Of a stretch of 64,000 nucleotides of DNA, positions 1 through 64,000 are shown piece by piece (position 1 is the first letter of the stretch; the number at the start of each line of letters is the position of its first letter). Origin of the DNA: Octopus sinensis (lineage: Eukaryota). The translations under genes and the position numbers were made by a program. The notes under the pieces are model-generated. The model worked only from the letters and a program-made list of their open reading frames with translations, had not been told where the DNA came from and ran no database searches. The DNA is taken from positions 57,784,001 through 57,848,000 of the forward strand of contig NC_043010.1 of assembly GCF_006345805.1 (NCBI RefSeq), given 5' to 3'.

Positions 1-458
1 ACACACACAACACATGAATATGTCGACCATTGTATATGAAGTTGAGTGCATTAAGTTGAGGATGTTACCCAGGCATGTCTCCTGCATGAAAACCAAACAG
101 CAGAGTTGATGCTCACATACACAAAGTAGTGAAGTAAAACAATGTTATTAGGGGAAATGTTCGCTTGCATTATGATAATTTTAATTAAAAAAGGCAAAAG
201 ACAATGCCCGCTCATATGACATACATATATACATATATATATATAGATATATGTTTGTGTTTGTTTGTGTGTGTGTGTGTAAATAGATTAGTTATAGGAT
301 TTGTTATAATCTATGCACATCAACATGAAGAACTCCAGAAGTATCTAGGTGCACTAACGTAGGATTCAATGTGAATTAAAAAGAACAATCACGAAGGTGT
401 CATGTGTTGGTAGGATTCTGCAGGTATGTTGATATGTAAGCACCAAATCCAATTAAGC

Positions 459-682
459 TTAACCCTTTCATTACCAATCTGGCTGAAACCAGTTCTGGCT
501 CTGAATATGTCTTGTTTGCATAAGTTTTGAATTAAAACCTTCCACCAAACCTTAGTCACAATTTATGTTCTTAACACTAGCTTAATGACAACTAAGATAT
601 TTTACTAAATTCTTTGTTATATTTAAAAGTAATTGAAAGAAACACAGAGCATCTCAACAGAAATACAGTACGAAGGGGTTAA
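459..682. mobile_element. piggyBac-like MITE (TTAA-flanked), family A
   Basis: TTAA|CCCTTTC at 459-469 and GAAGGGG|TTAA at 672-682: TTAA duplication with CCC...GGG termini, 216-bp non-coding body. Confidence 0.75.
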
Positions 683-870
683 AGCTGACCCAGAGTTGTT
701 TCAAGGTGTGGCCTAGATATAAAAAGAACAGAAAAGGGGTTCAACATTTACTGCAGCTATTTTTGTAGAATTTCCTTGATGGATTCATAGATTACATGAA
801 TAACTACACCATGTTGTTTATTGGATAGGTCATCATCAAAGTTTTACCTCACCTATTTATACCTGTTGAA

Positions 871-957
871 AATTTTACCTGAAGATGGTGGATTCATGCT
901 ATGATGTAATTTAGGAATGCATCAATAAAATGCTACCCAAACAGCTGTAGTAAAGTT
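871..957 (+). ncRNA. Type I hammerhead ribozyme motif (Penelope-type), one core substitution
   Basis: Stem I AATTTTAC(871-878)/GTAAAGTT(950-957); CTGAAGA 879-885; stem II GGTGG/CTACC; C instead of G12 at 938, then AAA-CAGCTG-TA (palindromic ACAGCTGT stem III, cleavage after 949). Confidence 0.7.
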
Positions 958-995
958 TAAACCCTATTTGTGTTCCTCTTATATATATATATATA

Positions 996-1392
996 TTTAT
1001 ATATAAAAGAGAGGTTGTGTGCTGTCTGTCTCCTACGATTTAGATTCCTAACTACTCCCACATTTTGCGGTGCAGTTTAACCAAAACCGGGTATCTTATA
1101 GTCGTGATTCATATCGACCCCTTCTGGGTATTAGCGCGTGTCTACGATGAGTCTACGATTTAAAAAAAAATTTACCATCAATTTTTCCCATTTTTAATGC
1201 ATTTTTGGCATATATAAGGGAAGTAACTCTCTAAAAATTTATTATTAAATCTCAGAACGTAAAAAGCTACAGTAACACCCCCCCTCCTTTGTGGTTAGCC
1301 ATATTGAGATGGCTATTATACTTTACATCTCTAAAAATGCTTATATAGTTATTTCCCTTACAAACCCGAGCAACGCCGGGCGATACTGCTAG
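996..1392 (+). mobile_element. Non-autonomous Helitron (H1)
   Basis: 5' (A)|TTTATATATAAAA, probably a decayed TC start; 3' hairpin CCCGAGCAACGCCGGG followed by CGATACTG-CTAG|T at 1389-1393. Confidence 0.8.
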
Positions 1393-1565
1393 TATATATA
1401 TAAGTCCCCTTGAAACAGCTGTTTGACTCGTAAAACTCCTACTCAACCCCCTTAATTCCTGATATCATTTCCTTTCTGTGTAAGTCAGACTTTTTTTATA
1501 TGTATATATATGTACATTTTTGTATTAAATGTATTTAATATATTTTTTTATCAACATACTTGTCT

Positions 1566-1607
<42 letters not shown>

Positions 1608-1994
1608 CTAGCAGTATTGCCTGGTGTTACTCGGGTTTGCTTCGACCCTTTAGAATTGGAACTTTTGAAACGTAAAAAGTTTTCATTATGTAGCTTGTTA
1701 TTCTCTTTAAGTGAACATTTTCTGGTTGAAATACACCAAAAAATGGCGACACAGCAGTAAAAAAATCGTAAAAAATGGGGATTTTCATAGAAATAAAGCA
1801 CCTTTTTGGTGTAAATAATTTTTGGTCTTAACATGGCCTGATTTGAATTTTATCTTCTATGGAATGAAGAGCAAGCCTTCTTCTATCATACTCTCAATTT
1901 TGGTCAACTTGCGCTGCAGGGTCTCGGAGGAGATAGTGTTAGTTGAAGGCTACCAAACCTGTCACACACAGACAACTTCAGCTTTATATGTATA
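1608..1994 (-). mobile_element. Non-autonomous Helitron (H2)
   Basis: Reverse complement of the same 3' terminus (CTAGCAGTATTGCCTGGTGTTACTCGGGTTTG at 1608); 5' end reads TATACATATAAAGCTGAAGTTGTCTGTGTG on the minus strand. Confidence 0.7.
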
Positions 1995-1995
1995 T

Positions 1996-2505
1996 CATCA
2001 TCATCATCATTATCGTTTAACGTCCGCTTTCCATGCTAGCATGGGTTGGACAGTTCAACTGGGGTTCTGGGGAGCCCGAAGGCTGCACCAGGCCAGTCAG
2101 ATCTGGCAGTGTTTCTACAGCTGGATGCCCTTCCTAATGCCAACCACTCCGAGAGTGTAGTGGGTGATTTTATGTGCCACCGACACAGGTGCCAGACGAG
2201 GCTGGCGAACGGCCATGCTCGGATGGTGTTTTTTATGTGCCACCGACACAGGTGCCAGACGAGGCTGGCAGACGGCCACGCTCGGATGGTGTTTTTTATG
2301 TGCCACCGACACAGGTGCCAGACGAGGCTGGCGAACGGCCACGATCGGATGGTGTTTGTTACGTGCCCACAGCACGGAGGCCAGTCGATGCGGTACTGAC
2401 TACGGCCACGTTCGGATGGCTTTCTTATGTGCCACCGGCACTGGTACCACAAAGATACAAATTCCATTGATGTTCATCTATTTTGATTTGGTTTGATTTT
2501 GATTT
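1996..2505 (-). mobile_element. RTE LINE 3'-UTR-only copy with three 58-bp subrepeats
   Basis: Near-identical to the reverse complement of about 10220-10787; (CAT)n tail at left; 58-bp repeats at 2170-2345. Confidence 0.85.
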
Positions 2506-2522
2506 ATATATATATATATATA

Positions 2523-3021
2523 CTAGCAGTATCGCCCAGCGTTGCTCGGGTTTGTAAGGGAAATAACTATATAAGCATTTTTAGAGAGTACTTCCTTATA
2601 AATTCGGGTTTTCTTAGCCATTTTTGTTTTGGTGTCTTCAAGCCATGAAGTCGTTGTCTAAAAGAACGCTGGTTTCCTTCACAACGCATTACGACGTTGA
2701 TTTCTTTACACTCCCTTCCCCACAGCTTCACGAGGAGGGAGGGGGAGAAGCAAACAGGTGCAGCTGTGAGCGTGGACGCCAACTCCGCCGCCATCGACAC
2801 ACGATGCATTTTAATGCATTAAAATGGAATAAAAAATGATGTTAAATTATTTTTAAAATCGTAGACTCATCATTGACGCGCACTAATAGTCAGACGGGCT
2901 CGATATGAATCACGACTATAAGATACCCTAATTTGGTTAAACTGCACCGCAAAATGTGGGGAGTTAGGAATCTAAATCGAAGGGACAGACACTCACACAA
3001 CTAGAGTTTTATATATATAGA
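2523..3021 (-). mobile_element. Non-autonomous Helitron (H3)
   Basis: Canonical A|TC...CTAG|T junctions on the minus strand (5' TCTATATATATAAAAC at 3021, CTAG at 2523-2526); shares about 200 bp of 5' region and the 3' hairpin with H1. Confidence 0.85.
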
Positions 3022-3038
3022 TATGTATGTATATATAT

Positions 3039-3083
<45 letters not shown>

Positions 3084-3108
3084 CATATATGTATATATAG
3101 TATATATA

Positions 3109-3142
<34 letters not shown>

Positions 3143-3145
3143 ATT

Positions 3146-3216
3146 GGCTTCTTTCAGTTTTCGTCTTCCAAATCCACTCACAAGCCTTTGGTCAGCCCAA
3201 GGCAATAGTACAAACA
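3146..3216 (-). mobile_element. Fragment of tRNA-derived SINE family B
   Basis: GGCTTCTTTCAGTTT...CCAAATCCACTCACAAG matches the family B copies at 31339 and 32953. Confidence 0.65.
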
Positions 3217-4195
3217 TTCCCCCCCCCAATACACACATACACATCTCAGTCTCTCCAAATGATAATTCTCACTGTAAAGACAGAACTATTGACACACTTA
3301 AATTTTACTTTAGTGGTTGAGTATTCCACAGATACTTTTCCCAATGTGACTCTGACGAGTTCTGCCCTTTAAATTAATAGCTACACTCTTTCCTTACTTA
3401 GTTTTCCACGCTGGGTCTGCTCTGTATCTGCAGTGGCCAAACTTTGTCTAATGTGGCCACAGCATGGAGCTGCATCCACTACTGTGTGTGTGTGGTGGTG
3501 GTGGGGGAGGTGCATGCACATATGTATGTGTGTATGCATATATGTGTATGTGTGTGCATTTATATCTATGTACGTACTATATCATAGTATATTCCAGAGG
3601 CTAGTTATTAACTTGAAACTTAAATATGGGACTCAGGACAGTGTTAAATAACAAGAGTAAACATTTATTAGTAATATTAGCAATACATTATATATGCACG
3701 TGAGTGTGTTGATATATATATATAGATGTGTGTATATATGTGTGTGTGGATATGAGTGTATATGTATGCATATACACTCATATCCACATACATACCACAG
3801 CAAGTATGTGTATGTGTGTGAATGTTTGTGTGTGTGTGTGTGTGTATACCAGCATACTTATGTCAAGCAAATTGTTTCAATTTCATATGAACCATTCCAT
3901 AAATCTTGTCCAACTTTATTAGATCCTCTTCTGACACCCCACCAGCTCCTCTTAAAGCATCATCCATGTTTTACTGCTCTACACATACTCACACCTCTCT
4001 CTCTCGCTCCCTCTCTCTCTCTCTCTCTTTCCTAGATCTTCTCACAGACTCTCTGTTCTGCCACCATTTTATACTCTGAAGGCTCTTCTCATAAACCATG
4101 ATTCACTGTCTTCTACTAATGCAGCATCATAGATTTCTTCATATCACATACATGCTTCCTCTGTGTGGTCGTTCAGTCTGTTAGAAATAGCAGTT

Positions 4196-4400
4196 ACATC
4201 GTCTTCATTGAATGTCTGTTTTCCATGCTGGCATGGGTTGAGTGGTTTGACAGAAGCTGGCAAGACCAAGAACCACATCAGGTTCCATAGTCTGTTTTGG
4301 CATGGTATCTACAGCTGGGTGCCCTTCCTAATGCCGACCACTTTACAGTGTGTGCTGGGTGCTTTTCATGCAACACCAGCACTCGTGCTTTTTACGTGGC
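4196..4400 (-). mobile_element. Diverged RTE 3'-end copy
   Basis: TTTCCATGCTGGCATGGG...GCCCTTCCTAATGCC terminal module. Confidence 0.7.
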
Positions 4401-5044
4401 ACTATCACCAATGTTTTTCACCTGGTACCATCACATCTCCTTCAAATCACACTTTTGATAAAGAAAAAAGAAAAGAAAAAGATACTGGATAGTACAGTTG
4501 TTCAAGATAGCTGTAAGATGATGTGGTGGTCACAGGTGGATTATCTTTGATCATATGTTCCGTTCAGCCAAGGTTGACATTGAGCTAAACATCAACCCAT
4601 CTTTATGTGTCTACATGTGCAGACATCTTTTCTATAGGTGTTTTTAATTTGTAAACATCTTGACACAGCTTCCGACCTCTGTTAACAACTGTTCTCATCT
4701 GCTTCTCATCTACACCTGTAAATATCGTTAACCATTTTTAATCATCTTTAACCATCTTTAAACCTGTTCATACATCTGTAAACATCCTGACACTGCTACC
4801 TACATCTGAAAACACCTTTCTACACTGTTTTGCAAGTGTTTCTACCTCTATAAACAGTTTCACATGGCTGTCTGTGTTTTTGTAGATATTTTTACATGTC
4901 TGCCTGGAAAACCTTAAAACCTTCACTTGTCTCCTTCTGTACAAATGAAATTGCAGACAACTTTCCCTCAAATTATACCTTAATATCTTAAAAATCGGAA
5001 GAGACATTGGATTATGTAGTCCAAGGTAACCATGCTAGGAGTAA

Positions 5045-5225
5045 ATGTGGAGGCACATGGCTTAGTGGTTAGGGTTTTGGAATCATGGTTCACATTGCTC
5101 CAGTCCACTCAGTTGGCAAAAGTGAGTTAATCCTGCAATGGACTGGCATCCTGTCCAGGAGCAATACATCCACTATGGAAGCTGGGAACCAGCCTTATGA
5201 GTTTATATGACTCCGGAAAGAACTT
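5045..5225 (+). mobile_element. tRNA-derived SINE (family E), internally deleted
   Basis: GGAGGCACATGGCTTAGTGGTTAGG box-A-like head; similar copy at 53553-53810. Confidence 0.6.
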
Positions 5226-5655
5226 TATCCTATCTTTCCTGTTCTGAGTCTAAACAACATCATCATCATCATCACCACAAACATTATCATCGGCATTAAC
5301 AACATCAGTATCATCATCATCATCAACAACAACAAGACCCTCCTCATTCATACACAACAAGAATCTACTTCTCTCTGCTTCACCCCAAAATCTTTAAACT
5401 GAAATATCAGTTTTCTCCTGAAATTCTTCTTTCTCTTAAATAACCCAAGAGACTTTACTGCCACTGGTTCCACCATCAATACTAATTAGGAAACTAACTT
5501 AATCAGACCCACCTAATTAATTCCAAAGAATCATTGAACCATCCCTTATTATTCGGTTACTTTAGTTTACAAATTGTTAGCGGAAAGGAGGTAGGGACCA
5601 CTTTGAGTAAACATTCCCCACCAGTCCCATCTCCTTCATTGCAAAGTCGACACCC

Positions 5656-5658
<3 letters not shown>

Positions 5659-5748
<90 letters not shown>
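5659..5748. repeat. (CT)n microsatellite
   Basis: About 45 uninterrupted CT units. Confidence 0.95.
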
Positions 5749-5751
<3 letters not shown>

Positions 5752-6309
5752 GCCCATGCTTTCTGGTTATACGCTTTAACCATATTACAATTATCCCAGA
5801 TATCTATCTATGTCATCCCCTTTCAGTCTGGATCAGTGGTGGTGGTGGTGGTGGTGGTGGTGGTCAGCTACGTCATCTCTTCTGACTTCAGGAGTTGACG
5901 AAACTGAGGAAGCGAAAATATTTTCCATCAGTTGTTGTTGTTGTTATTGTCATTTAACCCTAGGTGAGATCTGATCAAGCAAACCAAGGCTGACAGCTGC
6001 TATAACCATTCAATTTCCCTGTTTTTTGTTTAGGAAACAACATTGTCCATTGTGCCTTTCTATTTTGGTGTAACTTGAGATTAAGTTGCTATATCTAGCA
6101 GGTCAACTGAACCACTCAGAAGCCCCACTGCTGTGTTATGGAATCAATTCTTTAATCCACAGAAGCACTCAATACACTGGAAGCCAGCAAACCCAGAACT
6201 GTGTCACCAATGGAACATAAAAGACAACAGGAAATATGGTCCAACATATGTGTATGTGTACGTGTGTGTGTGTGTGTGCATGAGTGTGTTTGTGTGTGTG
6301 CATGTGTGT

Positions 6310-6540
6310 TTGTGTGTGTGTCTTTGTTTTCCACCACCACTGCTTGACAACCAGTGTTGGTTTGTTTACATCCTTGTTACTTAGTGGTTCAGCAAAAGAG
6401 ACTAATAGAATAAGTACCAGGCTTAAAGAAATAAACAATAAACGAGTCCTGAGGTCAATCTATTTGCCTAAAAGTTCTTCAAGGCAGTGCTCCAGCATGG
6501 CCACGGTCTAAGGATTAAAACAAATACAAGATAAAATCAA
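6310..6540 (+). mobile_element. 3' half of SINE family B
   Basis: GCAAAAGAGACTAATAGAATAAGTACC...GTGCTCCAGCATGGCCACGGTC matches the family B 3' half. Confidence 0.7.
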
Positions 6541-7139
6541 AAATCCCTAACCCTAACCACTGAACCATCCTTTATTCAACAACTGATGCCTCTGGCACTC
6601 TTTCTCTCTCAGAAGCTGCTGCTACAATAACATTGGGCAATGAAATACAAACCTCCAACAGTTGATTTTTACCAATTCCTTCATATGTCTTCTCATTTAT
6701 TCCTTCTCTACAGCAGTGAAACAGGAACTGGTCCTATGAACCCCTCTTGGAGTTCGAACTATCTGAAGAAGCACTTCTTCCCAAATATAGAAAAGGAACA
6801 AAACAATAATATCTTAAAAGGGTTGCATCTGAAAACGGGGGCAAGTTGTGAGGTTTCATGCTGGTACCCCTAAATTCAAATGTGATTCTATGGAGTCCTT
6901 GTTTTAAATTCCATCACCAAACATACATTCTGCTTTTCCATACCTGCATTCTACCCATATTCTACCATTTCTACTTCCATTTCCTGTTATAAATTAAAAT
7001 CTGTCATTCCTCTCTGCCTTCTTTATTAAAGTCTCTGTTGACCATTCTAAAGAAATTGGTCGTTAGTTGCTTTTTTAGATACCATCTTGCTCCTCTTCCT
7101 TTTTCTCTCTCTCTCTTTCTTGGTGAAATTTTGTGCTTA

Positions 7140-7402
7140 CAAACAAACAACTGGCGCTCCGTCGGTTATGATGATGAAAATCCCAGTTGATCCAATCAAT
7201 GGAACAGCCTGCTCATGAAATTAACATGCAAGTGGCTGAGCACACCACAGACATGCGTACCCTTAATGTAGTTCTCAGAGAGATTCAGCATGGAGCAACG
7301 TGAAATAAAAGTGACTTACTCAAGGCCACAACACACCACCAGGAATTCAACTCATGACTTTCTGACAGTGAGCTGAATACCTGAATTACTAAACCATGGG
7401 CC
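7140..7402 (-). mobile_element. tRNA-derived SINE (family G)
   Basis: Minus strand reads GGCCCATGGTTTAGT...GAGTTGAATTCC (box A/B-like), then TGTTGTGGCCTTGAGTAAGTCAC, a CORE-like segment. Confidence 0.55.
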
Positions 7403-7631
7403 TTCACACTAACAAACATAAACTATTCAGGAGATAAAGTAGTCTATATATCTTATTAGATGCTGAAGTTTCTTGGCTTGTAAGTCTGAGTGTCATGTTC
7501 CCATTTGTTGTAACTTTTGATGATGAGGAGCAGCAAGACAAACTATAAACAAAAATGTTTGAAATCACATCAATATATGATTGGTTTGCAGTGCATCAAG
7601 AATTGATTGTTTTTAAAATATATCTCAACAA

Positions 7632-8656
7632 CCTCCTATTTATCATAGTCCTCCAGGCAATAACGGAGGAATTCAAGACAGGTTGCCCCTGGGAGCTCCT
7701 CTATGCTGATGACCTTGCTCTAATTGCTGAGTCACTATCAGAACTGGAGGAGAAGTTTCAGGTGTGGAAACAAGGATTAGAATCGAAGGGCCTTAGAATC
7801 AACCTAGCCAAAACCAAAGTCCTAATAAGTAGGAAGGTAGATCAATCACAAACGCCTTCAGGTAGATGGCCCTGCTCGATCTGTAAAAAAGGTGTAGGTA
7901 GAAACTCTATAAGATGCACCAAGTGTAAGCTATGGACACATAAGAGGTGCAGCAATGTCAAAGGAAGGCTAACTAGGAAAATAGTTTTTTGTCTGTGGCA
8001 AATGCTCAGGAGCAATAAACACTGGAAATGTGCAGAGACCAACTTCTGCCACGTTCCAGGGAGACAAACTAGAAGTAGTTGATAGCTTCCGCTACCTAGG
8101 AGACCAAGTCAGTAGCGGGGGTGGGTGTGCTGAAAGTGTAACTGCTAGAGTAAGAATAGCCTGGGCAAAGTTTAGAGAGCTCTTACCCCTGCTGGTGACA
8201 AAAGGCCTCTCGCTCAGAGTAAAAGGCAGACTGTATGATGCATGTGTACGTACAGCCATGCTACATGGTAGTGAAACATGGGCCGTGACTGCTGAGGATA
8301 TGCGTAAGCTCGCAAGAAATGAAGCCAGTATGCTCCGATGGATGTGTAATGTCAGTGTTCATAGTCGACATAGTGTAAGTTCCTTGAGAGAAAAGTTGAA
8401 CCTAAGAAGCGTCAGTTGTGGTGTGCAAGAGAGACGGCTGCGCTGGTATGGTCATGTGACGAGAAAGGCTGAAGATAGTTGTGTGCAAAAGTGCTACACC
8501 CTAGCAGTTGAGGGAACCTGTGGAAGAGGTAGACCCAGGAAAACCTGGGACGAGGTGGTGAAGCACGACCTTCGAACTTTAGGTCTCACTAAGGAAATGT
8601 CTAGAGACCGAGACCTATGGAAGTATGCTGTGCGTGAGAAGACCCGGCAAGACTAG
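7632..8656 (+). pseudogene. 5'-truncated RTE-clade LINE reverse transcriptase ORF (C-terminal half), one frameshift
   Basis: LLFIIVLQ...WELLYADDL...GLRINLAKTKVL...VDSFRYLG...RLRWYGHV...GRGRPRKTW; frames joined by a +1 T in the run at 7985-7990; stop TAG 8654-8656. Confidence 0.92.
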
Positions 8657-10620
8657 TTCAGGCCATAACCCGTGGCCCCTACCTGGGACGTAGTCAGTGC
8701 TCCTGTGCATACCTTCCTTCTTGTGACACTTATGAAGACCTGTTGAGGCAAGTGAAAATCAAATCAAAACAAATCAAAATAGATGAACATCAGTGGAATT
8801 GTATTCTTTGTGGTACCAGTGCGGGTGGCACACAAGAAACCACCCAAACGTGGCCGTAGCCAGTACCGCATCGACTGGCCTCCGTGCTGTGGGCACAACA
8901 AACACCATCCGATCGTGCCCGTTCGCCAGCCTCATCTGGCACCTGTGTCGGTGGCACATAAAGACACCATCCGAAGACCCGGCGACGTAGTCAGTCCACC
9001 TGTGCATACCTTCCCTCTTATGACACTTGTGAAGACCTGTTGAGGCAAGTGGTGTGACACTTGTGAAGACCTGTTGAGGCAGAGGCAAGTGTGTGACACT
9101 TGTGGAGACCTGTTGAGGCAAGTGTGTGACCTTGTGAAGACCTGTTGAGGCAATTGAAATCAAACCAAATCAAAATAGATGAACATCAATGGAATTTGTA
9201 TCTTTGTGGTTCCAGTACCGGTGGCACACAAGAAAACCATCCGAACGTGGCCGTAGCCAGTACCGCATCGACTGGCCTCCATGCTGTGGGCACAACAAAC
9301 ACCATCTGATCGTGGCCGTTCGCCAGCCTCATCTGGCACCTGTGTCGGTGGCACATAAAAACACCATCCGAAGACCCGGCGACGTAGTCAGTCCACCTGT
9401 GCATACCTTCCCTCTTATGACACTTGTGAAGACCTGTTGAGGCAATGTGTGACACTTGTGAAGACCTGTTGAGGCAGAGGCAAGTGTGTGACACTTTGTA
9501 AGACCTGTTGAGGCAGACAAGTGTTGTGACACTGGGAGACTGTTGAGGCAAGTTTGTTGACATGTGTGACACTTGTGAAGACCTGTTGAGGCAAGTGAAA
9601 TCAACCAACAATCAAAATAGATGAACATCAATGGAATTTGTATCTTTGTGTTCCAGTACCGGTGGCACACAAGAAAACCATCCGATCGTGGCCGTTCGCC
9701 AGCCTCATCTGGCACCTGTGTCGGTGGCACATAAAAACACCATCCGAAGACCCGCGACGTAGTCAGTCCACCTGTGCATACCTTCCTACTTATGACACTT
9801 GTGAAGACCTGTTGAGGCAAGTGTGTGACACTTGTGTAGACCTGTTGAGGCAAGTGAAAATCAAATCAAATCAAATCAAATCAACCAAATCAAAATAGAT
9901 GAACATCAATGGAATTTGTATCTTTGTGGTACCAGTACCGGTGGCACACAAGAAAACCATCCGAACGTGCCATAGCCAGTACCGCATCGACTGGCCTCTG
10001 TGATGTGGGCACATAACAAACACCATCCGATCGTGGCCGTCCGCCAGCCTCATCTGGCACCTGTGTCGGTGGCACATAAAAACACCAACCGAAGACCCGG
10101 CCAGACTAGTCAGGCCATAACCCGTGGCCCCTACTTGGGACGTAGTCAGTCCACCTGTGCATACCTTCCTTCCTTCCTTGTGACACTTGTGAGACCGTGA
10201 AACCTGTTGAGGCAAGTGAAAATCAAATCAAATCAAATCAAAATAGATGAACATCAATGGAATTTGTATCTTTGTGGTACCAGTGCCGGTGGCACACAAG
10301 AAAACCATCCGAACGTGGCCGTAGCCAGTACCGCATCGACTGGCCTCTGTGCTGTGGGCACGCAACAAACACCATCCGATCGTGGCCGTTCGCCAGCCTC
10401 ATCTGGCACCTGTGTCGGTGGCATATAAAAACACCATCCGAAGACCCGGCAAGACTAGTCAGGCCATAACCCGTGTCGGTGGCACATAAAAACACCATCC
10501 GAGCGTGGCCGTCTGCCAGCCTCGTCTGGCACCTGTGTCGGTGGCACATAAAAACACCATCCGAGCGTGGCCGTTCGCCAGCCTCGTCTGGCACCTGTGT
10601 CGGTGGCACATAAAATCACC
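8638..10620 (+). repeat. Higher-order tandem array inside the RTE 3' UTR
   Basis: Units start at GAAGACCC at 8638, 8973, 9370, 9746, 10091 and 10440 (partial); nested 33-bp and 58-bp subrepeats. Confidence 0.9.
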
Positions 10621-10787
10621 CACTACACTCTCGGAGTGGTTGGCGTTAGGAAGGGCATCCAGCTGTAGAAACACTGCCAGATCTGACTGGCCTGGTGCAG
10701 CCTTCGGTCTCCCCAGACCCCAGTTGAACCGTCCAACCCATGCTAGCATGGAAAACGGACGCTAAATGATGATGATGATGATGATGA
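10621..10787 (+). mobile_element. RTE LINE terminal module and (GAT)n tail
   Basis: CACTCTCGGAGTGGTTGGCGTTAGGAAGGGCATCC...CGGACGCTAAATGATGATGATG, contiguous with the ORF and array above. Confidence 0.9.
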
Positions 10788-11332
10788 ATAATTGCTCCAG
10801 AAAAAGCAATGGCTGTCTCTCAATAATGATAATGTTCTATTAGAGTATTTTGCAATTTTGTACTGAAAGATCTGAATTTGTGTATTCTTACAGACACTGT
10901 CTTTAATAGTTATTGAGAAATTACCAATGATCAGTTGTTGCTGACTCTAGTTTGGCCCAGCAGCAATGTCTTGCAAAGTACCAGCATCTTTCCTGTATAA
11001 TGGTGGAAGCAGACAGGGGAATGAACAAGAGTCGCTTCCCCTGCTTTTTTTTTTCCCCATGGAACTTAAAAAATGTCACTACCTTATGTGATGTGCTCAT
11101 TACCTAACCATGATATCTTTCTGCACACAGAAATGGATGGATGAAAATGTATCCTATTTAAAAATAGATGTTTTGGGGGGTCAAACCTTGATCTGTGACT
11201 TTCCAATCGTATCTTGGTATCTTCTCTGATTACTTCTGCTGACATATGTGCAAACACACATACATTGTTATATATATATAAATATAAATGTATATGCATG
11301 TATAAATATATATACACACAATTATATATATA

Positions 11333-11389
<57 letters not shown>

Positions 11390-11654
11390 TGTATGTATGT
11401 ATATACACACACATTCACCTGCACACTTATATAGCAACCCATTTGGATAGAGAGACTCCATACTAAAGTCACAGCCTGTCTAATTACTCTCTAGGTTCAT
11501 GAATTTATCAATTTCATTGTCCCTAGTTCCCAGGTTCAAGCTCATTCCACAGCAGTGACCTCGTTGGTCACCTAAAATAACTTCGACAATATAATTAAAG
11601 AAACACACACCTTTATTTTCACAAATTAAAAACATGGACATTGATATGTAATTT

Positions 11655-12185
11655 CAAGTTTTTCAACTGGCAAGGCCCTGTATACATTATGATACAAGCC
11701 TGGCCTTAGACAAGTTCTTCGACTGAAATGGGACTATATACATTATGGTACAGTCATGGTTTAGACAAGGTTCTTCAACTGTCAGGAGTCTGTATACATT
11801 ATGATACAGTTCTGGACTTAGACAAGTTCTTCAGCTTATATGGGTCTGTACATTATAAGATACAGTTCCAAGCTTAAAACAAGTTTTTCCATTAACGGGA
11901 AATTTTTTTTACAAGTTTGTTCTAAGCTTAAACAAGTTCTTCCACTGATGTGGAATATTATGTTACAAGGTTCAATCTCAAGCTGGTTGTTCCACTGGCA
12001 AAACATAAGAAGGTATTGTTCAAAGCTTAGGTAAGTTTTTCCACTAACATGGGACTGTTAGTCACATTGCATGTCTGTGTGTCTGTGTGTCACAATATTC
12101 TGTACTAAGCTTGAACAATATATGACAGTTTTTTTTACAACTTTCCAATCCAACGTCGGCTTAGACAAGTTTTTCAACTCAACAA
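11655..12185. repeat. Degenerate minisatellite, unit about 56 bp
   Basis: Recurring TACATTATGATACAG...CTTAGACAAGTTCTTC.ACT, about 8-9 units. Confidence 0.75.
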
Positions 12186-12765
12186 TGAAATATCAACTTC
12201 ACTGCAAAACTTCTGTTTGAAAATAGCTTTTTATGTATAGTTATTGTTGATGTTGTTGTAATTGATATTTAATTGTATGTGTAAGAGAGTGGGTGTGTGT
12301 TATGTGCATGTGTCTGTATGTCTGTGTGTGTTTGTGTGTGTGTATGGTCTAGCAGTTAGTGATCAGTGTGTGGCTGTGTCTGTGTCTGTGCATGTGTGTG
12401 TGTGTGTGTGCCTTGTTATATGTCTCATGTGACACAGCAATAATGTCTGAGTCAACTCCGTCCGCAATCAACTGAATCTAGTTAGATCACATCTGGCCAG
12501 TGTGGTTTATGTTGTTGTTATTGCTGCTGCTGTTGTTGTTGTTGTTGCTGTTGTTGCTGTAGTGGTTTTCGTCTTGCTGATGTCGTTACTGTTATAGTTA
12601 TTGATTTCTCTCACCAGGTGGCAGCACAGTTGACATCTCAGGAATGAACAAAATCCTGGAAATAAACAAAAAAAAAAATTCAGATCTGTGCAAAGGATAT
12701 GAACAACAAATGTAGGAATATGTGTGTTTATATATATATATACATACATACATATACATACACAC

Positions 12766-12816
<51 letters not shown>

Positions 12817-12930
12817 TATATAATATATATATACACACACATATATATATACACACACACACACATATATATAAATATATGTACATATATGTATGTATAT
12901 ATGTATATCTATATATATACACACACATAC

Positions 12931-12978
<48 letters not shown>

Positions 12979-13011
12979 TACACACACATACATATATATA
13001 TAAAAATCATC

Positions 13012-13175
13012 ATTATCGTCATCATTTAATGTCCGTCTTCCATGTTGGCATGGGTTGAATGGTTTGACAAGACCTGAGAAGCCAGGGAACTGAACCAACC
13101 TCCACTGTCTACTTTGGCATGCTTTTTACACCAACCACCTTACCGAGCAGAATGGGTGCTTTTCACCTGCCACCA
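13012..13175 (-). mobile_element. RTE 3'-end copy
   Basis: (CAT)n-CATTTAATGTCCGTCTTCCATGTTGGCATGGG terminal module. Confidence 0.75.
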
Positions 13176-13557
13176 GCACTATAGATGGACGGATGGATGG
13201 ATGGATAGAAAGGCAGACAGATCGATAAATATATAGAAAAATAGATAGATAGATAGATAGATAGAGAAAGAAATGTATGTATACACAGAGGTTCACACAT
13301 ATGCATATGCACACACATTTACACATATATGATTCAATAGCACTATGTACAAACTTTATACTTGGAATGACCAATTTTAAATACTATTGGATTTTACTCA
13401 CAAAGTATTAGAATCTTATATGAATACCATTCTGCCTAAATAATGGATCTACAAATGCAATATCTCTGCATATCTCACATCAGTTTTCATTCTTCCACTT
13501 CACTCTCTATTTTGTATCTTATCTAAATTAACTATTGCTTAACCATTTTCTCACACC

Positions 13558-13605
13558 GTCTCCAATGAAGGGATATAATAAATATTCTGGAAACAGCTGT
13601 AAGAC
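13558..13605 (+). ncRNA. Degenerate hammerhead motif
   Basis: GTCT-CCAATGA-AGGGATA..TATTCT-G-GAAA-CAGCTG-TA-AGAC: stem I GTCT/AGAC intact, core CUGAUGA altered to CCAAUGA. Confidence 0.55.
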
Positions 13606-13687
13606 CTATTTATAAATGTTCTAAAATCTTCACAGCCTTGGTTTTTTATCTCATTCTGAAAAAAAAAATTACATATATATATATATA

Positions 13688-13900
13688 TCATCATCATCAT
13701 CATCGTTTAACGTCCATTTTCCATGCTAGCACGGGTTGGATGGTTCAACCGGGGTCTGGGAAGCCAGGAGGCTGCACCAGGCTCCAGTCTGATCTAGCAG
13801 TGTTTCTACAGCTGGATGCCCTTCCTAACGCCAACCACTCCACGAGTGTAGTAGGTGCTTTTTACATGCCACCAGCACAGAAGCCAGTCGAGGCAGCACT
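13688..13900 (-). mobile_element. RTE 3'-end copy
   Basis: (CAT)n-CGTTTAACGTCC...GGATGCCCTTCCTAACGCCAACC; (TA)n on both sides. Confidence 0.85.
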
Positions 13901-13997
13901 GGTGTCAGCCTATATATATATATACATATATATAAAACCACATGTGAATCATTGGCAATTTTCTTTCTCTGTCTTCCTTTCTATTGGACTTTCCTCT

Positions 13998-14032
13998 GTT
14001 TCTGAAGAAGAGCATTGCTCAAAATGTTAAAC
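13998..14032 (+). ncRNA. Minimal hammerhead motif with two CpG-type substitutions
   Basis: GTTT-CTGAAGA-A-GAGC-ATT-GCTC-AAAA-TG-TT-AAAC; restoring two CpGs gives GCTC-GAAA-CG-TT and a complete fold with stem I GTTT/AAAC. Confidence 0.65.
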
Positions 14033-15015
14033 CATCTTTCTTCCCTTCCCTGAATGTCTGCTAATACTTTACATGTACCACATCCTCATGTTGCTGTGTT
14101 TCTTTTTGGGGATTTACTATATATATATATGTATGTATATATATATATACATATATATGCACACTCATCATCAACATCAGGTAAACATCTACTTTTCCTT
14201 GCCTGCGTGGGTCAGATGAGAACATGGTGAGGCGGAGCTTTTCTACAGCCAGATGCTCTTCCTGTCCCTAACCCTCATTTGTTTCCAAAACAGCCTTTCA
14301 AACCACTAACAGCCTTTTCCTTACAAAAGTCGCACAGCATGTCAGGAATTCTGGACTTCTTTTCATGGTGGACTGTAAACCAACGACACCAAAATGAAGC
14401 CATTGTTACAAAACCGGTAAACCTTTTGCCATCTTAGATAAAAGACAGATTACAAATACACAGTGTAATCACAGATTACGAATGAATAAATGATGAGATG
14501 GTCAGAAGCAGGGCTAAACACTGCCTTTTCATCTAGCAACCTGTTTATCCATCTTTGTCACCCACTGTTCTGCATGAGGATCTTGGGAGCAGGGTCCTCA
14601 GACACACCCTCCAGTGGACCCTATTGTGGCCTTTGACAGATCTCCCTGGGTCTCCAAAACAAGGCCTACTGAGGCTATGGCTACCATCTCATTCTCTTGC
14701 TTGTCATCAACCCTTATGTCTCCTGTCAATTGATGTTGCTAGTAAAATCTGTCTGGCATTTCTTTCCTCTGACATTTTGACCATTCTAAGCCTTCAGTAC
14801 CAGAGCTATGGCCTCACAACATGGAGCAATAATGGCTCAACTGGGAACCACCTCCTACTGAGTAAGGAAGCCTTTGCAAGAACTACATTTCAGCCACTTT
14901 TAGGTCCACAACCAGACTCTTTTGGTCGCAATCGAAACCTGTTAAACACCAAATAATATAATCCCCTGACACAGCAAAGACAAAGGAATATCCAAAGAAT
15001 ATTCCCTGAATATGG

Positions 15016-15236
15016 TTAATCCTTAAGCATTTAATCTGGTCACATTCAGCCAAAATATTTGACCTGTGTTATGTTCAAACTGACCAGCTTCTCACATCTA
15101 CTTTACAATATCATTCTAAAAATAAACAATCACATCATCAAAACTTTGAATCTGCAAGAAAATGCAGGATTAATTCAAAACAATGTGAATAAACGAATAT
15201 TCCATTTGACAGAATAATCTGGAAGCTAAAAGGTTC
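15016..15236 (-). mobile_element. piggyBac-like MITE family B, diverged
   Basis: TTAATCCTTAAGCATTTAATCTGG...GGAAGCTAAAAGGTTC; reverse-complement homolog of 15297-15522. Confidence 0.6.
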
Positions 15237-15296
15237 AGCACTAACATCAACTAAACTCATGAATCAATCATGTACGGTAGCAAAAACTGAAGTGGA

Positions 15297-15522
15297 TTAA
15301 CTGTTTTAGCATTCAAATTCCTCTCTCAAATGCTATATTTATTTATTAATATTGTTTTCAGTTAATCTTGGATTATCTCATAGCTTTGAGATTTCGATAA
15401 GGTGATCATTTACTTTTGGAATGACATTGTAGGGAAGGTGTGAGAAGCTGGATCTTGGCAGTTTTAACATGAAAGTGGAATATTTGAGCTGGATATGACC
15501 GGTTTAAATGCTAAAGGGTTAA
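15297..15522 (+). mobile_element. piggyBac-like MITE family B
   Basis: TTAA|CTGTTTTAGCATTC...AAATGCTAAAGGG|TTAA. Confidence 0.7.
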
Positions 15523-16725
15523 AACAGCTCATTGAAGACAAGAGTTTAATTGAAACAGTCAAAGAGTGATTAACATGGAATCACACTGAACGGGGAAGAA
15601 TGTGGAGATGTGTAAGTTTTATTAAAAAACTCAAAATGAGTTAGAGTGGACGACAATGTGGTGGTTGTTGTCATAGTAACGTGTTTATTACTGTGGCAAA
15701 CATCAGCAGGTGTGGGGAACAACATTCAACATCCATCAGTTGAGTGACAGCAAAAAAAAACAACAAAAATTCAAAGAGACAGAGGAAAGGAGAGCGAAGG
15801 AGAGCAAGAGGTGGGGGAGAAGCATGAAGTGGAGGGTCTGCAGGATTGAGAGTGAGTGGGGTGTGTGGAGGGGGTATGAAATGAGAAAGAAGGAGAAAAA
15901 GAAGAAGAAGAAGAAAGCAAGGAGAGAATAGTGAATAAGTTGTGGAGTTTCTTGAGCAAAACACAGGGAATTATATTCCATATTTGGAAATATTCAAACA
16001 CCTTAATACCATGAAATATATCAAGTTTTGTATAGAATCTGATGGTGATGAAGGTCAAAGTGTTAAAGAGCAGGTGAAGATGTTGTTGTTAGTAGTGGTG
16101 GTGGTGGTGGTGGTGGAAGCCAGGTGAATCTCAAGAGTTTTAAGAAAGAGATGAAAGAGAAAGGAGAGGAAAAGCAAGAAAGATAAGGAAAGAGAGAGAG
16201 AGAGAGAGAAGGATGACGATAAAATGTGATGGGGTTGGTGTGTGTGTGTGTGTTAAAGACATGAAGGGAATTTGGTTATAGTTCCAGTAAATTCTGTAAT
16301 TGCTGCCACAACTCTTCAGCAGCGGCGACGACAACCATTGATCAGAAGAGATAATGTGAAATGTTATTTAAAGATTCATTTTTAATAGAAACTCTCAAGG
16401 AAAGCGTGTGAGAAAATGGTCGTGTTTATTGCAACTGGGGAAATTATTTTTCAAGAAATGCAGCTATTTATCAGCGCCATGAATAACCTGCGCCAACCCT
16501 AAACCTCAACACACCAACACCCCTGCCTCTATCACACACACAGACACAGTAACAGACAAATACACATGCACTCTCTCTCTCTCCTCTCTCTCTCTCTCCC
16601 TTTATCGTTCAATCTCTCTCTTTCTCTCCTTCTGCTTATCACTCAATATATTTCTCTTTTTTCTCTCTCTCTCTCTCTCTCTCTTTCTTAATGTCTGTGT
16701 ATCCCTCTCTCAATCTTTATTTACA

Positions 16726-16757
<32 letters not shown>

Positions 16758-17969
16758 ACCTTCCTCTCTTTTTCTCTGTCATTCTTTGTCTCTGTTTTTC
16801 TATCTCTTCTCCATCTCTCTTTGCCTATCTCCAGGCTTCATCGTCACCACCACCACCACCACCATCATCATCATCATCGTCGTCCTCATCATCACCATCA
16901 TCATAATCATCTTTGTCACTTTCATCATCATCATCATCAAAAGAGACACACTCTCTCTTTTGTGCCTCACAAGTGTTGTTCCTTTCACAAAGTTCAAAAT
17001 CTGATTTATTGCTGCTGCTGCCGATGATGATGATGACGATGATGCTGATGATGATGATGATGACGATGATGGTGATTGCTAATATTCATGGCAGGTGTCT
17101 AGAAAGCCGGGGTCGTCTGGTGATGGCGGTGGCCTTGGTGGGGCCAGCAGTGGTGGTGGTATTCACTATGCAGTATTTACAAGCTGATGACGATGATGAT
17201 GATGATGATGTTGATGGCGGTAGTGGTAGTTTAGGGAGAAGCAAGAGGGACGTTTGTGTGGGAGACAGAGAGGGGAAGGAGAGAGAGAGAAAAAAGAGAT
17301 AAGGTGGGGAACACAAAGAGGAAGAGTAAGAGGCGTAGATGGGTTGCTGGGGAGGGTGCAGAAATAAACTCTTCGGAACATATTTTGATAAATATCCCCC
17401 CTCCCCCTTTCCAGATGGTGGCAGGAGGAGTGGTTTGAGGTGAGACGTAACTCTTGAGGGTCATGTGTGTGTGTGTGTGTGTGTACACACATATTTGTAT
17501 CTTTCTGTCTGTCTATCTATCCATGTATACGTGTGTGAATATGTATGTATGCACACGTATGTATATGAGCACATATTGCATAGTATGTGTGTGTGTGTGT
17601 TTTTAGTGAAGCAAAAGATTTCTGCAAAACATGTAACTCATGAGAGAGATTCCAGAACTGGAAAATATGTGACTATTATTACTATAATGTAACCAAAAAC
17701 TGGGTCTTTGGATACACAAGTAAGCACGCACACACACACACACTGTCATCTCAACAATAACACCTGTTAATTTCTGCCCCTCCTCCAGGACCTCAGAAGA
17801 CATTGCAAATGAGTGGTTTCCTCTGTTTCTCCTAGTTGTGTTAACCCTAACCCATCCTAGAGATGACACAGGCTAGACATTTGCTAGCATCAACAATGAG
17901 ATTACGTGACATTCATGCTTTTCTTTAGAGCAAATGTTTTCAGCCAGTGTCCTGTAACACACGCTGCTG

Positions 17970-18017
<48 letters not shown>

Positions 18018-18249
18018 CACCATCCGATTGTGGCCATTTGCCAGCCTCGTCTGGCACCTGTGCAGGTGGCACGTAAAAAGCACCCACTACACTCACGGAG
18101 TGGTTGGCGTTAGGAAGGGCATCCAGCCATAGAAACATTGCCAGATCAGACTGGGCCTGGTGCAGCCTTCTGGCTTCCCAGACCGCAGTTGAACCGTCCA
18201 ACCCATGCTAGCATGGAAAACGGACGCTAAACGATGATGATGATGATGA

Positions 18250-18252
<3 letters not shown>
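18018..18252 (+). mobile_element. RTE 3'-end copy in a (TA)n tract
   Basis: One 58-bp module, terminal module and (GAT)n tail, with (TA)n on both flanks. Confidence 0.88.
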
Positions 18253-18285
<33 letters not shown>

Positions 18286-19005
18286 CAGCATTGATATAGT
18301 GTAAAGAATTATTAATTTAATAATTAATAATTTTACCAAGTAGATTGGTATGGAAAAAAACCCCATTATCGGTAAAAACTTATACAGAAAGTTTTTTTTT
18401 ATAACTATAAACATAATTAAGGGATCAGCAAAAGTTGCTTCACCACATACTGAAATTTAGAAATAGCAGTCAAACTACTAATTCTTCTACTACAATATAT
18501 CTCCACAGACAGCAATACTCGTAACTCACATAGGCAAAAAGAAGAAAAAATAACGAAATCAACCAGCCTTGGTTAATCGTGTACGTGTTTCGGGATTAGA
18601 CTGGTGTAAAATTCATTTCCTTCTTCAACATGATATTCCAGATTATAAATCTGAAAATGCTAACAAATCCATGCATGCTCGATCAAGCGACATCGAACAT
18701 AAGAGGAACGGCATTTCCGAATTTGTAAAGACAAGTAATTCCATATCCATCCTGAAGTTCGCCATGTGCGTCATATATATATATATTTCCAGGTGATGTT
18801 GTTGGCCTGGGACAATAACAGTCAAAACCTATCTGGAGGGCCAGCTGCAGCTATGGTGTAACAAGTCAGAATATGCCAGGTGCACTGCTGCATGTGTATT
18901 TCTTTGCAGAAAAGTGCAGTACATGCACTCATCTGTGTTTCAAAATAATGTTTATAATTACAAAAGAACAAACATTTTCAGCAGCCAATATTGTTTTGGA
19001 ACAGG

Positions 19006-19223
19006 TGAACCCCTTTGCGCTCAGATTACTCTGTCAAATGTAATCCTTATTTAATCCCATTGATTTGGATTAATCCTGTATTGTCTCATGGCTCTGAGAT
19101 TTCAATGATGGGCTTGTTTGATTTTTAAAATGACATTGAGAGAGGCCAGATCTGACCAGTTTCAACATAAAACGTGTGGAATATGTGGACCAGATACGGA
19201 CATTTGAAACGCTAAAGGGTTAA
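19006..19223 (+). mobile_element. piggyBac-like MITE family B
   Basis: TGAACCCCTTTGCGCTCAG...GAAACGCTAAAGGG|TTAA; body homologous to 15297-15522. Confidence 0.7.
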
Positions 19224-20468
19224 ACATGGACCAAGATGTAGAGAGATAAAAGTTGAAAATCCCAGCCGTAGAGTAAATCTGTGTTGGGGATTGAAACAAG
19301 AATGCTGGTCTGGCTTTTAAACAGGATAACCATGTAGTCTGGGATCTTTACTTTCTGATTACAAATCTTGCAGAGACCAACTTTGCTCTTTGTCCTTCCT
19401 GGGTTAACAAAGGAAATTTATGAGTCAGGAAGTGGGAGTCAGCCTTAAACAACTGCTTTCTCTCTCTCTCTCTCTCTCTCTCCTGGAGTATTTGTGGTTT
19501 TGGCTTTATGTCAACCATCAATACAACAGATGGGTGAGGGCCTTTGGGTTTATTTCAACCATCAACATAATAAACATGTTAACTTACCCCCTAGCAGCTG
19601 CTAGTTGGGGTAGAACATTAGGGCGTTGGATGGAATGGCAAGTGGCAAATGTTCTGAATCTGTTATATCTTGGGTTAAGGGTTCAATTTCTTGTATTGTT
19701 GAGGGCTAATCAGATGTGAACCATGGAACCATGATTAATGGGTTGTAAAGCAGTAATGGGGGTGGAGTTAAGGGTTAAATGTTGTTGAACAATGATGTTG
19801 GTCAAGAGACTGAAGAGATGGGGCTATGCTGTGTGTGTGTGTGTGTGTGTGCAGTAGGGATATCAACGGTGAAGGGCTTGTCTGTGTAACAGGATTAAAT
19901 CAAGACTTGTTACAAATAATCTGAATAGTTTTGTAAATAGATTTTCCATCCTCATCTTTGCCTTTTACTTTTTACTTGCTGCCTCCCATCCATCCTCTTC
20001 CCCCCTTCCCCTCCTACTCCTAAATTATCATTCTCTTCATCACCAATATCGTTATCACCACCACCACTACCATCATCACCACCACCATCATCATCACCAT
20101 CATCTTCATCGTTATCATCATCATCAGTCTAGTTAATAAATGTATATATAGTAAGGTCACCTTGCTGGCCACTGCCCCACCTCCAGCACTCTGCCACGCT
20201 TCACTCCATTCGGGTTCGTTGGGTCGCTGCTGGGTACGTAGTGTGTCGTGGAGGTAGTTGGTGAGGGTGGCTGCTGTGTTGTGTTGGCTCACCTCACCAG
20301 AGGTGACGGCTATGGGCTGATGGTACATCTGAAGGCCAAGACAGAAAGTATAGACATATATATATATCACTGATCACACATTACATCAGTAACCTCATAC
20401 ATATTGAATGCCACACACACACACGTACATACTTACATACAAACATACACACACACACACACGTATAT

Positions 20469-20522
<54 letters not shown>

Positions 20523-20574
20523 CACACACACCACACACACACATATATATACACACATATATATTTATACATAG

Positions 20575-20637
<63 letters not shown>

Positions 20638-21044
20638 TATATATACACACACACACACATATACACACACACACCTAGCTACTACTTAGAGTAGTATCTA
20701 GGTATATGTATGTATGCACTCCCACCATTCAAACATTTATATACATACGTACATACATGTATGTATATATATATGCATGTATATCTAAATATATTACAAA
20801 CATACATGTATGTTTAAACAGACATATACATATGTATATTTACATATGTGTATTGACACATACATATAATATCACAGACACACACACATATATGTATACA
20901 TAGCAAGAGCATGTAAGAACATGTGACATGCTTATATTTAATGACTTTCTGAAAATGCTGTTGATGATGATGATGACGACGACGACGACCACAGTGGCAA
21001 TGACAATGATGATGATGGTGGTAATGGAGGTGGTGTTGATGTAA

Positions 21045-21362
21045 AAAGAAAAGGGGTAAAGAATCCCTTTGGTCATGACTGACCATGGGACTGCACCTGG
21101 AAATTTACCCTCCGAGGCACAGGTCCAGGCAAGGTTGTTTATGGAAGACCAGCAGTCACCCATGCATACCGGCCTCCCCCCCTCCTCATGCCATTGATGT
21201 TATACAAGAGAAGGGCAAAGGGGCCAATACAGCTTGGCACCTGTGACATCACAACATGAAAATAGAGTGTCCTGCTCAAGATCACAACACACAGCCTGGT
21301 CCAAGACTCGAACTCACTACCTCATGATTGTAAGCCTGACACTCTAGCCACTGAGCCATGTA
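21045..21362 (-). mobile_element. tRNA-derived SINE
   Basis: Minus strand CATGGCTCAGTGGCTAGAG...GAGTTCGAGTC (boxes A/B), then GTGTTGTGATCTTGAGCAGGACAC. Confidence 0.7.
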
Positions 21363-21496
21363 AGTATAATTACATGGCTTAGCAGCTAATCCATAATTAG
21401 AATTTAATGAAGAGATTTCATCACATCAAAACTTATGGTCTGGATTGTGGGAGACTATCAAAGTCTCAATGTGGGAACGTTTACTTCAATATGTTT

Positions 21497-21708
21497 GTTT
21501 ATATGGATGTGGATGTGGTTTTTATTGATGTGGGTGTGATCTATATGGATGTGGGTGTGGTCTATATGGATGTGGGTGTGGTTTATATGGATGTGGGTGT
21601 GGTTTATATGGATGTGGGTGTTGTTTATATGGATGTGGGTGTGGTTTATATGGATGTCATAGTTTATATTGCTGCAGGTAGGTGTAGTTTATATGGATGT
21701 GGGTGTAG
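21497..21708. repeat. 21-bp minisatellite (TATATGGATGTGGGTGTGGTT)n, about 10 units
   Basis: Direct inspection; the central units are near-identical and the edges decay. Confidence 0.92.
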
Positions 21709-22365
21709 CTTAAATGATTGACGGTTTGAATATTGTGACTTGTACTTGCTCATTTTCATATTTTGGGGTTTATAATGATGTGAGTGTATTCTAATGCATA
21801 ACATAAGGGATCTCAAGAAACATTATCCGGTTCCATTTAAATATTAATGGTGTTGCAAAACATGTAAATAGAGCAAAATATATTTACATTCAATGTTTAC
21901 ACTCGGCAAGAGCAGTAAATTGGTGAAATTATTAAGGCACCAAAAGAAAATAATTTGTGATATTTGATGCAGTCTGAGTTCAAATCAAATCAAGGTCAAT
22001 ATTGCCCTTTATCCCCCCTGGGTCAATTCAGTAAAATACCAGTCAAATAACTGGGTTGGTCACATAAACTAACCTCTCCCACAAACTTCTCTGTTTTGTT
22101 CTCTGATAACAAATATCATTTGCTCTTCACTTCTCCCTATTCTGTAACTGTAACATGTTTGGTCCCTTAACGAAACAACAACAATAACGATGTTGTCTTA
22201 CAGTGTTCATTTAACAATTTGTATTCTGCCCAAATTGATGTGAATTATGTAACATGAAATAAAATATACCATTTAATTAGTGTATCTAAATTGATTGTGA
22301 GGTTAACAAGATCACAAGTTCAACAGAGTTGGGGTTTTCATATTTGTCTGTCTATTTGTGTTTTT

Positions 22366-24456
22366 GAGGGTGTTTGGAAATGCCACTATGAAAGGTTACT
22401 AAATGAAGAGAATGAATGGGAGGAGGAGAGTCTACTAAATGTTGACCCAATTGAGGGACAAGCTACCCGAATCGACAGTTCCTTGGTAGATAAAGCAATT
22501 AAGGATATGAAGACGGGGAAAGCCCCTGACCCATCAAGAATCACTGCTGAGATGCTTAAAATATCTGGCTGTGTGGGTAATGGTCTTGTCACCCATATTG
22601 TAAATCAGGTGATTCATGAAGGAGTCATACCCAATGACTGGTGCAGCAGCACTAAAGTCATATGCTACAAAGGTGAAGGTGATACCTTAAATAGAAATAA
22701 TTACAGAGGGATCAAACTGTTGGATCAGGTGATGAAAGTTATGGAGAGGGTCATAGCCCAACTAATTAGGGAGAGAGTTAGTTTAGATGAGGTGCAGTTA
22801 GGTTTTGTGTTGGGAAGAAGCACCACTGATGCTATATTTCTGGTAAGGCAGCTGCAGGAGAAATATCTAGCCAAAGATAAACCTATGTCAACTTTTGTTG
22901 ACCTGGTCAATGTAGAAACTAGGGATAGACAAGCGGTTGGTGAGAGTTGTACAGGGACACTACCAGTAAGGTGAGGGTTGGCAATGAGTACAGGGAAGAA
23001 TTCAAGGTACAAGTTGGGGTTCACCAAGAATTGGTCCTCAGCCCCCTCTTGTTCATCATAGTCCTCCAGGTGATGACAGAGGAATTTAAGACATGCTGCT
23101 CCTGGGAGTTCCTCTATGCTGATGACTTTGTTCTTATAGCTGAATCACTGCCAGAACTAGAGAAAAAGTTCCAGGTATGGAAGCAAGGTCTAGAATCAAA
23201 GGACCTTAGGGTTAACCTAGCAAAAACCAAAGTCTTAGTGAGTAGGAAGGCAGACAAATCACAAATCCCTTCAGGTAGATGGTCCTGCTCAATCTATAGA
23301 AGAGGCTTAGGTAGAAACTCCATAAGATGTACCTGGGCACATAAGTTGTGCAGCAATATCAGAGGAAGGTTAACAGGGAAAAAAGCTTTTGTGTGTAGAA
23401 GATGCACAGGTACAATAAACACTGAAAATGTACAGAAAATGGACTCCATCAACTGCCAGTGGGGTAAGCTAGAGTTTGTAGATAGCTTCCATTATCTAGG
23501 TGACCAAGTTAGCAGCAGAGGTGGATACCCAGAGAGTGTAGCTGATAGAATAAGAATAGGCTGGGCAAAGTTCAGAGAGCTCCTACCTCTACTGGCAACA
23601 AAAGGCCTCTCTCTCAGAGTGAAAGGCAAATTGTATGCAGTATGTATGTGAACATGGGCTGTGACAGCTGAGGACATGCATAAGTTTGAAAGAAATGAAG
23701 CTAGTATGCTTCACTGGGTGCCAGTGTGCATGTATGACAGAGTGTAAGCATCTTAAGAGAAAAGTTGGGCATAAGAGACATCAGATGTGGTGTGCAAGAG
23801 ACACAATACTGCACTGGAATGGTCATGTGATGCATATGGACGAGGACAGCTGTGTAAAGAAGTGCTGATCTCTAACTGTGGAGGGAACCTGTGGTAGAGG
23901 TAGACCCAGGAAGACATGGGATGAAGTGGTGAAGCATGATCTTTGAACTTTGAGCCTCACAGAGGCAATGACTAATGACCGAGACCTTTGGCGATATGCT
24001 GTGCATGAGAAGACCCGTCAAGCCAAGTGAAATCGTAGTCATGACTGATGCTGGTGTCATGCAACTGGCACCCATGCCAGTGGCACATAAAAAGCACCTT
24101 TCAAGCGTTGGGCCTCATGGAGGGAAAGTGGCATGTGAAAAGCTCCTTTCAAGTGTTGGTCCTCACGAAGGCAATGAGCAAGATCTTTGGCATTATGTCA
24201 TGCTTGAGAAGAAGAGCCATCAAGCCAAGTAAAATCGGAGTCATAGCAGATATCGGTGTCACGCAAATGGCACCTGTGCCAGTGGCATGTAAAAGCACCG
24301 ATTGCATTCTCAGAGTGTCTGACGTTAGGAAGGGCATCCAGCCATAGAAACCATGCCAAAACAGACTGGAGTCTGGTACAGCTTTCCAGCTTGCCAGCCC
24401 TGGGCAAACTGTCCAGCCCATGCCAGCATGGACAATGGATGCTAAATGATGATGAT
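22366..24456 (+). pseudogene. 5'-truncated, decayed RTE-clade LINE (RT domain to (GAT)n tail)
   Basis: WKCHYERLLNEENEW...KGEGDTLNRNNYRGIKLL...QLGFVLGRSTTDAIF...LSPLLFIIVL...FLYADDF...FHYLGD; several frameshifts and stops; terminal module at 24290-24456. Confidence 0.92.
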
Positions 24457-24718
24457 AATATATTTATGTATATATATATGTATGTATGTATGTACATATA
24501 TAGACATGTTATCTGCACCCCACCAGTCCAATAGGCAAAGACTAGAAAAATTAAGTAGCCAACATGAAAACAAGGAAGGACTAGCATCAAGAATGGCATC
24601 TGGCTTTAGAAGACTGCCTCAGCAAGTCTCAACCAACCCATGCCAGCTAAGAAAAACAAACGAAAAAACAAAGGTGATCATAACAATGACAACAATTATG
24701 ATGATGATGATGATGAAG

Positions 24719-24751
<33 letters not shown>

Positions 24752-24989
24752 CACATTCTCACACATGCACACACACACACACACACACCTATACACACTG
24801 AGGCCCAGTTTTTAAATGTAGTTTGGGATTTCCCTCTAAATATGCTTATCCTAATTCCCCCCCTCTTTATATTCCAGACCTGTCACTAAATCAGATAAGT
24901 ATTACAGAATTACTTCCCTTGGTGTACACAACTGTCATCCTCAACTACACTTAACAAATAATAATAATAATAATAATGATAATAATAAT

Positions 24990-25140
24990 AATGGTTTCAA
25001 ATTTTGGCACAAGGCCAGTAATTTCGGGGGAGGGGTAAGTTGATTACGCCAATCCCAGTGTTCAACTAGTTTTTATTTTATCAACACCTGACTGGAGGAA
25101 AGGCGAAGCCAACCTCAGCAGAATTTGAACTCAGAACGCA
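24990..25140 (-). mobile_element. tRNA-derived SINE family C (partial)
   Basis: GGCACAAGGCCAG...AATTTGAACTCAGAACG; homologs at 34315-34440, 41990-42202 and 52305-52470. Confidence 0.7.
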
Positions 25141-25560
25141 GGGGTTGAATTTAATCCAAAAGGTACGTAAGGTTTGAGAAAGAAGATGAGCTCCTGTTCT
25201 CTATAGAAATAGCGGTGGATATGTGATATTGGAGGTCAAACTGAAGGCTGAGAGGTGTTACGTACCCCTTGACATTTCTGTTCTACTGAACAGAAATGTT
25301 GAAGGATAGGTAATAAGCTGTCTTAGTGGTGTATTGCAATTTTTTTGGATAATTGGTGGCCAGTTTACTTGATAGAGGTCACATTGAAGAGATGTTGGAG
25401 TGCATATATGAGAGGTGCATAGCAAATAGCCCCTTCTGTGGAAAGTACTGTGGTTGGGCTCTTTAAGGGTGGTAATGTTGGAAAGGAAATGGCATGTGTG
25501 GCAGTAGGAATAGTGGTATGGGACAAGGTATCTAGGTGGGGGATAGGATGTGGATGAGGA
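25141..25560 (-). pseudogene. Decayed Penelope-like element GIY-YIG endonuclease C-terminus
   Basis: Manual translation: CHTCHFLSNITTLKEPNHSTFH...LIYALQ... and, after frameshifts, YREQELIFFLKPYVPFGLNS, matching the PLE pattern CxxC...NLIY...EQxLIFxLxxxxPxGLN. Confidence 0.7.
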
Positions 25561-26011
25561 GGTTGCAGAGGTTTTAGATGCACTTCATGGAAAGAATGTG
25601 TTGGAGAGATAAAAGATGGCAGATAACTGAGTAGAGGCATTCAGACCCAAATTATCATTATTCAAGTTCTTCTATGACAATATTAATAGTAAAATTGCAA
25701 AATCTACAAATATCTCCCTATTTTCCATCATTATACATCAGGAATTAGGACCGTTCCTATTTCTTGTCTAATGTAATGTAACAAAGCTATCCTCTAATTC
25801 TTGTCTTAATTCTCTCCCTTTCCCTGTTTTCCACTCAAGGCACAGCAACAAACACCTCATCAGTCTGCTCACTTTCATTTTACTCATCAAAGCATCAATT
25901 ACTCCTCTTTAGTTTGGTAGTCTCTTGTTCCAGTACTATTTCTTTATAATGTCTACAAATAAATACACGTAATTACATGTATGAATGTATGCATATATAA
26001 ATATAAATATA

Positions 26012-26047
<36 letters not shown>

Positions 26048-26074
26048 TGAGTATGTATGTATATACATATATAC

Positions 26075-26159
26075 ACCATTTAACAGCTGTTTTCCATAGG
26101 TTGGATGGTTTGACAGGAGCTGGCAAAGTCATAAGTCACACCAGCACTAGTGTGTGTGG

Positions 26160-26197
<38 letters not shown>

Positions 26198-26357
26198 ATG
26201 TATAAAGCATCCTCTAAACTCTCGGAGTGGTTGATGTTAGGAAGGGCATCCAGTTGTAGAAACCTTGCCAGATCAGGTAGGAGTCTGATGCAGCCACTCA
26301 GTCAAACTGTCCAACCCATGCCAGCATGGAAAACAGATGTCAAACGATGATGATGAT
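26075..26357. mobile_element. Two RTE 3'-end fragments head-to-head around a (GT)(AT) tract
   Basis: Minus fragment 26075-26150; plus fragment 26212-26357 ending in (GAT)n. Confidence 0.65.
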
Positions 26358-26801
26358 ATATATAAAATACATATATACAGATCAACAAACTCACACAAGA
26401 TGTGTGTTTGTGTGTGTATGAATGTATTTGAACGTGTGTGACTGTGAAACCACAAACCCCATGGTTCGTGGTTTCATAATGAAAGATGTATTAAACTGGC
26501 TAAAATTGAAGTCCTTCCATTTATATTGACTTCTCTTCTAGAAATGCATCCAGTTTGCAAAAATACAATCATGTCCCAGTGTGATATGGAAATGGTTTTG
26601 AATAATCTCATTTATCTGACATATGAGATACAAACACAGCAAACGCACTCACACAAACTCACACACACACACACCACACACACACACATGTAGGCATGTG
26701 TGTTTTCATTGCAGCAACTTGGATGACTACCTTTAACCGTCAGCTTAGACTAACTGAAGCCATGTATGTGGAGTTGACTGATGGAAATTGAAAGAAGCTT
26801 A

Positions 26802-26836
<35 letters not shown>

Positions 26837-27816
26837 ATGATATATAAGTATATCTGTGTGTGCGTGTGTGTATGCATCTCTATGTTTGTTTACAATTGCA
26901 TTTCTCTAAAACTCTCCCAGCTCCAAGTGATGACACTGCTGTCATTTCTCCTGTCATCAAAACCCTTGCTGGTTTTGGACCTTTGAAGATGTTTGCAATA
27001 AGAGAGCCCTTACTTGAAAAACAGATAAGGGCTAACAATAGGGATGGCATCTGACTGTAAAACAAAGCCATGTTGATATATTTGTCTAACTCATACTAGT
27101 ATAGAAAAACAGGTGTAAAACGGACAAATCATTATCTCTCTCTCACTCTCTCTCTCTCACTCTCTCTCTCTCCTCTCTCTCTCTCTCTTTCTCCATATAT
27201 ATTTGTATGTATATGTTTGAATTTGCATAACTACGTGTTGCTGTGTTCTATAGAAACATCAAATTTTAATCTAAGATTTCAGACAGAAATACAAAATTTG
27301 CAGAGCATGGATTTCTTTGAACAAAATATATATTCCTAAAATGTATTTTCTGTTCACCTGAAAGTCTACAGGGAATATATAAATAATCATATATTTCTAC
27401 AGATTTTCTATAAAATTTAGAACCAACATTGAAAGTTACAACATTTCATGCGATTGAAGACAGAAAAATAGGTGATTGGCGTATATACACATTTCAGAGA
27501 TCTTTGCCCCTTCCTCAGTACCATGTTCAACCCATTAACTATCCTTGAACACATTGCTTTAAGAGCCACTAAATATGGCAGGAATGTGTTTAATATAGAA
27601 ATAACTAATGGTGTACATATGTTCACTTCATAGTGAACAAGATATATATTTCTAATGGTGTACATTAGTTCATCTCAAAATGAACATAACTTATATTCCT
27701 GGCAGTGTACATATATTCCATGCCCCATGATATGCCCTGATCACACATTCAGCTCTGCACACTCAACTGGATGTTTCTGTGCTACTGACAACAAAATTTG
27801 AACCTGAGTCTCTTAC

Positions 27817-30207
27817 CTGTGGTGTTCTCTGGGACCATCTGGACAATGATGATGATTTCCATTCATTTCGTGATTCGTCCACTGGATAGAGCTGTCCATG
27901 CATCGATAATGAGCTGCCTCCCATTATGTCATCCGGGTTACACGACACAGGGACTGTGTTGTTAGACTGAGAGATGAGTTGCCTCATTTCGTTCCTTGGG
28001 TGTTTTGAGGCTGATATGGCCGTGTGTTGCAAGGCTCTGTTCTGGTTTCGAGTTCTAATCACACACAGGGTGACAGAAATAACAATCACCACTGATAGAA
28101 CGACAGCCACTGGGACAATGATAACGACCCAGGTCACATCGATTAAACTGTCCGATTGTTGGTGGACTGCAGCCAACATTGGTGAGGTGGTGTTGCTAAC
28201 ACTTAATGAGAGAGTTAAGGTTGTTGCGGCTGATAAAGATGGCATGCCACTGTCTTTTACCATAAACTTTAGGTCGTATGTTCCTGCATCGTTTTGGTAA
28301 ACAGTCCGAGAGAAAGAAAGAACTCCTGTATAAGGGTTCACAGTAAATAGATGTTTGTCATTGCCTCCAATAATTTCGTATTTAAGGAAAGCATTTTCTT
28401 GGTTGTCCCTGTCGGAGGCCTTCAGTACTGTGAGGTCATTCTTACTCTGTGGATGGTAATAAAAGTCCAAACTAAAAGGGTCCACACTTGGAAAGGTGAA
28501 ATAAGGGGCATTATCGTTTTCATCGACCACCTTAACAATAATGTTTGCTGTGCTGTTTAACGGTGGTGTTCCATTGTCTTTAACAAAAACCTTAAATTTG
28601 TAGACTTCTTGTTGTTCCCTGTCTAAAGACGACTTGGTTGATATGAATCCATAATTTGTTATTTGGAAAGGAATGTCATTTGTGTCGGTGCCCAGTAGGA
28701 AATAAGTCAACTGACCCCCAAGTTCCAGATCGGGGTCAGTGGCATTGATAAAACCAACAGGAAAATTGGATTTTTCATTCTCATAGGTGAGGAACTTGAA
28801 TGTATCTTTGGTAAACTGGGGTTTTACATCATTCACATCTGTCACTCGGATGGAGAACCTGTTTTCAGCCCTTAACGGTGGAGAGCCTCGATCACTGCAT
28901 TTTATAACAATATCATAATGGTCTTCTTTCTCTCGATCAACTGAATTCTTCACAATCACTTTATATTCCTTGAAACCAAAATTCAGAAGCTGGAATTTGT
29001 CATGCTGTAGCTCACAGTTGACCTCTCCATTCAGTCCCATGTCGTTATCAGTGACCATTACATAAGCAAGGAAACTCCCAGCTTCAATGTCTTCGGAGAT
29101 CGATGCCACATTCTCTGTCAATGTGAACACAAAATCCACTTCAATGTTGGGCGCATTGTTTTGTTGGTTCATAACATTTACTAAAACAATGGCTGTTGAA
29201 CTTAGCGGAGGCTCCCCTCCATCAGTTGCATCAACAAATAATTTATAAACCACCTTCTGACCCACGGGAAATATCTTTTTTAATAAAATCTCTCCGGTAG
29301 TTTTATTCAATTCAAAATGACTTTTAGCTTCATCTGAAGTTTTGGGGCTAAAATGGTAGAGAATTTTGCTGTTTTCCCCTGCATCCAGGTCCTTGGCAGC
29401 CAATACCACAACTGGCAGTGACATCTGGTGGGTGTTTTTAATGGAAACATTATACATTTGATGTGAAAACACTGGTGGATTGTCATTGACATCGTTCACT
29501 GCAATTTGAACATTTAAAACACTTTGCATTGGTAAAGAACCACCGTCTTTGGCAACGATTTGTAACATGTAGGTGTCCTTTTCCTCACGATTCAGTTTCC
29601 CTTCTAAAATAATGGCCAAATTAGCTCTACCATCAATTCTTTTAAAGACAGACAGAGAAAACAACCGATTGTTGTTATTCCGAAGTTGGTAGGTGATCTG
29701 AGAGTTTAGAATTCCAACATCTTTATCAATGGCATTTGGTACCGATATCTTGGAACCTTTACCGTCTCTCTCAGAAAATTGGATATTCACTTGTTTGACA
29801 GGGAATTGAGGAACGTGGTCGTTTATGTCCTGAATAATTACTTTGATTTTTAGAATTTTCATGAATTTGTTTGCTTTTCTCACAGCAACTTTAACAATTC
29901 TGAAACATTCCTTGTTGTAAATACACAGAGTTTCGGCATCCAGCGCCTGAGCCGTGAATAGTTTACCATTACTGCTCACATTGAATAACTGACTAATGCT
30001 GTTTGAGCCCCTTCGTTGGAGTTGACTGAATGTGATGAAGGGGACATGTTCAGGGACCACCCTGTCTGATAAATGGGAGTCTGCAGCGATGTTCCCAATG
30101 TATGAACCAATTGCTTTCTCTTCCTTCACGTGATAAATCAAGTTCGATGCGGAGTATTTCGGAAGAAAAAATAAAATTAGAAATCCAAACCGCAGAAGTC
30201 TCCCCAT
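27817..30207 (-). CDS. Protocadherin, large first coding exon (signal peptide, EC1-EC6, TM, proximal cytoplasmic tail)
   Basis: MGRLLRFGFLILFFLPKYSAS signal peptide; cadherin motifs LDAETLC..C, DINDHVPQF, DVNDNPPVF, DREKED, DENDNAPYF; TM VTWVVIIVPVAVVLSVVIVISVTLCVI; 797 codons to a phase-0 CAG|GTAAGA donor. The unspliced read-through stops at 27763 (814 aa). Confidence 0.95.
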
Positions 30208-30273
30208 ATTTCTGTTGGTGCCTGGTGGTTGATAATGCAATTTGGTGGTTGATCCCAATTTAGTAGAAACAGT

Positions 30274-30296
30274 TCTGAAAGAAAACAGAAGAATAC
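30274..30296 (-). other. Splice acceptor upstream of the protocadherin ATG
   Basis: Minus strand GTATTCTTCTGTTTTCTTTCAG|AACT; exon starts at 30274, 67 nt before the ATG, implying an upstream non-coding exon. Confidence 0.7.
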
Positions 30297-31338
30297 AAAT
30301 TAATTAAACTCATTACAAATAAATCATTTAACAAACGTCTTTCAAAATTTTATACACAAAACCTGCAAAAGGTGAGTTTGTGTTTTATTCTTCGTAGGTT
30401 GATAAAATTAAGTACCTGTCATTTACTGGGGTCCATTTAATTGATTCTCTTTCTCCAACAATATTCCTCGTGTTGACTCAAAGAAATCTTTATATGTAAT
30501 GAGTAAAGCTCAAAAGGCTACATTCACTTTTTTGTTGCATGTTGGGAGGGTCATTTTGCCATTAATGAACACATGCACACACACACTGGTTCTATTTCAC
30601 TTCTTTAATATTTGTCAATTGGTAGACTATTTAACCAATTAACTAATCAACTAATCGAATGTTTGATTATAATTCAATCAATCAATCAATCAGATTTGTC
30701 CATTCATCACCATTATTAATCTCATCAATGACAAGCTCTCCTTCCTCCAGGTCAGCCTTACACTTAAATAATATTATATTATATTTAATTATTCATTAAG
30801 CTATCTATAGGTCTGTTTATTTATTTGCAGTAATTTTAGAAGAGAAAGGGTGAATCTATTGACATATTTAAGATTACCATTACTGGGGAGGAAAATGTTT
30901 CTCTTTATTCAAAGAAGTGGACCCCCAATGTTTACAACACAGTAGACTCCACTAAAGGTAGCAAAGGACCAGCTGGTTGTCCAACTGGGTGACCAATCCA
31001 AAGAAGCATTCAACAACACCACCACAGCCCCGGCTGTCTCTGGGCCCTTGGACAGGATTCTGTCCATCCACTTCCATTCATAATGGTTTGGTGAAGTGAG
31101 AAGATATTTGATCAAGCTACCCTACACTGGGATTGAACACAAAACTCTGCAATTATAGTGAACTTTTTAACAACACTGTTATCTGTAGAATGGGGGTGGG
31201 GCAGAGAGCAGATATGCCTTCATCTGTGTGTGTGTGTGTGTGTATTTATATATATGTATGTATGTATGAATTGGATGTTTTGCACCCCACTGTAGAAATT
31301 TTCCCCTTCATTTGTTATATTATAATATATACATTATA

Positions 31339-31723
31339 GGTGTAGGAGTGGCTGTGTGGTAAGTAGCTTGCTTACTAACCACATGGTTCCGGGTTCACTC
31401 CCACTGCGTGGCACCTTCGGCAAGTGTCTTCTATTATAGCCTCAGGCCTACCAAAGCCTTGTGAGTGGATTTGGTAGATGGAAACTGAAAGAAGCCCGTC
31501 GTATATATGTATACATATATGTGTGTGTGTATATGTTTGTGTGTCTGTGTTTGTCCCCCCAACGATGCTGGTGTGTTTACGTGACCGTAACATAGCGGTT
31601 TGGCAAAAGAGACCGATAGAATAAGTACTAGGCTTACAAAGAATAAGTCATGGGGTCGATTTGCTTGACTAAAGGTGGTGCTCCAGCATGGCCACAGTCA
31701 AATGACTGAAACAAGTAAAAGAG

Positions 31724-31724
<1 letters not shown>
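31339..31724 (+). mobile_element. Full-length tRNA-derived SINE family B
   Basis: GGAGTGGCTGTGTGG head, GGTTCACTCC box B, CORE-like GGCACCTTCGGCAAGTGTC, internal (TA/GT)n, tail GACTGAAACAAGTAAAAGAG. Confidence 0.88.
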
Positions 31725-32100
<376 letters not shown>

Positions 32101-32767
32101 GATATATATGCATATACATGCATACATATATTCATATCTGCACAGCTTGATGTAAGAGAGAGAGAGATACAATAGACAGAGCAAACACACAGACACCCCG
32201 CACACGCATTGCATGCTGCAGCCGCTACAGACACACAGACACAGCAGCCCCACCACCACCACGCATCTCACACGCACGTTGTACCGACAACACTCACGGC
32301 AAACACACAGACACAGCACACACGCAAACTGCACACACGCATTGTTATGAAGAAAAATTTGCTAGAGTTGCTTCCCTTGGACCACTTTGTCCCGTTCTGC
32401 CTCGGTCCTATGTCAGCGTCATAATAAGGTGATGAGGTGGAGAAGGATTGTTCCCTACCAGTTATTAGGAACGATAGAGAATGTAGTGAGCCTTTCTTTC
32501 GGGCATTCATGTTGTCTCAATATATTCCTTACCCAGGAAATATCCTCCATCGTTGATAAATATTCAATCAGAACAAAAAGCAAGTCAAACCATTGATTGT
32601 CAAATTGATAAATTAATTCTAACCCACCCCCACCCCCCGATAACTACAAAATTCCCATCCCCCACCGTCACTTCTCTATCAAAGAAAATGCATAACACAC
32701 TTTGCACGAAAATAATTCTTCTTTCTTCGCCAAAACCATCTCAAGTTTATTAAACAACATGGTTTCT

Positions 32768-32911
32768 TCATTATTTACATTTAACGGATATTTGTCCTCA
32801 TCTTGTTTGTTGTTACCACTAACGTTTCGGCTGATGTACCCTCCAGCCTTCATCAGGTGTCTTGGGGAAATTTCGAACCTGGGTTCTCATTCCTAAGGTA
32901 TTTTGTTGTTG

Positions 32912-32952
<41 letters not shown>
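32768..32952 (-). mobile_element. HHR-bearing SINE family D, 3' part (core-intact hammerhead)
   Basis: Minus strand GACAC-CTGATGA-A-GGCTG-GAGGGTACAT-CAGCC-GAAA-CG-TT; its 5' continuation is at 33361-33391, beyond a SINE B insertion. Confidence 0.8.
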
Positions 32953-33360
32953 GTTACTCATTCTCATTTACTCATTTACTCATTTACTTGTTTCAGTCAT
33001 TTGACTGCGGCCATGCTGGAGCACCGCCTTTAGTCGAGCAAATCGACCCCGGGACTTATTCTTTGTAAGCCCAGTACTTATTCTATCGGTCTCTTTTGCC
33101 GAACCGCTAAGTGATGGGGACGTAAACACACCAGCATCGGTTGTCAAGCAATGCTAGGGGAACAAACACAGACACACAAACATATACACACACACTTATA
33201 TATATATATACATATATACGACAGGCTTCTTTCAGTTTCCGTCTACCAAATCCACTCACAAGGCATTGGTCGGCCCGGGGCTATAGCAGAAGACACTTGC
33301 CCAAGGTGCCACGCAGTGGGACTGAACCCGGAACTATGTGGTTGGTTAGCAAGTTACTTA
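32953..33360 (-). mobile_element. SINE family B inserted into the (AAT)n tract of a family D copy
   Basis: Reverse complement of 31339-31724, missing about 15 nt at the 5' end; flanked by D-family sequence on both sides. Confidence 0.85.
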
Positions 33361-33397
33361 ATTATCATAATTATTCAGGTCACTGCCTGGATGCTTG

Positions 33398-33663
33398 TGG
33401 GCCTATGGCATAGTGGTTAAAATCGCAGCTACTAACCCCAAGATTCTGAGTTTGATTCCAGGCAGTGATCTGAATAATAATAATAATAACATCGAAAAGT
33501 ACCTTAGGAATGAGAACCCAGGTTCAGAATTTCTCCAAGACACCCAAGGAAGGCTGGAGGATATATCAGCCAAAATTTTGGGTTAACAACAAACAAGATG
33601 AGGACAAATATCCATCAAATGTAAAAAATGTACATAATTCCTCATCTCTTAAATATAGAACTA
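33398..33663 (+). mobile_element. HHR-bearing tRNA-derived SINE family D (full length, core decayed)
   Basis: TGGCATAGTGG box A, CT-ACT-AA anticodon-like loop, GAGTTTGATTCC box B, (AAT)n, then GACAC-CCAAGGA-AGGCTG..CAGCC-AAAA. Confidence 0.8.
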
Positions 33664-34444
33664 AACATGGTTTCTCCCCCGCACACCACCCAACTTCTTA
33701 ATCGTCACAAATCTCACCACCCACCTTACTCTATCACAAACACTAGATGGAACAACAGCTAAATACCCGTCTATTCCCCCCCCCACCACCACCATGCATA
33801 AAAGACATTTGGGTATTTAGTTTCGTCCTTTTACGTTTTGAGCTTAATTTTAGAGGTCCACCAAATAAAGTACCAAAGTCCGTGTAATTGTTACTTTTAG
33901 GTGTCCCTGGTTACTTCTGATATTGGCTGACAATACTAAGGAAATCTTTGTAGTCTTTGCTTACTCTGTAAGGGCTGAGATGTTGTAAACTCCCAATGGC
34001 CAAAATTATGGTTCTGTGAAGAACAGTGACCCAGATCTGAATAACTGTGGCAGATACAGAGATTGGTCAATGCCATTCAGGGTCAGTAACTGATGTGATG
34101 TGTTGGTCATCATACATGACAGATGTGAACAAAAGAAGACATTGAAGCTTATGAATGCACACTTCCAGAATTAGGCCCAGTGAATTTAAAGATCATTTGG
34201 GGAAGCCATGGTTGGGTTGGAAGCCAAACTTTCTTTTAGAAATTAGTTGTCTTTGTTTCTTCAGCAAATAATCTTGGAGTTGTTCCTTAACTGTTGGTTC
34301 CATTCCTTTGCTTCAAATTTTGGCACAAGGCCAGCAGTGTCAGGGGAGGGGACAAGTCCCACGGTCAACTCATGTATGTATTTCATCATTTCCAAAAGGA
34401 CGAATGGCAAAGTCTACCTTGGCAGCATTTGAACTCGGAACAGA

Positions 34445-34846
34445 TAGGGTCCGTTGGACTTTTACATGAATTCTTAGAAAGGATCACAAAAGTACAGTTC
34501 CCTAAATTACTGCAGAACCCAGTTTCCACAAACAATTTTCACCAGGACCTGCACAAAGCTGGATTTCATAGGAGGTCTACAATCGGAAAACCACTACTTA
34601 CAAAAACAAAAAAAAAACGTTGCGAAGTGTTTAGAGTGGAGTAAAAACATACAGAATTGGTCCCTAGAGCAGTGGAAGAATGTTATTATCCTTTACCTTA
34701 TTTCCAACCACCGGCTGAGTATATGTGTGGATATATGTGTGGAGACAGCCAAAAGAAGTATTTGACCCAGACTGCCTTCTTCCAGCTGTTAAACACAGAG
34801 GAGGATCTGTGATGATCTGGGGGACCATATCTTGAAACTCTGCCAG
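34445..34846 (+). pseudogene. Tc1-family transposase fragment
   Basis: LHKAGFH...VAKCLEWSKNIQNWSLEQWKNVI...FTLFPTTG*VYVW RQPKEVFDPDCLLPAVKHRGGSVMIWG. Confidence 0.88.
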
Positions 34847-35366
34847 TAAATCTAATAATACGGTAAATCTAATAACTGGTATGTTTACTATGCAATAAAC
34901 CGGTGTTATAAATTAAAGTTACCCAGTGAAATAGCATCCGACAACGTGATATGTTGATATTTAAAAATATATATATCTTTAAAATAAATATTTTATGGAA
35001 ATATATGAGAGGATCTTTTTTGTTATTTGAGGCATAGTTATAATTTTGAAAGACTAGATGGCAGCATAGTTGCTCCCCTATTTGTTTATCTATGTGCTAG
35101 TTGTTGCTTGTGGTTATGTATGTGTATAAGTGTATGTGTGTGTGTATACATATAATTATGTATGTATGTGCGATTGATCTGTGGATGCGCGTGTGAACTT
35201 TGGCGTTCCTTGACTAACTAACCGTAAAATTTCTTTTGTGATTTAAATTTCAAACTACTAGCCAATCGAATTAATCTAAAATAATCATTACCTAGTGGTC
35301 AGAATTTCTAAACTCATAGTTATTTCGATCTTGAAAGGATGGACTTGGTGCAAACATAACTGTATC

Positions 35367-35412
<46 letters not shown>

Positions 35413-35739
35413 ATTAATAGTAATTTTTATTGACTTTTATAGCTTTATAATTTTATGAACTGAACCATGGTTTTTAATTATTATTTTTCATCTCCCTATG
35501 TGTTAGTTTTTTAAAACTATTAGCCAAATATGTATAATAACTGTACTTATTAATATTAATATATACACTGATATATATTTTGTTTTATTTTGTTTTGTTT
35601 ACCTTGCATTATTGTACCAATGAGTATTATATTATATATGTGTAGCATTATGAAGTTTATGCATAAGTTTTTATACTTTACATTTTTATATTTTTATATT
35701 TATATGTATATGGAAAAATAATTTTTTCACAATTATAAC

Positions 35740-35866
35740 AAATTAAATTCTCTGAAGAGGCCGTGAGGCATCCTTGTTAATGCCTCATTTATACCTGCCT
35801 TTATGGCTTATAGGTTAAATGAGGTATGACTGCCCTTGCTGCCGAAACAGCTGTCAGATATGATTT
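35740..35866 (+). ncRNA. Type I hammerhead ribozyme, all core nucleotides present, long stem II insert
   Basis: TCT(35749-51)-CTGAAGA-GGC...GCC-GAAA-CAGCTG-TC(35855)-AGA; GUC cleavage triplet; distal stem I AAATTA/TGATTT. Confidence 0.8.
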
Positions 35867-36790
35867 AATTACATATTATATTTTATATTTTATACTTATA
35901 TTTCCTTGTCTATTTACATTTACTGTATATTTTGTATAATGCCTTTACTGATATGTAATGGTGTAATAAAGTATTGATTGGGTATCATCTGATAGTTGAT
36001 GTTTTATTGATTTAAGTATGTTTCTCCATTTTCTAATTTTGTAGTATTAATTTACGGTAATATTATTACCTTTGCCCATATAATACAATAGATGAACTGA
36101 TTGTTTGGCAATTTTTAACATCTATGTATTAGCCTTGTTGGGTACCTATCTAGCAGTATATTGGATATATGTTATCCCATGGTGGGTTGAATTTTCAACC
36201 CCTATCTCATTTTATAACCTATATATATATATATATATATATACATATATGTCATCATCATCATCATCGTTTTAATGGCCACTTTTCTGTGCTTAGTGGA
36301 TCAGGTGGAGGAGGATTCTTTACTGTCAGATGAAGTTCCTTTCACCATCACTTACCTGTTTTTGTGTCAGGTAAGTTTTCGTCCATCAAAGATTGGAAAC
36401 CAAAGACACCACCTGCATGAGGGTGGCATTTGTTTACAACCATCACGTGAAGACAAGGCAAGGAGAGGAGATACAAAAACACATGACAGGCATCTTTCAG
36501 TTTCTGCCTACCAAATCCACTTACATTGCAAGGCTTTAGTCAGCCTAGGACTACAGTAGAAGACACTGCCAAGCAGTAGAATGGATCCCAAAACCATGTG
36601 CTTGGGGAGCAACTTAGCACACAACTTTGCCTATCCCTATATATATATATATGAGTGTGTTGTTGTTGTTGTTGTTTTCATCTGTCTTTTATGTTTGCCC
36701 TTTATTCCCAGCAGCTTTTTGCTCTTAATTCCACCAAAATGAGCTATGTTCTAATTAAAGGCATGAAATTGTAATGACTTTTGAACGATA

Positions 36791-37057
36791 ACTTGTGGTG
36801 AGAGTCATTGACAACCCTGGTGGATTGGAGAATGGACTAGCTGAACTCTTATAAAGAGCAGAGGTTAAAAAGGAGAAAGGGAGAAAGAGAGTCCGAGAAA
36901 GAAAGAGAAAAGTGAAAAGGCTTTTTGAGTTCATATAACGTACTTCGCGAGACTACCAAAACGCTCTCTCTGTCTACTACTGACTTCTACTCTTTATAAG
37001 AGTTTGGTTAGTCCATTCTCCATTCTGCCAGGGGTGTCAATGACTCTTGCCACAACT
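36791..37057. repeat. Imperfect inverted repeat, arms about 76 bp (36791-36866 / 36981-37057)
   Basis: GAGAGTCATTGACAACCCTGG...GAACTCTTATAAAGAG versus CTCTTTATAAGAGTT...CCAGGGGTGTCAATGACTCTT. Confidence 0.85.
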
Positions 37058-37747
37058 GATGAGAAAAGAACATGTCCATGTCTTATTGTAAATTTTCTGT
37101 TTGTTCCTTTGACATTTTCCTGTTCAGTTTTTGAACACACGCACGAGTGTAAGAATGAATGTACAATTAAGATGTGTTCTCTATGTCCAGTGACAATTTG
37201 CATCACCTTAGACCGGAAATGTCTGCCACTGTCTCATTGATTCACTGATAACTTGTCCCTGAATCTGGGCGAATGGAAACTGTGCCGAAGCTTTTTTGTT
37301 GGAATTTTCCTTTTCTTTTGTCATAGATTTAATCTTATCCCTCACCCATTTTAATGCCACCAAACTGGCCCTTAATTGCTTTTAACAAAGCTACACTGGT
37401 AGAGGCATATGGGCCAAGGGCCTGCTGTAAAGAGAAATTGGTACTTTCTTTCCAACAAACTTGGAGACTCAAAGCAGCTCATTGGTACTCCTGATATATA
37501 TATATATGTACACCAGAGTAAACACATAAACACAAAAGGGTGGAAAAAATAGTACTCGAATACCAGAGGTAGAGTAATACGCTTTACTGAAAAGCTGCGA
37601 AAATATCACAAAAACTGTTACTCAGAGTTTCACGTTGGACTATGATATTTTTGCTGCTTTTCAATAAAGTATATATATATCAAAGAAGGAAAAGAAAATG
37701 GAGATTGGGAAGTTATTAATTGTTTATTATTAACAGCAAATTAATCA

Positions 37748-37837
37748 TCTTCCCTTACAGCTGTTTCAATGAATACTCAGTAAATTTTAAGTAAATATTA
37801 AACTCATATGACCTGAGCGTAATATCTTCAGGGGGAA
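37748..37837 (-). ncRNA. Hammerhead motif with imperfect stems (Penelope-type end)
   Basis: Minus strand TTCCCC-CTGAAGA...CTCAG/CTGAG...GAAA-CAGCTG-TA-AGGGAA; the first stem I pair and the stem II closing pair are mismatched. Confidence 0.55.
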
Positions 37838-38340
37838 AAGAATATTCCCTTAAATGTGTTTATGGATTATTCAGTCTGCTATAATGAATCCATAGACACA
37901 TATAAAACATCCAAGGGTATATTTTTTGGAGTAAAGATTGTCTGCCAGTGTAACATGGCAATCCTGGTTTAGGATGAATGTTGCTGTAATTTAGCCCCAA
38001 GAGGCATCGTCTCCAGCTGGTTATACGACATGATCTGTGTCCTTATATTTTCGAACAAGGGAATCTAGCACCCCCACTCAGCTCAGAACAATATCTGTGT
38101 ATCGTTATTTCCAGGTTATTTCCCTTCATCAGTCCTAAACCAGGACTGCCATGTTATGTTGGCAAATACTCTCTACTCCAAAGTTCTGTTCCTGAATATC
38201 TCTCATTGCGAGATTTACAAACAGTAATTTTCTAAGATATATTTTTTTCCCTGTGAAGATATTATGTTCAGGTCAAATAAATATCTCCTAATATAATAAT
38301 GAGCGTAGTGTCTTTATATATTTGTATGTATTTATATATT

Positions 38341-39258
38341 CATCATCATCATCATTTAGCGTCCGCTTTCCATGCTAGCATGGGTTGGACGGTTCAACTG
38401 GGGTCTGGGAAGCCAGAAGGCTGCACCAGGCCCAGTCTGATCTGGCAATGTTTCTACGGCTGGATGCCCTTCCTAACGTCAACCACTCCATGACTGTAGT
38501 GGGTGCTTTTTACGTGCCACCAGCACAGGTGCCACATGAGGCTGGCAAACGGCCATGATCGGAGGTGCTTTTTACGTGTCACCGGCATGGGGGCCAGGCA
38601 AGGCTGGCAACGGCCATGATTGGATGGTGCTTTATATGTGCCACCGGCACTGGTATCACAGCTACAATTTCCATTGATGTTGATCTATTTCGATTTTGAT
38701 TCTGATTCTCACTTGCCTCAACAGGTCTTTACAAGTAGAGTTTTTGTCCCAAGAAAGAAAGGTATGCGTAAGTGGACTGGCTACATCCCAGGTAGAGGCC
38801 ACGGGTTATGATCTCACTTGTCCTGCCGGGTCTTCTCACACACAGCATACTTCCATAGGTCTTGGTCTCTAGTCATTTCCTCGGTGAGACCTAAAGTTTG
38901 AAGGTCGTGCTTCACCATCTCATCCCAGGTTTTACTGGGTCTACCTCTTCCACAGGTTCCATCAACCGCTAGGGTGTGGCCCTTTTTCACACAACTATCT
39001 TCATTCATTCTTGCCACATGACCATACCAGAGCAAACGTCTCTGTTGCACACCACAACTGATGCTTCTTAGGTCCAACTTTTCTCTCAAGGCACTTACAC
39101 TCTGTCGAGTATGAACACTGACATTACACATCCATCGGAGCTTACACATATCCTCAGCAGAGCTTGCGAGCTTACACATATCCTCAGCAGTGACGGCCCA
39201 TGTTTCACTCCCATGTAGCATGGCTGTTCATACACATGCGTCATACAGTCTGCCTTTT
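38341..39258 (-). pseudogene. 5'-truncated RTE LINE (ORF C-terminus, 3' UTR, tail)
   Basis: KGRLYDACV...MLHGSETWAVTAEDM...LLWYGHV...GRGRPSKTW...VCEKTRQDK; (CAT)n at 38341; (TA)n at the 5' junction. Confidence 0.92.
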
Positions 39259-40054
39259 ATATATATATATATATATATTTGTCCAAAATCATAGAGTAGG
39301 ATGGACTTGGAGAAATAGTATAAGTGAAGGGAGAGGAGAGAAAATAGTAATTCAGTGAAGGAGAAGTAGTGAGAGTAATAGCCCTGACTGAGAGAGAGTG
39401 AGAGAAAGGAAGTGGCAAGGAGCACGTCCGGTATTTACTGTTTTTCTCTGTCACAATATATGAATGAGAAAGGAAGGGGTGAAAACATATCAGCGTTTAA
39501 ATCTATGTGAGTATATGTGTGTGAATGTAAAAGGGACGTATGTGAATGTGTGTGTGCGCAATGGAAATGGGATGGTGAACACTCAACGCTGAAAAGAAAA
39601 ATCAAACAGCATTTCAACTGTGTGTGTAGAAGGGAAGTTTGTGAATGTTTTGTATGTGTGATTATTATTTACCTTATTTTGTACCTTATATATAAAATAC
39701 TACAATTAGCTGTCATTTTTGACGGCACAGGGTCAGCTAGTCATTTTCATATTTACTGAGTATTAATTGAAACAGCTGTAAGGGATGAGGATTAATTTGC
39801 TGTTAATAATAGACAACAATTAACTTCCCAATCTCCATTTTCTTTTTCTTCTTTTACATGAATATAACCTATAAGTTATTATATATATATATATACATAT
39901 ATATATACCCATTATTTTAAGGTAATTAATTCCCCGAAAATACTAGGTATTGAACCAGTATTTCCTTGAATGAAACCATCCCTTCATGAGGTAAACACAA
40001 ACCCTAATTGAACACACATACACACACAAATTCATATAGATAGATAAATACATG

Positions 40055-40094
<40 letters not shown>

Positions 40095-40438
40095 TAATAT
40101 GTGTATATGTATAGATAGATAATATATGTGTGTGTGTGTATATATATATATATAGAGAGAGAGAGAGGGAGAGAGAGTGTGAGAGAGAATGTGTGTGAGT
40201 GTATTAAGTTGAAAACCGAATCTATGTCTGTGTGTGCGTGAAGATAATGGAAGACATTTGTGCAAGGGAGGTAACTGGTGTTTGACAAAAGCAGACTGTT
40301 TTCCAGAGACTTTAAAATTCTTGTCTTAAAGATACACTCACACACGACGCGAACACACACACACACACACAAACGTCTGTATATATATATATATATAATA
40401 TATATACATATATATATATATACACACACACATATATA

Positions 40439-40603
40439 CAGGGTTGGCCAAAAGTCACCAGACAGTAAATCGAAACCATTTAATTCCAAGATTTATGTTT
40501 AATAACCGAATGAATTTAGTAGAAACACTTAAATATGAAACATCATGAAAATTGTTCAAACTGAAGTCTGATTTACTGTCGGGTGACTTTTGGCCATCTT
40601 TTG
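40439..40603. mobile_element. Tc1/mariner-type MITE
   Basis: TA|CAGGGTTGGCCAAAAGTCACCAGACAGTAAATC...GATTTACTGTCGGGTGACTTTTGGCCATCTTTTG|TA: about 33-bp TIRs, TA duplication. Confidence 0.88.
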
Positions 40604-40619
40604 TATATACTCTCTCTCT

Positions 40620-41018
40620 CTCTTTTACTTGTTTCAGTCATTTGACTGCGGCCATGCTGGAGCACTGCCTTTAGTCGAGCAAATCGACCCCCGGACTTAT
40701 TCTTTGTAAGACCAGTACTTATTCTATCGGTCTCTTTTGCTGAACCGCTAAGTGACGGGGACGTAAACACACCAGCATCGGTTGTCAAGCAATGCTAGGG
40801 AGATATATATATATATATATATATTTGTATACACACACACACACATACATACACATATATACGACGGACTTCTTTCAGGTTCTGTCTACCAAATCCACTC
40901 ACAAGGCTTTGGTCGGCCTGAGGCTATAGTAGAAGACACTTACCCAAGGTGCCACTCAGTGGGACTGAACCTGGAACCATGTGGTTGGTAAGCAAGCTAC
41001 TTACCACACATCCACTTC
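40620..41018 (-). mobile_element. SINE family B
   Basis: Reverse-complement homolog of 31339-31724. Confidence 0.88.
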
Positions 41019-41435
41019 ATTATATATATATATATATATAATTAATATAAGCAGCAGTTTGCAATTTTTCACCAGAAGAAGAATTACAAACGTCACTAAA
41101 TGCGACTAGTGCGTTAGGTAACACTTACATTGCTAGAAATAAGAGCTAAACCCCTCTAATATTGTAGTTAACGCACATGAATGAAAGCATAGACATTCAG
41201 AGGGAACAACTAGTTCTATTTAGTGACATTTGTTCTTCTCCTTTTTGGTGATACATTGTAAACTGGTGTTTATATTAATTTTATAAATACACATTAACGA
41301 ATCATTAAATCATCCAATTATTTGGATGAAGGAAACATAAATACTGAAATGACGAAAGCAAGTCCTGAAAAAATAAACCGGCGAATATTTTAGCAGTCTT
41401 AACTGACAAGACAGTTGCCGAAACTTACACATCAG

Positions 41436-41492
<57 letters not shown>

Positions 41493-41495
<3 letters not shown>

Positions 41496-41721
41496 GAGAC
41501 GTGCCACCTAGGTAGGCAAGGTGAGCAGTGCCTACCTTGAATAAAATAAACTTACTTGGAAATGGACGGGTATGTATGCATGTATGTATGCATATATATA
41601 TATATAATATATATATATATATATAAATGAGACGTGCCACCTAGGTAGGCAAGGTGAGCAGTGCCTACCTTGAATAAAATAAACTTACTTGGAAATGGAC
41701 GGGTATGTATGCATGTATGTA

Positions 41722-41725
<4 letters not shown>
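41493..41725. repeat. Exact 100-bp tandem duplication separated by (TA)n
   Basis: 41493-41592 equals 41626-41725 by eye; contains the hairpin AGGTAGGCA-N10-TGCCTACCT. Confidence 0.9.
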
Positions 41726-41762
<37 letters not shown>

Positions 41763-41989
41763 GTGTGAAAAGGTTGAATGTAGATTCATCCTTTAATTTG
41801 GAGGATTCCAAAAACGATGTCTAATAAAGATTCTTCATATTTTGCTGGTAGCTGACTGGCTTAAGTTTGCGAATATGAAAATAATACTTGTATATGCTGT
41901 GTTATGTAAGAGTGACCCAACCATGAAAAGTTGCTTCTAGGTCAGGATGGGGTGTCACAAACGAAAGTCAACATTTGGAAGCAAAAATT

Positions 41990-42202
41990 AGTTTTCAATT
42001 TTGGCACAAGGCCAGCAATTTCAGGGAGGGGATAAGTTGATTAAATTGACCCCGATGCACAATTGGTACTTATTCTATTGACCCTGACAGGATGAAAAGC
42101 AAAGCTACCTTTGGTGGAATTTGAACCCAGAGCATAAAATCAAACAAAATACTGCTAAACATTTTGCCTGGCATGCTAACAATTCTGCTCAGTTGCCACC
42201 TT
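41990..42202 (-). mobile_element. SINE family C, near full length
   Basis: Minus strand GGTGGCAACTGAGCAGAATTGTTAGCATGCCAGG head...GGTTCAAATTCC box B...GCTGGCCTTGTGCC. Confidence 0.75.
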
Positions 42203-44102
42203 AATTGGAAGCAAATATTGGCAGCCACCAGTGGGAGGAGTGAACATGAGGTGCAGGAGGGGCGATGTAGTGTTGGTAGTAAATATCTATGTATGTATAT
42301 ATATATGTATGTATATATATATATATGAAAAGCTGTTATGTCATTACGATGCAGCAATGTCCACTCTCATATTGTGTCATATTGCGGTTAACAGCTTCTT
42401 GTGTTGGTTTTAGTCATTACTTCTTCATTTGAAGTCCACAATATTTGGTAGGCCTTAAGTGAAGACCACAATGGCCACACTAATATCTATTTCACTTTCC
42501 ATATCTTTTTATTAACCCAAAATGCTTATATCTGTATTTTCAACATGTATTTATATCTACATGTGTACAGATCTATATTTAAAGTAACAACATACATGAT
42601 AGATTGAAATCATCTGTGATGCAACATGTTTGATAATATTAATATGAATGTGTTTCATAAGCAGAAAGAATGGGGATAGCAGCATATACGGAATGTGTGT
42701 GTGTGTGTGTGTGGCTGATTCGATATTATAGCAGACGGTTGTCAAACATGTCACAAGCACGTGCAGTCACTAAAAGTAAAAGAGAGCAAGAGACCAATTC
42801 ACTGAGCAAAGCAACATAGTTCTATGTAGATTGTTGAGTGGCTCTGCTTTGAGGTTGCATTTGCCAGCTTTTTATAACTGTAAGCAAAAGTTTTCTAGAA
42901 CCTTCAACCATGCTGTTTAGTGGGAACACTCACTCACTTCTTTTTAAGTTTACCACATCATCCATAACAAATCAGCCAACGTTGATTGGTTGAACCACAT
43001 TCAAATCAGTGCTAATGTCTTTTATGGTAACACATAGGCTTTACTTTTGCTATAGTGGGCTGTGGGTATGAGCAGGGAAAATCTGAGGGTAAAAGTCAGC
43101 TGAAGCTTCTCTAGACCCTGTGAATTTGAGCTCCTGGGGCTTTCCCCTCGCTTCCCATCTGGCTCTGGCCATGCCTGCCACCTGGAATTTGTATACTCTT
43201 CTTTCAAAGAGAAGATATTTTCAATAAATCAAGATTTTATCTTGTATGTTATTTAATAGACCTTTATTGTCCACATCCCAGCCACTGACCACTGACCACT
43301 GGTCACTCTCAGTTCAAGGATCTTTAATCCCGTTCCATGATCAATAATTGCAAGGGAGACTAGTCCAACTTTTGGTTATAAGGAATCCTCAGTCTGGCCC
43401 CTCTCCCTGCTTCTTTCTCATTAATTGACCCCATAATGAAAAATAGATCAAAGGTGGTGGGGTGGCTGTATGGATGGAAGGTTAGGGAGGAGCAGTAAGA
43501 GGTAGCAAGTGGGGTAGAAGGAGGAGGAGATTTTAGTGTAAAGGAGGAGGAAAAGTTAGTTAGGGAGTGGAGAGTAGGTGTTGAGGGTGGAGGAGAGGGG
43601 GTGGAGGAGATTAAAGTGAAGGGAGAGGAGATAGTTGTAAGAAGTAGCAGAAAAAGAGAGGAGAGAAAAAGTCCCTGGAGAGCAGGAAGAAGGCAGGAGC
43701 AGAGTGTGGTGGGGTTTCTAATCACTGCAGGGTTAAGCAGTGGTGGTGGTGGTGATGGTGGTGGTAGTGATATACTATGATGATGATGATGATGTGTACT
43801 AGTAGTGGTGGTGGTTTAGAGTGGTATGGATAGAGCATGATGATGATGGTGTACCAGTGGTGGTGGTGGTGAGTGAAACTATGCGCTATAGAGCCTGAAT
43901 AGTATAGTTAACAGTTAATCATTTATGATTAACTGATTAATTAAGGTAATTAGTGGGGGGAGTGAACATAAGGTGGAGGAGGTGGATGAGTGTTGGTAAT
44001 AAATATCTACAGTATTACACATATAAATATAAGTGTATGTATATATATTCTGTGTATATGACACGGTTGTATATAAGTACTGAGATATACGCTCATACAC
44101 AA

Positions 44103-44645
44103 AGGCATATGGCCAAGTGGTTAGGGTGTTGCACTCCCAATCACTCGACTGTGAGTTCAATTCCCCAACTGGGTGGTGTGTGCTGTTCTTCATCATTTAA
44201 TGTCCACTTTCCATGCTGGCATGGGTTGGACGGTTTGACTAAGGACTGGCAAGCCAAGAGGCTGCACCAGGCTCCAATCTGATTTGGCAAAGTTTCTCTA
44301 ATGCCAACCACTCCGAGAGTGTAGTTGTTGCTTTTTACATGCCCCCAGTACAGGGGCCAGTCAGGCGGTACTGGCATCAACCATACTAGAATGGTGCATT
44401 TCATGTACCACTGCCACGGGATCCGAACAAAATATTTCATTTCACGCTGCTCCAGTCCACTCAGCTGTAAACAGGTCACCCTTTATGATAATCTGGTCTT
44501 CTGATTAGTGGGGCAATGCTGACCTGCTCACCTAACCAGCAGGGTGGCATCATTTCAATGCTAAAACGATGCAAAGCGCATTGTGACCAATGATGTATAA
44601 CAACATCCACTAGTCTGGTCAATTGCATGTGATCACGTGATTGAC
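44103..44645 (+). mobile_element. tRNA-derived SINE interrupted by an RTE 3'-end copy (44191-44424, minus)
   Basis: TGGCCAAGTGG/GAGTTCAATTCC head; GTGCTGTTCTT|insert|GAACAAAATATTTCATTTCAC rejoins the motif seen uninterrupted at 53647 (TGTGTTCTTGAGCGAAACCCTTCATTTCAC). Confidence 0.75.
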
Positions 44646-45672
44646 CATATATGTACGCATATCGATATAAATATATATTAATATGGCTATCTCCACTACT
44701 TGAGCAGTTTGAGAAAGATGTCCTAAATATAATCCAAAACAGACAAACAGACAGAAACAACCCTCACCATTTTTTCCCAATATTATTCATTTCTTTCCCT
44801 TCCTCGCTCCCTCATTTTATATACCCTTCTCTTCTCTTTTCTATCTCTCTCTCTCACCCTCTATATACGTATCCATCCTCCTAACTTGGCAGCCGTCTTA
44901 CTGCCAGACCCCTGTTAGGGTCCCAGTTACAGGTTAACTATCATCTGTGATGACAATCCATCTGAGTGGATAGACACAGAAATGCCGCTGGTTGGTGTCA
45001 GGGCACGCAGAGGAAACCCCTAGCTGTTGTCACAGTATCCTCCTAGGAGAGGGACACTCTCATGTAAGCCCCCTGGTTTCACATGACTTCTCGTCATCTT
45101 GCTTTGACCTCACCCTAGGTACAGGTGAGGGGGCAGTACTACACAAACCCTTGGCTAGGATTGCATTTTATGAGCATCAAATGGCTAAAACTTTAATGGC
45201 ACTTCACTGAGATTTGAACCCAGGGAATAGACAAGTGGGATGGACAAATATGCAGGGCAGTTCTTACCAACATGCTAACAACACTGTCACACAATTACCT
45301 TTACATGTGTGTGTATGTTAGTATCTATGTGTGAGCGTGTATGAATGTATGTATATGTGCTTATATAAAAATGTGTGTGTGTAATAGTTGAGTGAAGTGG
45401 AAACAGAGATGAACAACTTTGTCTTCAGTGTGCATCTATTGACACCCCTGTCTGTACACTTCATCATCATCGTCATCATCGTCATCTTTATCATCTTCAG
45501 CATTATCATTACCATCACCACCCCCACAACCTCTGCCACCACCACTACCAACACCATTCATCACTGCTACCACCACTACCACCATCATGAGAGTTTCCTT
45601 TTCTCTTAAAAACTAAAAAAATCTGCCCAATTGAAATGGCAACACTTACAGTAAAGTCAGAAATAATTACCT

Positions 45673-46050
45673 TACAGGTGTGGCTGCGGGGGAAGAAGCT
45701 TGCTTCCCAACCTCATGGTTCCAGGTTCAGTCCCACTGCATGGCACCTTGGGCAAGTATCTTCTACTATATCCGCAAGTTAACCAAAGCTTTGTAAGTGG
45801 ATTTCGTAGATTGAAAATGAAAGAAGCCCATCATATATATATATGAATATATCTATGTGTGTGTGTCTGTGTTTGTACCCAGGTCATCGCTTGACAACCG
45901 ATGTTAGTGTGTTTATGTCCCTGAAACTTAGCGGTTTGGCAGAAGATACGAAAAGAATAGGTACTAGACTTAAAAAGAATAAGTTCTGGGGTCAATTTCG
46001 TTAACTAAAACCCTTTATGGCAGTCAAATGAATGAAACAAGTAAAAGCAA
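45673..46050 (+). mobile_element. SINE family B
   Basis: Homolog of 31339-31724. Confidence 0.85.
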
Positions 46051-46618
46051 AATAGATGAGTGTATTTTCCCCTTGTTAACAATTAACATGGAAAAAATAG
46101 ATAAATAGTTACCAGGGTAGCAAAAAATTAGAAGATTACATTGTTTTACACCATTTATTCCTTCGGAATAATATCAGTGAAATCTTCGAAACATGTGTCG
46201 GAAGTAAAAGTATTTGAATTATACCTGCGTTAAACTCCATTTATATATATATAATGTATGTATACAGATATTTACAGACACACACATGTATCCAAGAAGT
46301 GAGACACAAGTTCTTGTGATAGTTTTCATGGTTGAGTGATGCCCAACACAGGTCAGGGAAATAATCTCACCTGAAGATTTCAAGTTCAATCCCCACTAAA
46401 GGTGGCTTTACAACAACAGCATGAAGGTACTTTGGCTGTGGGGGCATGACTATAACATCCAGATTAAAGCTAGACAAGAAAATTGCAGTATGTAGCTAAG
46501 TATTAATTTTATGTAACATCAAAGCATCACAAAAAGGAATTCACCTTTAATCCTAAATGCAAACCTCTTAGCCTTGCTCTGAGCCAACTTAGTCAGCAGA
46601 CACATCTTAAACATGCCA

Positions 46619-46880
46619 CAGGCATATGGCATAATGGTTAAGAGCACGGGCTACTAACCCCAAGATTCCGATTCCAAGCAGTGACCTGAATAATAATAAT
46701 AATAATAATAACAATAATAACAACATCGAAAAATACCTTAGGAATGAAATTTCCTCAAGACACCAGAAGAAGGTTGGAGGGTATATCAGCCAAAACGTGT
46801 TAACATCAAACAAGATGAGGACAAATATCCGTCAAATGTAAATAATGTACATAATTCCTCATTTCTTAAATATTGAACTG
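46619..46880 (+). mobile_element. HHR-bearing tRNA-derived SINE family D (full length, core decayed)
   Basis: Same head-(AAT)n-body layout as 33398; GACAC-CAGAAGA-AGGTTG..CAGCC-AAAACG. Confidence 0.8.
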
Positions 46881-47337
46881 ACATTCATCTGGTTTGATAT
46901 TATTGACGATTATTTGTCCAGTTCCATTAGGATTTTGAAGAACATGTGGCACCATAAATGGTAAAGATATCATAAGGCATGTCAGAATATCTTGGTTTTA
47001 CAACAAAGATGCAGCATGTGGGAAACATTATTAATTCTTTTATTATCAGAACGGGGGGGGGGGGGGCTTTGGATGGTGTAGCGATTTGCGAGTTTATTGA
47101 ATTATACATCTTAAACAAAGGACTTCATTGAGATAACAACTGGGCTATTTCATCCAATATCATTGAGGTTCAGATTAAAACAAAATTATAAAGAAGAAGC
47201 TGAATCCACACTTTTTAAGAAGTAAGGCTTTTAATTAATGTAATAGCAAATAGATATCTAACCAAATGTCTTAGAAGTCACTTTTGATTACGAGACATGC
47301 AACAATAAACTCTGTAGAAAGCAAAGGAAAAACTTGG

Positions 47338-47725
47338 TGCAGGTGTGGCTGGGTGATTGGAGGCTTGCTTCTCAACCATGTGGTTCGGAGTTCAATCTCA
47401 CTGTGGGGCACCTTGAGAAAGTGTCTTCTCCTATAGCGTCAGTTCAACCAAAGTCTTGTGAGTAGATTTAGTAGATGGAAACTGAAAGAAGCCTCTCGTG
47501 TGTGTGTGCATGTCTTTGTGTCTCTGTCTCCCACTACCTCTTGACAACCATTGCTGGTGTGTTTATGTCCTTGTAACTTAGCAGTTTGAGAAACAGAGAA
47601 CGATAGAATAAGTACCAAGCTTCAAAAAAATAAGTCCTGGGGTCAATTCATTCAGTTAAAAGTTCTTCAAGGCAATGCCCCAGCTTGGCCACAGTCTAAT
47701 GACTGAAACAAGTAAAAGGATAAAA
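47338..47725 (+). mobile_element. SINE family B (diverged)
   Basis: Homolog of 31339-31724. Confidence 0.8.
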
Positions 47726-49071
47726 ATAAGAGACATCAAAAGTAATTTCAGTCATCCTGATTTCATCATTAAGAATCTTACTCTTTTACTCGTTTCAGCC
47801 ATGCAGCTGTGGTCACGCTGGAGCACCATCATGTAGGAAATGTAAATTTCTGATATGTCTACAAAGAAAATTACATTTGACAGAGGAGTGACTTACTCTA
47901 ATGCTGATTTAGAAAAATAGGGATTTCGAAGAAAAAGTTAGTTTTATATTGCAAAGCAGTGCCATTTAGAACCAAAGAAGAGTGCCCCTTACCCCACCAT
48001 CTCTTTTCTGTAACTGAAATGCCATCAGGTTTGATCACCCAACCAATCTGAATGGGAACTCTAATTTCAACAGAATTTTTCTGAAATTGATTTTAAAACA
48101 TTTCCCTCTTTACAAAATACACAAGACATTCAACCAATAAGATACCAAGCAGATCTTCAGCTGCATTTTCAGGCCTCAGTAACATAATTTCATATAATAA
48201 CTGTACTAAAGTACTGCAATCACGCACTGAGGGTTCACATAGATGACCCTGTGTCTGGCAGCTCTGGTAGCATCCACCACTTACAAACACAGGTAGGGAA
48301 GACAATTATTTGGATAATTATTGTAAATGGTAAATGTAAAATGCAGCGATTTGCATTGGCAAGTTTGTAAATTTAATGTTGAATGTGTAGTTTACCAAAA
48401 TGATTGTTTTTATCAAGATTTGAAATAAACCCAAACCTACGTTTGAGGGGCACACCTGTCTAGATATGTTCCTCAAACATGCCTTGAAGACCTTTTCTCA
48501 TATATTTGCTTGATCAAGCTCAATTGAGGTTAAGTAACAACAATAACAACTGGTAATTATTTTGTTGGATCTTGTGGGAAAGGAGAACAATAATGACTCT
48601 TACTAGGATTGAACTCTTGACTGTTACATGCCAAAGTGATTTTACTTGAACTCATTCAGGCCCTGCATCGACTGTATTTCAGTCAATTTACACTTTGACC
48701 ATTTAACTTGTACAACATTATCGCCTGATGTAGTGTTATTGCACACCAACATTATCATCTCATGACACAACAACATTATCACCTTACATCACATCAACAT
48801 TATCACTTTCTTCAACACTTTTTCCCATTTTCATACTGGAAAGTCCACCAGTGTCCTTCACTCAACACTGACCCATCCAATCACCATCATTCTTTCAGCA
48901 CCTTTATTAGATATAATAATATACCTGGGTACAACATCACGAGTCAGGTGTTGTCTCGTGAGGTTTGAAGAGTATAATTTAAACATTTAGAAATCCATAT
49001 TAATGCTTGAAAAACAAGTTATTCATCATTTCCTTGGATACGCACACACATACATATTTGTGTGTGTGTAG

Positions 49072-49110
<39 letters not shown>

Positions 49111-49162
49111 CTTATATATATATGCATGCACACACACGCATATACACATATTTGTGTATATG

Positions 49163-49198
<36 letters not shown>

Positions 49199-49238
49199 TA
49201 CACATACATTATATATACACACACACACACATATATAT

Positions 49239-49273
<35 letters not shown>

Positions 49274-49729
49274 CACATACATGCACACACACATACGCAT
49301 ATGTATATATGCACACGCACTTATATACCTGTATACATGTGTGTGTGTGTGTCATGACTAATAAAATGAGGCAAGCAATGGTGTTTCCATTTTCTTTTCA
49401 ATTTCCAACATTAAAATGGTTTTATTTAGTTTTCTCTGTGAAGTTCCTCGTTATTTCTGTGTTTGATGCCCAGTGTGTAACGAAGTTAAAACAATTAAGG
49501 ATCACAAAGCTGCAGCATCATGAAATCAAGAAGCGTATGTTTTTCCCAAAATGGCTCCGACAGAATCTGGTGCCACAGAAGAATAAAAACCATTTCCATG
49601 GATCTGAGACATGAAAACTCTTGTAATTCCCAGGTCCAGTGGACCAATGATTAAAGACTTTCCAATTGTGACCATTCCATCTCTATTTACAGGTACGCTG
49701 TACCTTCAGTACAGTACCTCCAGCTGTCA

Positions 49730-50030
49730 TGCATGAGTGAGTATGACTTAGTAACCATGTACCATGCTTGAACAGTCACAAGCCAATATGGACCTCCACT
49801 TAACCCCTTCACCCTAGATCCAGTGGAACATCCAGGATGGGCCAGCTGGAGCAAGACAGAACTGCACCAGCTCTTGGCTGGTACTCAGGTACCTGTTTAC
49901 AGCTTAACAGACTGAGGCAACTTGAAATGAAGTGCCTTTCTCAAGGACACGATGTTCCACCTAGCCCAGGAAGTGAACCCACACCCTCATGAGTGTAAGC
50001 CCAACACCTTAACTACTAGGCCATATCTCT
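49730..50030 (-). mobile_element. tRNA-derived SINE (diverged)
   Basis: Minus strand TGGCCTAGTAGTTAAGGTG...GGGTTCACTTCC head, then GTGTCCTTGAGAAAGGCAC. Confidence 0.6.
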
Positions 50031-50053
50031 TCACATTGTCTACCTTGGACTAT

Positions 50054-50217
50054 CAGTCATAGGGAACCTTTCTCAAGAAATAGGCCACATGAGACATGAT
50101 TCATCCTCATGTGGGCTGGATGTCTAAAAGAATTCAAGGTGATTTTTCGTTAAGCCTGCCATTCAGAAAACCTTGTGAGCCGCATGCAGCCAGGGGGCCA
50201 CAGTTTGACCATGACTG
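50054..50217. mobile_element. hAT-like MITE (old)
   Basis: CAGTCATAGGGAAC...GTTTGACCATGACTG short TIRs and subterminal GAGCCGCATGCAGCC; no clear 8-bp TSD. Confidence 0.5.
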
Positions 50218-51993
50218 GATTACAGCATCCCTTCTGTCCTTTTGGAGTCTGATTTGAGGGAGTTTTTTCCTATGATTTCTAACAGGAGAAGGAATTATGT
50301 AGAGGCACCCTCACAGAGTGGGCGGAATAAACCATTGCACCTCACATTTGTTACCGACATCACCATCACCGCCACTATTACCACCACCATCATCATAACC
50401 ACCACAACAGCACCTCTAACGGCAGCAGCAGCATCACCACCACCACCAAAACCACTTCCATCATAACCACCACAACAACACCACCTTCATCATCACCATC
50501 ATAACCACCACCACCACCACCACAGCCACAACCGCAGGCCTGCAAAGAACATAACCATCACAACTCATTATGCATTTCATGTCTTTAAATGTCTGCAAGT
50601 AAATTATAAAACTTCCGTGTGGCTGTTGTTTATCTCCAGCTCAACTTAATCAAAGGCATACCAACCATGACCAACCTGACTTCTTTCTGTTATTGAGAAC
50701 TATATCACCTAAAATGACCTTCCTGTTTTCAAAGATGGCAAGCTCTTGTTTCAGGTACATTTGGCTGCTATTTCTTTTCGTACTGTTTTGAGTAATCACA
50801 TAGTTGATCCTTAGCTCCACAAAGTACCACAGAGTTGAGTACAATGACTCAGTCTCTACAAAAGTACATTAGTCAGCCATCTGAGCTGCGTGATAAACCT
50901 CTGCTAATGCCATGTCTAAATATTAAACATATCAATTGAGCTGTTTGATCCGACAGCGACATTGATCCACTCAGATTTGTTCTAAGTTGGCGTCGGTAGT
51001 CTTGGAGATGGGAGCGGTAGGTTTAGTTAATCATAGTTACCAGTTTTGATTAGAACCCCACCGTGCACTTTGCATCCATCCACAATTTACACTGTAATTA
51101 TATTTTATTTCAACCATTAGCCCACTGTTTAATGTCTGTAAGATTTCCCCCCACCTCAACCACACACAGGTTATATACTTCTACAACCAATGGCCATTCT
51201 CATTCAGTTGTCGCTTCTAAGTAGATTCCATTTTCAGTTGCTTCTTTTAATGTGCAATCTGCATAAGGTTATAGCTGTAAGGTTTAATTACTGATGGTGC
51301 ATTTGTAAATGCGATTCTTTGGTGTTTTGCAACCGAGTTTTATAGCCAGGAGAAGTAATGAGCTTAGCTTTTATGACTGACATAGCTTTAACTGCTGTCG
51401 GTTATCGACTTCATTTTGTTCACTTCTCCAGGTGTTATGAGCTCTCGGTCTCATGGTGCTTTATAATACTAAAGACTTTTATGATTTCATTCCTGCTCGG
51501 CACTGCTGCACAGCACTTAAATTGAACATATAAAAAGTAATAAGGCTTGACACCTGAAATGGTATTTGGCAGGCTTAACTTATGGAAGCCTGCCAAAGCA
51601 ATAATCTCGTCCTAATCATTCTGACCGAGTAGATTGTTTCGCAGTCTCCAACAAAGATACAATCGTTGCTCATTGTTGTGGCAACGAGGCTGGTAGATCT
51701 AAGACACCACACACACACACACACACATGTATATGTATATTTGTGTGTGAGAAAGAAAGAGAGAGAAAGGGTGGAGAGGTAAACTAGTGAAAGTGTTGTT
51801 CAACGATGGAATTGAGATGAAATTCAAATGACTAACCTACAGCTATTACTTCAGAGAGGTGTTAATTTTAATAAACTGCAATTTAGGTGTTTCTTCTTCC
51901 CCAGTCACAGCTGAAGTGAGCAGAATGAACAGACAGACAGGCGTGAACGCAGAGAGAGAAAGAGAGAGAAGAGAATTTCTCTTTTATTTGCAA

Positions 51994-52042
<49 letters not shown>

Positions 52043-52304
52043 ATCTTTCCCTCTCCCACCCTCCCCTCCCTGTTAAAGGGACAAGGAAGCAGAGAGAAGA
52101 AACCTATTACTTCCCTGTACCACAAATCTTACAACTCAAAACAGATTGTTTGAGATAAAGGAAACTTTAATAGATTGCTTAAATATTGCACTATACGCCC
52201 CCCCCCACACACACACACACGTATACATTAGTGAGTATATTTATACTGCAGTTTAGAGTGATCGTTTGATTACACTACCTTTGCTGCTATATAGTACAAA
52301 TATT

Positions 52305-52470
52305 GGTTTGAAATTCTGGAACAAGGCCCAGCAATTTCATGGGATAATTGATTACATCAGCCCCACTGATCAGCTGGGACTTATTTTATCAAACCCCAAA
52401 AGATGAAAAGTAAAGCTGGCCTTGGTAGAATTTGAACTCAGAATGTAAAGGTGAACAAAATGCTGCTAAG
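52305..52470 (-). mobile_element. SINE family C
   Basis: ACAAGGCCCAGCAATTT...AATTTGAACTCAGAATG. Confidence 0.7.
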
Positions 52471-52500
52471 AATTTATAAATATATATATATATATTTATA

Positions 52501-52881
52501 CTAGCAGTATCGCCCGGCGTTGCTCGGGTTTGTAAGGGAAATAACTATAAAGCATTTTTAGAGAGTTATAGCCAAAAATTAGCAAAAAAATGGAAAAAAA
52601 TGATGGTAAATTTTTTTTGAGATTTAAAAAAGGTGGAGTTGCGTCCCCTAGACAGTTTGCGGTTTGAGTTTCTCATTCTCGACCCCATGTCGAATTATCG
52701 ATTTTTTTCAGAACTGGGGGAACTTTTCAAAATTTTCGCTGCGTTAGTTTTGAATTATGACATTGGGCTATGTGTGTGTCAAGTTTCATCAGAATCGGTT
52801 GAAGCCGTGGTCAGGGTGAGGGTACGAGAAAACAGACACCAGAAACACACACAGACAAACTGCCGTTTATATAGAGAGAGA
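52501..52881 (-). mobile_element. Non-autonomous Helitron (H4)
   Basis: CTAGCAGTATCGCCCGGCGTTGCTCGGG terminus identical to H1; 5' A|TCTCTCTCTATATAAAC; contains CAAGTTTCATCAGAATCGG near its 5' end. Confidence 0.82.
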
Positions 52882-52915
52882 TATACATATATATATATAT
52901 ATTATATATATATAG

Positions 52916-52974
<59 letters not shown>

Positions 52975-53112
52975 CATGTATATATATATACATACATGCT
53001 AACAATTCTGCCAGCTCACCACCTTACATAGTGTACAGATTAAATTGTAGCAGACACTACTATTTAGCATGTATATATATGTGTATATACACACATGCAC
53101 ATATATATATTT

Positions 53113-53478
53113 ACTCTTTTACTTGTTCCAGTCATTTGACTACGGCCATGCTGGAGCACTGCCTTTAGTTGAAGAAATTGACCTCAGGTCTTATTCTTTG
53201 TAGGCCTACTACTTAATTCTATCGGTCTCTTTTGCCAAACCACTAAGTTTCGGGGACATAAGCACACTAACATTGGTTGTCAAGTGATGGTGGGAGACAA
53301 ACAGAGACACAAAGACACTCTAAGAGTGGTTGGCATTAGGAAGGGCATCAAGCTGTAGAAACTTTGCCAGATCAGATTGGAGCCTAGTGCAACCTTCTGG
53401 CTCACCGATCCTTGATCAAACCGTTCAACCCATGCCAGCATGGAAAGCAGACATTAAATGACGATGATGATGAGATAT
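53113..53478. mobile_element. SINE B 3' half (minus, 53113-53312) abutting an RTE terminal module (plus, 53314-53478)
   Basis: Both modules are recognisable from other copies in the window. Confidence 0.75.
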
Positions 53479-53552
53479 ATATATATATGCCGAAAAGGAG
53501 TTTAATATGTAATAGAAAAGAGAGTGTTCGATACTGCACTACTGGGTGAGTG

Positions 53553-53810
53553 AAGTTTAATGTGTGGAGGCACGTGGCTAAGTGGTTTGGGCCTTGCACC
53601 CATGATTGTGAGTTTGTTGTTTTGCATCCATGAGCGGGTGATATATTGTGTTCTTGAGCGAAACCCTTCATTTCACTTTGCTCAAATCCACTTAGCTTGC
53701 ATAAAGGAAGAAACCTACAATGAATCAGTGTCCCGTCTAGTGATGTGAAATATATATGCCACAGAATCCAGGAAACCAGGCCTTATGAGCCCATGGCTCA
53801 GGAAGGGCCT
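53553..53810 (+). mobile_element. tRNA-derived SINE family E
   Basis: GGAGGCACGTGGCTAAGTGG head; related to 5045 and 44103. Confidence 0.6.
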
Positions 53811-54204
53811 TTGAGAGTTCAATGTAATGCAACCAGTCATCAAGACCCTGTCTGGCTCTAATCTGTTTCATACTCTTATGCAATTGTTGCAGAATTCACT
53901 CATTGAGGTGACCTACTTTTTGTTTAGAAACCTTTATCCATTCTGTGAGAAGCTGGGAGTTTATTATTCATGTATATCATTATTTGCAAACTCATAACCG
54001 AATATGATTTTAACAGCTGATTATATTTCATACGCCTACACACACACGCACACATAGTGCGATGGGTAAATTGTCACCATTTTCTATTTTTAATTTTGTG
54101 CATGTACATTGTTTGTTTTTGATTTTGTCAACTACACAGTATAGAAGAGTCAGCTGGGCACCCTCTATGAGTAAAACAGTACCGTGACGCAATTCGCTCT
54201 GCCA

Positions 54205-54422
54205 GAAATTTGGAACCGACATGTACTGCTTGGCATTTGCACCGGAACCTCCAATACAAACATTTCAGAGTGTTTTGGTGTCAATCTGAGGACATGTACC
54301 AAGAGTGATAAAAATCAAACATCCAGTCAACATCATGGTGTTTGGAGTGATCACTAGTGATGGCAACATTATGCCTCCACTCATCTTCTCACACGGCCTC
54401 AGACTCGACATGGAGGCCTACA
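54205..54422 (+). pseudogene. Internally deleted Tc1/mariner-superfamily transposase fragment
   Basis: KHPVNIMVFGVITSDGNIMPPLIFSHGLRLDMEAYI resembles the xMVWGxI segment of DDE transposases. Confidence 0.6.
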
Positions 54423-56501
54423 TTGTATCAGTCGAAGTACTTGGCTGGTACTTAACTTTATCGGTAATATAAGGGTGAAATTGACCTGGTAGGATTTGAA
54501 CTCAGATCATAAAGACCTTGGTACTCTAACAATTGTGAGTCCACCATCTTTTGTGACATAAGTCAATGAGAGAATTTTCATGTGCTTACTCAAATGGTTA
54601 GTAATAGCAGCCAAATCTCACACAAATCTCATCTAAGTTTTAGAAAGGAAGGTCACATAGATAATATTGACCTGAGACATACTCGGCTGAGGAAGCAAGG
54701 GTCATGGGTGGCATGTATTTGATCACATGTCTTTCATCCTTTCAGGGTTGATAAATTAAGTACCAGTTATGCACTGGGGTCTGTCCTTGTTTGTCCCCTC
54801 TATGTTTAGCCCCTTGTGGGTAGTAAAGAAATAGGAAGGATTTATCGAAGCTATTGGTACAGTCTACAAATTAAGTCACAGAAAGAGTGAGGAGAAGAGG
54901 AGAGACAACTGATAAATAGGTTAGTTAATTAGTAGGTTGGTTGATTGGTCAGTTGGTTGGTGGGTTAATTACCGGTATATCTAGAGAGAAGTGATGTTAT
55001 GTAGCTAATTAATCTATGACTAGTGAGTGCCCCACAACATTATTGTCAAGGGGTGGTGGGTTGATCAAATTAGTCCTAAAAATTAGACTTGTGACTACAT
55101 TTATGTCTAACTGGTCAAGATTAATTGTACCAGCTTGTCATAATTGTAATTAGCAAAAAAACTGACTTAAAAGTATTTTGGTCAGTTAGACTACTAATTA
55201 CTTTTATGACTGTCACAGTATTTTTCAACACACCCCCATTACCACCACCACCACCACCATTACCTCCATCACTGCCGCCGCCGCCGCCACTACACTGTGT
55301 GTCCCCCCTCCACCGTCCTCCAAAGTTTCCAACATCCTCCACAAAGACATAAGTCAGGGGAAAATCAAACGATTGAACTAAGGTAGAATATCAAACAGAA
55401 AAAAAAACAAAAAAAAGAAACCAAAAAGAAAAACAAAAACAAAACCAGAAAAGCGAAAGAACCATAAAAAATCTTGCATCTGTTCCAGGTCAGCGAATAT
55501 AGGGATCTGTGTATGGTTGAGCGATTTGGTCATGGGTCCCTCTCTCATGTGTGTTCTGAGTGGGGGAAGGAGGGGGGTGGGGAGGGCTGTTCTGTTTCTT
55601 GCAATGCTGATTTGTTGTCGTCAGAGTTTCTAATTGTTTATTTCTTGTTGTTTATCTGTTTTCTCCAGTCAACCTCGAAATTAATCTGATTCCGATATCT
55701 CTCCCCCCCCCACACACACCACACCACCACCACCCCTGCTGCTCCCAATGACTCAATATTCTGTTATCAGTGAAGCGCAAAGATAAATCTTTTCGTTACT
55801 CACTCTCTTACAAACTCTTTCCTGCTGAATACTGTGTCTTTATAGTTATTTTTTATTGGTTTATATACCATGTATTTTGTGAATAACAGACTCACTGGCC
55901 ATAGCTTTCCAAAGGGGACCATCGCTGGCTGATGGTGGTGGTGGTGGTGACATTTTACTGTTTGATGTTGTTGATGGTTGTGATGTACAAAATGGTGATC
56001 ATGGCAGTAGTGATGACGATGATGATGACGGTGTTGGTAAGGTTACCGAAAGTGGTGAGGATATAGGTGACGGTGGTGGTGGTTCTAGCTGTGGTGGTGG
56101 TTGTGATGGTAGTGGTAGTGGTGTTAAGGTCTCTAGAATTATTCTAAAAGTCAAAATACAAAACATTACACACTGACAACAACACCGCAACAATGACAGT
56201 ACACTAACAACAACAGCAACAACAACAGCATGGCTCAATGTGCCACCACACACTGCGTCACATGTTAAGAAGGTGGCCACACTTGCAGTCACTTGAGCTG
56301 TTAATCAAACCGAGTAATGTTTATATAAAAGAGACACAGTCAACTGTCTGATAACAGACAGGATGGTCATATTGGAATGGCTATGAGCATAGATTGACTC
56401 TCTTTGCACTGACCTAATAAACTAAGGTTTAAATAGCAACAGACAATATAACACAACACACTACAGCATTCTATGTCTCCCTTTGAACTTCCTCACAACA
56501 C

Positions 56502-56542
<41 letters not shown>

Positions 56543-56574
56543 CACACATATATACATACACATACATATGTATA

Positions 56575-57268
56575 TCATCATCATCCTTTAACGTCTGTTT
56601 TCCATGCTGGCATGGGTTGGACAATTTGCTTGAGGCCTGGAGAGCCAGTGGCTGCACCAGGCTCCAGTCTGATCTGGCAGTGTTTCTACAGCTGGATGCC
56701 CTTCCTAATGCCAACCACTCTGAGAGTGTAGTGGGTGCTTTTTATGTACTACCGACACAGGGACCAGTCAGGCAGGCCTGGCATCGATCATTTTTGGATT
56801 GTGCTTTTTAAGTGCCACCAGCACAGGAGCCAGTTATGGGGGCCCTGTCCACAGCTATGATATTGGTTTTACTTGACTCGACAGGTCTTCTCAAGCATAT
56901 ATCACACAACGCATCAGGAGTACTCTTAACTGGGCTGGACGTGCGTGGCTGCGATCTCACTTTAGTTGCTGGATCTTCTCAATCACAGCATATCTCTAAA
57001 GGTCTCGGTCTCCTGTCATTACCGCTGTGAGGCCCAATGTTCAATGTTCATGCTTCACCAGCCCATCCCATGTCTTCCACAGGTTCCTTCAACAGTTAGC
57101 GAGTGGCACTTGCTCACACAGCTGTCCTCATCCATATGTAACACACGACCATACCAATGCAGTCATCACTCTTGTACACCAAATTTGATGCTTCTTATGC
57201 CCAACTTTTCTCTCAGGGCCGCTTACACTCTGCCGTGTATGCACACTGACATTACACATCCAGCAGAT
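56575..57268 (-). pseudogene. 5'-truncated RTE LINE, different 3' UTR variant
   Basis: WMCNVSVHTRQSVS...KLGIRSI remnants; terminal module and (CAT)n; (TA)n at both junctions. Confidence 0.85.
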
Positions 57269-58039
57269 CATATATATATATATATACACACACATGCATA
57301 CACATATATATGTGCACACACATATATACATACACATACATACATATACATGTATGTGTATCAAACTGTTCAACCCACACCAGCATGGAAATTGGACATT
57401 AAATGATGATGATGATGATGATACATATCATGTGATCACATGAGTGACCAAGCTATCAGATGCTGTCATACATCGGTGGTTACAATGTACGCACACAGAC
57501 ACACCTCATACACATACACGCACACACACATGCACGCACACACAGACACACATACACAGACAGAAGCATACCAAAGCCTAGCTGTGAGTGAAGTAAGAAG
57601 AATGTAAACACATTGTTATTACGCTTTTGATGTGCAGAAAGACGAATAAAGGGATCTCCTGGTGGACTGTTTCATGATTCATTGTCCTCTCAACAGAGAA
57701 AACATACTCTCTCCAAACACTGTTGCCATAGTGTGATAATGGCTACAACACACACACACACACACACACATGCACATACACACAGTACACCAGTTATGCA
57801 CATATACCCCCCCCACACACACACAGCAGATACTCACATGTACAAGGAATGCACACATACCATATGCACACACACAAATACATGCACAGCAAATACAAAT
57901 GCATAGATAAACACACACACACACACATAACAGAAGTAAATAGACATCACATAAAACATTGTTTTATGTTTAACTTGAAAAGGTTTATATTTCATATTAA
58001 TTGACATTTTTATGCTTCAGGTTCTAAATGTGAGTGCTT

Positions 58040-58960
58040 AATCATGTCACATGCAAAAGAAGCTTTGGCACTGTCCAAATTTCCAGTCTGAAGATGGACT
58101 TAGCATAAAACCACAGAAAACCTTGGGATCCTGGTTTCTACGGCTAATAGAGTGATTGTGCAATTCACCAGAGAGGGGAAGGTGTCCACATCACCTCACC
58201 CAGGTCGATCAGAGCCCTCTCACAGGACTCTTTGTTTCGTTAAGAGGATAATCCTCATTGCAAGGTCTCTGACATAGCACAACAAGTTGATGTCAGTCTC
58301 AACAGCTGTGAGGTATCTCCACAAACTTGGCTACTATGGCAGAACAGCAAGAAGGAAGCCATCTCTTCGACCGGCCAATATCAAGTGGAGAAAAGATTAG
58401 GCCAGTGAGATGGTGGAGAAGCCACTAGCATTTTGGGACACTATCATATTCTTTCATGAGTCCAAATTTGCTGTATTTTCTGACAGTTGTCGAGTGTGGA
58501 TCTGGAGACTCTGTGATCAAGAATTTGAAGTGAAAAGATTGCTGCCAACAATAAAACATAGCAGCTATTCTGTGATAGTCTAGAGAGAAATTTGGAGTAA
58601 TGGTCAATCAGAGCTGGTGGAGTGTGAGGGAAACATAAGCTCAGATAAATATATGTCCATATTGCAGAAAGGACTCCTTCCAATCGTCTCCAGTGGTGAA
58701 ATGATTAAAGAAAACTCTTTATTTATGGAAGATGGGACGCTTTGACACATGACTAAAAAGACTCAAGATTGGTTGAAAGAGAATGGCATTAAAAAGCTTC
58801 CGTGGCCAGTCACCAGGTATGAACCCTATGGAACACCTCTGGGGCATAACGAACAGGACACTTCTTCATAAGAACAAGAAAGCATCTTCAAAGCCAGAAC
58901 TTTTAAGATTACTGCATGAAACTTGGCAAGAAATTTACACAGGAATGAGAAGGAGTAAAC
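58040..58960 (+). pseudogene. Near-full-length decayed Tc1 transposase
   Basis: NRVIVQFTREG...YLHKLGYYGRTARRKP...FWDTIIFFHESKF...RVWIWR...FMEDG...WP.QSPGMNPMEHLW, with stops and frameshifts. Confidence 0.88.
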
Positions 58961-59366
58961 ATTATGGCGATAAGTATTCTTCCTTTTTTAATTTTTTTTC
59001 TAGTTTTGTTCAATAAGTTTATAACGTACGTAGTGGTTTTTACTAAATAATCTTATTAAACACTATTAACTTAGGTTTGACATAAAAATGGTAATTTATA
59101 CTTGTATAGATAGGGGTAAATCTTGCACTAAATTATTAATTCCCATAATGTTTATTTAGACATGTTGTAGGATTTGATGTAGTTATAATTTAGTCATTGA
59201 TGATTTCCTTAGGTTTAGCATTTTCTGTTTATATTGGAATTGTTATTGAGGTGTTTAATCTTTTGAAAATATATTTGTAATTTATATATTTATATTTTTA
59301 TTTTTATTTAATATGACTTTTAGTATGTATTTTTAACTTTGACCCATAAATAATTATAAGATAAAT

Positions 59367-59438
59367 AGTCTGAGGACACACTGGTGGATAAGGTGTAGCC
59401 TTGATACACACCCCACCAGTGCAGAAACATGTGTAGCA
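59367..59438 (+). ncRNA. Degenerate hammerhead motif in an AT-rich element
   Basis: CTGAGGA(59370-76)-CA-CACTGGTGG...CCACCAGTG-CA-GAAA-C-ATGT-GTA; both CA dinucleotides at the base of stem II would pair if they were CG. Confidence 0.6.
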
Positions 59439-59855
59439 TTGATTACAAATACATTCTTTCCCCACAGAACAATAACAGGTAAGTTATATATTTTTTCAAC
59501 TAATTTTATTGTATTTTATTGTATTTTAATTGCTTATATTATTTTATTGGATGTAGATTTCTATGTGTATTCCATACAATAAAGTTATCCCAAAATAGGA
59601 GTTCCAGTTCTATTGGCAAAATCCCAAATTTGTAATATATATATATATGGGGTGGGGGGTCACGGTCGAAATTTAATTGCAATGGCATGCTGTAAGATGT
59701 GAAAGATGAGCAGTGCATGAAGTTTTAAGGAAATATTTACTTTTACTCGTTACATTATACAATACCTTGCCTCGACTGGCAGGTGATAAAATCGTAAAGT
59801 ATGCAAAGTAAAAAAGTTAATTTCAGCCTGTGTGTTCGTATTGTAGTAGTAAACC

Positions 59856-59901
<46 letters not shown>

Positions 59902-60890
59902 TAATGTGCAGAGAAGACAAAGTGAGTTAATGAAAGTGAGAGAGAGTGAGGGAAGTTGGGTCTCATAGCTGCTGACAGTAAATGTCATTTCTCCATTTAA
60001 CCATTGTCTTTACTCGCTGCTTTGCTGTGGATCAGGATTCTAGCATTCTGCTCCCTAACTGGTGATAGCTGTCTCTGATTTGAGTTTGTCACTCATTAAC
60101 TAACTGACTGAGTTGTCACAAGCCAACTAACTCAGTTGTCACCAAGTCACTAACTTATGTCTTTATTTGTCAATGTATAACACACAGAAAGGGGACAAGA
60201 CAATACAAAACATTTAGGTTTGGGATTATGACTTAATGGAAATCGGAATATGAAATCGGAAAAATGAAGTCGAATTGTATAATGAAATTGAGAATCATAT
60301 AAAACTTTCTGTGATTATATTTTTGGGTTCATGTTCAACTTGCCGTTTTTTCCTCACCACCTTTTTTCTGCTTATTACTTTTCCTTTCTGATAAGACTGG
60401 CTACAACAGCATGGCCCCATTTACTCTCAACTTCCTTACAACATTTGTCCATCTTTTCATATATGTACTTTGAGGCAGGCACCTCTTCTCCAGAGTAATC
60501 TTTTTAAATAGGCGGTAGGTAAAAATACCAACCAATCCACGTCTGGATATGAAGTTGCATGCCTCAATTCCTCTTCCACACTAACTGTCTTTTGCTTGCG
60601 GGTTCTTGCTTTTATAACTATCCAGAAGGAGACATATTGTTGCGGAACAGTAGATTTAGTTGGTGGTACTTGTTATCTTAATTCTAGTGTTTGGTGGCTT
60701 ATAAGAGGTTAGAAAGGTCAAGTGGCAAAGACATTATTTTGCTTAGCTAAGGCATCTGGCAAATGTAAACTGATGTCACTGAAAAAATTTGTTTTACCAT
60801 GAGGAAAGTGCTGGTGAAGTGTTGATTTAAATTTGGCTATCTAGGATTGAATCTACATCATGCCTGGAAGATCCACTACACACACACACA

Positions 60891-60955
<65 letters not shown>

Positions 60956-62912
60956 GTGTGTATATGTATGTGTATAAATATATATAATCAAAATAATCAC
61001 CCCATTTGATTTATATGGTTAATACCATACCAAATTCTGGTGCCATTAACTTAAGTACCATATTCATCTGAATCTAAATTTTTGCTGAACTTATATATAT
61101 ATATATATATATATATACATTGTATTTGTGTTGTTGTATAATTAATGTGACTTTAGAGGGATATATTATCTGGGCATATACCATGGTAGTTCTTAGTTGT
61201 TATAATTATAGCAAATATATATATGTATAGGTATATATATATCTGTATCTGATATGTATGTATGTATGTATATAATATAAATGAGTGAGTATCATATGTG
61301 GAGAGAGAGAGAGAGAGAGAGAGACTGTGCTGTGGTGAAGCAGAAGATATTAAAACAATGGCAATAAGAATGAAGGAGGAGTTGACAATAAGCCAGGGAT
61401 TAGGAGAAAGTGTTTTTATGAGGGAAGATTTATTAGTAAAGGAGGGGGAGGGGAGGGGGTGGAAAGACATGAAATTGAAAGAAGGCCAAGGAAGGGAAAC
61501 TGTTATGTGATGGTAAGTTGTGTATGAAGAGACTTAAAGTAAACGTTGACGGTGAGCCAAAGTTTGAGAACAAATTGTGATTGAGAGAAATCTTTTCCAA
61601 TGGACGCTGACTTTACCGAGGGAGGGTTAAATATTTCAGGCTTTGCAACCAATCAGCTGTCCCTGATTCATTATATTTATTTATTTGGTTTTTTTATAAC
61701 ACTAATGGGATACTACTGTGTTTGGGGTTATTAGATCTTTAATAGTTTTGCTATTTGAGAGAGTGACAAGGGATGGCTGCTAATTTGGCACAGAACAAAT
61801 AGCACAGGGGACTCCACTCAAAGAACATTGTTTCTTCTAATTTCCTGACATTGTTTACATTCTTCACCAATGTAGCTCACCAACATGCACACACACATGC
61901 ATGCATGCACACACATGCATGCATGCACACACGCTAGTCTTTTGCACAATCCTCTTCCACTGAAATTCTGCTCACAAGATATTGACCAATTTAAAGGTAA
62001 GACACTAGTCCAAGGTACTATTTATTGCCCAAGGTACCACCCATGGCCCTTGGTACCCTTTATTTGCCCTGAGGTACCATCCATTCAGCAGTGTGAACCT
62101 GGAAGTTTATTGTTGTGGGATGAATTTGTTAACAACATTCGTAAATGAAAGGGGTTTCATCTAATCGATTAATTAGTCATAAAAAGACGTGACAAGCCCA
62201 TAGCTGACGAGCTCATTGTGGTTGATGTCTGGCATGACTTTCTGTTTTCAGGGGAAGAGTAGGGGAACATTAAAATGAAGTTCTTGGAAAGAATGAATGG
62301 GGAAAAAAATAAATCTTAGGGGCCAAAGTGAATGACTCTCTTGTTGTTGTTTAGCCTCTGCTCACTTCTGATTAAACAGGACATTCCATCCTTGACATTC
62401 CATCCAATTGATTATTTCAGACAATGTGTGACTATGACTAATTTAACTGATGCATTCATTAATTTTGTTTTTAATATGATTGAATGTGGACTGAGGATGG
62501 TTTGACTACTATTTTTAACAAATCAAAAGTTGGATCACAGTAATAGAAAAATGTATATTTAGGTGGGTTTGGATGATAATGGTACCCACTTCATAGGGAG
62601 GTATTTCAATTTATCATTGACATATTATTTCATTTGTAAATTTCCCTGCTTATCACAACCACACACCAACGTATTCCTGGTTTACACTCTTGATTTCAGC
62701 ATAATTAAGTTTTGTCCCCTGACCCCTAAATAAACATACACTTCCATATAACACACCTCGCTTGCAATGTATTCTATATATCATGGTATTTAAATAACTC
62801 CATATTTTTATTAAAATAGGGACTTAGTCATAGTTAACCCTGGAAATTCCTTGAAGACAATTAGCAGATGCTTTTGCCAATAAGAGAAGCCAAATACCAA
62901 GTATTCAACAAC

Positions 62913-63330
62913 ATCATCATCATTTAACATCCATTTTCCATGCTGGCATGGGTTGGATGGTTTGACTGAGGTCTAGAGAGCTAGCGGCTGCACCAGGCTC
63001 CAATCTGATCTGGAAGAGTTTCTACAGCTGGATGCCCTTCCTAATGCCAACCACTCTGAGAGTGTAGTCGGTGCTTTTTACGTGCAACTGGCAAAGGAGC
63101 CAGTCAGGGGCTTGGTATTGATCATGTTCGGATAGTGCTTTTTACATGCCACAGCACTGGAGCCAGTCAGGGAACACTGGCCACAGCTACGATATCAGTT
63201 TTACTTGACTCAACATGTCCTCTCAAGCATATATATTGCCCGATGTGTTAGGGGCACTCAACTGGGCCAGACATGCATGGCTGTGATTTCACTTTACTTG
63301 CCGGATCTTCTCAATCACAGAAAAGGTCTC
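62913..63330 (-). mobile_element. RTE 3'-UTR copy, same variant as 56575
   Basis: (CAT)n, terminal module and TTTACTTGACTC...GATCTTCTCAATCACAG shared with 56575-57000. Confidence 0.82.
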
Positions 63331-64000
63331 AGTCTCATGTAAGCATTAATAATGAATAAGCAGATTAAATGAACTGACCTCTTTAAAAATTTGATTCTGG
63401 GTAATGTTGATGGTTCCTGAGGATATTGTATAAGATTCCATAACTTGGTAGATGTAGAGTCTAGTTTGGTGAAAGGGGTAAAGTGTTCCTTTGAGTTGTA
63501 GAACAGGATGTAGAATATAGACGGAGGCAGCAGGTCATGGTAAATATTCCGTGGTGGCAGTTAGTGGGTGTCTCCTATGGAATGGGTAAAGAAACAAAGA
63601 CATTATAAAAATCTTTGTTAAGATCTTCTTTCTCTATTGGCCACAAGGGCTGCCTAAACGTCTGGGGCAAAAGAGAAAGGGCAGCAGAAATTAGAAATGC
63701 ATAAACAATAAAACAATAACAATTTACATAAAAACATCTTTGCAAAATATTCACTGCGGATGGGGGTGGGGGTCATCACCCAGGAGCAACTAAGGAGCCT
63801 CATAGATTCTGAGCCACCCTACTTACTGGGAGCACCATGGTATATTGATCTCTATATTGATGGATTATTTGAATTAGTAGAGCCAGGCACTAGGGTCAAT
63901 CATCTATCCCCTTCCTCTCACCCCCGAGAGGGAGGTCTTGTGGTCAATGGGAGAAATGTATGTAACTTTAATGTCTAAGACAGACACAAACAGATAATAG

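What the first reader, a model, noticed from the sequence alone, without database searches (positions are those of the whole stretch)
32756..33675. Head-to-head dimer of the ribozyme SINE inside one 12-bp direct repeat
AACATGGTTTCT occurs at 32756-32767 and 33664-33675, each within 1 nt of a family D 3' end. Between them lie D(-) (later split by SINE B at its (AAT)n and 5'-truncated near box B), a 6-nt spacer, then full-length D(+). A single TSD around two outward-facing 3' ends suggests one event in which both nicked strands primed reverse transcription on separate or re-used templates. This differs from L1 twin priming, where the inverted part is non-overlapping, and recalls the inverted terminal arrangements of Penelope-like elements. 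The copies differ by roughly 10%, so the event is not recent.
Basis: partly seen in the sequence, partly recalled or inferred. Interest (0 to 1): 0.72.

Follow-up and report, generated by a model that had tools for sequence, protein, structure and literature searches.

The report
Inverted SINE pair from one Penelope-style insertion
Two copies of a rare ribozyme-carrying octopus SINE sit head to head inside one 12-bp target duplication, with the layout typical of Penelope-like retroelement insertions, so this is a clean small example of a known integration style, not a new mechanism.

Summary
The window is Octopus sinensis DNA, 2.5 kb upstream of a protocadherin gene. AACATGGTTTCT occurs exactly twice, at the two outer ends of a head-to-head pair of family D copies. 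D(+) is full length. D(-) is 5'-truncated at box B. A 6-nt filler separates them.

O. vulgaris carries the same pair without SINE B. The pair therefore predates the species split and SINE B arrived later.

One correction: D(-) stops 33 nt short of the 3' end shared by D(+) and the solo copy D3.

That asymmetry points to the mechanism. D carries a minimal type-I hammerhead motif with the published hallmarks of Penelope-like element (PLE) ribozymes. An HMMER search found about 80 related ORFs. They end at one of two 3' positions about 25-30 nt apart. At least 8 contain antisense-to-sense head-to-head junctions, and many are tandem.

Published PLE work describes the same layout: an inverted 5'-truncated copy at the 5' end, an optional 30-40 bp tail at one end, variable TSDs, and a protein that nicks and extends both strands from two internal start sites.

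Best reading: a single PLE-type integration of a non-autonomous tRNA-headed SINE. The empty site and the autonomous partner were not found.

The parts
32756..32767 (+). Left copy of the 12-bp target-site duplication, AACATGGTTTCT
   Evidence: Exact match. O. vulgaris has AACATGGCTTCT here.
32768..32768 (.). Single filler nucleotide (T) between the TSD and the D(-) end. It matches neither the D consensus nor the target.
   Evidence: Alignments.
32769..32952 (-). D(-) 3' segment: tail-less outer end (...AAATGTAAATAATG), hammerhead motif at 32816-32861, and the internal (AAT)n, read as (ATT)n on the + strand
   Evidence: blastn (86% to D(+)).
32953..33359 (-). SINE B, a later unrelated insertion into the microsatellite of D(-). 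It is not part of the event.
   Evidence: Absent from the O. vulgaris ortholog. It is an abundant family.
33360..33392 (-). D(-) 5' remnant, truncated at the box B remnant (ATCCAGGCAGTG...). It lacks about 50 nt of the tRNA-like head.
33393..33398 (.). 6-nt centre filler GCTTGT between the two 5' ends
   Evidence: Identical in O. vulgaris. Origin unknown.
33399..33663 (+). D(+), full length: box A 33406-33416, box B 33448-33462, (AAT)n 33473-33489, decayed hammerhead motif 33539-33584, 33-nt tail 33631-33663
33631..33663 (+). The 'tail': 33 nt present at the D(+) outer end and absent from the D(-) outer end
   Evidence: Family-wide tailed versus tail-less ends.
33664..33675 (+). Right copy of the 12-bp target-site duplication
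   Evidence: Intact in O. vulgaris.
46621..46881 (+). D3, the only other D copy in the window: solo, full length, tailed. Used as the family reference.

Best explanation
Family D is a non-autonomous retroelement. It has a tRNA-like pol III head (boxes A and B), an (AAT)n stretch, and one roughly 130-nt unit of a Penelope-like-element (PLE) hammerhead repeat.

The locus records one PLE-type integration.
1. A PLE endonuclease/reverse transcriptase encoded elsewhere nicked both strands 12 bp apart at AACATGGTTTCT.
2. The bottom-strand 3'-OH primed reverse transcription of a D RNA from the distal start site. [quoted passage not shown]
3. The top-strand 3'-OH primed reverse transcription of a D RNA (the same or another molecule) from the proximal, tail-less start region. 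This stopped at box B and gave the inverted, 5'-truncated D(-).
4. The two cDNAs were joined head to head with 6 nt of filler. Gap repair duplicated the 12-bp target.

Shown: the anatomy, the single TSD, the one-sided tail, the PLE-type ribozyme motif, the pair predating the O. sinensis/O. vulgaris split, the later arrival of SINE B, and the family-wide recurrence of two 3' ends and of head-to-head pairs.

Inferred: that a PLE enzyme did it, that both strands primed within one event, and which RNA(s) served as template.
For: Structure
- There is a single exact 12-bp direct repeat at the two outer ends.
- D(+) is full length and D(-) is 5'-truncated. They meet 5' to 5'.
- The outer ends differ by a 33-nt tail that D(+), D3 and P0127 carry and D(-) lacks.

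Ribozyme motif
- The inferred ancestral D(-) reads GACAC-CUGAUGA-A-GGCUG..CAGCC-GAA-ACGU-U-GUGUU.
- It also has a 5-bp helix I.

Family-wide evidence
- HMMER with the ORF frame of the D 3' module found 85 hits, about 80 of them genuine.
- Their homology stops at two alternative positions..NVNNVNN| or ..KYRT| in D-type ORFs, and ..TLNDKN| or ..KFRQ| in a sister type.
- This was checked at DNA level in L006.
- At least 8 of these ORFs run from antisense into sense copies, i.e. head to head.
- One was confirmed in DNA: L009, arms 819-715 and 821-1007.
- At least 16 are tandem.

Literature
- PLE insertions often have an inverted 5'-truncated copy at the 5' end and a 30-40 bp tail at only one end (PMC8557442). 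They also have variable TSDs (same paper).
- A purified PLE protein cleaves and extends both strands. It starts reverse transcription at two internal sites, and the sequence between them is the tail (PMC11167929).

Density and age
- D is sparse, so adjacency by chance is unlikely.
- At the species split the arms differed at 7 of 133 sites, all transitions. This fits decay from near-identical templates.
Against: - No empty orthologous site was seen. O. vulgaris is too close and shares the pair. The O. bimaculoides site lies in an assembly gap.
- No autonomous PLE carrying this hammerhead unit was found in about 380 kb of octopus DNA or among the protein hits.
- Rfam reports no hammerhead here, even at E<=10. 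The motif was assigned by inspection against a published descriptor, and no activity was tested.
- The D(-) end is 8-9 nt inside the common tail-less end, not at it.
- The second head-to-head pair (L009) has no recognisable TSD and both its arms are tailed.
- The family-wide evidence is at protein level, from ORFs of unnamed sequencing runs.
Confidence: 0.68

Rival explanations
1. One event, but by snap-back. [quoted passage not shown] The inverted arm was then joined to the upstream target end.
For: This gives the same map: a TSD, a full-length sense arm, a centre filler and an inverted arm that starts inside the element. At the species split the arms differed only by 7 transitions in 133 sites, which is compatible with identical arms at birth. 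In the second pair, L009, both arms are truncated at almost the same position, only 5 nt apart with a 4-nt spacer. That looks hairpin-like.
Against: In this model the outer end of D(-) is where synthesis happened to stop. It would have no reason to fall in the narrow region that relatives use as the tail-less 3' end. The arms share no private substitutions relative to D3. They differ from each other at 7 sites and from D3 at 5 each. In vitro, the PLE protein extends both strands directly (PMC11167929).
Confidence: 0.13
2. A longer read-through RNA was retrotransposed. At the source locus it already contained an inverted D fragment upstream of a D copy. The left boundary is then an ordinary 5' truncation.
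For: It explains a single TSD, an intact D(+) 3' end and an arbitrary-looking end inside D(-).
Against: It only moves the origin of the inverted pair to another locus. D has a pol III-type head, so its transcripts should start at D itself. The truncation point would fall within 10 nt of the family's alternative 3' end only about 1 time in 10-20 by chance. No second copy of the junction was found in 380 kb.
Confidence: 0.06
3. Two independent insertions. D(+) inserted first and made the 12-bp TSD. D(-) later landed exactly between the left TSD copy and the D(+) 5' end.
For: The centre filler GCTTGT resembles the end of the TSD (GTTTCT) at 4 of 6 positions. It could be read as a decayed short TSD of a second insertion.
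Against: This needs a second hit within a few nucleotides by a family with about 1 copy per 75 kb here. D(-) would be both 3'- and 5'-truncated. The filler is identical in both species, and 2 changes in 6 nt is too much decay for the age of the pair.
Confidence: 0.04
4. LINE-type twin priming (L1-like) acting in trans on SINE RNA, with no PLE involved.
For: Twin priming gives TSD-flanked 5' inversions (PMC2912911). LINE reverse-transcriptase fragments are present in the window.
Against: Twin priming uses one RNA and gives non-overlapping parts. Here the arms overlap by about 190 nt. Only one 5'-inverted Alu was found in that human-chimpanzee survey, where most Alu insertions were full length. 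By contrast, about 8 of 80 ORFs in this family are head to head. D has no poly(A) or LINE-like tail, and no LINE in the window shares its 3' end. The hammerhead and the tail dimorphism are PLE traits.
Confidence: 0.04

Closest known systems
Insertion architecture of Penelope-like elements (Penelope/Poseidon, Neptune, Naiad and others)
   Same: An inverted 5'-truncated copy abuts the 5' end of a fuller copy. An optional tail of roughly 30 bp is present at only one end of the unit. TSD length is variable. A minimal hammerhead lies in the terminal module. Relatives form partial tandems (PMC8557442; PMC11167929; PMC4209133).
   Different: There is no RT/GIY-YIG ORF. The element is 265 nt long with a tRNA-like pol III head and an internal (AAT)n. 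At this locus there is no tandem or pLTR. The tail is 33 nt at this locus and about 25 nt in relatives, against the 30-40 bp quoted for PLEs.
Sm-alpha / Sj-alpha, SINE-like retroposons of schistosomes that carry a hammerhead ribozyme
   Same: A short non-autonomous element that combines pol III-type promoter boxes with a type-I hammerhead.
   Different: The schistosome hammerhead is the canonical, efficient type I. D has the minimal PLE-type motif with a palindromic helix III. The host is an octopus. I know of no report of TSD-flanked inverted dimers for Sm-alpha.
Animal non-LTR retrozymes (tandem type-I hammerhead repeats), recently argued to be non-autonomous PLE derivatives (PMC7229834; bioRxiv 10.64898/2026.07.22.740005)
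   Same: The unit from the hammerhead to the tail end of D (about 130 nt) is homologous to units that occur as 43-codon tandem repeats in relatives.
   Different: D is dispersed and single-unit, has a tRNA-like head and is bounded by a TSD. Nothing here bears on circular RNA.
L1 twin priming (Ostertag and Kazazian 2001, from my own knowledge; summarised in PMC2912911)
   Same: Both target strands prime, and the result is an inverted 5' part within one TSD.
   Different: The arms overlap almost fully instead of being complementary parts of one RNA. There is filler at the junction instead of microhomology. There is no poly(A).

Membership tests
Penelope-like element (autonomous) | ORF with a telomerase-like RT and a GIY-YIG endonuclease | tested here: not met
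   The pair is 512 nt without SINE B and has only short ORFs. The protein searches returned no RT or endonuclease proteins. D is not itself a PLE. At most it depends on one.
PLE-type insertion (what it works like) | Inverted 5'-truncated copy immediately adjacent to the 5' end of a fuller copy | tested here: met
   D(-) 32769-33392 is truncated at box B. D(+) 33399-33663 is full length. They are 6 nt apart. The arrangement recurs in relatives.
PLE-type insertion (what it works like) | Optional extension of roughly 30-40 bp ('tail') at only one end of the unit, reflecting two reverse-transcription start sites | tested here: met
   A 33-nt tail is present at the D(+) end only. Relatives show two classes of 3' end. 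Caveats: the D(-) end is 8-9 nt off the common tail-less end, and the family tail is about 25 nt.
PLE-type insertion (what it works like) | [quoted passage not shown] | tested here: met
   Read from the sequence of D(-) in O. sinensis and O. vulgaris and compared with PMC4209133. Each living copy has at least one defect. Rfam models do not detect it. Cleavage was not tested.
PLE-type insertion (what it works like) | 3' module shared with an autonomous PLE of the same genome | tested here: inconclusive
   No match in about 380 kb of octopus DNA or among 85 HMMER hits. The whole genome could not be searched.
PLE-type insertion (what it works like) | Target-site duplication of variable length | tested here: met
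   A 12-bp exact repeat. This is compatible but not diagnostic (PMC8557442).
tRNA-derived SINE | Internal pol III boxes A and B at tRNA-like spacing | tested here: met
   Box A, TGGCATAGTGG (33406-33416), fits TRGCNNAGTGG. Box B is GAGTTTGATTCC (GAGTTCGATTCC in O. vulgaris), 42 nt downstream. By inspection only.
tRNA-derived SINE | Head recognisable as a tRNA | tested here: not met
   ARAGORN finds no tRNA in the window. Rfam gives no tRNA match, even at E<=10.
tRNA-derived SINE | LINE-derived 3' tail or A-rich or simple-repeat tail | tested here: not met
   The 3' end is the hammerhead unit plus the tail. There is no poly(A) and no similarity to the LINE fragments in the window.
L1-type twin priming | The inverted and direct parts are non-overlapping segments of one RNA, joined with microhomology | tested here: not met
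   The arms overlap over D positions of about 60-232. The junction has 6 nt of filler.
Non-LTR retrozyme | Tandem repeats of a hammerhead-bearing unit that give circular RNA | tested here: not met
   There is a single unit per copy at this locus. Tandem arrays are seen only in sister-type relatives. Circular RNA is not testable here.

The most novel reading that the evidence does not exclude
tRNA-headed SINEs whose 3' module is one PLE hammerhead unit form a widespread, so far undescribed SINE class in octopods and probably other molluscs. They are mobilised by PLE enzymes. Their small TSD-bounded inverted dimers with a one-sided tail would be natural in vivo records of the both-strand, two-start-site priming that has so far been seen only in vitro for an Anolis PLE.
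Probability: 0.45. Interest if true: 0.65.

Novelty: new member of a known kind. Interest (0 to 1): 0.5.

Why it matters
How PLEs integrate is still poorly understood. Their tandem and inverted structures and their 'tail' are usually buried in multi-kilobase, badly assembled insertions, and TSDs are often unreadable because the elements land in microsatellites.

This example is 0.5 kb long and fully sequenced, with an unambiguous 12-bp TSD, one tailed end, one tail-less end and a defined centre junction. It is present in two species. It therefore shows the products of both priming events of a single integration.

If a genome-wide census confirms it, this SINE family would give many such records. 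That would allow start-site choice, filler and truncation to be measured in vivo. It would also add PLEs to the list of enzymes known to drive tRNA-headed SINEs.

Tried and rejected
- **Rfam.** Gathering thresholds on the whole window, and E<=10 on 32700-33720, gave no hammerhead and no tRNA. ARAGORN found no tRNA.
- **A longer direct repeat.** I considered extending the repeat to 29 nt at 72% identity (repeat finder D11). Rejected: the right-hand part is the D tail, which D3 shares.
- **O. bimaculoides empty site.** The ortholog was fetched (L001), but alignment stops at window 32631, at a 1336-N gap. It resumes only at window 41985.
- **O. vulgaris.** It shares the pair, so it says nothing about the empty site.
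- **More D copies from other O. sinensis loci.** L003-L005 (163 kb) contain none. Four contig look-ups were wasted on non-longest isoforms or on a gene that was too long.
- **Word-indexed protein search with the D ORF.** One hit only, P0127. The exhaustive HMMER search worked instead.
- **TSDs elsewhere.** Solo copy D3 shares only a 5-mer between its flanks. The second inverted pair, L009, has none.
- **The 9-bp stem in the 3' module.** AGAUGAGGA pairs with UCCUCAUCU and encloses the tail-less end. It is predicted, but the fold z-score is only -1.6 and there are no compensatory changes. I do not use it as evidence.
- **LINE reverse-transcriptase fragments in the window.** They hit Pfam RVT_1 only and bear no relation to D.

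Full report
**Where we are.** The 831-codon ORF at 27763-30258(-) is 100% identical to Octopus sinensis protocadherin gamma-A11 (P0001). The window is therefore O. sinensis DNA. The finding lies about 2.5 kb upstream of that gene's start codon.

**The observation.**
- AACATGGTTTCT occurs exactly at 32756-32767 and 33664-33675 and nowhere else in the window.
- blastn with the right-hand element finds only three family D copies in 64 kb: D(-), D(+) and a solo copy D3 at 46621-46881.
- The map, in order:
  - TSD 32756-32767
  - one filler T, 32768
  - D(-) 32769-32952
  - SINE B(-) 32953-33359, inside the (ATT)n of D(-)
  - D(-) remnant 33360-33392, ending in the box B remnant
  - filler GCTTGT 33393-33398
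  - D(+) 33399-33663
  - TSD 33664-33675
- D(+) begins where D3 begins and ends GAACT+A, 1 nt from the TSD.
- The arms are 87.4% identical over the shared 135-nt 3' module.

**The one correction.** D(-) does not reach the 3' end that D(+) and D3 share. It stops at ...AAATGTAAATAATG, 33 nt earlier.

**Orthologs.** I reached orthologous loci through the protocadherin cluster members.
- O. vulgaris (L002) has the same D(-)/filler/D(+) arrangement and both 12-mers. The left one carries one substitution. The 407-bp SINE B is absent. The pair therefore predates the O. sinensis/O. vulgaris split, and SINE B entered later in the O. sinensis lineage.
- In O. bimaculoides (L001) the alignment stops at window 32631, at the edge of a 1336-N assembly gap. 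It resumes only at window 41985. The empty site could not be examined.
- Parsimony ancestors at the species split differ between the arms at 7 of 133 sites, all transitions.
- Orthologous copies differ by 3-10% today. If the arms were born alike, the event is roughly twice as old as the species split and younger than the split from O. bimaculoides. An empty site is therefore predicted there.

**What D is.**
- The head has a box A (TGGCATAGTGG) and a box B (GAGTT[T/C]GATTCC) at tRNA-like spacing. Neither ARAGORN nor Rfam recognises a tRNA.
- After an (AAT)n stretch comes a hammerhead-like motif. Rfam does not report it.
- Read directly, the inferred ancestral D(-) is GACAC-CUGAUGA-A-GGCUG(loop)CAGCC-GAA-ACGU-U-GUGUU. 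I took the helix II state from O. sinensis and the helix I state from O. vulgaris. Each state is shared with other copies.
- Helix I and helix II form in the minimum-free-energy fold.
- The extra nucleotide after A9, the G10.1-C11.1 pair and the palindromic ACGU in place of helix III are three of the four features that Cervera and de la Pena give as evidence that the minimal hammerheads of Penelope-like elements are genuine. Those ribozymes act as dimers (PMC4209133).
- All living copies have decayed at one or more core positions.

**The family.**
- The frame that is open from ATGAGAACC through the D 3' end gave one word-indexed hit, an O. bimaculoides mini-protein that includes the tail (P0127).
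- An exhaustive HMMER search gave 85 hits, about 80 of them genuine (sequences). Most come from Logan assemblies of unnamed runs. Contig L009 ends in SINE-B-like sequence, so those runs are from an octopod.
- The hits fall into two types:
  - a D-type (..KYPSNVNNVHNSSSLKYRT);
  - a sister type (QTPEEGWRTYRPKRCGNNNKDEDNSPKTLNDKNHQASSQKFRQ). The sister type is often tandem with a 43-codon period. It is often preceded by a peptide (MANGIRTGDP..) that could encode a box-B-like TTCGAA motif, but no DNA was examined.
- Mapping where homology stops shows two classes of 3' end in both types.
  - About 13 D-type ORFs end at ..NVNNVNN| and about 10 end at ..KYRT|.
  - About 10 sister-type ORFs end at ..TLNDKN| and about 35 end at ..KFRQ|.
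  - After these points the sequences become unrelated to one another.
- The DNA of one tail-less copy ends ...GTAAATAAT|ATTTTAC (L006). The window's D(-) end lies 8-9 nt inside that position.
- At least eight ORFs read from an antisense copy straight into a sense copy, i.e. head to head: P0128, P0129, P0142, P0156, P0173, P0184, P0191 and P0193.
- P0129 was checked in DNA. The antisense arm is L009 819-715 and the sense arm is 821-1007. Both arms are tailed and both are 5'-truncated. No TSD is recognisable there.

**Comparison with what is known.**
- Craig et al. describe PLE insertions as highly 5'-truncated and often partially tandem.
[quoted passage not shown] - Their TSDs vary in length (PMC8557442).
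- Frangieh et al. showed that a purified Anolis PLE protein cleaves and extends both DNA strands. It starts reverse transcription at two internal sites without homology to the target, and the tail is the sequence between the two sites (PMC11167929).
- The locus matches point by point: a fuller copy with the tail, an inverted 5'-truncated copy without it, one TSD, and filler rather than microhomology at the junctions.
- L1 twin priming uses one RNA and gives non-overlapping parts. It is nearly absent for Alu: one 5'-inverted Alu was found in a human-chimpanzee survey in which most Alu insertions were full length (PMC2912911).

**Mechanism and rivals.**
- I favour priming from both nicked strands within one PLE-type event.
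- A snap-back of a single cDNA gives the same map and cannot be excluded. However, it makes the outer end of D(-) a stopping point. It does not explain why that end falls in the narrow region that relatives use as a 3' end.
- A read-through chimeric RNA only moves the problem to a source locus.
- Two independent insertions would need a sparse family to hit the same few nucleotides twice. D has 3 copies in 64 kb and none in another 163 kb, against 8-36 SINE B hits per locus. They would also leave D(-) truncated at both ends.
- Weak points:
  - No empty site was seen.
  - No autonomous PLE with this unit was found.
  - The ribozyme call rests on inspection.
  - The family statistics come from ORFs of unnamed runs.

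**Verdict.** Its single error, the claim that the two ends are equivalent, turns out to be the most informative point. The integration style is already known for PLEs. What is new is that a small tRNA-headed, hammerhead-bearing octopus SINE shows it in a fully readable, TSD-bounded form.

Noticed in passing
window 32953-33359: This SINE B copy is absent from the orthologous O. vulgaris site. It is therefore an insertion specific to the O. sinensis lineage, and the family was active after the species split. SINE B is abundant, with 8 hits in the window and 36 in L004.
   Followed up: partly
window 27763-30258 (-): A single-exon ORF of 831 codons that is 100% identical to O. sinensis protocadherin gamma-A11. 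The D pair lies about 2.5 kb upstream of its start codon, in possible promoter territory.
   Followed up: partly
L001 6824-8159 (O. bimaculoides CM046614.1): A 1336-N assembly gap sits exactly where the ortholog of the D pair should be. Beyond the gap, L001 aligns to window 41985-44018. About 9 kb of the O. sinensis sequence is therefore either missing or unassembled in O. bimaculoides.
   Followed up: partly
P0139 (O. bimaculoides XP_052825882.1, 'dystrobrevin beta isoform X1', 94 aa): This annotated gene product contains a D-derived stretch (EGWRVYQPKCCVNNKQDEDKYPS). It is either an exonised D copy or a mis-annotated gene model.
   Followed up: no
P0128, P0132, P0134, P0136, P0142, P0151, P0152, P0168, P0173-P0175, P0185, P0199, P0210: Sister-type hammerhead units occur as tandem arrays with a 43-codon (129-nt) period, like animal non-LTR retrozymes or PLE pLTR tandems. 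One array lies on a 267-kb ENA contig of unknown species.
   Followed up: partly
window 33596-33604 and 33639-33647 (also in D3): A 9-bp inverted repeat, AGATGAGGA / TCCTCATCT, brackets the tail-less end. Its 3' strand lies in the tail. D3 keeps the pairs through G-U changes, but the fold is not significant (z = -1.6).
   Followed up: partly
window 33490-33630 versus L002 25480-25622: The D(+) orthologs differ at 13 of 135 sites between O. sinensis and O. vulgaris. That is two to three times the figure for D(-) (6 of 135) or D3 (4 of 118). Several of the changes lie in the hammerhead core.
   Followed up: no
window 31724-32131: A 408-bp (TA)n microsatellite lies just upstream of the locus. An inverted SINE B copy at 31563-31736 pairs with the one inside D(-).
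   Followed up: no
window 7555-8656, 22291-23651, 38814-39221: Fragments of a LINE reverse transcriptase (Pfam RVT_1) with broken reading frames. They are unrelated to D.
   Followed up: partly
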